A DNA stretch of 64,000 bases. It comes from Mytilus trossulus (lineage: Eukaryota). The stretch spans positions 38,688,001 to 38,752,000 of the forward strand of contig NC_086375.1 in assembly GCF_036588685.1 (NCBI RefSeq), read 5' to 3'. Both the position numbers and the translations under genes were made by a program. Shown here one piece after another: positions 1 through 64,000 of the stretch (the stretch's first letter is position 1; every line of letters begins with the position of its first letter). Under the pieces are notes generated by a model. It saw only the letters and a program-made list of their open reading frames with translations. It was not told the DNA's origin and searched no databases.

Positions 1-113
1 AAATCCTTCCACTTATAGATACATAGACAAAATCCTTCCACTTGTAGATACATAGACAAAATCCTTCCACTTATAGATACATAGACAAAATCCTTCCACT
101 TATAGATACATAG
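1..113. repeat. 29-bp tandem repeat (AAAATCCTTCCACTTATAGATACATAGAC), about 4 copies, runs off the window start
   Basis: Repeats are directly visible; a further degenerate unit lies at about 156-184. Confidence 0.9.
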
Positions 114-319
114 TGATAGACATCTCTTCACTTAGTTTAGAACTGAAAGATTTGTAAAATCCTTCCACTGATAGATATATAGACATCCATTCATGTGTAT
201 GTCTATGTTGTGATGTTACACTATTGTTTCAAGTAAGGGTAAAGGTTGGTACCTATTGAAAAGTTTAAACCCACTTGTGGTTCCGTTTGTTGATGTGGTT
301 CATAAATGTTTCTTGTTTT

Positions 320-680
320 TTATATAGATAAGACCGTTGGTTTTCCCTTTAAAATGATTTTACCCTAGTCATTTTTTGGAACCCTTTGAAGCTTGCTGTT
401 CGGTGTGAGCCAAAGCTTTGTGTTGAAGGACATACTTTGACCAATAATGGATTACTTTTACAAATTGTGACTTCAAAGAGAGTTGTCTCATTGGCACAGA
501 GGCGGACTTAGGTTGGGCAGGGGGCCTGAGCCCCCCTTTTTGGGTAAAAATTTGGTTGCTTATATAGGGAATCACTGAAGTGTGACTGGAGCGGGCCCCC
601 TCTTAGGAAGTCAGTGGGCCCCACTTATGAAAATTTCTTGATCCGCCACATTGGCACTCATACCGCATTTTACCTTTTTA
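320..680 (+). repeat. Interspersed repeat family A copy, interrupted by a MITE
   Basis: Matches copies at 6783, 9775, 14194, 19845, 27285 and 52468 (..GTGTGAGCCAAGGCTCCGTGTTGAAGGCCG..GAGAGTTGTCTCATTGGCACTCACACCACATCTTC). Confidence 0.8.
497..648. mobile_element. GC-rich MITE (hAT-like, 8-bp TSD) nested in family A repeat
   Basis: Termini CAGAGGCGGA / TCCGCCA. CATTGGCA is duplicated at 489-496 and 649-656, and removing the insert restores the family A sequence. Confidence 0.75.
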
Positions 681-924
681 TATCTACTAGTTTGGAACTG
701 ACAGATATGTAAAATGACATGAGATATTGTTTTTATTGCCATTACTTAGAACTTTATTATGATATGTCAATGTCACTGTTCAAATAATGAGAGTATTACA
801 TATGCATGTGCTTTTCATTACATTTGAACATGGAAATAAGTGTTAAAGTTGCATTAAATCTGTCATACCAATTCACAATGAAACCAATTTACAATGAAGG
901 ATGTGAATTGATACCAGCAAATAT

Positions 925-1180
925 CACTGATTGTTTGTTAGAGTTTTAATGCCACTTTTGGGCTATTTTCGTGGCCATCATTTTTTATGGGTGGATGAAG
1001 CCGAGTTGCTAGGAGAAAACCAGTAACTGATCGATAGAAAAACTGAAAATCCTAGTCAATTAAAATAAGAGTTGAGTGCACACGCATAAGCTGGGTTTGA
1101 AATCACAACCTTAGTGTTGACTGGCTAATGATTACAGTAGTAGAACTTAACTTAGACCAATTGGCCACCTCGACCCCGCA
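925..1180 (-). mobile_element. tRNA-derived SINE with V-domain-like core (degenerate)
   Basis: Minus strand shows an A-box-like head GGGGTCGAGGTGGCCAATTGGTCTAAG, a B-box-like GTGATTTCAAACCC, a V-like GGTTTTCTCC..CTCGGCTTCATCCACCCA core and a CAAACAATC tail. TSD AGCAAATAT at 916-924 and 1181-1189. Confidence 0.7.
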
Positions 1181-2529
1181 AGCAAATATGTAGATACAAA
1201 TTTGATCTGCATTTACTAAAGAAGAATTGGAAGGTGTTTTTTTTTTAAAGAATACTTTATTTTGCAGCAATTTCACAGCATATATGTGTTCATCACAGAT
1301 TTTTCTTATTTTACACAGTTAACAAATAAAGTTGAGATAAAACATTTTTTCCCCCATTGCATGTAATCTAAACTTTTAACTTGCTAATTTAATACTATTT
1401 ATGATACATGGATAAAGTAACCAGTATGATATGCATGATATATGTTATAGTGAGAAACATTGAGAAGTGACCAAGTTACTAGGGGAGATAATAAAAGCTT
1501 TCATCTGGATAATTTTTAAGGGGAGATAATTCGTGATTGATGTTTCTCACTAATTAATGTTTGAATAAATAATATTAAAAGAAAATGTAACAAGCATGAA
1601 ATATTATTTGTATATATAACTACCTTATAATTATTTCCCTTTATAAAGCATTACTTTAACTCAATGATTGGAACTTGTTCTCTGTATATGCATTCATTTA
1701 TAATTTCATGTCAGGCAAGGACGTGTATCATGTTAGTTATACATCCTTGATTTCAGGGTACAGAATTTTTAATAAGATCTCTTATAGGTGACATCTAGCC
1801 GAAGAATTGTTGCTGGTTTTTTCCCTCTGAATTATATGTACATAAAATATTCAGGAATAGAGAAAAACCATGTTAATAAATAACACCTTAATTCCCATTC
1901 AAAGTATGAATATTGTTTGGGCTAATAATTAGTTCATAGATGCTTTACTTGAGTTAGCAGATTACGGCCACAAAAAAATATTCATTAATGAAATGTGAAT
2001 TTTATTAGATTCATCTGTGATATCTCATGCAGGACCCATATCAGTTTGTCAAGTATCCACATAAATTGACACTTTTCTTGTTTTATGAAATTACACTCAG
2101 AAATCACTGATTTAGAGCTTATAATATTTTATAGCCAGTTGTCTCTTGCTAAGGACAAGATATTGACCTCTAGATGTCTCTTTTTTTATGTCATTTGGTT
2201 GTGATCTCTGTTGTGTATATCCAGCATCTTGTTGATCCATTTCTCTTTTGTTTTATATTGAAGCAGATTATGTGAAGGTTAATAAAATGACTTCAGAGTT
2301 ATTGATGTAACTTCAGAATTTATTTCCATATCTCTATCATTGTGAAAATTGTGACCAGACAGATTTTTGCATAAATGTAAAAATTAGTACCCAACTTTTT
2401 TGTCCATTTTCAAAACATTGCAAGGACATGGGAAAGTTTCTGAATTTAAAAATCTAAGCTACAAATTAAAATCCTATCCAGCAAAAATTTGTAGATTGAG
2501 AATTTATTTATTTGTTATTTATTTTTCAG

Positions 2530-2715
2530 TTAATTATGCAATCCAAAGCAGCTAGCCGTCGTGTAACAAAAAGAGGTAGTGCTATGGGCAGGTCTGTTGG
2601 CAGTGTATCATTGTCATCGGCCAATTTTTCATCAAGGATACAATCGAGACAGTCCATTTTGCCCACACCAAGATCTATGAGTAAAATGAGCAAGTTAAGC
2701 TCATTAACATCATAA
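2530..2715 (+). CDS. Probable terminal coding exon of an upstream gene (Ser/Arg-rich C-terminal tail), product unknown
   Basis: Strong acceptor TTTATTTTTCAG ending at 2529, open frame LIMQSKAASRR...LSSLTS-TAA, higher GC than the flanks. No family motif recognised. Confidence 0.45.
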   Translation, partial: LIMQSKAASRRVTKRGSAMGRSVGSVSLSSANFSSRIQSRQSILPTPRSMSKMSKLSSLTS

Positions 2716-2882
2716 TAGAGCATGGGATTGAATTTCTAAAATTCTGTACTTTAGTAGCTTATTTACAAGACAATTGTGTAATGTTTTCCATAAATCTATG
2801 CATCATATGAATTTTGATTTTTTCATTTCAACACTATCATAAAAGTCAACCTTTGATGTCGGTTGACTTCATGAACCAGTGC

Positions 2883-3814
2883 AAACAGTCAATGTCAAAA
2901 TTGAAATTTTTTTTAATTTAGAAAGTAAAATGAAGGGAGAAATTTGCGCCACATTATTTTCTGCAATGCTACGTTTGCACCACCAGTTTTAGAATTACAT
3001 GGTATCATTTGCGCCAAAAATAGAACATACGATTGCGCCAATTAGAAGAAAAATTACTTCCCTTCTCCTTTATTCGGACTTGAAACCGGCAGTTTACACG
3101 AATGTTCCCTTTTCTAAAACATATCTTCTTCTTACTGCTGCTGCATGGGTACTTCCCATGCATGGGTACTTCCCAATATAATGTATTTAGTAGCTAGTAA
3201 CTTCACTTTATTGTCCAAAAAACACAAACATTGAAGGATGAAATGCATAAAACAGTTCATTGTAATTCTTGTGGAATGCTTCTGTTCCATTACTGGTGCA
3301 TCTTGCTGTAGATAGTTTAAGCCCATATGCATGATGGAAACAAATCACTGTGTCATCAACATATTTGACTTAAACATAATCAGCAAAAGAATCTATTTTC
3401 TTCTCCTTTGGCATATCTTGTATTAAATATTCAGCAAAGCAATAAGTTTTCTTTTCTCTCTGTACATGGACTGTCTAATGCATTTTAAGTCATTTCTCTC
3501 CAGGTGCTCATCTACATGATGAAATATCTCCGAACATATAATCCTTTTTAAGCCAAAAATAAGAATAAATATATATTAATCATTAATATATATGATAGAT
3601 ATGTGGACAGGTAAATTGGCGCAAATGAGCTCCGAATATTGGCGCAATTTATATATTTGGAAAACAAAATTTGGTGCATTGATACCCCTGAAAAACAATA
3701 ATTGGCACAAAAGGACTGCTGCCAAAATGAATAAGATGAATTGTTATTAAAATACTTTCATTTTAATTTTAATTTCTAAATTTACAAAATTTCCAATTTT
3801 GACATTGACTGTTT
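2883..3814. mobile_element. Foldback MITE (about 135 bp) split by a MULE insertion
   Basis: The arm starting AAACAGTCAATGTCAAAATTGAAATTTT (2883-2934) is inverted at about 3756-3814. Confidence 0.65.
2935..3723 (-). mobile_element. Non-autonomous Mutator-like (MULE) element with transposase remnant
   Basis: GG..CC ends, AAAATGAA duplicated at 2927-2934 and 3724-3731, and arrays of TTGCGCCA subterminal motifs inverted between the two ends. The minus-strand decayed peptide FADYV*..RCTSNGTEAFHKNYNELFYAFHPSMFVF/LDNKVKL resembles the MULE transposase C-terminal RTNNxxExxH motif. Confidence 0.7.
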
Positions 3815-4757
3815 ATAAATGCATACAATACTTTCTGAATTAATAGTAGATATATTATTATTACGATGTTTATACATAAATTGTTGGTTATCTTTATTTT
3901 TTTCAAAGAAAAGTTATGATTACATCAAGCAGTATTATAAAATGAAATCAGCATTTTTGTAATGTTAAAAGTTGTACCAATTAATTTTGTAAACTGATGG
4001 TTTGTCATCTGGTATCATCCAATTATTACTAGTAAGAGAGTACAGCAACTGACAATTGTTTGTGCAGGTCCAGTTTAATTTTTAGTGTCCTCACTATGGT
4101 CTTGTCGAATGAACCAATGCTTCTTTAAACAGGCTTATGATATTTTGTACTCTATAATTAACTAGAAAATGGCTTTGCCGATTCTTGCTTTATTTTGCTA
4201 TTCCAAATTTTCACTGCAACTGTAAAGACTTAAGTTTAATCATTTTTTACATTTTTATATTTTTTTTTATTTTAAAGGTCACACATTTCTATTTAAAGAT
4301 ATGATATACGGAGGCCAGTCTGAGTCAGTTATGGAAATATATATAAAATTCTTTTTCTATCTGCATGAAACCCTTTTTCCAAAATCAAGATGCTACTTTT
4401 CAGTTTTGGTGATTTTGCATCTACTTCTGTCATAAAGTCATCTTTTTTAAATTAAAACAGAGGATGTGAGCATTACAGTTAATATTTACTCTTTGTTATG
4501 GTTCCATATTTTTAATCATGTTTATTTTTTATTTTGTTTTTTATATGAATAACATGCAATGAATTTTTAAGCAGAAGACAGAACTGCTGATAAATTCAAG
4601 ATTTTATTTTGTTACCTGTGATATTTTAGAAAGTCTGTGATAAATATTTTTTATTAATAAACAAAGAAATATTTATCTTGTTATGAATTTAATATGGTGG
4701 TGCTTTATTCAATATTCTGTAAATATTTTGTATCTTAGGTGAATGTTGCTTTGAATC

Positions 4758-4907
4758 TTTGCAATCTGAATTGTGGGTAAATGCTCCTTTATAGTACCAG
4801 CACATAATCATTATAGGTCTTTAATATCAGATTATTTGCAATCTGAATTGTGGGTAAATGCTCCTTTATAGTACCAGCACATAATCATTATAGGTCTTCA
4901 ATATCAG
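4758..4907. repeat. Tandem duplication of a 77-bp unit
   Basis: TTTGCAATCTGAATTGTGGGTAAATG... at 4758 and 4835, near identical. Confidence 0.9.
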
Positions 4908-6782
4908 GTTAACGTATTTATCAAAGAAGTACATGTTCTTGTCTGTCTGACAAATGTCGTATGGCCTTGACATCATTTTCAGACTTCATGGTCGTGATAG
5001 ATTTCATGTCTGTTTCTTAGTATATATGCTATACAGCTTGGCAATGCTTAGTATAGATTCATCGTAAAAGTATAGGGTTGGGTAGCTTATTTGTGGTAGC
5101 TGCTGTGAATAATTGACATAAGTCACTATATTTGCTGTGGAAGTAGAAATTTGCTTTTTTGTTGTCCCATCCAAACCTTCTCTTTTTCATTCCATCTTTC
5201 TTTCAATGAATTGGCCTTTAATGCTAATATGGTGCAAGAAACTCATAAATAATTAGGTCTGACCTTTGTAAATAGGCATGAAAGGTCAACAATATTTTGA
5301 TTCATGAATGTAATGGAAGGATTGTATGTTCATTTTATACAAATTGTATTTGACTTTGATATAATTTTTAATGCTCATGTGGTCAGCTTTAAGTTTACTG
5401 GATTTGGTCTTTTGCATGGTATAATTATGCACATCATACATTCCAAAATTAAAAGATAGATTGCCAACGAAGCAGCTAACCAACATGTACCAAAAGACAC
5501 ATTTGAAGTTAAACCTTCAACAATGAATAAAAACCAATGGTGTAAGGTATCACTTAGCAATAAAAGTTCTCCAGTACACCAGATTACATGTAAATCGGCA
5601 ATTAAAAAGACAGTCAACAGAGTAAATTAGTAATAGTTAAGTAATACAAGGACCATGACATCCTTTGGAATATGGACACATGGCTTGAGACAGGCACTCA
5701 AGTATGTGGTAAGGTAAACCATATTTACTGTGCACTCTCTTATCTATCCCCCGCCCCTGACACTACCCTCCTCCTCACCTGAGGTACATTTTTGTTGTGG
5801 TATAACAACAACACAATACTAAGTACTGTAAAAATTAACTGGAATGGACATTACTCAAAATATAGATCGACATACAGAATGAAAAAAAAATGCAAATAGT
5901 ACTGAAATTCTAAACCTATAACGTTCAGTATATTTATATTTCTCTCTTTATTGGATTAGAATGTCAAATTCAGGTTAAGAATGATTTTGAAATGACAATT
6001 TAAGTGTAAAAACACTTATAGCATATTGAATGGTATCATGTTTTTGTTGGTCTAAATCCTGAACATGCAAGAAGTATTTGCCACTGGACGTTAAGCAAAA
6101 GTAGAATAAGGCAAAGACACATTATAAACACGGGAAAGATAAATTCACTGGTCAATAACTTTTATGCACACATAAAATGACCTAAAACTATACCAATTGG
6201 GGTTTGATCATTCTAAATACTGCTACGTAAATAACTTGATACTGCAACGGTGCTATTTGTGGAGTCGAGATACATTGACCCATAAATACATAATTATAAG
6301 GTCAGTCACTGGCCATTGTTTGTGACGAGAACAATATGTTTCCGTAGAATTGTCTTTATGACGTTACGAAGTATTGCTAGTACAGGTTCGCGGATTTTTT
6401 TCATCGCCTGCATTATGTCTATAAAAATTCACGAGATTCAAACAAAATGTCTATTTTTAGCTTTGAATAGTGAATAATTATGTTTCGTCTTGTCTGTTCC
6501 CATTGCGAAATGGAATAGAAATGTCTCTAAAGCCACACTTTCCTGGTCTGTCCAGAGACAATGTATACACTATGCTCATTCCATGTTTGGTCTACCCTAC
6601 TTAAATAACTTGAGGATCATTCGAGATTTCCTTTTGTCTGTAGCATAAATGAACAGATGCATTCCATCTTGCCATTCAATGTGAAATCAAATTTCTCCAA
6701 CCAGTGATTCTTGATATCTCACTTAAAACCTGGGACTGTTATACTAGTGTAATAGTCCCAGCTTAAACTAAAGTATACATAT

Positions 6783-6940
6783 GGTTTTACACTTGTAATT
6801 TTGGGGCCCTTTATAGTTTGTTGTTCGGTGTGAGCCAAGGCTCCGTGTTAAAGGCCGTACATTGACCTATAATGGTTTACTTTTTTAAATTATTATTTTG
6901 ATGGAGAGTTATCTCATTGGCACTCACACCACATCTTCCT
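6783..6940 (+). repeat. Interspersed repeat family A copy
   Basis: Near identical to the corresponding part of 27285-27488. Confidence 0.85.
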
Positions 6941-8034
6941 TTTTCGATATAACTGAGAAAGTGACTTTGAGTTCAACAAATCAATACAAACAAGCGAAAA
7001 TATTCTGTAAACAATTATGACAATTATTGTATATTTGCCTCATAATTGGTTTATTAGTTAATTAGTTTGTTTTTTGGTATGCTATTAACGTCAATTTGAC
7101 AGAAAAACTTAGTATTCGTGTACACAGTTGGAATACTTCCACTTGTATTCGTTGCACGAATTGTTTCTTATGATCCACACACTAGCTCGATAAGTGCATT
7201 TACTCATTGTTGAAAGCCGTTCAGTAACCAATAGCTTACATTCATGCTATTTGGTCTCTGGTTTATATTTTCTCATTGGCACCCATACCGCATCTCCTTA
7301 TTTTTGTAATGAAGGATGTAAAAAAGGGTATAAAACAAAATTTCCAATTCACAGATTTGTGATCAAATGTTAAAACATCAAAAAAGAAGAAATGTCGGAT
7401 TATTGATTAACTGATTGTTTTCAATGTAACACTTTTTTAAATAACAATGGAGAATTGAAAATAAGGACTGAATTAGCTAGAGGATTATACAAGACAAAAT
7501 GTCCAAACATCAAGGAAAAGAAACCTTCATTATAACCAATGATTTTCACGGCTTTAAAGTTTGACTGGAATGAACCGAACAATAAACTTCCGATGAAATA
7601 GAAAGAAAACTCTTTACACATTTTGTTTACAATATCATGACATTATAGATCTATTAGTCCTAAGAAATGCATGAAATATTTGCCACTGAATGTTAAGCAA
7701 CCAACAATAAGTTAATTATAAAAACATGCATTAATTGCCTTATGGATTAATGTTTGCAAAACTTGATTAAATATCATTTTTATTATTAAATTTTAACACT
7801 CATGCAAATGCAATATAAATAAACAGTACCATATAAACAAAGTATTACAATTGAAAAATATAATCACCTACAATATAATATGCTATCTTATCAAAATATT
7901 ACAAAATATACACCTATAGAAAAGTTGAAAGTATTGCACTTATAAAAGGAAAAACATTTCTAAACCGTTTATAATTATTTCCAAAATACAAATAATGATT
8001 ACCAAAATCCAGTACGAACGAATCACAATTTTCA

Positions 8035-9105
8035 TTACCCAGATTGTTCACTTGTAGAGGGCGCTTCCTTGTCTTGTTTCTCCGATTTCCGACTTGCTCC
8101 TTCCATCTTGACATTTTCGGGTCGTATTTTCACATCTTGTTTAAACCATGGAGAGCCAAGGAGCTCATATATATCTGGTCTGTCTTTATAATCATAGGAA
8201 AACAACCACAAAATTAAACAACGGCAATCATCTGAGACGTTTTTCTTAAACTTTTGCCATGGGAAGTTCAAACGTTTATGTTCCTCTAACACACCCTGAT
8301 TTCCTTTACTTTCATCGTAAGGCATTTTACCGGTAACAAAAATATACAAAATCACTCCAATAGCCCAAATGTCTGCTTTTCTAGGATCATAGGGCTCTCC
8401 TTTCAAAATTTCTGGAGCAGCATATGACTTTGAGCCACAGTATGTTCTGCTAAGATCCCGCATGCAGTCCTCTTTAACGAAACCAAAATCACATATCTTT
8501 ATCGTGTGGGTGCCATCTAATAGAAGGTTTTCCAGCTTGAGATCTCTGTGAGTAATGTTTTGTTCATGGAGATATCGTACTGCTTCACAAATCTGACGTG
8601 TCCAAGAACGAGCAATTATATCTTTGATAGCTCCATTACGCTGAATGTATCTCAAAACATCACCATTTTCTGCAAACTCTAATATCATATACACACGTCT
8701 ACTATCCTCGAAAATATCTAGCATACGAATAATATGAGGATGGCGAAGTTTAGGCCATATCTCCATTTCACGAGGAAGAAATCTGTGCTGAAAATCTTTC
8801 GGTGCTTTTGTTCTGTCTATTATTTTTACAGCAACTTTATCACGATCGCTCTTAAAGCAATGTGCATACTTGACTTTGGAATAACTTCCGCTTCCAAGAG
8901 TTTGTTTCACTAAATATCCTTTCTTTGCTAAGACAGCACGGTAAGTTGGTCTATAAGTTACGGTTTCATTCCTTGAGGATAGCGATCGTTTCACATCGAC
9001 TTGTTCGAGCTCTGATTGCATAAGCTCGAGTTCTGCCATTAATTTGTCAGGCTTCGATGAACTCTCCTCAGCCATCCTCTTCTTGGACCGCTTTTCAGGC
9101 AGCAT
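8035..9105 (-). CDS. TSSK: Testis-specific serine/threonine kinase (TSSK family), intronless CDS, 356 aa
   Basis: Continuous ORF with LGSGSYSKV, VAVKII, KAPKDFQHRFLPRE (TSSK-type), HRDLKLEN, DFG, TYCGSKSYAAPE and DIWAIG. First ATG at 9105 (alternative 9075). Minus-strand AATAAA at about 7779-7784. Confidence 0.93.
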   Translation of the reverse strand: MLPEKRSKKRMAEESSSKPDKLMAELELMQSELEQVDVKRSLSSRNETVTYRPTYRAVLAKKGYLVKQTLGSGSYSKVKYAHCFKSDRDKVAVKIIDRTKAPKDFQHRFLPREMEIWPKLRHPHIIRMLDIFEDSRRVYMILEFAENGDVLRYIQRNGAIKDIIARSWTRQICEAVRYLHEQNITHRDLKLENLLLDGTHTIKICDFGFVKEDCMRDLSRTYCGSKSYAAPEILKGEPYDPRKADIWAIGVILYIFVTGKMPYDESKGNQGVLEEHKRLNFPWQKFKKNVSDDCRCLILWLFSYDYKDRPDIYELLGSPWFKQDVKIRPENVKMEGASRKSEKQDKEAPSTSEQSG

Positions 9106-9380
9106 TAACAATTGTAGGACCTTTAGCTTGTTTAAAATTTACAACTTCCACATTCCTGAAGCTTGTTATTTTTTACTGCCTCTTCTGTTGACATCCAACT
9201 CCAAAACGAGACACAATGGTTAGAACCAAGAGCAACCAAAATGTCGGCGTCATTGTAGAACAAACGTCACTATGGAGGCTGCAGAGCAACGGACTTCCAA
9301 CAATGTCCAAGGAGCGTAACGTGATGCTACATTTTGCACCAAACATTATGTAAGAACTTATTGGATATGGCTGATTTAAA
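9106..9380. promoter_or_regulatory. Candidate bidirectional promoter between the two TSSK genes
   Basis: 275 bp between divergent ATGs; CRE half-sites CGTCA at 9248-9252 and 9265-9269; inverted CCAAT at 9360-9364. Confidence 0.55.
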
Positions 9381-9665
9381 ATGAACAAAGCATTGTCCGG
9401 TGGAGTTGGTGTGTCAGACGAGGAGATAGAACTCAGGAAACGAGGTTATGCTCTAGGAAGCATACTCGGAGAAGGTTCTTATGGAAAAGTTAAAGGAGCA
9501 TTTAGTGAGAGTAACCGGAAACGGGTTGCAATAAAAATCATTAACAGAAAGAAAGCACCAAAAGATTTTAGAGAAAAGTTTCTACCTCGAGAATTGAAGA
9601 TACATGCCAGCTTAAATCATCCAAATGTTATCAAGATGTACGAAATAATGGAATTTCACAATAAA
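9381..9665 (+). CDS. TSSK: TSSK-family kinase, exon 1 of 4 (gene 9381-17899, 317 aa)
   Basis: [30 protein letters not shown]; donor GTAAGT at 9666, phase 0. Confidence 0.92.
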
Positions 9666-9774
9666 GTAAGTATACTTTGCACTGTTTCAGATATTCATGT
9701 GTTTAGGTTTTACTTATCTTTGTTTTTCGGAGTTTGTTTTTGTCCGTATCTTTTGAATTTACTTGCCAATTCAG

Positions 9775-9905
9775 TAGATATAGGAAGATGTGGTGTGAGT
9801 GCCAATTTCTCCATCCTAATAACAATTTATAAATTAAAGTAAACCATTATAGGTCAATGTACGGTCTTCAACACGGTGCGTTGGCTCACACCGAACAAAA
9901 AGCTA
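9775..9905 (-). repeat. Interspersed repeat family A copy (intronic, truncated)
   Basis: Reverse complement of the family A 3' portion. Confidence 0.8.
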
Positions 9906-10692
9906 TCAAGTTTATTAATTTTGATTTTTATTCCGCGCTTTTACCCATTTTTATTTTCTCTTTATTTGCCTTCGTGAAAGCGAGTGGCTGAAAGGTACTA
10001 TTTTATATAGATTTTATCAACAACAAAAAAGAATATTCTTAAACAAAACCAATCATAGAAGATTTAGTCCTCTATTTCCTTTCAATTTATATAGATGTAT
10101 TTTGGGTTTAAGATTCATTTCGATGATAAACGTTACAAAATCAGGCAACACTAGCCCCGGATAACATTTATATTCAATGTTTTAAATTGTTGATCCTTTT
10201 CAAGTATGCTTCTTATAAAATCTTGAATTTTCGAATAGAATACAAGCTTTTTGCTAATTTCTGATTTCAACCCATTGAATATAGTCAGACTTTGTCCTTC
10301 TTCTTTTATAATTTTCCAGTACCAATAATTTCCCACTTATAATATCAACTTTCTCAAAGATTCGGAACGGTTTGCTTTTAAAATTGTCAGGCTATTATAT
10401 AGATTTCCAATTTAGCCAAAAAGAAAAACGTAATTTGTTTTTCAGTGAAGTAGATGTGAAAAATAAAAGTACATAAACAAATAAACAGGTGAAAACACGT
10501 AAATGATACAGCAACCCAATGACACGGCAAACCATACTAGAGGTTCTAAAGAGTTTGTGTCGCTCACCAAGGGCTATGTACATCTTCAACAATATCTTTT
10601 TCTAATTGCTTTATTTAAAGGTAGGACTTTGTTTTCTTTACTTTCAGAGATACTTTTGATCTTTTGAAACAAAATAATTTATATGGTTTTAG

Positions 10693-10841
10693 GTGTATAT
10701 TGTATTAGAGCATGCTGGACATGGGGATCTTTTGGAATATATAAAGCTTAGAGGAGCCTTTTCTGATGAACAAGCTAAGGGTATATTTAGACAAATTATT
10801 CGTGCCGTTGAATACCTTCATGATAACAAAGTGGTTCATAG
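10693..10841 (+). CDS. TSSK: TSSK-family kinase, exon 2
   Basis: AG|VYIVLEHAGHGDLLEY..AVEYLHDNKVVH R|GTAAGT; phases consistent with neighbouring exons. Confidence 0.9.
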
Positions 10842-13044
10842 GTAAGTAATATGTTTCAAATCGCCATGAGCGACAAGAAAATCTAACATTTATTATTTTT
10901 AAAAACCACACAAAAAAAACACGAGTTGCCAGGAAAGACCGTTTTTTTCTGTTTAAAAAATTCCTTATCTTATACAATTAGAAAATAATAGTTTTTTTTG
11001 CATTTCGTCCTTTTTTCGGGGGTTTTAAATGCCAAGTAATTGTGAAGAAATTGCTGGATCTCAATCTACAGCAGCAAAAGTCCCTCTATCAATCAGTATA
11101 TAATTTAAAACAAAAAACTGTTTTGAATGACTGGTGTTGTCGTAATGTCCAGCGGCAAATATTTCCAGCATATTTGGGTTTCACTTTAAAAATAAAAACA
11201 TGAATAAATAGACAAAGCGGAACAGTTTCGCTCAATCAGAGTCAGCGAATGTATTTCCCAAATTCAAACGACCGTAAGTGACTGCTTTTGTATACAGACT
11301 AACGGAGTCCCTTGCGGTTGAGTCGTAACCGTTAGACTGAAAAATGGAATCAATCATATATTTTTTAATCGTCTAAGTTTTTTCGTTTTTACATTTAATT
11401 TTGACAAATACTACTGAATAACAATAGTAATAAGAAGTTGCATCAATAATGATAATTCATGTGATATTATACTGTTTAAAAATCAGCATATAACCACAGT
11501 GTACCACTCTTTAGTCTTAATTAAAGACAAACCTAACTTTTAACACAAACAAAACAACCAATTGTGTTAAGCATCTTTTTGCAAATAAATTTATATATAT
11601 TTTATTTCATTTTTTTGTATTAGTAATTATATTTTCAAAAATCAAGAAATTAATAGTCTTGTAATAAGATGGTACACTAAAATATTTATGTATTGCAAAA
11701 AAGGGCCAATCAATTCTTGTTATTCATATAAATAGAACAACTTTGTTGCAGTGAGCTTGTGAATTTGAGTAAAAATCACTTAATGATCTACTTGATTCCT
11801 AACCAACACTTATTAATGTGGTATAAAATTCGACATTACATTCAGTAGGTCTTGCTTTGACTTTGTTTACATAGTTATTTATATATGTATACACAAAAAA
11901 ATACTTCAAGAAGTGGGGGAATTGCCTCCCCTGACTCGCTGCAACAACGTATGATCTATTAACTTATCAGAAAATTATATACTATCATGCATGTTTTCAA
12001 TCCATCTTGTATGGGAAAGGATTTGTATATAGTACTGCAACTGACATCGAAAAAGACGCTTAGTTAACGAGTTTAATGGTCCGGAATAACACACGGCTGC
12101 AAATTGTTTTAAATGATAGAATGATATCTATATTTTAATTTCTGTTGGGTCGTAAAAAGTTTCTATGGTCACATTTTTGTATTTTATCCCTTTAATGGGG
12201 GTACCCCTCAATTTACGGTTTTGGGTAGCTACCTTAAAATCCAAAGATATATTTTTTAGTTAAATTTCCCGCTATTTTCGTAAATATTTTCTATGCACAT
12301 ATCATCAAGGATCATCGGAATGACGAAGACATAAATATAATACCTTCTCCAAGTAAAACTTTCAAACTTAAAGTTGGCTGTTTTTTAGATAGAAATTTAA
12401 CGTGTTTTTCTTTGAAAACGAGAAAACATATGATTCAAAAACAGTATTTGACATATGAAAGGACAAAACATATTATTGCGATACTGCATGCAAATTTTAT
12501 TTGGCAAATTCCAAACAATTTTGTCAAAAACACAAAAATAAAAACATTATTTGTACCTATTTTTAATTACGGAAATTTCATATCCGTCAATCAGCTCTAC
12601 CATTTATTTTTTCCTTCACAATCAATTTGATAGTTTCGATGTGATTTTGAAGATTTTGTAGGAGAAGTTAATTTATTTTTAAGTGATTTGAATATATATA
12701 GTTGTTCTGTCATGTATTTTCCGTAAATAGGTTATATTTTTGTTAATAAAATTTGGCTTTTTATAAAAGTTAACCAAATCCTTCGGATAAGAGGTTTTTC
12801 CGGATAATGCCTAGTTGATATTGTGTGAAAATACATTGTATGTCAATGTTTAACCTCAGAGCAATTAATATGCATGCAAGTGGTCGGGGGGGAAAGTACT
12901 ATTGAAGTTTCGTAGAGATTTGGTGTGTGACAATGTAATGCAAAAACCAAATTCTCTTCATATTAGTCTGCTTTCTTTGTGCGAATCATCAGTGTTGATG
13001 TTAAGCACTTGCACCAGAAGGCAAAATTGGTGCGTCTTTAATTA

Positions 13045-13440
13045 GATTGATTGACTGATTGTTGGTTGCTTAACGTCCAGTGGCAAATATTTCATGCATG
13101 TTCAGGACGAGAACAAATTAACAATAAAAACAGTAGGTAGGTTTTGTCATAATAGAGGCCATTCGGGATGATGGTCGGGAAAATTTAGACTGCCACTGGA
13201 AAATGATAGTATATTGGATTGGGACAAACAATTTCCATTGCAACAGGCCACCTATGGACCCCTCAAAGAGTTGTTGCAAGGGTTTTTAACGTGCAAAGAA
13301 CGTGGCACTCCCTTTACACGAGTCATCGGATTTAACGTCCCCATTCTAATTGGACGTGACAGCGAACTTGATACATCCCGCACAGCCAAACGGACGCACC
13401 CCCTGCGTTTTACTGCCGGTCGGGAGAAGACCAAATGACC
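13045..13440 (-). mobile_element. SINE with Deu-like core and (CAAT)n tail, no recognisable tRNA head
   Basis: Minus strand reads GGGGACGTTAAATCCG..TGCACGTTAAAAACCCTTG then GAAATATTTGCCACTGGACGTTAAGCAACCAACAATC. Tail-only fragments occur at about 6055, 7665, 11130 and 26148. Confidence 0.65.
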
Positions 13441-14193
13441 ATATTTCGTTTTCCCAGTCACCCTTGGGGAACTTTAAATTAGAAACAACAGAAATCCATA
13501 TATGTGATCAAACTGATCGACATGTATCCTCACAACCTGACACTTTTATACGATCTCGCGCTCAGTTTCTTCCTTGTAGTTTGGATATGAAAGCAGGGAT
13601 TTTTTGTTAAAGAAAAACCTTTAAAAAAAAAAGCAGAAAACTATACAAAACTGAGTCCTCTAAACGTGTTGACGGTCTTTAAAGTTGTGCCTATTAATGT
13701 GAGTAATCATTTATCCATGCATAACCAAGTACTTATTGAAGTCAACACCTGTGCAATGAAGTAAAACGGTTACTGAGAAATAAGAACTTGCTGTCAGTTC
13801 ATTAATAACGATTGTTAGTGATGTGATTTGTTCTTCCATAAGAAAAAGCCTTTCTCATGTAGCACATCCTCTACATATACCGATCACTTTTACCCAAGAT
13901 TGTCTATGATGCCTACCAAACTGCCAAACTCCAGAACTAACTAAATATTGTGACACCTTACAATTCAGACACAGTGGGGCCAAGGGATATGAGTTTAGCT
14001 CTGAACTCAATATATATCTGCTGCAGGAAAATTGAAGTCTATGTTAAGACTTTCAGAATTACACCAAGGGGTGTCTGAAAATATCAAGGATACATTAAAA
14101 AAAAGAACAATTACTTCACCCTGCCACCAGTGCTCTTATGATCTATGTCCTCGTTTTGGTATTTCTATGGAAATGATGCCGCACAACTTTTTG

Positions 14194-14312
14194 ATAGATA
14201 TAGGAAGATGTGGTATGAGTGCCAATGATACAACACACCATCCAAGTCACAATTTATAAAAGTAAATCATTATAGGTCACGGTCCGGTCTTCAACACGGA
14301 GCCTAGGCTCAA
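14194..14312 (-). repeat. Interspersed repeat family A copy
   Basis: Reverse complement of the family A 3' portion. Confidence 0.8.
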
Positions 14313-16264
14313 ACAACATTAATTTGTTAGATAATTGATGAAAAATAACTCAAATGCGCTTTTGAACCGTATATTGTCCCTAAAGATAACAAAAATTCGT
14401 AAACGTATGGTTATTACAAAATCAATCGTTTCTGTACCAACATTCTCCCCATTACATGCATTTGGGATTGGCAGCGCAGATATATCATGCAAATGCATAT
14501 GGGTCACGAAAATTGATCGAAACTTTGTACTCACATTGCTTTTGTGTTTCCTATGCAAAAGTAAGACTATATCTGACGAGTTTGACCAAATCATGACGGT
14601 ATTTACGCTCCATAAAGCATTTGTACTAAAACAACTGTGAATGCTTTGAACAAACTCTGTCCTGCGCCGAACTTGTTCTTATAAAAAAAAAGGACAGTGT
14701 CTTGTAATGCTAATACGCGTACTGAATCCGCATATGATGACTAAGAGATTGGTTCATGTCCCTATTTAATGAATACTTGAGCTATTGTGTGTCGCTTTTA
14801 AAGGTTATATAAGGATCATGACTGACTTTGAATTACGACATTAGAAAATTGGCATTTCATTGTATCATTTTCCATCCCTCCCTTAAAAAATTATACTGAG
14901 ATAACTTTTTTACCAGGATTATCCCACTAGAAAATATTCATGCACCAAACTGACTTTGTTTTACACTCAATGTTTTTTAAACCTCGCATTCGCCTCGGGT
15001 GACTAAAGTGTATTTTGTGTCATAATTGCTCTGTCCAGGCTTTGCAAATACACAATTTGTATTTATCTATAACTAGATACTAAATTTCACAAAATGCACA
15101 ACCTTTAAGATGCAAAATTAAAAACACTGTTTCAGCGCTTGAACTTTTTTTCTTTCAAAGATAGGAAAAATATTGAAATAATTTGATAAACTGGTGTTTT
15201 ATAGTTTAGAAAATAATTCTGTAATATACTATAGTAAACCACTATACACAATATGAAAGTTTATGGATGTGAAAAGGTCAAGGCCACTTCTTCTTTTGCT
15301 ATGTCTTAAATGGAAAAGAATCAGAAGGTTCCAAATCAACGCCATTTTGTAATGGCAGCTCTTCATATAAGAAGTCAAATTTGTCGTTTTAACATGGTTT
15401 ATAGCATATGCTTATGATTGAAGCGTTTTTGTAGCATTCTATTGTATAAATATCAGAATATTTCTCCTTTTTGTCCTTGTGGTTGAAATATTGATATTTT
15501 TAGGGCTGACCTTTGACCTCAATTTTACAAAATTGTGACCACTCTGGATTTTTACGACCCAAATTTTCTTATTGCACACGTCTTCCTCTTTCCATCGATA
15601 AATAATTTAGGTGTGTGTTCTTCCGGACCATTAAAGTTTTAAAAAATGAACCCTGGTTGCAGTACTAATAGGCACTGCATTTTGTCAAATCCCTTTGTTT
15701 AAATGTACATTTGATATTTGAATGAATTGAAGTTGTATCAAATAAGACAGCACTCCATCCAAGTAACAATCATAGGTCAAAGTACGAACATTAACGCGAA
15801 GCTGATGATGTCTTTTTTTTTTTTTATTAACGAAGATCACAGATAATATTGTAGAATCCAAGTTTAAATCAAAATGAAAGCCAGGTGAAGGATTTTTTTT
15901 CGTGTTGTGCAAAAATATCACTTATAATCAAAATTTTCGGCAGGCTTTTATGACATTTCATTGTAAAAAATTTCACGTTGAAGTTCGAATGAAGCTCGAA
16001 CTATTTGTAATTGGATGTGCCCTCCTTCAAAACAACAAATCCACAACAACCAGTACTATTGACTTATACAATTACTGAATTTACTTAATTGGAGTGTATC
16101 GTGAACGCTGACATAGTTACACTCCACATACAAATGTATATCTTTATTACCAAAGTCTATTTAAACTATAGGTACACTCAACTACGAGCTTAATTTCCGA
16201 AAAATAAACCGTTAGAAACAAAATTTCAAAAGATTATCTCTCAGTTTACTTTAGCATATTCTAA

Positions 16265-16534
<270 letters not shown>

Positions 16535-16929
16535 TAATATGATACGAGAGAACAACTATTATCAGTATTTTTTCTCTGGGTTAAATAAAAAATATAGCTA
16601 AACCATCTATGTGGCGCAAAACAACCAATTTAAATATTCATTACAGCTACATAATAATATAGATTTTCAATGAAAATAAACATAAATTTTATTAATTCCG
16701 AATGGACATGCAAAAAATTTTATTAAAGGTTTATTGCACTTTCGGTCTGCACATTGATTTCGTAAAATATCAGATGGGATTGTTTTTGAAAAATATCCAC
16801 CATATGATAGTAAAAATGACGACCAACAAATGTTGGCTATAAAAGGCCCCACATTTACAAAATTGGACTTGAATATACATATAAAAATCTAACTGTATGA
16901 TGAAAGACAATAGAATAAACGAAACCGAA

Positions 16930-17130
16930 ACTGAGAATGAAAATTGGTAATATGTCAAAGAGACAACAACCGGCGGACCAAAGGGCAGACAACAACCGAA
17001 GACCACCAATGGGTCTTCAACGCAACGTAGCTGGCCCCTGAAATTTTTTTTGTGCTAGTTCAGTGAAAATAGACGTCACACTAAACTCCAAAACATATAA
17101 TTGAACTACAATTACACGATTAACAAAGGA
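16930..17130 (-). repeat. Interspersed repeat family B copy (degenerate)
   Basis: Similar to 20431-20658. Confidence 0.65.
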
Positions 17131-17587
17131 CAGAGTATATATATAAATATGACAGACGACAAACTACAGCCACTGATTTACAGGCTCCTGAATGTGTACA
17201 GTAAATATAAAATGTACCGGGATTCGACTTGTTTATGAGGGCTTAACAATTGATGTAACAGTATAACATAAGAACAAACTAAAAAATAAGCTGGACACGA
17301 AACTTCAAATTGGCTTTCCCAGAATAAAATATCAATCAATTCACATCCAATGGATTTATTGTAAGTTTGTCAAAAACTGTATTAGAAAGTGAGTAAGACG
17401 GATCTTTACCGACTTTGACCATACAATGTTATACATAACAGTACAGGAACAAATATGATATATGAGGGGATCAAAAGGTGCCCATAAGAATACATTCAAC
17501 TTATCGATATTGCCGAAACATACACAAATGTTGTCAAGTTGTCATATTTTATTTTTTTCATATCCATATGCTACCCTCTTTTTGTAG

Positions 17588-17899
17588 GTTTGTGCTTCCA
17601 TGCCTTATGATGATTCAAATTTAAAGAAAATGATAAAAGACCAAATAGAACGAAAAGTTGTATTTTCAAAGTCGAAAAAGGTAAACGCGGAATGTCAAGA
17701 TTTGATTCACAAAATTTTAGAAGCAAATGTCAAGAAAAGAGCGACCATTACAGCAATGGAGGATCATCCTTGGATACGTAGTCTAGACAAGGTCAAGGAA
17801 AAGGAAAAAGAAACCCATAGTTCTGAGAGACGTGTAGGAACAGAGGGAGAAAAGTTAAATTTAGACTGGGGTAAAAATGAGGTCAAATCGAGTGCATAA
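17588..17899 (+). CDS. TSSK: TSSK-family kinase, exon 4 (terminal)
   Basis: TTTGTAG|VCASMPYDDSN..ECQDLIHKILE..HPWI..TAA; AATAAA at 17982-17987. Confidence 0.9.
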   Translation, partial: VCASMPYDDSNLKKMIKDQIERKVVFSKSKKVNAECQDLIHKILEANVKKRATITAMEDHPWIRSLDKVKEKEKETHSSERRVGTEGEKLNLDWGKNEVKSSA

Positions 17900-19107
17900 T
17901 TGCAATATTATAAAAATATTTTTTTTATAAACCGTTTTCGGTTGTTTATTTTTGTAGATTTTTAAATTTATTTGTTTTTTTAATAAAATTTCTATATATA
18001 TATTACAATTAGATTTAGTAATCTTTTAACATGACCCAAACGAAATCAGATAATTGACTGGCAGGTTTCAGACGGACAAAAGAGAGACGCAAACAGATAT
18101 TGAACGTTGAATGTGTTTGCTGAGTGGAGGAAGGGGTCTGAATCTTTTTATTCTTTCGTCTATCTATTCAATTTCTTTCTCTTTTTTCTATGAAAAAGGT
18201 TTTTAGCTAAATATTTACTTTTCACTAATATAATTTTGCAAAGGTAGCAGGTTTGATAAAGTTGCATTTTGTCACTCTCATTTAAATTCAGGAAGTAGAA
18301 AACTTTCATAAACAACCGTAATTGTGTTTCTAATAAAGCCTTAATCAGGTACGCTAGAAATCAAAGTGTAACGTTATATGATTTATCCGAATTTTGTCTT
18401 AACTTTTCTGTGTATGGATTCAAAATGTTTGCTTACGTTGGACTAACTGCAGTAATCTCAAGTTAAACTCAGCTTATATCCTAACAACAAATGAAAGTTT
18501 AACCTTAACTTGTCTTACACAAAAGGTTAATAGTCACTGTGCTAACACAAAATTGAGACATATCTGCAACCAAACGGACCAGATCGTTTCCTCCTTTACT
18601 TTTATTGATGAAATTTACTTGGTTTTGAAGGATCGGAGAAGCTACACCTTCTGGGAAAGCCAGACAACACCACGATAAAAGAAACCAACAATTAATCAAA
18701 AAGGCAAACACCTCTACACTGTAAACTAAAATTATTGAGCAACTGGAAACCTACAAAAACTTAAGTTGAAACCAGATGCCCCGGAAGCGTAACACTAATA
18801 ATTTAATCAATCAAGCGGATTGCTGAAAATGACGAGTCGTGGTAAATGGTTTAAATGTATACTAGTTGAAGGTCCTGGTGTGACTTGTAGTTGTTTATAA
18901 ACTCATGTCATCCAGGGTCTGTTTTGAGCGGGGTTTTTGTATTGGCGTTATTTCAAAGTGACAAATATATATTAGGTATAAAAATATAAAAATTTTGTTT
19001 ATCTTCATTTCAGTGTGTTTCAATTTAGAAAAAGTTGTCGCTTCAATAATTTTGTTTCATTTTTGTTTCATAATGTTTGGGTTTTTAAAAAAAATCTTTT
19101 TGGTGTA

Positions 19108-19246
19108 ACTTACCCTCTATTGATCCCAGATGACGTCGTAACGTGGTGATCTCTTTTGGATCTGTTTACTTTTATGCTCCCTGGGGTATCATGACGTCAC
19201 ATGTACTATTGAAGGCGACGTCATCTGGGATCAATAGAGGGTAAGT
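19108..19246. mobile_element. Small MITE with 31-bp perfect inverted repeats (TA-flanked, possibly Tc1/mariner-type)
   Basis: ACTTACCCTCTATTGATCCCAGATGACGTCG at 19108-19138 has its exact reverse complement at 19216-19246. Confidence 0.8.
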
Positions 19247-19844
19247 AAAACCTCTTAGGGCAAAATCAGTTAGATAACTCAACATGTCTTTGTGTCTGTC
19301 CAATGTCAACCTCGAAAGTTTTCTCATTGGCAATCATATCACACACACAAATAAAGACTGAGCTAGACGAATATCAATAAATCGCACAGGCACTAGTCTC
19401 AGACAAAAAATCCTATATAACGTTACCTTAATATAAAAAAAATATTCTGCGATAAATGTCTGTGGGAAATCGTGTGTTTCGGAAGGGCAAGAAGTTTCAG
19501 CTCGTCAATTGTTCATCATTATGTTTCCAGTGATAAGAGAGGCCGATAACAATTTACAAACGAGGAGAGATGTACATAATTTTAGGTTATAAAAAATGAA
19601 AGATTTGTGACACAGATATTTTGCAAAACCTGCCTGATTATTAGGTCGTCCAATTTTTTTTTACTTTTTTAAAAAGAAAAGATTGACATCGATTGACGAC
19701 TGGAAAATTGGCAAAAGTATTGATTTCAGTGCGACTCCATATACCGGAACAGTTTCCCTTTAGAGATCTATGCATACTTGGTGGTTGTCGTCTGTTTATG
19801 TGGTTAAAAAGTGTTTCTCCTGTCTCGTTTTTTATAATGATTCC

Positions 19845-20068
19845 GTTGGTTTTCCTGTTTGAATGGATTAACACTAGTAATGTTTGGGGCCCTTTATAGC
19901 TGTAAGCCTAGGCTTCGTGTTGAAGTCCGTACTTTGACCTACAATGGATAATATAAAAAAGAAGATGTGGTATGATTGCCAATGAGACAACTATCCACAA
20001 AATGGTTTACTTTTATAAATTGTGACTTGGATGGAGAGATGTCTCATTGGAACTGATCTTCCTATATC
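19845..20068 (+). repeat. Family A copy carrying an inverted fragment of a related repeat
   Basis: Insert 19948-20000 is flanked by an AATGG duplication (19943-47, 20001-05). Confidence 0.75.
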
Positions 20069-20430
20069 ACTTTACTACAAAAGCTATGTGGAACAACTAA
20101 GATTGTCATTCCCAAGTTGCCTTTGCGATTAAGTTGATACATGTACATTATCAAGTTACTGCAAACGTTTATAGTCTAACACTTGCAGACCGGAAGATCT
20201 TAGAGGGGTGATTTCTAGTGTGATGAATCTGATCAACGTCAGAAACGCCTGAACATTTTTTTCTTAATATTTGCAAGAACTCTACTCTTAAGACCCACCA
20301 ATTCAACAGTCAAATATCTTCTGCAAACGATTATGTTAATCATACATCATTCTTGTCTATGAGTCCATTTTACCAATTTTAAAGATGTTTTAATCCAGGT
20401 TACAGGTTACTTATGTTTTGTTTTACCTGT

Positions 20431-20658
20431 TAAATAAAATTGAGAATGGAAAAGGGGAATGTGTCAAAGAGACAACAACCCGACCATAGAACAGACAACA
20501 GCAGAAGGTCACCAATAGGTCTTCAATGCAGCAAGAAATTCCCGCACCCGGAGGCGTCATTCAGCTGGCCCCTAAACAAATATATATACTAGTTCAGTGA
20601 TAATGAACGCCATACTAAACTCAAAATTATACACAAGAAGCTAACATTAAAAATAATA
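20431..20658 (-). repeat. Interspersed repeat family B copy
   Basis: AATAAAATTGAGAATGGAAA..GAGACAACAACCCGACC..CAGCTGGCCCCTAAAC; near identical to 49232-49413. Confidence 0.85.
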
Positions 20659-21782
20659 GCCTTCGTGTATAGCAGGACGATATCTGGTTTTACTGGAGTA
20701 TTTTCGATTATCGATTCTTTCTAATGCTTTGTGTTTGTATTTGAACGTATATATGTAATTTGAACTGCCACATAAAAACACTTATGACATGGATACCTTT
20801 CGAACAACATGTGTTTAGGGTTAAATTTATCGACAAACATAGAAAGCCAAACATTTGAGCAGACCTGGCACTTCTCCTATGGAGCTACCTAAATGATTTT
20901 CACAAGTTCCACTCAGTCTGATCATTCCAAACTTGCATTGTCTTGTTGTTGGCTGTGTCCTCCTTTCAAATTATGGAATCACATTTGCCTTCAGTATTAA
21001 AATAACAGCCAGAACTGTTTAAAGGTCAAATTTGCCTTTTGAAAGTTGCGAACTTAGCTTTCCATTTATGACAGACGAATCAATACATAAATTCTAATGT
21101 TCAAAAGTCTACTTCATTGGCATTTGAAATTAAGAAATATACCTGATATTGTCGAAGCCTTCAATTAAAGTATTAAAAATGTAGAATTATATTGATGGAA
21201 TTATCAGGCTGAGACAAATATCTATAACAGGTATCTACGCTCTCCAGAATCGATAAATCGTTATTTACCTATTAGTTTTCCAATACACAAACATATACCT
21301 GTTCAGCAGCTGTTTAGCAGGTACAGCAATTGAATTATCTCTGTTTTATACAGTACAGGTGAGCGGCACTACCACAGTCGAGTGGAAATCTGCAACTTTC
21401 ATATTTTGTGTCACATGAAAATTATTACGTTTTTACTCAACCGTAATCAACGGAATTCATAAATACATATCTGTGTTTCATAACGGAACTCTTTATTTTG
21501 ATGAAGATATGACCGATTCCCTTTTTTACAGCAAGATAAATTGTGGAAACAGGATTGTACCAGTATAAAAGTAAGATTCATTTTAATTTACATCACAATT
21601 TTCATACACGAAATATATATTTCAAGTTTTTTATTATTGTTACAGTACGAGCTTTTTTTTTTTTTTCAATGAATAGAAATATCGGTCAACTTATGCAAAT
21701 AACATTGACCGAATTGTTTACTAATTAACTGTAATGACGTAACGGTATCATACACAAACATATATCATATTATACTTTATAT

Positions 21783-22160
21783 TTACTGCTGAAAGTTAAC
21801 GATTTAATGAAAGCCCTAGGGGAAGATGTATATTCAAGTATGAACATAACACATGTAAATCGCTTTCCGTCTAAAATAGAAAACCGCCCCGGAATTATTA
21901 GAATAAGCTTTAGGGACCCTGGTGAAAAAAGTCTGGTTCTTAGAAACAAACGTAATTTAAAGGATATTGAACAGTACAAAAACGTTTATATTAGAAGTAG
22001 CAAATCACGCATTGAACGTTTAATAGAAATGAATGCCCGAGCAGTGCTTCGCAAGCTACCCGAAGGCGGTTCATTACGTGTGGATGCTAGTGGTCGTATC
22101 AAACCTCGGATTCAGAGAGTTCAAGATCAGCAGCAAGTTCGTAATGAGAATGGTGAATAG
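21783..22160 (+). CDS. LINE ORF1 C-terminal fragment (5' truncated)
   Basis: ..RFPSKIENRPGIIRISF..EKSLVLRNKRNLK..NVYIRSS resembles the RRM/CTD region of LINE ORF1 proteins; ends TAG at 22158-22160. Confidence 0.7.
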   Translation, partial: LLLKVNDLMKALGEDVYSSMNITHVNRFPSKIENRPGIIRISFRDPGEKSLVLRNKRNLKDIEQYKNVYIRSSKSRIERLIEMNARAVLRKLPEGGSLRVDASGRIKPRIQRVQDQQQVRNENGE

Positions 22161-25100
22161 GATTTAACCCGGTCGAACGAATCAATAAAATTAGGAACAA
22201 TTAACATATGTGGATGGACGAGAGACAATTGTGAATTAAGAAAAGGTATCTTCAAATCGATTAACTGTGATATAATTTGTGTTTGCGAAACGCATTTAGC
22301 TAAAGATGATGTAATTAATGTACCTGGATTTTCTTGGTTTGGTTTTAACAGAGTTGATATACACAAAAATGCACCGAAACCATCTGGCGGGATAGGAATT
22401 TTAGTTAAAACATGGATTCTTGAACATTATAACGCCTCAGTTATTGATAGATCATTCGATGGTATTTTAGGATTAAAATTTGAAAATAGAACGAATGATT
22501 CCAACTTTTTAGTATTTGCATGTTATCTTCCTCCTGAAAATTCATCTAGAGGCCGTGATGCTCCGAGTTTTTTTGCTCACTTACTAGCACAGATATATTT
22601 AAATGACGAATGTGATGCAATATTGCTTACAGGGGATTTTAATTCGAGAATTGGATCATTACCAGATACACTGAACGATATAGACTGTGTTCCTATGAGA
22701 AATACAATCGATAAAAGCATTAATCAGCACGGTCACGAATTTATAGACTTCCTCAATGAATCGAAATTTTGTGTATTAAATGGAAGATTTCAGGGTTGTG
22801 ATAATTTCACTTCTATTTCAACGAGAGGCAAATCCGTGGTTGACTATATTTGTGTTCCTCATGACGTGTTTGATAAATGTAAAAAGTTTGAAGTGCTTAC
22901 GGCGGAATCTATCGTTAATAACAATTCTTTGTTTGGATTATTAGGTGGGAAATCAAGACTACCCGACCATTCATTATTAATTACAGAGTTTACGGTCACG
23001 CATTTTGAACAGGCGGTTTCGACAGATAATGAGATGAAAAGAGCACGATTTAAAATTAACCAAATACCGTTAGACTTTATGAGTAGTGAGATACGGAGAA
23101 ATGCCTTGATGAATATTATCACTGACATCGAACACTCGCGAGAAACTCAGGAAAACATTGACGTGATTTATGAAAATTTATGCACCGAGATAATCGCAGA
23201 AATGACCGATAAAATCCCACAATATTGTAACTATAACTCTAAGAAGCGTTTTCGAACAAAAAAGCCGTACTGGAACGAAACTCTGACTGAACTTTGGAAT
23301 AAGATGCGTACATGTGAAAAAGATTTCGTCAAGTATTCTGGGAGGAGAAATATTAAAACAACTTTGCGCAATAACTACATGCAAGCTAGAAAATGTTTCG
23401 ACAAAAATCTAAGACGGGCAGAACGTACCTATAGAAGAACAGTAGCGGTAGAAATAGAGACAATGACGAGCAAAAATCCAACTGACTTTTGGGAAAAAAT
23501 ACGTAAATTAGGACCTAGAAGTAACAAATGTATACCACAGGAAGTCGTTGATGATGATGGTACTATAACTAGATCTGAACAAAAAGTTTTGGAAAGATGG
23601 CGTTGTGATTTTGAAAATTTATACAATGGTTTGTCGAGTGATGAATTTGATTCAGAACACTATACTCAAGCTAAAGTACACAAAAACCTATTAGAGGAAA
23701 ATATGGAGGACCCTTTGTATATGCCGAATAATCTTTTAAATGAGAACATATCAAGAAATGAAATAAATTCTATAGTAATGCAAGCGAAACTACGATCTGC
23801 AAGTGGATATGACGAAATACCATACGATGTTTTAAAATTTCCTGTAGTTATTGAAATAATACACAATCTTTTTCAACTGATTTTTGACTCGAGTTTAATT
23901 CCGTCCGCCTGGAGAAAATCCATAATTTGTCCTATATTAAAGGATCCGTCGTCAGATGCACGTATTCCGATGAATTACAGAGGAGTCAGTCTATTATCAT
24001 GTGTAAGCAAACTCTATAGCGCATTTGTTAACAAGAGATTATCAAGTTTTCTAGAGACTGAAAATATTCTTGCAGATGAACAGAATGGGTTCAGGAAAAA
24101 TAGGTCTTGTGAAGATCATATTTTTACCTTAAACAGTATTGTGAGAAACAATCACAACGTCTTTGCGGCATTCATTGACTTAAAAAAGTGCTTTGATTTC
24201 GTTGATAGAGACATGATGTTGTATAAGTTGCGCTTAAATAATATAGACGGCAAAATTTACAATTCAATTAAAAGCATTTATCAGCATACAAGCTCCTGTG
24301 TGCGTATCAACAATAAGCTGACGAATTGGTTTGACTGTAAATCCGGCGTAAAACAAGGGGATAACGTTTCTCCGACACTTTTCTCTATCTTCATCAACGA
24401 TTTGGTTAAAGAAGTAAATGATTTGAATTTAGGATTTGATATTAATGGAAGACAAATTTCACTTCTACTTTACGCTGATGATATTGTTATGCTCGCAAAA
24501 AGTGAGGATGAACTTCAACAAATGTTAAATGTGATTCATAGCTGGTGTAAACGTTGGAGGGTTCTGATCAACACGGACAAATCTAAGTGCGTGCACTTTC
24601 GTAAAGGACGTAAAAAGCAGAGTGAATTTAACTTTTCAATCGGCAATAATGCGTTAAAAACAGTGGACGATTATAAATACTTAGGTGTAACTTTTAACTG
24701 TAAAGGTAACTTTAATTTACATGCAGAGACTTTGGCTAAAGGTGCAGGAAGAGCCTTAGGTAAAATTATCTCGAAAATCCATAGTTTAAAGGATTTTGGT
24801 TTTCAGTCTTATGAAAAACTTTTTAATTCGTGTGTTACTCCAATCCTCGACTACGCATCTGGAATATGGGGAAATAGGAAGTTCCAATCAATAGACAACG
24901 TACAGAACAGAGCAATTCGATATTACTTAGGCGTTCACAGATTTGCACCAATTCTAGCACTGTACGGGGATACTGGATGGATACCAAGTCAGTTTCGGCA
25001 TTGGGTAAACATTATTCGCTACTGGAATAGGCTATTATCGTTTGAAGACGACCGATTAACGAAAGTGGTGTTCAATATGGATTATGATCGTTGCACAAAC

Positions 25101-25652
25101 AATTGGTGTAGTGACACTAAAGATATTTTCACGGAACTTAATATGTTACATTATTATGAAAGTAGAACAATGGTGGATTTAAAATCTTTTGAACAAATTG
25201 TACGAACTCATTACAGTGATATATGGAGAGAGTCCCTGATAAATAAGCCAAAGCTACGATCTTACTTAAACTTTAAAACAAACTTCGAACTAGAGCACTA
25301 TGTAAAACTAAATCTTACGAAACACGAGCGATCTGTGCTAGCCCAGTTTAGATGCGGGATATTACCGATCAGAATTGAGACTGGTAGATATATTGGGGAA
25401 CCAGTAGAAAACAGACTATGTCGTTTTTGTAACTCTCAAAATGTTGAAAGTGAGCTACATTTTCTTATAAACTGCACATTTTATAATGATATCAGACAAA
25501 CTGTTTTTAGCGAGATATTAATGGTGCCTGACTATACGCAACTAGATGACCAGGGAAAATTAACATTTCTAATGGTGAACCATCCAAGGAAAATAGCTAA
25601 ATACTTAGCAGCGTCACTTTTCCGTAGAAAACAAACAGTTTACTCTAGTTAA
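22161..25652 (+). CDS. LINE ORF2: AP endonuclease + reverse transcriptase + C-terminal CCHC, 1163 codons
   Basis: Frame is open from 22161. APE motifs: GTINICG, CVCETH, YLPP, GDFN, SVVDY, PDHS. RT motifs: NYRGVSL, QNGFRK, FIDLKKCFD, GVKQGDNVSP, YADD, YKYLG. Zinc knuckle: CRFC..H....C. No RNase H recognised. Confidence 0.95.
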   Translation, partial: DLTRSNESIKLGTINICGWTRDNCELRKGIFKSINCDIICVCETHLAKDDVINVPGFSWFGFNRVDIHKNAPKPSGGIGILVKTWILEHYNASVIDRSFDGILGLKFENRTNDSNFLVFACYLPPENSSRGRDAPSFFAHLLAQIYLNDECDAILLTGDFNSRIGSLPDTLNDIDCVPMRNTIDKSINQHGHEFIDFLNESKFCVLNGRFQGCDNFTSISTRGKSVVDYICVPHDVFDKCKKFEVLTAESIVNNNSLFGLLGGKSRLPDHSLLITEFTVTHFEQAVSTDNEMKRARFKINQIPLDFMSSEIRRNALMNIITDIEHSRETQENIDVIYENLCTEIIAEMTDKIPQYCNYNSKKRFRTKKPYWNETLTELWNKMRTCEKDFVKYSGRRNIKTTLRNNYMQARKCFDKNLRRAERTYRRTVAVEIETMTSKNPTDFWEKIRKLGPRSNKCIPQEVVDDDGTITRSEQKVLERWRCDFENLYNGLSSDEFDSEHYTQAKVHKNLLEENMEDPLYMPNNLLNENISRNEINSIVMQAKLRSASGYDEIPYDVLKFPVVIEIIHNLFQLIFDSSLIPSAWRKSIICPILKDPSSDARIPMNYRGVSLLSCVSKLYSAFVNKRLSSFLETENILADEQNGFRKNRSCEDHIFTLNSIVRNNHNVFAAFIDLKKCFDFVDRDMMLYKLRLNNIDGKIYNSIKSIYQHTSSCVRINNKLTNWFDCKSGVKQGDNVSPTLFSIFINDLVKEVNDLNLGFDINGRQISLLLYADDIVMLAKSEDELQQMLNVIHSWCKRWRVLINTDKSKCVHFRKGRKKQSEFNFSIGNNALKTVDDYKYLGVTFNCKGNFNLHAETLAKGAGRALGKIISKIHSLKDFGFQSYEKLFNSCVTPILDYASGIWGNRKFQSIDNVQNRAIRYYLGVHRFAPILALYGDTGWIPSQFRHWVNIIRYWNRLLSFEDDRLTKVVFNMDYDRCTNNWCSDTKDIFTELNMLHYYESRTMVDLKSFEQIVRTHYSDIWRESLINKPKLRSYLNFKTNFELEHYVKLNLTKHERSVLAQFRCGILPIRIETGRYIGEPVENRLCRFCNSQNVESELHFLINCTFYNDIRQTVFSEILMVPDYTQLDDQGKLTFLMVNHPRKIAKYLAASLFRRKQTVYSS

Positions 25653-27284
25653 CATTCTTAAACTTTTTTACAAACTTTAGATGAATTTATCATTATATGA
25701 ACTTTTACAATCGTTAATTCTTAATCTATAATTATCTGTATTTAAATTTAAATTGGCAATTGACACGTGATATTAGAACATTTATCATTGAACTAAAAGT
25801 AAAAGGTGACTTATTGGTCCATTGGGCCGGGTGTATTATATATGTAACTATATTTTGTACAAATTTATATATTTATGCTGACTTACACATGTCACTATAA
25901 TAAACAATTTACTTACTTACTTACTTACTTTATAAACATTGATAAACACCATGGCCTATAATTTACTATTTAATGTGATTGTCCAACGAATTCTTTAGAA
26001 TTTATCTTTGTAAAATATTTAGACGTAAAAAACATTTCATATTGGATATTTTCACGTCTACAAAATTTGATTATTTTTTTTTTTATGTTAAAACAAGAAA
26101 AATGATACTTGTTGACGATGAAATTGTACAAGAAGGATAAAATATAATTGATTGATTGCTGGTTGCTTTACTTCCAGTGGCAAATATTTCATGCATGTTC
26201 AGGACGATAAAGTATATATTAGTATAAAATGTATTTCAAAAATTATAATGAAATAAGAATTCCGTAAATGATATTGCGTAATTTTATCTACGATGTTGGC
26301 CTAGATAGGATATTAAACTGATCTTTAATAATTCATATGCATTCCATTATAACAATACTTTAAGAAAAAAAAACAATTTAGACCAAAATACTAAAATAAT
26401 AAAAATACTCTTTACTAAGAAGAATTGTATAAGCTTACGTGGGTATATAGTGTTTCTTAATCGATTTAATATTTGATCTAAGGAAAGTACTGAAAATATA
26501 AAGGTCTATACTTTCCCTTGGGGGAAACCACGCAGACTCATTAGAAAAAACACACAAAGAAAGCAATACAATTCGTGTGGTTTCAAATAAAATCTGACTA
26601 ACCAGTCTAAACCAGAGAAATCCTAACATCAAAACATATCTGCTTTTGTTATATTCCAGACCTATTTACTGAAAGTTGTACCAATGCTTAGTGTCCGTAC
26701 GAAAATCGGTCGAATAGAGTTCATTTTTTTAACTTCAACAGCCTCTCCCATTATTCATGAGTTTAAGAACGTTGTGGTTGATTAACATACAGTTCCTGTC
26801 CGAATTTCTATTTCGGCTTTGATTTGCGTCAACAACACAATTGGTGTACTACGAGGAACACAGAAGAGTTTCCTCGAATGGAAACTTTGCTCGTGGATAC
26901 AAATTGGCGACCGGATACCTGGATTTGTCTGCTATTACTGAACCTGGATTGTTAAACAGGATTGAAAAATATACATATCAAAACATGAATACATAAAAGA
27001 AATGCTTCGGCAAAACTATTAAATATACACAACAATTGCATGTGGGCACCAGTATTAATCTAAACTAATTTACCGGTATTATAAAGCGGATACTGTTTAT
27101 TATTCCTTAGAATCACAGCCTATTCCGTGTTTTATCTTTTTTTTTATATCTGATAATTGCTTTTGTATTCTTTTAACCATACAACTGGTTAATCTTTCAT
27201 TCATGAAGTAACAATAATAATATGCTAGTTTTAACTCGCGCAGTTTTATTGTCCTTTTTGTTTAATTGCTTAATCTCTTTTTTT

Positions 27285-27488
27285 TTATATAGATTAGACG
27301 GTTGGTTTTCCCGTTTGAATGGTTTTACACTAGTAATTTTGGGGCCCTTTATAGCTTGTTGTTCGATGTGAGCCAAGGCTCCGTGTTGAAGGCCGTACTT
27401 TGACCTATAATGGTTTACTTTAAAAAAAAATGTTATTTGGATTGAGAATTGTCTCATTGGCACTCACACCACATCTTCCTATATCTAT
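27285..27488 (+). repeat. Interspersed repeat family A copy (well preserved)
   Basis: Used as the reference copy for family A. Confidence 0.85.
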
Positions 27489-28119
27489 TTGCTAAAATTC
27501 TTTAATTTTGAAACTTTTTAAACTCTTTTAACGTATCTTGCTATTATCTTTTAAATATAACAGTAACAGTAGTTTGTATATGCGGTAATCTATCCTTTTA
27601 ATTACAGAGAAAATACGACGAAGCCAAAGTTTTAAGTCTTTTTACTAAGAAAACAAACACGAAAAGAAAAAGGGGGGTCCATACCCTAAGCGCCTGAGGA
27701 TCAGAACTTAAAAAAAAACCCAGATATTTTGTGAATGAGAGAGTGTCAACGGTTTAAAATGAATGAATGAATACTTAAAATATGACAGGTTCACACTCAC
27801 AAAATGTCAGAAGAATTTTTAAATTATTTAAATCCCTTGTCAATCACATGATCATTAAAACTTGAATGTTAGATTCTGAGTACCTGTGTAAATCTTATCG
27901 TGTATACCTGGCGGTTTCTTTTCAAAATACCTATTGAACTATAAACAATTAAGTTATATTCAGACAACGTATTAAAGGGTGTGTAAATGTTGAAAAGGTG
28001 TGGTGTGTAGTTTAGAGAGAGGTATGTGTGTCTTCATATTTATATTTTTCTATTATTCAATTTCGTGATTTGACTTCAGATTAGATGTATTTTTACTATG
28101 TTAGTTTTAACCGTGTTTA

Positions 28120-28572
28120 ATTTACATGTCAATGGATCTCCAATGAACAAAATCGAACTGATGAAAAGTTTGATATAAGAACATGTATAAATGTTTAAAT
28201 ACACGGAAAATATGAAGGAATTCGCATCAACAGTGACGATGTAACCATTCTATAGAAAAGGTTAATATTTTATACATGTCAATGTAACTTGAATGAACAA
28301 AATCGAACTCCTGCAGCATTTTTTATAAGAACATTTGTAAATATTTAAATACAAAATGTACACGAAAAGAAATGTAGTAATCCACAGCAACAGTGATGGT
28401 GTAAATATTATGAAAGAAAAGTTTATGCTCGTCAATTTAACTTCAATGAACAAAGTTTAACTCATAAAACATTTGGTATATGAACATTTGTATAAATATT
28501 TCAAAACACGAAAAGAAATGTAGGCGTGAATTCGCACCAACAGTGACGGAATAAATTTAATTATAGAAAAGT
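28120..28572. repeat. Degenerate tandem repeat, about 150-bp unit x3
   Basis: Recurring blocks GTCAAT..AATGAACAAA..GAACAT..CAACAGTGA(C/T)G..AGAAAAG. Confidence 0.75.
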
Positions 28573-29365
28573 CCATTCTTATGACTGACAATCAACATTC
28601 CTCAATTTTTGGTAACATAAAAAAAATAGTTCCATGATCATGATGATAGCATTGCATTTTATGAAATTAGCCCAATAACTCCTGACAGTTTATTTAACAA
28701 TGTGTTATGTGGAACTACTTCAAGATAACCCTTATTAATGATTTAAAGTACAAAAATATTAACAACAAAAATATGAATCGAATATTTTGCTTATGATCTC
28801 TTGAACGCAGGCACTTGTCTCTGAAAAAACCCACCATAATTCTAAATACAAATGCCTGTGCTCTTAAACCGTTGTGACGCCTTTTAAACAGTAAAACTAT
28901 CAACTGTTATGTTTACTACTGCATTGTGCAGACTAACCGAAATGATCTTCATTTAAATAAATATCTTTATCAATGATTATTTGAATTTTCGGGGATGATA
29001 ATAACCTCAGTCCATAATACCTTATAAACTGTTAATTCCGGACACAAATTGACCAATATCTCCTTGAAGATTTATAATATCCTGAGTGTAATATTTTATA
29101 AACATTTTCTGTCTAGCAAAGTAAACATATAAATCGGTTACTAGCTTGGATTATAATAGAGTGGATACTGAAAAAGATGTCGACGAACATTTAGTCTTCA
29201 TTGCGACAAGTGGTGGAATTTCAAGATCATTTGAGAAAACGTAATTTCATTTGTTTTTTTTTGTTTTTTTTTTCTCTTTGGAAATTTCTACAAATGCTGA
29301 AGATACTGGAACTTGTAGAAATGCACTAATACTATAGACACGTGTCGGTTGAATATAACTTTACT

Positions 29366-29476
29366 GTCAGTCTGATTAAAGTCAAACCTGTCAGCGCTGT
29401 CGTTTTCTTATATGTCGCGTGGGACGACATATTAGAAAACAGGAGCACTGAGAGGTTTGATTTTAATAAGACTGAC
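29366..29476. mobile_element. Foldback mini-element (imperfect palindrome, about 110 bp)
   Basis: GTCAGTCTGATTAAAGTCAAACCT..TATGTCG pairs with CGACATA..AGGTTTGATTTTAATAAGACTGAC; flanked by TTACT(GTCA) direct repeats. Confidence 0.7.
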
Positions 29477-29507
29477 TTACTGTCAACTATTTATTGTACA
29501 TTTTCAG

Positions 29508-29553
29508 GCATCACGTGATTCATTATGAAGTGAAGATGAACCAGAAAGCTCAA
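29508..29553 (+). other. Candidate 5'-UTR exon of galactosyltransferase gene 1
   Basis: TTTTCAG acceptor and GTAAGT donor; next acceptor TTTCCAG ends at 30128. Confidence 0.45.
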
Positions 29554-30163
29554 GTAAGTAACTTACCACTATATAGGAGTCTACTATTGTGTGTATGCAC
29601 TTTAGACTCTTTCATAACCTTTCCTTTACAACTAACTCCTTCCTAAAGCATGTAGATGAAATATTGGTTTCTATTACTATAGAATTATTTTCTTTATCAT
29701 ATTGCAATTATTTAGCACCTTAGCTTCATTTAACGTGTTTTTGTGTTGTTCGGTGTTTAGATATAATGCATTTTCAAACAAAAGTTATTGGATCTGTAAA
29801 ACAGAAGTTTTGTTGATGATTAAGCGGCCGGGAGTCATATTTGCTTCTTTTAGAACAACTTTGCTACTGCAATATACATTGGGTTTTTTTTATGGTATTT
29901 TCTATAAACCCTATAAAATATATACATATATTTACTACCTAACACTTAACAAACTCGTATGGTATTCTGCGAATAGATATACATGTACGCAATATGGATG
30001 ATCTCTCGATATTTGCATTTTGACAACTAGACAAAATCAATTCATCATTCCCTGAAACTAAAATCCATATTAAGATAAACAAAAATGTTTGAGTAAAATC
30101 ATTCATATACATGTATTGATATTTCCAGGTGTAAATACTCAAACCAACAATGATATTCCGGAA

Positions 30164-31264
30164 ATGGCAAAAGAAAACCTACATTTAAAATTTTTGTTAT
30201 TGACTTTAGTCGTTGCCCTTGCATGTTTAATTCTCACAGTTGTAAACGATTTGCAATTTCCTACTGACATACAACATGGAAAACAACATATACATAGCCG
30301 AATTATGTTAGGGAAACCCGAAAAGGAACCAAGAGAACATCATCATCCAGTTTATAAAAGAAAAATCCTGTCAAAAACAACTTATCCTATTGTGGTATCC
30401 AGACCGTATAAAATTAACAATAAGAACATTTGTTCTGGTGTTGATAAAGTTTCGTGTATAGTCATGGTGCATACCGCGCCACAGCATTTCGAAAGGAGAA
30501 TCCGAATGCGAGCAACTTGGCTAAACTCAACACACTACAGTCCCGAGAGTGTCCGGGTAGTTTTTCTGTTGGGATTAGTAGCTGATCCAGTTTTACAAAT
30601 AAAATTAGAATACGAAAGTAAAATTTATAAAGATATAGTGCAAGGATACTTCATAGATTCATATAGAAATTTGACTAACAAAGGTGTAATGGGTTATAAA
30701 TGGATTACTGAACATTGTAGAAACGCTGAATTTGTTGCTAAAATTGATGATGACGCTTTTATAAACTTCTTTAAATTATTCGAAGAGATGTCATACTTGA
30801 AGGAAAAGAAGAAATATATCAAATGTAATAAAATTTCTAAAGGTTCAATGAAAATCATACGAGAAAATGACAGCAAGTGGTTTGTTCAAAATGACGAATT
30901 CAAAGATATGAAAAGATATCCACACACTTACTGTAGTGGTTTTACAGTGTTTCTGTCAACAGACTTAGTACCAATGCTATATCATGCCGCCATTGGGTCA
31001 CCATTTTTCTGGGTGGACGATTTTTATCTATTCGGATTACTTCCTTCCAAAATTCAGGGTGTTATACATGATGGCCTTCGACCAAATTTGACGTTGAGAT
31101 TTCCAGAAGGTTTTAATTGTTATCAAGAACAGGGTAGAAAATGTCAGTATGTAGTGATGCCGGCTAAAGATAAAGAAATATACAGAATGTGGACGGCTGT
31201 TATAAGAGATAGAACGCAGAGTATATATGGCAATTACTACATGAACCTACCGACTAATGCATAA
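30164..31264 (+). CDS. Beta-1,3-galactosyltransferase-like protein (GT31), type II membrane, 366 aa
   Basis: N-terminal TM segment; motifs R..R.TW, VVFLLG, Y.DIVQG.FIDSYRNLT.K, KIDDD, YPHTYCSG, WVDDF. Confidence 0.92.
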   Translation: MAKENLHLKFLLLTLVVALACLILTVVNDLQFPTDIQHGKQHIHSRIMLGKPEKEPREHHHPVYKRKILSKTTYPIVVSRPYKINNKNICSGVDKVSCIVMVHTAPQHFERRIRMRATWLNSTHYSPESVRVVFLLGLVADPVLQIKLEYESKIYKDIVQGYFIDSYRNLTNKGVMGYKWITEHCRNAEFVAKIDDDAFINFFKLFEEMSYLKEKKKYIKCNKISKGSMKIIRENDSKWFVQNDEFKDMKRYPHTYCSGFTVFLSTDLVPMLYHAAIGSPFFWVDDFYLFGLLPSKIQGVIHDGLRPNLTLRFPEGFNCYQEQGRKCQYVVMPAKDKEIYRMWTAVIRDRTQSIYGNYYMNLPTNA

Positions 31265-32046
31265 CATGTTCGTTATTTATATTGAATGTGATATTTATTT
31301 TATTATATTTTATTTATATTATATTTTAAGTTAAATTCTTATATAAAACAAATCAAAATTGGCTTTACTTGAATGTCTTTCTAACTGGTAACAGTTGAAT
31401 TAAATAGTACCTGTAGTTGATTTTGATTTGGATAGCTCTTCAAGATGATACTGCATACTTTCCACAGCAATCGATACATACAATTGTAAGCGATATCTGT
31501 CCACGATTGGCCAACTACCAGTCGAGGTCAACCTTTTGACAGGACTTAGACAGATTTCCAGACGTTCCATTTGATTGGTGTATTTGAGCGTTGTTTTTTT
31601 TTTATGTCCTACTGAAGTCTTTTTTTTTTTAATTTAGCTTTTAGCTCGATATATTTAGTTTAAACTTTTTTGCACTCTTTACATGCACTGTATAATAAAC
31701 ATTTTACTAGAACCCGCTTATAAACGAAAAATATGATCATATATATAGTAAAACACATTAACAATGCGATATATATTGATCCCAAATATGTGTTCTTAAA
31801 TAATGCGTATGCTTGTATGGAGTTGCGCAGTTGTGATTTCCGACAGGGTAATCCATTGAAATCGGAATGACACCGACCTTTGGCGAGTGTACTACAGACT
31901 ATATCGCATTTATTCTGGTAGTTCCAAAATGCTTTGCAAATTGCATTTTTAGTCTCGAATTCTTACTTCTTGTATTGAATAACGGTGAATTTAATTGTAC
32001 AGAGTGACATTTTTAAAGGCATATACCATAAAAAAAAATGTGAATA

Positions 32047-32547
32047 CCTCACACGTAATTCAAATTCAATTCGCATTAACTATTTCGATTTGTTTAATTC
32101 GAACTCGAAACGTATAACGTCGTAAGGGACGACATGAAAAGTTCAATGAAGGATAAAAGACTTAATTCATATATTTTTTTCACTGACCCCCTCCTTCCCC
32201 CCCTCATGATTTAAGTTGGGAAACATTGTTTGACCAATAAGGAAATATGTAAAATCGATGTCAATTTTTACAAAACTTGCAGCAAATTGCCCCCCCCCCC
32301 CCAAAAAAAAAAAAACTATTTGAACTAAGTTTTTTTTATCCTACATTGATTTTTTTATGTCGTCCCTGACATCATTCTAATTCGAATTACAATGCGTGTC
32401 AAATTCGCGTAAACTGTCCAAACGACGTTAACGTTTTAAAATTCGTATTAACAAAAGCGTTGGATAATTCGAATTAACCAATTCGAATGAAAAAAGAATA
32501 GTGTGTGAACGTGATTAGCGAATTCGATTCGCACGTGTGAACGAGGC
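32047..32547. repeat. AATTCG-motif-rich element with CCTC..GAGG ends hosting a nested MITE
   Basis: Many AATTCGAA/AATTCGC motifs; CACACGT near the left end and ACGTGTG near the right end. Confidence 0.5.
32125..32367. mobile_element. MITE with imperfect TIRs of about 33 bp
   Basis: AGGGACGACATGAAAAGTTCAATGAAGGATAAAA versus TTTTATCCTACATTGATTTTTTTATGTCGTCCCT. Confidence 0.7.
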
Positions 32548-35500
32548 ATACGCTTTATTAATTTATTTTCTTCAGTAGCTTAAATTTGCTTTCTCTTCAA
32601 AAATAGATTTTAACGAGAAAAAGAGAAATATTGATAACAATATCACATGTATGGATAAATGAAATGTATCTATATTCTCACAAATGTCGTGATAGAAACA
32701 CCTTGCTATCATGATATTACACGATTTAAAGGTACCTAGATACTTATTACGAACAATTAAGAGAAATTCTATAATTTTTTTTTAGATATAGAATAAAATC
32801 ATTGGAGAAATTAAACACTATTACAATTACATGTTTGGCTCTTAAATATTTTCTCTCATACATGCGCTGGGGGAAGTAAAAGAAGAATCTGGATCGCATT
32901 TTAGCCGAGATAAAACGAGTCTAATCTTTCTGGGCCTTCCAAAGATGAATTTGTTTCAAAATGCATATATACCTTTATTCTCGTAAACCAAAGTACAATG
33001 GTACAGAGACAATGCAGATATTGTGTTCTTTTTCTTGTATTTTGTATTTCTAGAAAATTCCAAATTTTAAAAGAAAGGATTGTAGTGGTTTTATAGAAGT
33101 TCAAATAAACATAAAATACATGGAAATAGCCTGCGCTGTTATTACTGTTTTACATTTTACATGTTGTATCATTTAAGCGTCTATACTTAGGTTTTACTTA
33201 GATTGTATTCTTTGGTATTACTATATACTAAAATAGAAATCAACGAATTAAACTATTGCGAATGCTTTCCACAAAACACCTTTCTTGTCCGGCAAAAAAA
33301 CCACGAAAACAACAATCAAAGAGTATCAATAGAACCTAAACTTTGGTAAGAACAGCGCAGAATGAATGACACAAACATGTGTGGCTTGCGGCAATAACTA
33401 TTAAAATCTATGAGACGTCATCTCAATAACAATACCACTATAAAAAAGATCTTATAAGCAAACGGGACACATTATGCTGCACCATCGTACAAATTTAAAG
33501 ACAAACTACGATAAAAAGTAAAATAATATATAAGACTGCATACAAACGGAAAACGAAGAGTACATACGTGTAAAACTATGGAATACTTTTTATATGTTCA
33601 TTAAATTCTAACACATTCTGAGGAATTTGGTTGCAAAGTTCATTCAGGTTTATGATATTCTCTACACAATGTATAATATTTCGCGGCATTTTCATTATTT
33701 TTGTGTCATATTTAATCATATAGTTAACGCACACTTTTCATAACTTTTATTAGCAAGACAACTTAAAAATTTTGAAAAAGAGATATATAAAAGCAACTTT
33801 GCTTGTTTCAGAATCTTTTTAAAAGAATATGTTCATTATATATTTATTGTGTTGTTGCTAAACGACCTTTAGTTGTATTGTATACTGTTGTTTGTCGTTT
33901 GGAGTTATTGTCGGTTTTCTCCAAGGCATTGTCAGAGATTTTGTTACTTATGAGTTTAATTGTTCCTTTGACTGTGAGTGACTTAAAGGGATAATGATTT
34001 TGAAAACAAAGTCGATATTTTGACTCGCTGTTTCAATTTACCAAAAACTTTTTTAAAAAAATATTTAGCAGGACAAACCTTGATCATGTAAAAACCGCAG
34101 TGTGTGTGTGTGTGTTTTTTTTTCTTTCTTATTTTGTATCAGAAAGTTCCCGCTACTTGTGCTGTACAAATTATTTTGCTAATTACTATTAAACAATCGA
34201 AAGGTACTTCTGGTCATTACGAAGGAAGACAACAATTGAAATGTACATGTATCTGGTATCTAATGAAATGGCCGTTTCGTGTAAATGTACATCCGTACCA
34301 ATTCCTTCTTTTCTAATCATTGAAAAATCTTTTGGGGTCTTCAGTAGATTGTACCAAGTAAATGAAAGTTATGGTCGAAGGATGGTTTATTTAATATTGT
34401 TGCTGAACATCTTACACAGGCGAAGATACTATAGTCCCAAACAAACAGATTTTCAAATGTAATTTGAAAGATTACAATTGTGACTGATAGAAGTAATCTT
34501 GATGTATTTAGATTATACGTATTAATTTCCGAATATCTAAACAGATCGTGCATATAAATATTTATCAGCTAATTTATAGGTCGATTGTTTGATTCGTATA
34601 ATTTGTTATTATTTTCATAAACTATGTATAGTATTGAAGCTGACTGTCAAAACACGAAACCAAGAATATATTTATTTTCTTGTATCATATCATAGTTCTT
34701 TTGGATCTTTTTACTTCAAGGATGTCTTTAGTTTAAATATTCAAAGTGAAACTTGGTGCTTATAATAGAATACACCGGACGTGTGTTATTAAAATAATCA
34801 AAAGAACACTTTTAGTTACATCTGTTAACTTCTGATGGGAGTTTAGGATTTGTTTCTGATGAATCTTATTTGATTTCACCAGTTCATAATCCCTTTTTTG
34901 GTTTAACACGGTTCTTGTGATTTATCATAGTTCTATTAGATTCTTTTGGGTGTTTTTGCAGTGATTTTCCATCTTCAATATCCAAACTTGAAGCTTCGCA
35001 AGACGCTGCAATTGAGTGTTGTAATAAAATAACGTGAAAAACGACATGTTGCATGTTTGAATTATAATTTAGTTACACCAGTTATAACGTTTTACTTGTT
35101 GAAGTTCATGGGTTGTTCCTGATGAAGCTATTCTGAATTTAGTCTTGGTATTATGGTTTCACATAGTGATGCTCCAAGTGTTAAAAGACGAGACTATCGT
35201 ATTGCGTAAACAATCTTTTCCTTTTCAAACTATTCGTCAGTAATGCGGAACAGTTTTATATATGTTACGTAGACGCCCTATCTTGAATAGATCTGGTGAA
35301 GTATGAAGTGATAACTTTAAATTTATAAGTTTAATGTGAAATGGTGAATGTTGATATTGATGTAGGTAAGACCAATTATAAAAAAAATAACTTATTTTTA
35401 ATTATCTTAATTTTGATTTTCATTTTAAGATGTTTATCATGAGTGTTGAGAGTTTACATTAATATAATAAGATTGCTTTGTGATCTGTTGAACTATTGTC

Positions 35501-37768
35501 GTTTCTAGACGTTGATCCTGAAGATTTTTAAAGTTAACATTACTATACAGATTGCTATACGACATGTAAGATAAAAGTGTCACCCAAAATTACACACTTG
35601 ACTGTCGTTTGCTGCACTTCATATGTTACCATGCAGATCTATTACATAACTGTGAAAGAGACAACAAAGAAACAGTTCAATTAAATAACATGTGTGTTTA
35701 GAAACACCGAAAAAGACCCATGTTTATGTTTTACCTCAAGTGTCCTTGAATAACTATACAGCGTATCACACAAGTTTTACAATACTGTAATAAACCTCTA
35801 TTGCGCATATACATGTACATTTAACTAATATTATCGTACTTTCTATGCACTACTATTTTTTTCCCTTAAAAGTAGTTTATTACATGTTTTATAGTTCCAC
35901 TTGTGCAGATACATGTATTTGAAATGTTCGGACTGATTTGTCTATCAGGTAAATTGGGTTGTAATATATCCGATATGATCTGAACAAGAAAAAATAATAA
36001 CTTTAAATTGGATTTTAAAGGAAATATTACGAATTTGAAAGGATTGCATTAGATTTTAAGGTTAGCAACTTTTATATATCTGATTGTTTACGAGATCGAT
36101 ACCTCAAAATTTAGTGTGTTTTTAGAGGGATCAGTCAAGCAACTTATTCGTATTCTTGAGAAAAAAAGATGCTTGTATGGATTAAAAAAATGTAATATAT
36201 ACTTTTCAATGTCGTTGCTAAATATACAGATTTTACACAATAAACTTAAATCCTTTTTGGGCTTTAATAGGTAATTCAAACAGGTTATTGTATCTCACAT
36301 GCATGGGTGACTAAGCCAACTGTGTCATTCTCAATATACTGTAGTCCTGTAATCATGGTAATGTCAGGGCCATACATTTTGTAGTTGTACGTATAGTACA
36401 AATAACAATGTTTGTAAAGAAAGAGTTATACTCTTACTACCAGTAGATTAATGTAATGCTTTCCTAGCTTTATATCATGAATTATAGTCTTATTTGTAGT
36501 ATATTTATATTTTGGTGATAGTGAAAACTATCATGATTGGCAGTTATTCAGTGTTTATTTGTCTTTTTATTTCCAGGATATGTAAGCTAGACAACAATAT
36601 GTTGAACAGAAATTCAGTTCTTTTGAAGATTTTCATATATTAAGTATTAATTGGTAAGTGGTTTGATTAAGTTTATTTAACAAATTTTAAATATCTACCA
36701 AAACATAAAAATAAAAATATCTTGAGTGCTTACCGATAAGCATTTCCTTTATAATTTTTTATGGCTTGCTACTTATCTTAATTTCCGGAAAACAAAATTC
36801 AACAAGGAAATTGCTAGATATCAAGGCAGAAATCATTCAGGAAGTCTTATAAATTGTTTGAGATAATTCATAGATTTATGAATTTTAAATAATATGTTCT
36901 TGGAAAACATGCATCTCGTTACTCTTCCTTGGTATCAATCAAATGTCAAAACAAAAATAACACACGGAACAATTGAATATTTATATAGCATTCCTTTTTC
37001 CTGTTTACTGGATATCACGTTTAATAAAACAAAACCAATCGTCTAGAGGATCGATTTTTGACTAATTTTCATTGTATGTAACGCAAGTACCAGACGTTTG
37101 GATGCGTGTGTTCCGGGTAGGAGGAGGAGGAGGGCTTCATTTATACTGTATTCTTAATTTTTTAGGGCATTTGTCTATATTTTATTTCTTTTGTCCATTA
37201 TTATATATTCTTTACATTTAAGCACATTAATTATAATTCTTCTTTAAGCCAATTTCTTTATATATTTTTGTTGAATTTTCTCTATTCCTGATTCTTTTTA
37301 ATCTTTTTTTTTCTATTTTATAAGCGATATTAAAAAAGATATATGAATACATTCAATCACAAAAATTCATTTAAAACATGTTTTCGAACCAGTTGCCCTA
37401 TCCGCTTCATGCACATTGTTCAAATAGAGTTACCTCCCGTTTGACAGAAAAAAACTTTAATAGTACATGATGGTGGCGAAATAATTAACGTTCAGAAAGT
37501 ACTTAAAATAAAACTGTCAAGTCATTTTGTGAGAATGTTGTCAATATTGCATATTCGATCACTTTATCTGATTTGACCATCCCTCAACTTATCTTCAACC
37601 ATTTTCATTATTTATTGTTTACTTTTAAAATTCAAAGTGCGAATCCATCTTAAATATCCTCATTAGTATTGGCATTATAAACTGTCATTTAAGGTATACA
37701 TAAATCAGAATAGTTCTTTTTCTTTCGACAGAATTCACCATATCACTACAAGATACTCACTTAACAGA

Positions 37769-38866
37769 ATGAAGAAAGAAACACAGCATATAAAGTTTTT
37801 GCTATTAGTCGTATTCGTGGCACTTTCGTGTGTCTGTGTAGCAATCATCAACGATTTAATGTCACCTTTAAGTAACCCTTTATTAATAAATGGCGCCCAC
37901 GTAAATAAACGCTTTATGCTATGGATGGAAGAGCCAACGCCAGAGACTCATACTACTAGTCCGAATACTCGATCAATTAGATCAAAAACGATTTACCCTA
38001 TTGTGTCACAGGGTTATAAAATAAACAACAAGGATATATGCAGAGGAGTAGAAAAGGTGTCTGTGATAGTTATTGTCCACACAGCTCCGAGCCATTTCCT
38101 ACGTCGAGTCAGAATGAGAAGTACATGGCTTAATTCTACATATTATAGTCCAGAAAATGTTAGGGTTGTGTTTTTACTCGGTTTAGTTCCTGATTTGATA
38201 ACACAGGTTAAACTTGAGCAAGAAAGTAAAATATATAAAGATATAGTGCAAGGAAATTTTATTGATTCTTATCGGAATTTAACTCATAAAGGAGTTACCG
38301 GATATAAATGGATCTCAGAACATTGTATGAATGCTGAAATAGTTGCAAAAATAGACGACGATGCCTTTATTAATTTCTTCAAATTGTTCGAAGATATGTC
38401 AGATTTGAAACACAAGAAAAGGACAATGTATTGCAACAAAATCCCTAAAGGATCAATGGCAATCATCCGTAAAAATACCAGTAAATGGTACGTCGATGAA
38501 TACGAATTTAAAGACATGAAATTATATCCACATACGTATTGTAGTGGTTTTACAGTATTCATTTCTATAGATCTAATACCCATGTTATATCGTGCAGCTA
38601 TTGGATCGGCATTTTTCTGGGTAGATGATTTTTTTCTATTTGGACTTTTACCATCTCGTATACCCGGTGTTGTTCACGAAGGTATACGACCTAATTTAAC
38701 GTTCATGCCAAAAGAGGCATATACTTGTTATATACGTTATGGTAAGAACTGTCAATATCTTGTTTTTCCTGCGAAGGATAGAGAGATAAGTAAAATGTGG
38801 CTAGCTATGACACACGATAGAAAACAAAGTATATATGGGAACTTCTATATGAATTTACCAGCATAA
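37769..38866 (+). CDS. Beta-1,3-galactosyltransferase-like protein (GT31), tandem paralog, 365 aa
   Basis: Same motif set as 30164-31264 and colinear along its length; acceptor TTTCGACAG ends at about 37731. Confidence 0.92.
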   Translation: MKKETQHIKFLLLVVFVALSCVCVAIINDLMSPLSNPLLINGAHVNKRFMLWMEEPTPETHTTSPNTRSIRSKTIYPIVSQGYKINNKDICRGVEKVSVIVIVHTAPSHFLRRVRMRSTWLNSTYYSPENVRVVFLLGLVPDLITQVKLEQESKIYKDIVQGNFIDSYRNLTHKGVTGYKWISEHCMNAEIVAKIDDDAFINFFKLFEDMSDLKHKKRTMYCNKIPKGSMAIIRKNTSKWYVDEYEFKDMKLYPHTYCSGFTVFISIDLIPMLYRAAIGSAFFWVDDFFLFGLLPSRIPGVVHEGIRPNLTFMPKEAYTCYIRYGKNCQYLVFPAKDREISKMWLAMTHDRKQSIYGNFYMNLPA

Positions 38867-40045
38867 CGAATTGTGGGTAATTTATTAAACGACGCAGACG
38901 CCATTTCTGTAATTTACAAAGTGAGAAACAGCAATAATCACTTTAAATTTAAAAAAGACACTGTCAGCTCAAATGGATGAAATAAGTCGAACAAGATGTG
39001 AACACGACCGAAACATGAGTTCAAGAAATCCCAAAATACATAAAGAGATATTAACAAACTTTCGTGAAAGACCTGATCATGAGCTTCTTAAGAAGGAACT
39101 GCTCCCTTGATACTATTATTACTCATCGTAGGATTTAACGATTTTTTAGTGTGGACTATTTAAAAAAAAGCTGTGACGTTGACTTAGCCAAGCTTAATCT
39201 TACTATGTGGAGTTTTATCATTGATATTTTTAAAATGACACATTGTACTTGCTTCGTATGAACAATCATATATATATATATATATATATAACGATATCAC
39301 CATTTTTATTTTATTACAACAATTTCATAAACATAACAACAAACAAAACAATAAATCAATAAATTTAACAGTATTCTTAGACTCATCATTCATTCAATTT
39401 ATAGAATATTGATAATAACTTCTACTAAAGTAACTTGCTTAACACGATTAGCATATAGCGCATTTGGACCATTCCTTATGATACCTTAATACACGTATCA
39501 CGTTAGAATTGTCAAAGTTGGCCAAATTGATAATGAGTATGCATGTACTGTTGCACACAATCTTACATTTACACGCTTGCTTTTTTTTAATTTACAGCCC
39601 TGCAGCATATTAGAATCAAACAATGATCTATAAATTAAATGAAAGTTCTTTGGTATGATAGTTATCGTTGTGTGATTGAAAGACTTGTAATCGCGAAACT
39701 GACAAATGTGGTTTATGAGGGATGTGTCACCTAAATTGTTCAATGTAATCTGTATCTTAACTTTTTATATATGTTTTGAATTGATCTCAAATGATATATA
39801 GTTATAAGTTTGTTTTTCAATTTCGGTTCATTCACATCGCTTTTATACCACTTTATCCGCCTGGATGTAATGAAAGACTTTCCAAAAAGCAGATTCAGAT
39901 AAAATGAATGTAGTGGGCATGTCACCAAAAATATCATCATGTTTATTACTTGTGCTATTTTCAAAAAATATTCTTATTCACTTTTGATTGGTTCATGCAC
40001 ACCCACCGCGTCCATTTCAAATCCGCCCGATGTGGGATAATAGTT

Positions 40046-40212
40046 TCAATGCATATTAGGTATGCCTCTTATTTTAAAGGCAACAATGGTAAAAAATAGA
40101 AACGACACCATGAAACCACCTAATGCCCAAAAGTTTCTTCTCATATGCTCTACAGCATCTGGGTAATAATCGGCCAAATATTTCTCTCCGGTGGGATACT
40201 GACATGGTATAT
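40046..40212 (-). CDS. ABCG5: ABCG5-like transporter exon 11 (terminal)
   Basis: IPCQYPTGEKYL..RNFWALGGF..TGA; phase consistent. Confidence 0.85.
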
Positions 40213-40455
40213 CTGCAAAATAAAACAAAGCAAAATTTACTAAATTGGGCTTTTCCAATATTTCTTTTCGCGTAACAATTCGTCAATGCCTAATTTCAGT
40301 CAATTTTGCTCATTTTAGGAAATGACATCGGTTCGACCTTAGCTTTTCAAAAACATTTTTTTTGCCTTTCAGTTAGAATTGTCACTCATATAAATCAAAG
40401 CAATCAAATACTGTCAAAATGCAAAATAATAATGATATGAAAATTAATGTCTTAC

Positions 40456-40580
40456 TTTGCTCAGGCGGACAAGTAAAATTAAGTCCACTGAATTCATTGG
40501 CTACGAGAATCTCAGCACTGTATTTCATAACGCTTAGCCAACTGCCCCATTGAAATATGTCAAGCATGTTTGGAAACGAC
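40456..40580 (-). CDS. ABCG5: ABCG5-like transporter exon 10
   Basis: SFPNML..KYSAEILVANEFSGLNFTC. Confidence 0.88.
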
Positions 40581-40621
40581 CTGTGAAAAAGAAACAGTAT
40601 TATTCAACAATTGAAACATGA

Positions 40622-40973
40622 GAGCCGTGGTGTAGTGGTTAGTGCATCGGACTACTAACACAAAGGTTCCTGGTTCGATTCCCGTTTGGGATGAAAATTT
40701 CAGGAACTCAATTTTCGGCTCTCCCTTGACACCATTAGCGAGTATGGTCTTAAGGAAACGATGATAGTCCGTCGGAAGGGGACGATAAATGGCTGACCCG
40801 TGTTAAGAGAGAGCCAAATCTCTTGCACGTTAAAGACACCCTTGTAGATTTCGAAAAAGAGTAGGCTAATGCCGCTACAAGGCAGCACTCGCACCCGCAA
40901 AGTGGAAAGGGATTAATATAAGTTGCAAAACTTGTTTCCCAATCCACTCTAAATAAATATGTTTAAACTAAAC
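40622..40973 (+). mobile_element. Full-length tRNA-derived SINE with Deu/Nin-like core, antisense in ABCG5 intron 9
   Basis: A box TGGTGTAGTGG, B box GGTTCGATTCC, core TCGGAAGGGGACGATAAA..TGCACGTTAAAGACACCC..TTCGAAAAAGAGTAGG, TAAAC-repeat tail. Confidence 0.85.
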
Positions 40974-41385
40974 ATAGGGAAAGGAAATTGGTGTTTTTTC
41001 TTTATATTTTCTTGCCTTCCAGTTCACTTTTCCATTAGGCTAAATCATATTTAAAAAAAATGACGACTAATGAATTCATGAATGGAGAAGTAAAACGCAC
41101 TATGTTTTCGCGTTCCTCACTTGAAACAAAGAGGCACTTTTTAAAACACCATACATTGTCGCATCACCATTTCACGTAAGGTAAGAATCAAACTCTCGTA
41201 ATGATATGACACGCACCTGTTTTTGGATTCAAAATATACATACGAAGACTGATTTTTTCTTAAGTACGTCTACTATAGGACAAAACAACGAGTGAAAGAA
41301 ATTAAAAAAAACCAAAAAAACAAAAAAGGTCTTGAAGAGTTCGGTCTTGGTTTATTAAAAAAAACGATTTGGTTTTTCTGCATAC

Positions 41386-41571
41386 CTGAGAAATCCCGTT
41401 GCTATGAGTACTGACGCCGACAATATTAAAGCCGATGTACTGTTGGCGATCTGTGGATTGAAGAATACTCCCATCACACCCACTGTCATAATCTCACCAA
41501 TAAAATGCAGAACAAATATGGTGGCATAGTATATAGCAAATCTGCTCCACGAAGGATGAAGTCCTGTCACC
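41386..41571 (-). CDS. ABCG5: ABCG5-like transporter exon 9
   Basis: VTGLHPSWSRF..HFIGEIMT..NPQIANS..TGFLR. Confidence 0.88.
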
Positions 41572-41844
41572 CTGCAAGGTAAAACAATATAATTTTTGAA
41601 TTCGTGAATTCTCTATAAGAAAAAAAACGGCGTGTGTGTTTTGATTTTGAATTGGATGTTGGTTGGTGCATATAACATATTTCGTTGAAATGATTGTCCT
41701 TTAATGATGTATTTTGCACGAAACTTGGACAAGCCACAAACGTCACAACAGTTTGATAAAATACAATGCAATAACTCGACAAAAACTTTTCATGTAAATT
41801 CCCATCTCTATCAATACAGAACAACATAATAACAAATATCTTAC

Positions 41845-41983
41845 CAATAAACTATAATGCTGAATATCATAGCTGATATTGCCTGGAATGGGATGACATG
41901 TATAGCATACGACAGTAGGAAAGACGTTGTCGAGTACAGACCATCCCGACATTCTCTGAAATAGAGGTCTCTTAAAGGCGGAA
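41845..41983 (-). CDS. ABCG5: ABCG5-like transporter exon 8
   Basis: FPPLRDLYFRECRDGLY..YAIHVIPF..IVYW. Confidence 0.88.
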
Positions 41984-42596
41984 CTGTAAAAAAATATACG
42001 ATTTCAATACACCCAAAGTGAGCATCATGTATTTGCAAATCAAATTATATATTGGACTAAAGTATATTATTACTGGTAGCTATGTATTGAGGTATTATAT
42101 ATGGGACAGAGTTATTTCTCTTTTGCCGACATGGCTGGTCTGATCAATCGTTTAAAAAAACTCACAGTACATTTTTTTTCTTTTGATGAAAACAGTATGT
42201 AATTTATATGGACAACAAAGCTCTTAAACAAATATTTGTCAAATGTCTGCAACTATTTGTACGCAACACCTGTAAGATTGCTCAACTATTACCAAAATTA
42301 ACGTTTTATTTTTTTTTTAATTTGCTGCTTTTTAAAGACCACTTTAGTTGTTGTCAAAATTGAAACCTATTTTATCTTAGTTGTTCCTACCAAATAAGTC
42401 TAATAAACACTTTACTCCAGTACGTATACAGCAAACTTCGAAGTCACAAAAACGTGACAGTTTAATATATCATTAATATTATTTCACTGAATTTGTACCT
42501 AGCAGCCGCAAGTTTCTTAAAACATTGAGGGTTTGATTGATTCGTGAATGCTTTACGACGCATCGCCACAAAAATTATATTAGAATATAAACTTAC

Positions 42597-42796
42597 AGAC
42601 GCCAACAGCAATTAGGATCCCTACATATGTTGGTACACCGACTGACTGGTACATAAGTCCAATTCTGTCCTGTATAGATTTCTGATCTGTCTTTATATGT
42701 CCCAGAAAGGCACATACAAACGGTACAAACAATGATAACATTATCAAACGGGACATGTATATAGTTCTGTCCCTTTTAAGATTTACAAGCATTCGA
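42597..42796 (-). CDS. ABCG5: ABCG5-like transporter exon 7
   Basis: RMLVNLKRD..SIQDRIGLMYQSV. Confidence 0.88.
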
Positions 42797-43541
42797 CTAC
42801 AAAAAAAAATTATTGGGTTATCAATTCACAAAACTGTCAAATATTCAAACTCTTGTTAATAAAACGATGGCGTCGTTTAATAAACAGAAAGTTTCAAACG
42901 TCCATTAAAATTAAATTTATTACAACTGCACCCAATAGCGCTTGTGTGGAATAACATTAAGTAGTAAACCTCATGGAACAAAGATCTGATGGACAAGAAA
43001 AGATAAATGCACAGACGAGGTGACAAAAAAAATTGAAAAATTGAATTAACTTGTATAGAATGAAACTAGCAGTTGTTTCCACAAAGTATATACTGTAGCG
43101 AATCAAATGGCTAATGACAGTAGCCTCGTCAGAAGTTTATCGTATGTAATATGTTATGGTTTTATTCATTTGGAGAATTAGGTGTTAATAGTAGATCTTG
43201 GATTGTTTCTTCTGCATTCATTATTCATGGACTGATTTCATATGTTCGATATATATATGTATCATATCAGTTCCATACAACTTAAATCTTGGTACAATAT
43301 ATATGGTAGCAATATTCATTCCCAAATAAGGTACACCGATTAAAAATCAAACTATGCATAGATTTTAAAAGACAATATACAAGTATCGTGAGCAAACGTC
43401 ACAATTTGCCAAAGAAATTAACATACAGATATTCATTTTAGGTTTTGAATGAAGTTCTAATTTCCGTTACGGATGTGATTTTCAACAATTGATTAATTCT
43501 ATTATGTTGATTTATAGCAAATAATGCAAATTTCAACTTAC

Positions 43542-43761
43542 CCAATCAAACAATAAAGCACCCGCATCAAACTCGGAGGCTGAGGTTTGAAGAAGAACAA
43601 CATAGTCCTCCTTGTCGAATGCCTCAAAGTTTCTTCTTCAATGTTGTGAATATTTTCATCATTGATTGAAGAATTTGAGAAAGCTTGAACTAGCTTTTGT
43701 ACTTTAGACATAGTTTCAATTTCACGTTCATGGTTTCTTCTGTCAATGCTGGCGAGATCAA
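43542..43761 (-). CDS. ABCG5: ABCG5-like transporter exon 6
   Basis: VDLASIDRRNHEREIETMSKVQKLVQAF; CAG/GTAAGT boundaries. Confidence 0.85.
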
Positions 43762-44177
43762 CTGCAAAAAGAAATATAATATATAGGATTCTGTATTTGA
43801 GAACAAGTTATGAACATTTTTTTTTAGGAAGGGATCCGTTATGTTTTAATTTCACAGTTCTTTTAAAGAGAAGTTTGCTGAAATTTGATATACTGTGTAG
43901 AATGCTATTTTTTCTTCAGTTTTTACTGTTTCTAAAAACTCATTTTGTAGTTAATGCTTTAATATATGTCATTTTCACTTGATAGATAATTACAGATAAC
44001 ATTTCAAATTGAGCTCCTTATGATTATTTTCGTGTAAAATAAAATATATAATGTTTCGACCATAACTGTTTCAAGACCGTTATATAATAAGACCATACTA
44101 CAATAGATTTAAAACTTGAAATTTTTCCACTTATTACATAAAGAATTTATTCTCATCTACATATATATGAACATTAC

Positions 44178-44447
44178 CATAGTGATCAAATGGGCTAGCA
44201 TATGTAGGACAAGGGTAGCCGAGATCTTGGAAATATTCCACCATTTGTCCTGACTTTCCGAAGTATACCATCTCTCCCATACTCAGGAGCCCTATCTTAT
44301 CAAACATTTTAAAGACATCAGAACGAGGTTGGTGAATTGTCAAAATCACTATTTTACCATTGTGAGCAATGTCTGATAAACTTGACACAAGATGGCGTGT
44401 TGTACAACTGTCAAGTCCAGTAGTTGGCTCGTCCAGGAGAAGGATTT
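44178..44447 (-). CDS. ABCG5: ABCG5-like transporter exon 5
   Basis: Walker B ILLLDEPTTGLD, H-loop TIHQPRSD, GYPCP. Confidence 0.92.
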
Positions 44448-45320
44448 CTGAAGAAGAAAAGTTTGTATTTTAATATCCTTACTTTACCATGCACTTTTTT
44501 GTGCGTTAACGTTTTCACAACAGTTTTTAAAAGTCCCCGCAACTTATTTTGGTGTTGCTTCTAGAATGTTGAGAACTGATGAGATACATAGATTCAGCGA
44601 AAGGAATACTCTAGAATAACTTAAATTCGACCCATTAAACTATGAGAGTAATGCATAATAATGCCTACAAAATAGCATCAGAATAGCAATGGAATATCAA
44701 TATAGATAAAGTGTAAGTAATATGTTTGTCGTAAAGGTTATTTCCTCCAAGTAAGTTATGCCAAAGTCAATGTTTAATTTGTTAAATCAGTTGTAAATAT
44801 CTCAAAATCATTTGGTTAATACAATTCCCAGAGGTAATTAATTGTATTCTTCAAAATGTTTCAGAATATGGTACAATGAACTTCATTTAAAATTTTAACA
44901 TTTTATCCTGTTTAGACTGAATATTTTCTGCATTTATATGCATGAACATTTTAAGTCTGAGACAAAGACTATCTTATTGCATTAAATATTGAAACCCAAT
45001 TGAAAGATTTTCTTGGAACACTATCTTGTTTTTAAAATTGTGATTACATGCGAGTTAACAACCATATATCTAAAAATAAAAGATGTTGTATGAGTGTCAA
45101 TAAGACAACCCCCATCAAAAAATAAAAGATGTTGTATGAGTGTCAATAAGACAACCCCCATCCAAGTCACAATGTATAAAAAGTTACCAATCAAAGGTCA
45201 ACCATAAAGCTAGTATGTAATCTGAAGATATTTGTTTTCAATCACAACAAACAATTTCAGTCAATCCAGAGCTCTTTTGTGTTTTTCTTTGTGTGTGAAT
45301 ATCTGTTCAAAATTACTCAC

Positions 45321-45453
45321 TAGGGTCTTGAAGAAGTTGAATTGCAATAGTTACTCGTCGTCTTTCGCCACCAGATATTCCTCGGACTACAGAACCACCA
45401 ACTCTCGAGTCTGCTACGTGTTTTAATCCCATTTCTGCTATAGCCTTGTCAAC
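45321..45453 (-). CDS. ABCG5: ABCG5-like transporter exon 4
   Basis: ABC signature RGISGGERRRVTIAIQLLQDP. Confidence 0.92.
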
Positions 45454-45647
45454 CTTAAATAAGAAGACATTAATATTTAAAAACACTTCAACAATTGAGA
45501 ACTATTATGCCCTGATAATGTGACAAAAGACTACAGAGATCATTTCAGTTGTAAATAAAGGCAACAGTATGAATCTGGCATGAAACCAATTTCAGGATGT
45601 TTTTGAACATTTATTCTCATCTTAGTTTCCTATGGTGTTGAAAAGGT

Positions 45648-46000
45648 AAAGTAACAAAAATGCCGAATTCCGAGGAAATTCAAAAATGTTAAGACCCTAA
45701 TCAAATGACCAAATTAAAAGAACATACACATCAATCGAATTGATAACAACTGTCATATACTTGACTTGATAAAGGCATTTTCTAATGCAGAAAATAGTTG
45801 TTTTATAGCTAGTTAAACCTCTCACTCATATGACAGTAGCATACGATTCCATGATATTGACAACGATTTGTGAGCAAAACAACCAGGCATAATAGGTTAA
45901 ACTGTCAAGAATAGGGGTACACCAGTCAACAATGTGTTATAATCTTAATCACTGTAAAAACAAACAAATATTTCAACAAAGAAGCACAAAATAGCATATA
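45648..46000. repeat. Interspersed repeat family C copy
   Basis: AAAAT(A/G)C(T/C)GAA..CGAGGAAA(A)TTCAAAA..CCCTAATCAAATG.. also at about 47922-48165, 58840-59025 (inverted), 61200-61340 and 63175-63248. Confidence 0.75.
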
Positions 46001-46160
46001 GATTGAATAAGTATAAGGAAAATACATCAGTACATGCCTAAAAATCAAATTAATCAAATCATATAGGAAAGTCTTTTGACAAGGTACTTTTCATAAAAAC
46101 GTACACGTTTACATAGAAATTGCGTAAAATCAAAACTTTTCATATTACTATTTCATTCAC

Positions 46161-46393
46161 CTTTTCATCAATTTCTTTGCTGCCCATTTTTCCTGGTAAC
46201 CTGAGAAGTGCTGCATATCTTATTGTTTCTCGAACTGTAAGGTTATGAAGAAGACGATCTGCTTGCATAACGTATGCAGCATATTGTTTGATGACTTCTG
46301 CCGTACACAGATAATTGTTGTAGTAAACTTTCCCGCCAACTTGTCCATTTGATCTGGAAGCAATTATATCCAAAAGAGAGGTTTTTCCTGAAC
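46161..46393 (-). CDS. ABCG5: ABCG5-like transporter exon 3
   Basis: Walker A completion GSGKTSLLD, Q-loop YVMQAD, LTVRET. Confidence 0.92.
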
Positions 46394-46682
46394 CTGTTTG
46401 TTATAAAAAGGTAAAATATTTCTATCTGTTGATATTTCAATAATACTGAAGGCAAAATTTTAATTGTGTAATAATATTTGCAATTGAATTTCAATGTATG
46501 CTTAAATATAGGATTTGTATACTATCACTATACGAATCCTTGCTAAAATTCACCCGTACCCGATTGATGGTATGAGATATTGGAAATGTAGTGTGCTTTA
46601 ATTTTCTGGCATAAATAATCTAAATTTTGTATTCTTTTCAATTTATCAATTATTGTAAGGTTTCAAATATGAATTTAAATAG

Positions 46683-47008
46683 TATAAAAAAGAAGATGTG
46701 GTATGATTGCCAATGAGACAACTATCCACAAAAGACCAAAATGACACCAAAAAAAATACAGTATAAGAAATAGATCATTAATCATGGTAATAGAATAGGT
46801 AGACAGCTCTCTCACAAGCAAAAAACCCTTAACTGTAAAAATATAAGGGCATACACTACAGACACGGGGACACATTCTACTGAATCCACACACAGCACGA
46901 GTAACAAACCCTGCAGAAAATATAAAAAAAGAAGATGTGGTATGATTGCTAATGAGACAACTATCCACAAAAGACCAAAATGACACACAAAAAAAATACA
47001 GTATAAGA
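46683..47008. repeat. Two direct repeats of about 86 bp (family A-related end fragments) around a spacer of about 150 bp
   Basis: TATAAAAAAAGAAGATGTGG..TACAGTATAAGA at 46683 and 46921. Confidence 0.85.
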
Positions 47009-47523
47009 GTATGCTTATTTAGTATCTAACATATTTAGGTCGGAATTAAAATTGAGCAGTTGAATTCGAAAGTAAATGACTCGGGGGCATCGACGTGATA
47101 GGCTTCTCCTTCCACACAGGTAAAACATGCACACAATAACAAAGTCACATTCTGCTGCAATTTTCAAAATCAGCAATGCGACAAAACCGGTAGCAATGTC
47201 AAATTGACAAAAGGAGACCTCATATTACTCTCACTTTTCATAGAACATTCCTTGCCTAATGATAGATCAGGGTACGTTAACGTTTCGAGGACACATTCAG
47301 GTAATAGTAATTCCTGGAATATTTTTCTCATTTTTAAGTATACAGTGTGTCTTTTGTTATTTATTAATACCCATATTTTAATGTATTAGATTTCCTGTAC
47401 TAGCTTCAATATTCTATATTTTTTCAATCTAATTAAAATACTCGTTACGCAGTATAACGAAATCGGAGATCTATATTTCAATTAGATTGATATTTTTTAA
47501 TAATACTCAGCCACAAAAAATAC

Positions 47524-47800
47524 CTGAACTTCCAAGTATAGCTGTAAGCTCTCCACTTCTGAACTGTATGTTTATATCATTTAGAACTCGCTTTTGTTTC
47601 TTATGCCGAAAACAAGCTCCTTTCCACCAAGGTCCTAAAAACTCCGAGACGTCATAGCTAATGTTTAACAGATTCAATGTTGGTGTTATTTGCCGTTCAT
47701 CCTCATCAGCATCTGGATTTTGATTGGTGCAACCATTAAGGTAATAGGTCAGATCATAGAAACAAGCATTTTCTTCCATCAGTATTTCTACCTGTTTCCC
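47524..47800 (-). CDS. ABCG5: ABCG5-like transporter exon 2
   Basis: ISYDVSEFLGPWW..KRVLNDI..AILGSSG; the PWW motif before the NBD is typical of ABCG5. Confidence 0.88.
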
Positions 47801-47921
47801 CTAAAAAAGATAACATGAAATTTACATTTTTTACTTTGTAGAAAAATAAATGTATATTTTTTTATTTAGTAAGTTTTGCGCTGATTAAGTGTCCATTATA
47901 TCAACAAGTGGAGCACACACA

Positions 47922-48165
47922 TACTGAACCCCGAGGAAAATTCAAAACGGAAATCCCCTAATCAAATTGCAAAATCAAAAGCTGAAACACATCAAATGAA
48001 TGGATACCAATAGTCATATTCCTGACTTGGTACGGACATTTTCTTATGTAAAATAAATGGTGTATTAAACCTGGTTTTTAGCTAGCTAATGCTCTCACTT
48101 GTATGACAGTCGCATACAATTCCATTATATTGACAACGGTGTGAGAACATAACAAACAGACACAT
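47922..48165. repeat. Interspersed repeat family C copy
   Basis: Similar to 45648-46000. Confidence 0.75.
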
Positions 48166-49058
48166 AATTAGAGACTACAGTGGTTTATCGATGATCAAAT
48201 CTTATAAATCCAGTAAGAATATAAAAATTAATTGTTAAAAAATAAAATAATGAGGGAATCGTATGAAGTTCAAATGGTTCGAGACCAGGTGCATTGACAA
48301 GGTAAGCGTCTCTCAAACATCCGAAACAGAGATGCAGTGATGCAACATGCAATATAATAGCCACGATTGTGTGATGCAAGTATTACATGATAACGCGTAG
48401 GTTTGGACGCATACTTATCGTAAATTTGTCACTACAAGTGCATATCAATAACTGAATCGTCAATGTACCATTTTTTGGGGAATTTCTATGAAATAAAATA
48501 TTCCTTGGTAACACTGGTAATTAAAGATGACGTACAAATACTTTTATTATTAGTGTTATTAAACTCCCTCCGCTTGCGTTATCTATTATAATGGTTGTTT
48601 CGTCGCATTTCAAGTAAATGTCTTGTACCGATAACACCTGATTAATACTTTCAATTTAAAACATTTCGAGTGTTGTCATCAAAATATATTTATTAAACTT
48701 CAATTATATCAAACTACTAGTATATAGGCACTACAAACTCGTGCTAATGACTCGTCTGATAGAAACAACGCCAAAAAAACAAAACACCAGCTAACAGAAA
48801 GACACAACTATTAAAATAAACCATGTTTGCTAGACCTGAATATCAATTAGTATACCTCCAATCGAATTAGCGTAAAGACGCCATAAACAACCCGAGAAAT
48901 ATACAGTGGCAAACGTAGCGACATGATAAAAGTCGATTAATTATTCTAAGTGCAAATACATACACATTAAGCTATATATGTTACATTGAGAACAAACCTT
49001 TAAAATTCCATTTCATCCTGATGCAAAAAAAGTAAAAATTTCTCACATTTTTTCATAC

Positions 49059-49085
49059 CTCTGGGATGTCCTGACATTTTGTCAT
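49059..49085 (-). CDS. ABCG5: ABCG5-like transporter probable first coding exon (MTKCQDIPE); whole model 11 exons, 658 aa
   Basis: ATG..GAG|GTATGA in phase 0 joins exon 2 in frame. An alternative start is the ATG at 47779. Confidence 0.55.
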
Positions 49086-49231
49086 AGTACTTTGTTGTAG
49101 ATTCTTTCATATGATAATTGTTTCCTTATCAATGTAACATACCGATACCCTTAACTCTAAAGGAACCATAATTATTATTCAAGAATGCATCAATCTTTTC
49201 ATTTTGGCATAGTTTGAATAGCTGTTCTATT

Positions 49232-49413
49232 TAATAAAATTGAGAATGGAAATTGGGAATGTGTCACAAGAGACAACAACTCAACCATAGAAAAAAACAA
49301 CAGCAGAAGGTCACCAACAGGTCTTCAATGTAGCGAGAAATTCCCGCACCCCAGAGGCGACCTTCAGCTGGCCCCTAAACAAATATATACTAGTTTAGTG
49401 ATAATGAACGCCA
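49232..49413 (-). repeat. Interspersed repeat family B copy
   Basis: Near identical to 20431-20615. Confidence 0.85.
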
Positions 49414-52400
49414 TGACGTTGCGCACGATATTGGTGTCACTTTCGAAATACGGGTTTGAAGGCGGGTTATTCAAATTCAAGCACTTATCCTATACAATAA
49501 ATATCCATGTTATGCATATCATTCGAAAGGAAATAAACCATAGAAATCAATAACATAGATTAATTTGTGATTTGTCTATTTTTTAATGAAAAACTTTGCT
49601 CATTTCGATGCCTATAACGTCATTTCAAGGGTGTCCCGCTGTTACAATTTTGTTTTATGCGCGTCTTTGAAATCCCAGTGCAGATTCAGAAGTAAGAAGA
49701 ATGGTTTAAAATTTTACAACTGTATTGTATACATTTAAAGTTAAACGAAGTAGCAGACGTTTTTAACTGTAAGGGTAGGAAGATCGTCAGAAGTGTTTAA
49801 ATAAAAAAGAGAAAAAATGTCCCAATTAGCTGCTCAACCCGCAAAAAAAATTTCGGCCTTAATTTTCATAGGATATAACGGACGAAAATAGATTTTAATA
49901 ATATCTGATAAAATATACATGTTCTGAAGAAGCTTTCTGCAGTCACCATTATCTAACTGCGGTCTGAATTTAAAAACATCGTCATTTTTCCCGTGTCCAA
50001 TAAAATGTCCCGATGTATAAAATAACACAAAGAATAATTCAGAGGCTTTTTATCAAACGAAATTCTACTGTATCGCAAGTTTGTAACACATGTAAACTGA
50101 TATGAACGGAAAATACATTTAATTTTCTTTAAATTGATATGATATATACTTTTGTTTGAATTGCAGGTAGAAAATCCGAAACGATCTAAGATGTCCAATG
50201 ACATGTCCCCGTATTACGGTTTAACCGTAATTTGACGTTCGCGTTATAATAACGTTAAACTGATACGACTTTTCTTGCATATTTGGCATAACATAATTCA
50301 TGAAATGGTCTGATATATATAAAATAAAGTTCTCGTTTAATACGCATTAAAATAAAGATCTGCATTGTTTCAAGGATACGAGATGTCGAAATATTTAACT
50401 CGGATACTTCATAAAGGCAAGACCCCGGAGCTATAACAAAGAGACAACTTACTTATGACCACACTCCCACTTTATAAAAGATGCATTGAAAAAGAAAATG
50501 CGATCAAAAGTGAGATCTCAATTTTCCTCCTTAGCCAGATAGTATTTGCAAAGTCCTAGCGTTGCTATTAAAAGATTCGAAGCTATACAAATGAATGAAA
50601 ATTCTCAGAAAATCTTATGAGAAAAAGTACTCCTTGGTCGTGAACCTTTCAGTAAAAAACGTGCAATCATTTAAAAAAAAGTTTTATCAGAGAAATTCTC
50701 GTATGTCATAAGCGTGTCAGTATAGGTAACAATAATTTTTTTATCAACTGTGAGTAGAACAATTCCTAGTCATCCACCTAGCAATGTGTGAATGAAAAAT
50801 AAGGTTATTACATCTAGAAGTAGTGTAGCAGAAGGAAGTTTATTTTCTCGAATCTCCAACAGAATTGCCTGGTACATAGGCATGTGATGAAACTAGTTTT
50901 AAAATTGAAATTGAAACATTTTTTTATCATAGTTTGAGAAAGAACAAACGAGAGGGAGAGGGAGAGAAGTTGTCCGACACATATGATGAATGGCACATAA
51001 ACATGCGGCAACAAGCTCCAAGGTATTAATTTACAGATACTCTCAACTCTTTCGAGAAAAAAATATAACTTATCAATCTGCTGGGTGCAGATTATTTTAT
51101 TTTTTGTGTGTAAAGCAGACCTCTTTCATCTTCGCAGAGCGCCACAAAACATAGCTGAAATAATGATTTTTACATCGCGATGACCGTGTAAAGAGTTTTC
51201 CATACTTTGCCAAATTCTATAATTTCAAACATTATAAAAAAGTATTGATTGCCGACCCTTTTTCGAAGCTTGAGTTTGTGAAAAAATGTCAGATGAAAAG
51301 ATAGCTCGTAAAATATGTTTCCTGTTGTCTACTCTGTGGTCGAATTGTTGTCGCTTTGACACATTCCCCATGTCCTTTCTCAATTATATTCCGATAGCAA
51401 ACACAAAACAATACCATACCACTGTTCTCATTTTCATAATAAAGTAGAATATGCGGCCGTAAAAGACCAATTAATAATTTCTATATGCAATCAACAATGA
51501 GCAAAACCCTTACCTTATAGTCAGCTATAAAAGGCCCGGCGAGAAAACCAACTGTATAAAATGTGTAAATTCCTACATAACATGAATTTTCTAAATTATT
51601 TGCTGGTAAAACAATCCTGATTTTAAAATTTTAATCAATGAAATCATTTTCTTTTGAAAAGACTTCAACGAACTTTAAATCATTGAAAGCTGGTAACGGC
51701 AGCATAAGAGCACGTATTTCTTTTTCAAACTTGATGCACAATTTATTAAAAAAATTGTTAAGAGATTTTTGAAAATATACTATTTTTAACATTTTCCATA
51801 AAATCGGGCTTGATGTTAATACTGTGGACTTCATAAATAATATGAATTATATAGTAGGTACAAAATGTATAAGTCACTGTTTAAGGAAAAAAGATAAAAT
51901 TAAATTCTTGAACTATTATATCATCGGTAGTATAATAGTCCCAGGATTAAAGTGTTGATAAAATAAGATTATGAAAAGAAAAATAGCTGGCGATAGACTA
52001 CCTACACCTTTCACATAGTCAGAGACAAATCAAGAAGCATTTGATCATTAACGTACATGGAGGGAGCGTAACTACCAAATTACAACAGACATATGTAAAC
52101 GTGTAATTGGAGAAAAGAGACAGAAACAAGACACGAAATATTTACAATCTTACTAGCAAATATAGGAGACGTATTCTGGCAGATATAACATTGCTTAGTT
52201 ATAAGAAATAGAAGAAACTGTTTTAATACACAAATATCAAAAAGAAAAGAAAATAAGACATCAAAGGTTATAAGTAAAGACAGCTAATGTGATATGGCGT
52301 ATGCACGCTCGTCCTAAGAGTTAAAAGGTTAGACTCAGATTTGTCCTGTATTTGTTTCACTCAAAGTATCAAACTAAATTTTAAAGATTTAAAACATTCT

Positions 52401-52467
52401 GAAGATAAAATAACGCCAAAAAATATACAAAACAGACTTTTCAGTTCAATTTTTAACATAAATTAGG

Positions 52468-52650
52468 CAGTTAGTTTTCTCGTCTGAATTGTTTTACATT
52501 GTCATTTCGGGGCTTTTTATATCAGACTATGCGATATGGGCTTAACTCATTGTTGAAGGCCGTACAATGACCTATAGTTGTTAATTTCAGTGTCATGTTG
52601 GTCTCTTGTGGGAAGTTGTGTCATTGGCAATCATACCACATCTTCTTTAT
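52468..52650 (+). repeat. Family A-related subfamily copy
   Basis: GGGGCTTTTTATATCAGACTATGCG..TTGAAGGCCGTACAATGACCTATAG..CATTGGCAATCATACCACATCTTC. Confidence 0.75.
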
Positions 52651-54712
52651 ATATATTTAAATAAGTTTACAAGACATCAAAATTGCTATTGTGTTATTGT
52701 TGCAGACAATTCATTGTATAAATTAAGAATTGTTCATGTATCTAAAATTTTGTTTTAATTCCATGGAATTTTGCATTTGCACCGGTTTGAAAAAATAAAA
52801 CCATATAAAGAAGCAAGTTCGAAAATATCTGTACTTTAAGTGGCATTTTTACATGAGTAGAATATAAGGTCAACGTTTGAAACTTTCCGTGGAACAACGT
52901 CAAAATCGTTGTTTTATTAGGAACGTCGTGTAACGATAAGTGGCACCAATACCGTGCGTAACGTGCATTTCCTAATTGTACACAAGAAACTAAAATTAAA
53001 ATAATACAAGACTAACAAAGGCTTAGTACAGAAACAACAACAAATTAATGCACATGATCTTTTTTATATTCATCGGTATTTGGTTTCTTCTTAACTTTTT
53101 ATTTAAGTTCTCAAACGATCTGACTCAAACTAACAAGGACAATCTGTAGCCATCACTTGATTTTAAAGTCAACGTTTTGTTTTTTGTCTTTTGTACACGA
53201 TCACACCCTCTTTGTGTTACCATTCTCTCTTGTCTGTCAGTAATATGCATAATTTAAATGGCTAGAATATCTCATAATTAATTCCTATGCTTATACTGTA
53301 TCATTACTATTTCAGCATATGTTTTATTCCCCAAAGCTTTAATTATAATACCGACATTCAGTGACTATTTTTGTCCATGTATTTAAATCTGAATCATCCT
53401 TTATAAAATGTGAAATATTTTGTTACCATGGTAATGTTTTCACTAAAAAGTCTTAAAAACAAATCGATTAATACTTAATAAGGAAAAGCTATTTAAAGTT
53501 TCCTTGTAGCAAGAAAATATGCAACGTGATACTCAATACAATGAATGGACGGAAAATATAAAATAGATATCCTTTGACAATGAAAATGACATGGCTATAA
53601 ATACAGTGTGAGACAAAGTTACAATGTATATGAAATATAAGTATAATGTCGTGATTAATCCTACCTTAATTTTACTCCTTAGCGAAGACATGTTTGCTCG
53701 TTGTGTATTCTGACAGGGATGTAACACCTTAGATTATTGATTATTGCCAGTACAGCTTATCCAAGACCCGATCGATTCCTGACATTACTGACTTCCGACA
53801 TTTCCAATAAATGAGAATTATAAACTTTACAGTTCATTGGTGAATTGAATTCATGTACAAATATGTCAAATTGATTTTTACCGACATCGAACGAACCGTT
53901 TCATATTGTGTGCCTTTATGAAGTATCTTTGTTTAAACATAAGTTTATTTTGTTTAAAATCGACAAAATCTATACAATATGAGGAATTGTTAATTCTATT
54001 TAGATTTTCATATCAAATATTTATTTTGTAAAATTATATCAAATGTGTATTATTACAAACTGTATAAGTTTGGTGATGTTTAGCTTGAAAAGTTAGTATA
54101 TTGACAAAATTACAGGAAGAAAAACCGTGTAAATTCACACCCTATTCTTTTGTATTATGACCGTGGGGTAATTACATTGTAGATGCTATTACCAATAGGA
54201 GGTTAAGACATTGATTAGACTGCAACTAAACGTCCTGCAGCAGTCATTTGTATTGGTTGTATTGTATAGTATATACTTTTGTTCGATTATGTTTTTTGTA
54301 AGCTTTGTTGAGTTATTATAAGAAAATGTTCCACTTCAAGAAGAAAAAACATCACATCATTAAAGACGTTTAGAGTATTAGCAGGAAGGCTCTCAAAGGT
54401 AACAGCGCCAATGGGTATTGGTTGAACTAGCAACACAAAAGAAGTGCCAAAAGATATTGAAGAAAAAATATTCATTATTCGTATCACAGTTTATTTTGAA
54501 AAGTGTTTTAAAATAAATACAATTTTATTTTTTTAAAGGACTTTTCATATTAGCATATTTGAATAGTTGTTTTATTTTGAGGACAGACGTACCAACAAAT
54601 TTATGTACATGATTTTTCTGATTAATTGATATTTGAATTATTTATTTCTTTAAATTTCTAATATTATCTGACTCAAACCTAAAGCTTTAAATTGCCGTCC
54701 GTAGACCGTCTT

Positions 54713-54801
54713 CACAGGCACTTGTCTCAAAATGTTTTTTCCTATATATCTTAGTTATATTAAGGTATATAGGGAAAACAAATTTGAGACAAGTGCCTGT
54801 G
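54713..54801. mobile_element. 89-bp palindromic MITE with 8-bp TSD (hAT- or P-like)
   Basis: CACAGGCACTTGTCTCAAA..TTTGAGACAAGTGCCTGTG; ACCGTCTT at 54705-54712 and 54802-54809. Confidence 0.85.
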
Positions 54802-57800
54802 ACCGTCTTTTCAGATTTCATTTTTACTATTGAAACAAATTAAGAAACATCTTTTGTATTTTTTATTGAAGAGTTATTTTTTAAAGGGCTCACATCTGCA
54901 TAATTTCAACATGTTTTGTAGACTACAATGAACTTCTGCTTTAAAGAAAAAAGGAAAAGCACAAAATTGAATCATAATGTCATCCTATAATGCTCTTTTG
55001 AAGTGAAAAGATCAAAACCATGCACTTGATTTAAAAATATGCTGATGTAATAGTTTATTTACGAATGTCTATGTTAAAGTTCGACAAAATCTATACAATT
55101 TATATATGCGGATGTTACCACCAACTAATAAATCCAAGCCCTTGCAACACACATCCGCCACTTGTATTGAAAAGATCTGACGATATCTTTCAATGCGTAT
55201 CATTTGTTTCCTTTTCTTCTTTTGACAGGAAGACCGAGTAATATAAATGTTATCTTGTTTCCAAATCTCATTGAGTTATATTGTAGTGAACTTCAACAGA
55301 AGTTTACGAAGAAAAAATGTTTAAACATCTTACCGAATAATATCACAATAAAGCCAAAGAATCATTATTTGGTCAAATAGTTTTAAGCTTTATAAAACTT
55401 TATCAAACATATATGGAATTTTGAAAATAATGGTCAGAAACCCTTTCTTATCCGGTAGTCAGGCGGTAGTATCCTGAGTAAGTTATAAGAACTCATGACA
55501 CTTTTACATTAACAGCAGCGGTCTCAAGAGAGACCTAAGGTTTCAACTGATGTTTTCACTACCAATTAATGCCAACTCTGCACTCAAATTCTTCTAAAAA
55601 AGTTATTTTTGCACGAAAAAAGACGGGTGACGAGATACAAAGGTAGCAAGAAAATCAAGTAAGTTTGTTCTACCTTTAACCAACCATTTATGAAATTTAG
55701 TATATGGTTAGCCTTTCCCGCAATTCATGCAACATCTAGGTTTTCTCGAAGAACATCATTACAAGGAAAATGGCAAATTTCATTACATTCTGTAAGTCTG
55801 TGAAACAAATATTGTCCTTTCATTGACCATATTGCCTTGTCCTGGATAGTTAAAATTTCCTATTTGGTTTATATCTTTCCAGTTTATTTCTAAATATGCA
55901 ATGCTTTAGATAGATAATAGGAGACATTGAATAGAAATGTTGAATTCGCAATTTTGAGGCAAATAAATGGTCTAAATGGCAAAAGCAGGCATGTAAGAAA
56001 GTAAGAAAATTATGGGGAAAAAAATAGGATCGAAATGAAAAAAAAAATATTTAAAAAATAAACACACACTTGTCCATATCTTCATTTTTGTTTTTTTTTT
56101 CATTTTAAACTTCCATTATAAAAATGTGAGCCAATAATATGAAAAAATGTTAAGTGTTAAAAATACATATAATTACAAACTCGAGTGGATATTATTTTTC
56201 TAATTTGATAGTATTTGAAATTGATTCTTCTAAAAAAATTATTATTATAATTGTCTTTGATTTTTTTTATAAATAAGAGGCAGCAGTAGTATACAGCTGT
56301 TTAAAAGTCATAAATCGATTGAGGGAAAACAAATCCGGGTACAAACCAAAATCGAGAGAAACATCTCAATTATAAAAAGAAAACAAAGGAACAACTGAAA
56401 GACTAAAGTGAAACAAAAACAATTGCCACATTCATGACTTGGTACACGATTTTTAAAGAACAAATGGTAGATTGAAATTTTGTGTTATGGCTAGCCAAAC
56501 CTACTGCTTATATGGCAGTGTTAAAAATACTGCTAAAATTTTAACATTACGTGACAGATATGCAATACAAATAAAAGCTAGAAGACTCCGGAAAGAAAAA
56601 AAAACATTAATATGTAATTCATTTCGACAAGTCACTAAAAATAACAACATACACCAAAAATTAAATTACGACAGTTCACAAATACAGCAGAACAGAACTA
56701 TGATCTGTGCGTCACACGAATTTATAAACGCCACAAAAAAGTTGACGTCACAGGTAAATTCAATGTTCGATAGCACATTAAGTTTCAAAGTCTTAAAAAA
56801 AATACATAATGATGCATAGGTATGTCTTCAAATTTATATGTTGAGACATCGTTTTGTTGACCAATCACGTCTATTTTAAAATAAGAAGATTGGATTTGTT
56901 TCAATCCCGCAGTAAAGCGAAAAAATTGTAATATATATAGATCCATCTCAATATTTTGAAATATATTTAATTTTGAAATGCATATTTGAACGCAAGATGC
57001 AGCCAAAATAAAATAAAAAAGCATTTCCTTCTTAGTATGAACAATGATAACTTACAAGCCCCTGCACTTTTTGAAAGAAAATTAATGGTGTCTCATCAAT
57101 AAGTGAAGACTTTAATGTAGAGCGTGTGATTATTTATTTCCTAATAACGTTTGAAAAGTAGATTTTGAAAAAAGTTGACTACATATATATTTGCATTTGT
57201 GAAATCCCAACAAACTGATGATTGTTTAAACTGAAGTACAAATAGGCATATAGTTCTTGAAACACACGAATCTCTTTTTTTTAAATCCGGGAAATGATAA
57301 TTATAATTTTATAATTTTTGCCGGGGAGTTGTTGTTTCATGAACTATCCCAAATATCGTAAAAATGTGAATTAAACAGTGACAAACAGAAAACACTGATA
57401 AAAAATTGAGTACATGAAAATAGGATATATACATACATTTTCTACTCGAACTTCACCTTCCTGTGGATAAAATAAATATTTCCTTATTCTAAACTCTTGA
57501 ACTAAATCTTCATCTTCATCAATAATCAATAAAATGTTTATTTTTTAATGTACTCAAATGTGATAATTTAAATAAAAACTAACCTGTTGAAACTTAGCTC
57601 CGTATTAAATAAACTAATACATATGTTTGTATATATCAAAGTTTATCTATTGATTACATGTCAATAACAACACAATCTTTTATTTCATACTTTTATATGT
57701 GTCGTACGATCTACAATGATAAATGCAATATCAACTATATATATCACGTACTCCTTAAATATTGTCCTTTCTGCTAATGCCACTAACTAGGCAACACAGC

Positions 57801-59375
57801 TCTTTCATAGTAATAAGTCAGCTATCAGTTGATCAACTAAAGGATTTTGTCGATACGACACTTTTTTCAATTACTTCCAATATTCTCCTGTTCAATAATA
57901 ATTAAGGAAAGGGGGAAATTACTAAATACGATTGAATTGCAAAAAATCACAACTAAACTTAATACTTTAAGAGGGTGTTTTTGTTTCTTGATTATATGAT
58001 GTCGCGCGAAATATGAATAGTAAAATAACAAAAATAAAGAACTCCTTGGAAAATTCTAGACTGAAAAAGCAAAAGCAAATTGTAAAAATAAAAGGTAAAA
58101 AAAAATCAAAGGAATGGAAAACAACTTATTATTACTGATATATGAAAATCAGTTGATTCGGCTATCGTGTACAGCAAATGGTTGACAGCGGTTCCAATTG
58201 CTATTGCAAAACAATGGATTCTGCATTTGTGTATAACAATTTTACTCTGTCATAACGATAGCTGGTAAGAGTGTGTGGTACCACTGTTGCTTTGAGCGAT
58301 AATGACCGTGATGTGATCCGAAGTTATGTGTTCCACATATTTATGCTAGTCTCTTTTTATATATTTTTAAAGGTTTTAAAACTGATAAAACGATCTTGGT
58401 AAAAGACCGAAATTTAGTTCTCAAAATTTGAATCTATACCATTCGTCTCTAAGATAACCGTTCAACGGATACTAGTATTCATTCAATACATGCTCTTCCG
58501 TTTCAAGTTAATCTTCAAAAACAAAACAACCTATTTTATCTACTGTGTGTCTCCAGTAGCGTGCTGTCTCATCCCGGATTCAGACAAGACTGCTGATAAA
58601 ATGCATTTCGATGTGATGGCGTAATAATTTTGTCTAGGTTAAGTTCTGTTTATACATCCCGTTTAAATATTTTACGTAATTTGTTATTCCCATTTCATTA
58701 TTTCGCATAGAATTGTCACTATGCAACTCTTCGTGCCTTTTATGTTTTTACAATTGGTTTTAAGTCATATATATGACAGAAAAAAATGTCTTGAGATGCT
58801 TGCGAACAATGGTGACTGTTTTTCGTCATTTGTCATATTCTAGCTATAGACTACTATGGTAACAAGGTAAAATCTGCCATTGTCAACATAAGAAAATGCA
58901 TGTAACATGTCAGAAATATGACAGTTGTTATCTATTCGTTTGATGTGTTTTAGTTTTTGATTATGCCATTTGAGTAGAACCTTTCCGTTTTCCTTGGAGT
59001 TCAGTATTTTTTGTGATTTAACTTTCACACCATCAATCGATGACATATCATTAATATCAATGGTTTTTGTGTCATACCTAGATAATTTCACTAGACTCTC
59101 ATAATCATATTCTATTGTTAACATTTTTTGAAATTGAAATGATATATTAATGTATTTTCACAATATCTGTGTATAAAGAATTATCGCTATTTTGTGCATT
59201 TTTCCCTTAGTTTTAATTTGGGATAATTTTCATATCATATATCATACTTGCATAAGATAGAAAATTATTGCTAGAAACTAAGCATGCACGTAGCGTTGCT
59301 AACGAAATTGGCATGAAATTGACATGAAATTGACAACATCGTCATAGGTAAAATAGCGACAAAAAACAATAACAT

Positions 59376-59455
59376 TGTTCATCTCAACTAGATTGCCTTT
59401 CTCGCTTTTGCCGTCCCGGCTCCAACGAGAAAATCAATCTCGTTGAGATGATCAA
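59376..59455. repeat. Imperfect hairpin, probably the end of a repeat element
   Basis: TCATCTCAACTAGATTG..TTTCTCG pairs with CGAGAAA..CAATCTCGTTGAGATGA. Confidence 0.6.
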
Positions 59456-61629
59456 CGATAACCTATAATTATATTTGCATTATAGGCTTATATGATATAA
59501 TTTTGTATCCAGTTTTGAAGAGATATTCTGTACTTCATTATTGAAAAACCATTGTTTTGAAATACTTATAACACAACGGAAACACTTTATCCACATGATT
59601 ATACCATTAATAAACCAATTATTATCCAGAACAACCTTAGTCCAATAAAAAGCTGACTCAATGAATTAACTGAGGTTGACACCTATAACACGTAATTAAT
59701 GATTTCATGATTACTTTGCATTGTGCTATCGGGGTGCTATTTGACGTAAAAACCTTAAAAATATTTGTAAGAGCTGAAGTGAGACTGTGAATGCAATGAT
59801 GGTATGCAAAGGTATTTGAAGAAACACCGAATTTTTACTGTACACAAACGAGTGTATCATTTTGATCACTTGGACTCCAGTCTCATATATAAGAAACCCT
59901 TTTCTGCAAACAGTGTATTTTTAACTTTGTTAAACACAATCACGTACGGTCGGAATGCGAACATTCATTGAATTTATTAATTTGCGTTCAGAGAACCCTT
60001 AAACCTTCTTTTTTCTAGTTGTCTTTTATCACCAACAGTGCGCACAAAGCCAACAAATTAATTAATTTGAGTTACAGTTATGTCAGTAATTTGTTAGTCA
60101 AAATATCATTGATATAAAGAATGGTTATCAAAATAGAGAACAGGACATCAAATATAAAATGTAATCATGTATATATAGACAGTGATTATTAGTCATTGTC
60201 ACAAAGTTCGATGAATGAATTTTTGGTAACAACTTTATCAAAACACAGTCACAACAACAATGTGTCAGTTAACCAGGTCGAAGTCAGTAGAATAAAGGTC
60301 AACAAATAGGCCACATTGATAGTTGATGTCAGCTGAGTTTCAGTTTCTCACCCTTTAGTACTGTACCTGGAGTTACTTGTTTACACAAAACTAAGGAACA
60401 TAGTTCAGTTTCAAGTTTCTATTCTTAAGCTGACAAGTGTGTCTTTAATCTGTTTATATATCAATGTTTTTTCGTGTAAGTTAACGTTTGCACTTGTGTT
60501 CAACTTTCGATTGATAAATTGAGTGCTTATAACATATTACAATTAAGATTTTTAAAGATAGAACGTCTTGTTCTTTGCGTGTGAGATAATTTTATCTTAT
60601 TCTGTTTTCAAGATATTTGTGGTACAATTTATGGCATGAATTATTCAAATGTATACCTTTTGGAAAAGATAGGAGAAAGATACCTAAGAGTATTTATACT
60701 CACAAACCGACAACGAAAACAAAAACGAGGTATAGATAAACAACAAACGTAAATTACTAGTTTGCATTATGTATGAAGTACATTTGCTACAGAAACCAGT
60801 ATGACTGCACAGTTTGTGTTTATACAAAGCCATGTTCGACCTGATTACTGACACACACACACCAAAAACACACACACACATACACGCATAGGTCATTGTA
60901 CCCCCTCCAACTATGCACAAAGCCCATACCGCAATAGTCTGCATTAAAAGGCCACAAATGTTAATTAATTCAATAGAGAAAACTAAAGGCCTAATTCATG
61001 TACAAAATATTAATGAAACAAATATATGTAACACATCAACAAACGACAACCACTGAATTACAGGCTCCTGACTTTGGAACAGGAACATACATACAGAATG
61101 TAACGGGTTTATCAGGATCCCAACCCTCCCCTAGTCTATGGACAATGGTGAAACAGCACAACACAGAAACAAATTATAAAAATGAGTTGAAGAAAAAAAA
61201 ATCACAAAAAAACTGAACTCCGAGGAAAACTCAAAACGGAAAGTCTCTAATCAATGGCAAAATCAAAAGCTCAAACATATTGAAAGCAACTGTCATGTTC
61301 CTGACTTGTTACATGCATTTTCTTATGAAAAAGGTGGATTCAAATACATGCTTGTTTTACTATGCACATATATCGCCGCGATTAATTGTGATTATTGGCT
61401 ATAATATTGAGAATAATTGGAGGTAATTTACTAACCATAAGTACATGTTTATTTCAATTCATCACTTTTATGTATATAAAAGAGGTACCCTTAGGATGTC
61501 AGGGTTATAGGTTAAATTACCACATCTATTAAAGACTTGATTCTGAACTCATTAGAAGCAAAATGTATTAAGAAATGCACATAAATAAAAATATAAAAAA
61601 ACCGCAACCTGCTGCTATTCCTGCATATC

Positions 61630-62225
61630 TTTTTGAGTTCACAATAATGTTCTGTCATTCAAAAACCAATATTTCAATGTGTGATTACATCTCATATACA
61701 TCGCTTTAAGTTTACTACCGAGGTTAAAAAAGTCTGCTTCATATCTTGATCTTGTCCTAGAAATACACACAGACGGATTCAATGACAAATGATTTCAACA
61801 ATTTAATTGTCAACTTCCCATTTCTGAGCAGTAACATACCATCTGCAACATCGTTTAGCGTTTACATATCTCAGGTAAAACGTCACACTAGTTTATGTTT
61901 ACATTATACGGACTGCATTAATTGGTTTCTTACACCCACGAAACAACATGCTCAAACAGATATATGAGGAAGAACAACTGAAACCGACACTACATAAGTT
62001 TTACGATCACCATCATAAATTGATTGAATGGTAAGATGTGTCAGTTTCTTAACCCTAGATATGTTTTCGTGGCCTTAGATTTTAGTACAAGTAAAGTCGT
62101 CTGACCTGTTATTTTAGCGAGTGTGTCTTTATCCCTATTGTGTTATTTTAACTAGGTGGGATTTTGCACGATGAGTTATGCTTGCAAAAAGGAGACGTTC
62201 ACCTCCTGTCGACACACCCGTTCTC
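61630..62225 (+). pseudogene. Decayed Penelope-like element (PLE) reverse transcriptase C-terminal remnant
   Basis: SASYLDL, DFNNLIVNFPFLSSNIPSATSFSVYISQ and LHKFYDHHHKLIE resemble the PLE thumb motif DKRDDFNF.IVNFPFL.SNIP..PAYGVYISQL..KFYGRHHDLV; stops and frameshifts present. Confidence 0.75.
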
Positions 62226-63023
62226 CCTTCTTCTAAAATATATGTTAATACATTAGATTTTGTTTAAAAACATCCATTTGTCTCTTCTCTTTCGATTTTC
62301 TACATTTGAACATCGCGCGACACCCTACTGTTGGCTGTATCTATGACAGTCAATCACCACTTGGTCAAATGAGTATCAGTTTGAGACAAATTCAAAAAGC
62401 TTACCATGTTATATATATATATATATTCCTGTGGAAATATGAAATTGTGCCATTCGCGAGCATTTTGTGTCTTTTTATAATCAAAAACGATTTACAACAT
62501 ATGAAACGTGGAACCTCACGCTCACTCAATTTCAAAAAGCTATGAAAGAATAAATATCATTCAGGAAGTAAAGATAGTTCAGCTAGAGATTATGTTAACG
62601 TTCCTTTATTTTAGAAAATAATTTTATTTAAGATAACATTTTTTTTACTTGAAACATACGTCGAATCAAGGTGAATACACGTTGTCATCTGCATTTTTAC
62701 TACATCGATGGATCAACTATCAATTATTTCTAAGAGTCTTGTGGTATGTTTATAATAATAACATTAAACTTTCATATTGATACATTCAAGTTGACATTTT
62801 TTTAAATAATACATGAATGCATTTATTTTATAGAAAGACACATTCATGTGTATATATTTTTATCAATATTGCAGTTGCATATCCGTAATTGGTTAATGCA
62901 TTATAGACTACTATGTTTTTAATTATAAATTCAGTTTTCATGAAAGTGCTTCTATTTTTAAATGTCTAGTTAACATTATGGAGACTGCATATCCTAATGC
63001 TTATAGAATTATTTAAAATACTT

Positions 63024-63308
63024 AGGATTTTCTTATTCCAGGTATAGACAACCTTAGCTGTATTTGGCACAACTTTTTGGAATTTTGGATCACCAATACT
63101 CTACAACTTTGTACTTGTTTGGCTTTCTAACTATTTTGATCTGAGCGTCACTGATGAGTCTTATGTAGACGAAAAAAGTAAAATCACAAAAATACTGAAT
63201 TCCTATGAAATCAAAATTGGAAAGTCCCTAGTAAAATGGCAAAAAATCACGAAACGCGCGTCAGCAGGCGCATTAAATCGTAAGCTTGGTACCTTTGATA
63301 ACTATTTA
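63024..63308 (+). mobile_element. Retrozyme-like / PLE-associated repeat copy containing a type I hammerhead ribozyme motif, interrupted
   Basis: Contains the hammerhead core described at 63145-63271; boundaries approximate. Confidence 0.6.
63145..63271 (+). ncRNA. Type I hammerhead ribozyme motif split by a 74-bp insertion
   Basis: GCGTCA (stem I), CTGATGA, GTCT/TATGT/AGAC (stem II), GAAA, [insert], CGCGC, GTC (cleavage triplet), then ..GGCGC. ACGAAA is duplicated at 63169-74 and 63249-54. Confidence 0.75.
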
Positions 63309-64000
63309 CTATTTACTGTCACAGAAGAACACACTAAATCTTTACGTCAAAGTCTTTCTCAACCGATGTCATATACAAACTTTAGTTTGTATTTTGTCAC
63401 ATATTACAATTTACAATTACTTAATTTTCTACACAAAATCCCCCCCCCCCCCCACACACACAAATATATGACCGATTTTGAAGGATTCTTAACAAATATA
63501 GTTAAGCAAATAACTTGATGAATTTAACAAAACAATTACACGACAGACTCTTAGATATTTTATTTAAGTCGACAGTTTCATGTCAGGCATTTGTATAAAC
63601 CTTATTCCAATTTCAGAAGTACAGCAAGCGGAGTTAAGTTTCGATAAACTCTAGATTTTCAAGATAGTCACAGATGTCTATACGGGTAACCTAATTACGT
63701 AGATTGCTGACCCGCTGACTTTTACTCAATATCTCCTTATTTATGTCTTACAATTTGTGTTACAGTATACTTACAAGACATTAGTAATAGAGTAAAAATG
63801 TACAAAACTCCTGATGTTTGTGAAAAATCAATGTTCGTTGATACTGGCAACAATCATAAAAAGAAATTTTCAGTCCCAAAAAGATAGTAGAAATATATCA
63901 AAGGAACATTTAAACTCATTTGCAAATAAACTGACAACGCTATGTTAAACAAAATACAAAAACAAAACAGTACACAAAAAATAACTTAGAAAACTAAATA

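Follow-up and report, generated by a model that had tools for sequence, protein, structure and literature searches.

A conserved in-frame stop codon and a co-varying, predicted long-range RNA helix suggest translational readthrough in RTE-X LINEs of a mussel genome

Background

The route from the RNA of a two-gene LINE to ORF2p is a long-standing open question, and the cases tested so far use reinitiation. In the termination-reinitiation described for mammalian L1 and silkworm SART1, ORF2 depends on the translation of ORF1 (PMC5972666, PMC11485995). Readthrough of the ORF1 stop in a LINE is suggested in print, as far as we could find, in a single case: Group 3 of the non-LTR elements of Paramecium, where ORF1 and ORF2 share a frame and readthrough was suggested from consensus sequences (PMC5405496). 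Our literature search, which was of full texts outside Repbase Reports, the notes of Dfam and the bulk of subscription titles, returned nothing on the RTE-X junction or on LINE readthrough stimulated over a long range.

Two viral systems are closer in their RNA signals. In the tombusvirus CIRV, readthrough of a UAG (p36/p95) requires a pairing that spans about 3.5 kb (PRTE-DRTE), and this pairing alternates with a hairpin used in replication (PMC3234231). The stop context called type III is UAGGGV, UAGGUA or UAGGAU; downstream structure is said to be needed, and readthrough stimulators are placed after spacers of at least 8 nt (PMC13517186).

We describe here a LINE copy found in a stretch of 64,000 nucleotides from Mytilus trossulus, the whole of which we call the window and to which all positions refer, together with its relatives in the same genome and elsewhere.

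Results

The LINE copy of the window

The window carries on its forward strand (21781-25929) a 5'-truncated RTE-X LINE copy that is 99.8% identical across 4153 bases to a full-length copy, L032. It has the attributes of an APE-type non-LTR retrotransposon: an APE endonuclease and a reverse transcriptase in ORF2, 5' truncation, a short-repeat tail ((ACTT)n, 25908-25929), a target-site duplication of 9 bp (left 21773-21781, right 25926-25934, each overlapping an element end) and no LTRs. What is left of ORF1 (21781-22160) is about 126 C-terminal codons with a TAG at the end, which, from their translation, the comparison with L032 and a model of the full ORF1p, correspond to the RRM/CTD part of an L1-type ORF1p. 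The preliminary description had seen this frame run through GAA-TAG (22155-22160) and stay open from 22161 to 25652, with APE motifs soon after the stop and a first in-frame ATG well inside the endonuclease, and the sequence bears it out on each point. ORF2 has 1163 codons; GTINICG begins at codon 12, the catalytic Asn is codon 15, and the first ATG (22695-22697, codon 179, at a position unconserved across families) falls within the APE domain (22197-22862; Pfam PF03372, Exo_endo_phos, codons 13-234). An ATG near 22161-22190 is absent. The reverse transcriptase domain lies at 23967-24695 (Pfam PF00078, RVT_1, codons 603-845, E 4e-38), and near the C-terminus of ORF2 there is a CxxC...H...C motif (25419-25475), which we take to be a zinc knuckle; the Pfam search of the LINE found no protease domain. 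The ORF1 stop and the codon that follows it (22158-22163) read UAG-GAU, a Beier-Grimm type III readthrough context (PMC13517186).

The full-length copy (L032:1333-6276) starts with a short leader, which is followed by an ORF1 with 358 open codons upstream of the stop, the identical TAG and an intact ORF2. A DNA search of the genome gave at least five copies of the family with the junction, 99-100% identical; the family is young, as had been supposed. TAG-GAT is present in five out of five. This, together with the retention of an in-frame stop in 42 families (below), makes the stop a consensus feature and rules out a nonsense mutation specific to one copy.

On its sequence, the element belongs to the RTE-X (RTEX) clade. 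We base this assignment on its near-identity in the reverse transcriptase to M.edulis_309_LINE, classified as RTE-X by its authors, because our own tree held no labelled references: the window copy differs by two residues, counted by eye, from the displayed part of that sequence in the supplement of PMC10294476. Another family of the genome, F00, matches the M.edulis_90_LINE consensus at the junction, TAG included. Both M. edulis elements are listed as RTE-X in Table S7 of Martelossi et al. 2023 (PMC10294476), who acknowledge some discordance between Proto2 and RTE-X, and the passages of that paper that deal with them do not discuss the junction or the translation of ORF2.

ORF1p of these families is, according to its predicted structure, of the L1 type. 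The model, built from 26 families (pLDDT 73), shows a long coiled coil, an RRM and a C-terminal domain, and its ten best Foldseek matches are all human L1 ORF1p (best E 5e-5); sequence searches of Pfam and PDB with ORF1 gave coiled-coil noise alone and no match to L1 ORF1p. The family endonuclease profile matches residues 8-119 of human L1 EN. The tail of ORF1 varies from about 3 to more than 100 residues among families: it has 3-10 residues in the 9-codon families (named, like the other groups below, for the distance from stop to catalytic Asn), and forms a long Arg/Gly/Asn-rich stretch of up to about 110 residues just before the stop in F07, F08 and other 7-codon families.

An in-frame stop across the families of the genome

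A protein search of the genome (1.3 Gb, 541 contigs) gave 150 scored matches among 413 candidates. Together with the window, 140 long stretches and 10 shorter loci made up a set of 151 loci, and 148 of these included the N-terminus of the endonuclease. They formed 49 clusters at 85%; seven of these, each consisting of one copy with a truncated or decayed junction, were dropped, leaving 42 families. Most statistics below were computed on 41 of them; F42, a family with a true in-frame TGA, is included in the stop count and its pairing was tested separately.

All 42 families have an in-frame stop 7-18 codons ahead of the first catalytic Asn of the endonuclease. This stop is TAG in 38, TAA in three and TGA in one, whereas the stops that end 22 intact ORF2s are TAA in 13, TAG in five and TGA in four. 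The TAG bias at the junction (38/42 against 5/22) has a Fisher p of 7e-8 if families are treated as independent; they share ancestry, so p values overstate their independence. As TAG terminates five of the 22 intact ORF2s, a reassignment of this codon in the host is ruled out. Identity to the window drops among families to about 34-38% in ORF2 and to 15% in ORF1. The conserved C-terminal block of ORF1 is in the frame of ORF2 in 117 of the 127 copies where it was found, and 40 of the 41 clusters have this as their most frequent frame; the frame is kept although the length of the ORF1 tail varies, as does the spacer from stop to Asn (7, 8, 9, 15, 16, 17 or 18 codons).

No start codon accompanies the stop in most families. 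An in-frame ATG between stop and Asn occurs in one family of 41, and the first Met of ORF2 lies anywhere between -2 and +318 codons. The codon directly after the stop is near-cognate in two of the 41, being mostly GAC, GAT or GAA; an in-frame CTG, GTG, TTG or ACG ahead of the Asn is present in 18, and the remaining 23 have no strong near-cognate codon there. In the nine 7-codon families six codons separate the stop from the Asn, and the first of them aligns with Ile8 of human L1 EN, where the first strand starts; synthesis of ORF2 would therefore have to begin at about the first post-stop codon at the latest. The exact type III context is found in 10 of 41 families (8 TAGGAT, 2 TAGGTA) and TAG-G in 30, and base counts at positions -24 to -1 before the stop revealed no conserved motif.

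A sense codon at the junction is absent from every intact copy. None of the 148 genomic copies has TGG, and the three with another sense codon (L132, L050 and L088) have a broken ORF2, which rules them out as natural stop-free fusions. Three long database proteins (P0018, P0021 and P0022) can likewise be dismissed as fusions, as linkers rather than ORF1 precede their endonuclease; that of P0021 resembles the post-stop linker of the metagenomic locus L206 described below. We thus consider it confirmed that the in-frame stop and the AUG-less ORF2 are a clade-wide feature and more than chance.

Long-range complementarity next to the stop

The preliminary description had recommended looking for a conserved stem or pseudoknot within 100 nt downstream of the stop. 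This expectation failed: in local folds of about 100-150 nt past the stop (pseudoknots being outside explicit folding) none of the 41 families has z below -2, the mean is +0.4, and the window itself gives +3.1. The structure predicted instead is a long-range pairing between bases from about +8 onwards, counted from the stop, and a complementary site located 3.2-3.9 kb further 3'. In the window the 5' arm lies at 22167-22184, with a core (22167-22174) that starts at +7, and its partner lies in the 3' UTR at 25814-25832 (core 25825-25832), where it overlaps a small local hairpin.

The partner has a conserved site in each of the three junction groups. In the 15-18 group, to which the window belongs, it falls in the 3' UTR at 64-76 nt from the end; it lies within ORF2, about 50-60 nt before the ORF2 stop, in the 7 group; and within ORF2, about 270 nt before the stop, in the 8/9 group. 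When the whole downstream element was scanned without guidance for partners of bases +5 to +22, the best helix fell on the site typical of the group in 27 of the 41 families (two of these being copies in which the motif has a shifted offset), and this site was among the top three helices in 36. In a test against the 3' region, which was picked as the test region after the results of that scan, 34 of 41 families had a post-stop 18-mer ranking in the top 5% relative to 98 controls of equal length; this 18-mer beat its shuffles (at most 3/60) in 32 families and paired better there than with every other region of the element in 29. The top-5% test was missed by seven of the 41, and F12 and F41 are without any pairing. 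A sliding 14-mer peaked only at starts +5 and +9, with -16.7 and -16.5 kcal/mol; windows clear of the arm gave -8 to -11.

The two arms also change together. The arm of a family pairs more strongly with its own partner than with partners swapped within its group (0 of 20000 permutations). In the co-variation count, which left out six families with the helix elsewhere and two without helix, paired positions were +9 to +12 in all 16 families kept of the 15-18 group, +9 to +15 in all seven of the 7 group and +10 to +13 in all ten of the 8/9 group, and two-sided (compensatory) changes are present in all three. The predicted helix is thus fully paired from +9 or +10 in every group, with co-variation. 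Its length is 8-15 bp; that of the window's family is among the weaker ones (8 bp core, -17.6 kcal/mol, equalled by 2 of 98 controls), and the TGA family F42 has 14-15 bp with a 3' UTR partner in 3/3 copies. Helices of 14-15 bp are likewise predicted for F22, F26 and F38. In many families the helix would be able to begin at +5 to +7, nearer than the 8 nt of the viral spacer. Arg stands at codon +4 in 23 families, 20 of which encode it by CGG, a codon that accounts for 93 of the 1473 Arg codons found elsewhere (6%); the conserved CGG near +10 sits in different frames in different groups.

Co-folding of the window sequences predicts that the helix displaces the local 3' UTR hairpin (-34.0 kcal/mol against -20.7 for the two strands alone). 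Separately, we noticed by eye, and then folded, a 3'-terminal element (25805-25896 in the window) whose ends are complementary, change together among the three junction groups and stand just ahead of AATAAA and the tail; they likely form the stem recognised by ORF2p. In the window, the fold of this element by itself is non-significant (z -1.0).

Relatives in other organisms

Viral, metagenome and MAG collections provided 161 loci, 75 with an endonuclease match and 42 that include the Asn; these LINE loci are likely host DNA in the respective assemblies. All 17 loci with an ORF1 match have it in the ORF2 frame, with TAG in 16 and TGA in one, and a Met lies between stop and Asn in two of them (L206 and L285). 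Of another 23 loci with an upstream stop and no ORF1 match, 17 have a Met before the Asn, as in ordinary LINEs. Pairing was examined in 15 loci chosen from other organisms and reached the top 5% in eight; among the loci of the 7 type, six of seven have the partner 50-54 nt before the end of ORF2, matching the mussel genome. Two metagenome contigs, L206 and L204, have open low-complexity linkers (262 and 70 codons) between the in-frame TAG and the endonuclease, and in L204, where the Asn is 71 codons off, the 5' arm still tracks the stop.

In a tree made by a quick method with 70 of 80 rows and rooted at the midpoint, the 7-codon and the 8/9-codon junction types each form one clade across organisms (SH-aLRT 99), and the 15-18 type has a value of 85. 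In four distant LINEs outside the three groups (L305, L308, L313 and L226; 26-28% identity) a long open frame likewise leads into an in-frame TAG-G, with no Met from there to the Asn, and three of them (L305, L313 and L226) have a post-stop helix with a 3' site. Judging from these sequences, the in-frame stop arrangement may be older than the clade, or recurrent. The search of viral contigs gave one distant RT.

As a side observation, intact animal LINEs occur within records of prokaryotic MAGs (L282-L296, L313, L323 and others, some titled Sedimenticola sp.), likely as host contamination, and one such MAG LINE protein, P0078, is named as bacterial.

Discussion

How ORF2p could be made

The preliminary description had proposed either readthrough of the ORF1 stop or a start of ORF2 without AUG. 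The comparative data favour this pair of options, and readthrough appears to be the better fit. What we observe is a common frame, a biased stop, a missing AUG and complementary segments that co-vary; we prefer readthrough because it predicts a fixed frame, a bias to TAG, the lack of a start codon and a helix placed some 8 nt beyond the stop. We think, therefore, that ORF2p is probably made as an ORF1-ORF2 fusion, by minority readthrough of the conserved UAG stimulated by the predicted long-range helix. Most ribosomes would stop and release ORF1p, providing the excess of ORF1p that a LINE particle requires. With the UAG in the A site, the helix would stand at the mRNA entrance of the ribosome and let a near-cognate tRNA compete with the release factor. 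The enzyme would be made only from RNAs with an intact 3' end, ribosomes translating ORF2 would melt the helix, and the fusion could be tied into ORF1p trimers via its coiled coil. In the group of the window, competition between the helix and the 3' UTR hairpin could act as a switch between translation and reverse transcription.

Such a mechanism might be generalised. A whole clade of LINEs from bivalves and other marine animals would make a Gag-Pol-like fusion by readthrough that depends on a 3.5-kb helix; as the partner has moved at least twice and the stop-side arm has stayed at +8, the helix would serve to check that the RNA is of full length and to toggle between translation and target-primed reverse transcription, as a switch of the tombusvirus type. 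For this wider scenario we find the case, drawn from comparison of sequences, about equally balanced for and against.

The helix does not by itself select readthrough, because a structure past the stop is required for reinitiation in SART1 as well, and ORF2 of L1 can be translated AUG-free (PMC5972666, PMC11485995). The same helix might thus hold a post-termination ribosome, which would reinitiate without AUG at or just past the stop and make ORF2p as a separate protein; a restart at the first post-stop codon would preserve the frame equally well, and the 18 families with an in-frame CTG, GTG, TTG or ACG are in line with it. It does not predict the TAG bias, however, and meets with a near-cognate codon directly after the stop in two families only, with no conserved overlap of stop and start, and with 23 families that have no strong near-cognate codon ahead of the Asn; an AUG overlapping or adjoining the stop, as in SART1 or caliciviruses, is not what the junctions contain, the single family with an in-frame ATG before the Asn being the exception. 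We consider such a reinitiation unlikely, though it deserves to be kept in mind. The pairing could also serve RNA folding, packaging or reverse transcription rather than decoding; ORF2 would then be translated from an AUG further on, or by leaky readthrough that needs no stimulator. LINE proteins usually bind the 3'-terminal element, and in the window's group the partner sits within that element. But the 5' arm is fixed at about +8 in three groups whose partners occupy three different places, and it tracks the stop, not the endonuclease, in L204, while a downstream AUG is unconserved and would remove catalytic residues of the endonuclease; in our opinion a role outside decoding is very improbable.

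Removal of the stop from the RNA seems less probable still, to the point of being hardly credible. It could occur by splicing, the TAG|G being an acceptor that joins an upstream AUG exon to ORF2, or by A-to-I editing that turns UAG into Trp. The G after TAG in 30 of 41 families does look acceptor-like, and UAG is a favoured triplet of ADAR, in line with editing. Yet an upstream pyrimidine tract is absent (mean 0.36, maximum 0.56), TAA and TGA families occur, no genomic copy has TGG, and the stop is outside the predicted helix. Two contigs whose RNA status is uncertain, X1 and X15, span the junction; both keep the stop, and no joints are listed for them. None of the records listed as containing the sequence is registered as RNA. 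In four raw RNA runs, sampled at 6-18% of each, zero reads crossed the junction.

Comparison with described systems

The closest parallel is CIRV, with which the mussel LINEs share the UAG, the type III context (exact in the window's family, and in 10 of 41 families overall), a pairing of about 3.5 kb to a 3' element, a partner position that varies among relatives and competition with a 3' hairpin (PMC3234231). They differ in that the proximal element of CIRV is a bulge in a local stem-loop, whereas the RTE-X LINEs have no local stem and a helix directly past the spacer, and in that two LINE groups place the partner inside ORF2; the effect in CIRV was demonstrated by experiment, and the helix of the RTE-X LINEs is predicted from sequence. 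The Gag-Pol of the gammaretrovirus MoMLV resembles our case in its UAG-G, a structure after about 8 nt and an excess of structural protein over the enzyme fusion (PMC13517186), but there the structure is a local pseudoknot and a protease frees the enzymes, and in the window LINE no protease domain was found. Group 3 of Paramecium, similar in the shared frame, is a separate ciliate clade, and the passages of PMC5405496 that treat it mention no stimulatory element. Mammalian L1 and SART1 have in common with these LINEs a bicistronic RNA and the L1-type fold of ORF1p; L1, however, has a 63-nt spacer and an AUG, and SART1 an overlapping stop and start, all of them absent from the RTE-X families.

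If our preferred reading, readthrough helped by the helix, is correct, it would be a third route of LINEs to ORF2p, would extend readthrough stimulated over long distances from plant viruses to animal genomes, and would offer a simple means to restrict enzyme synthesis to intact RNAs. It would also imply that most ORF2 proteins of this clade carry a truncated endonuclease in their database annotation; of 120 homologues, the majority begin inside or right at the endonuclease domain. The conserved in-frame stop and the co-varying helix provide an exact handle for mutational work, of 8-15 base pairs.

Other features of the window

Two Ser/Thr kinase genes stand head to head at 8035-9138 (reverse strand) and 9375-9842 (forward strand), their starts about 300 bases apart; they resemble, we presume, testis-specific kinases. 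A Pfam match to the C-terminal part of Pkinase at 17588-17899 (forward strand) may be a last exon of the kinase gene on that strand, and the LINE lies 4 kb beyond it. Downstream of the LINE there are two intronless, paralogous ORFs of about 390 aa on the forward strand (30074-31264 and 37667-38866), which from their translation look like beta-1,3-galactosyltransferases, and on the reverse strand an exon of an ABC transporter (44134-44469) with the motif LLLDEPTTGLD, presumably ABCG-like. Finally, a short repeat, probably a SINE or MITE, is present at 20445-20580 and 49218-49330, in L169 and beside other insertions; its ends, as translated, read GN..KETT / NNSRRSPTGLQC.
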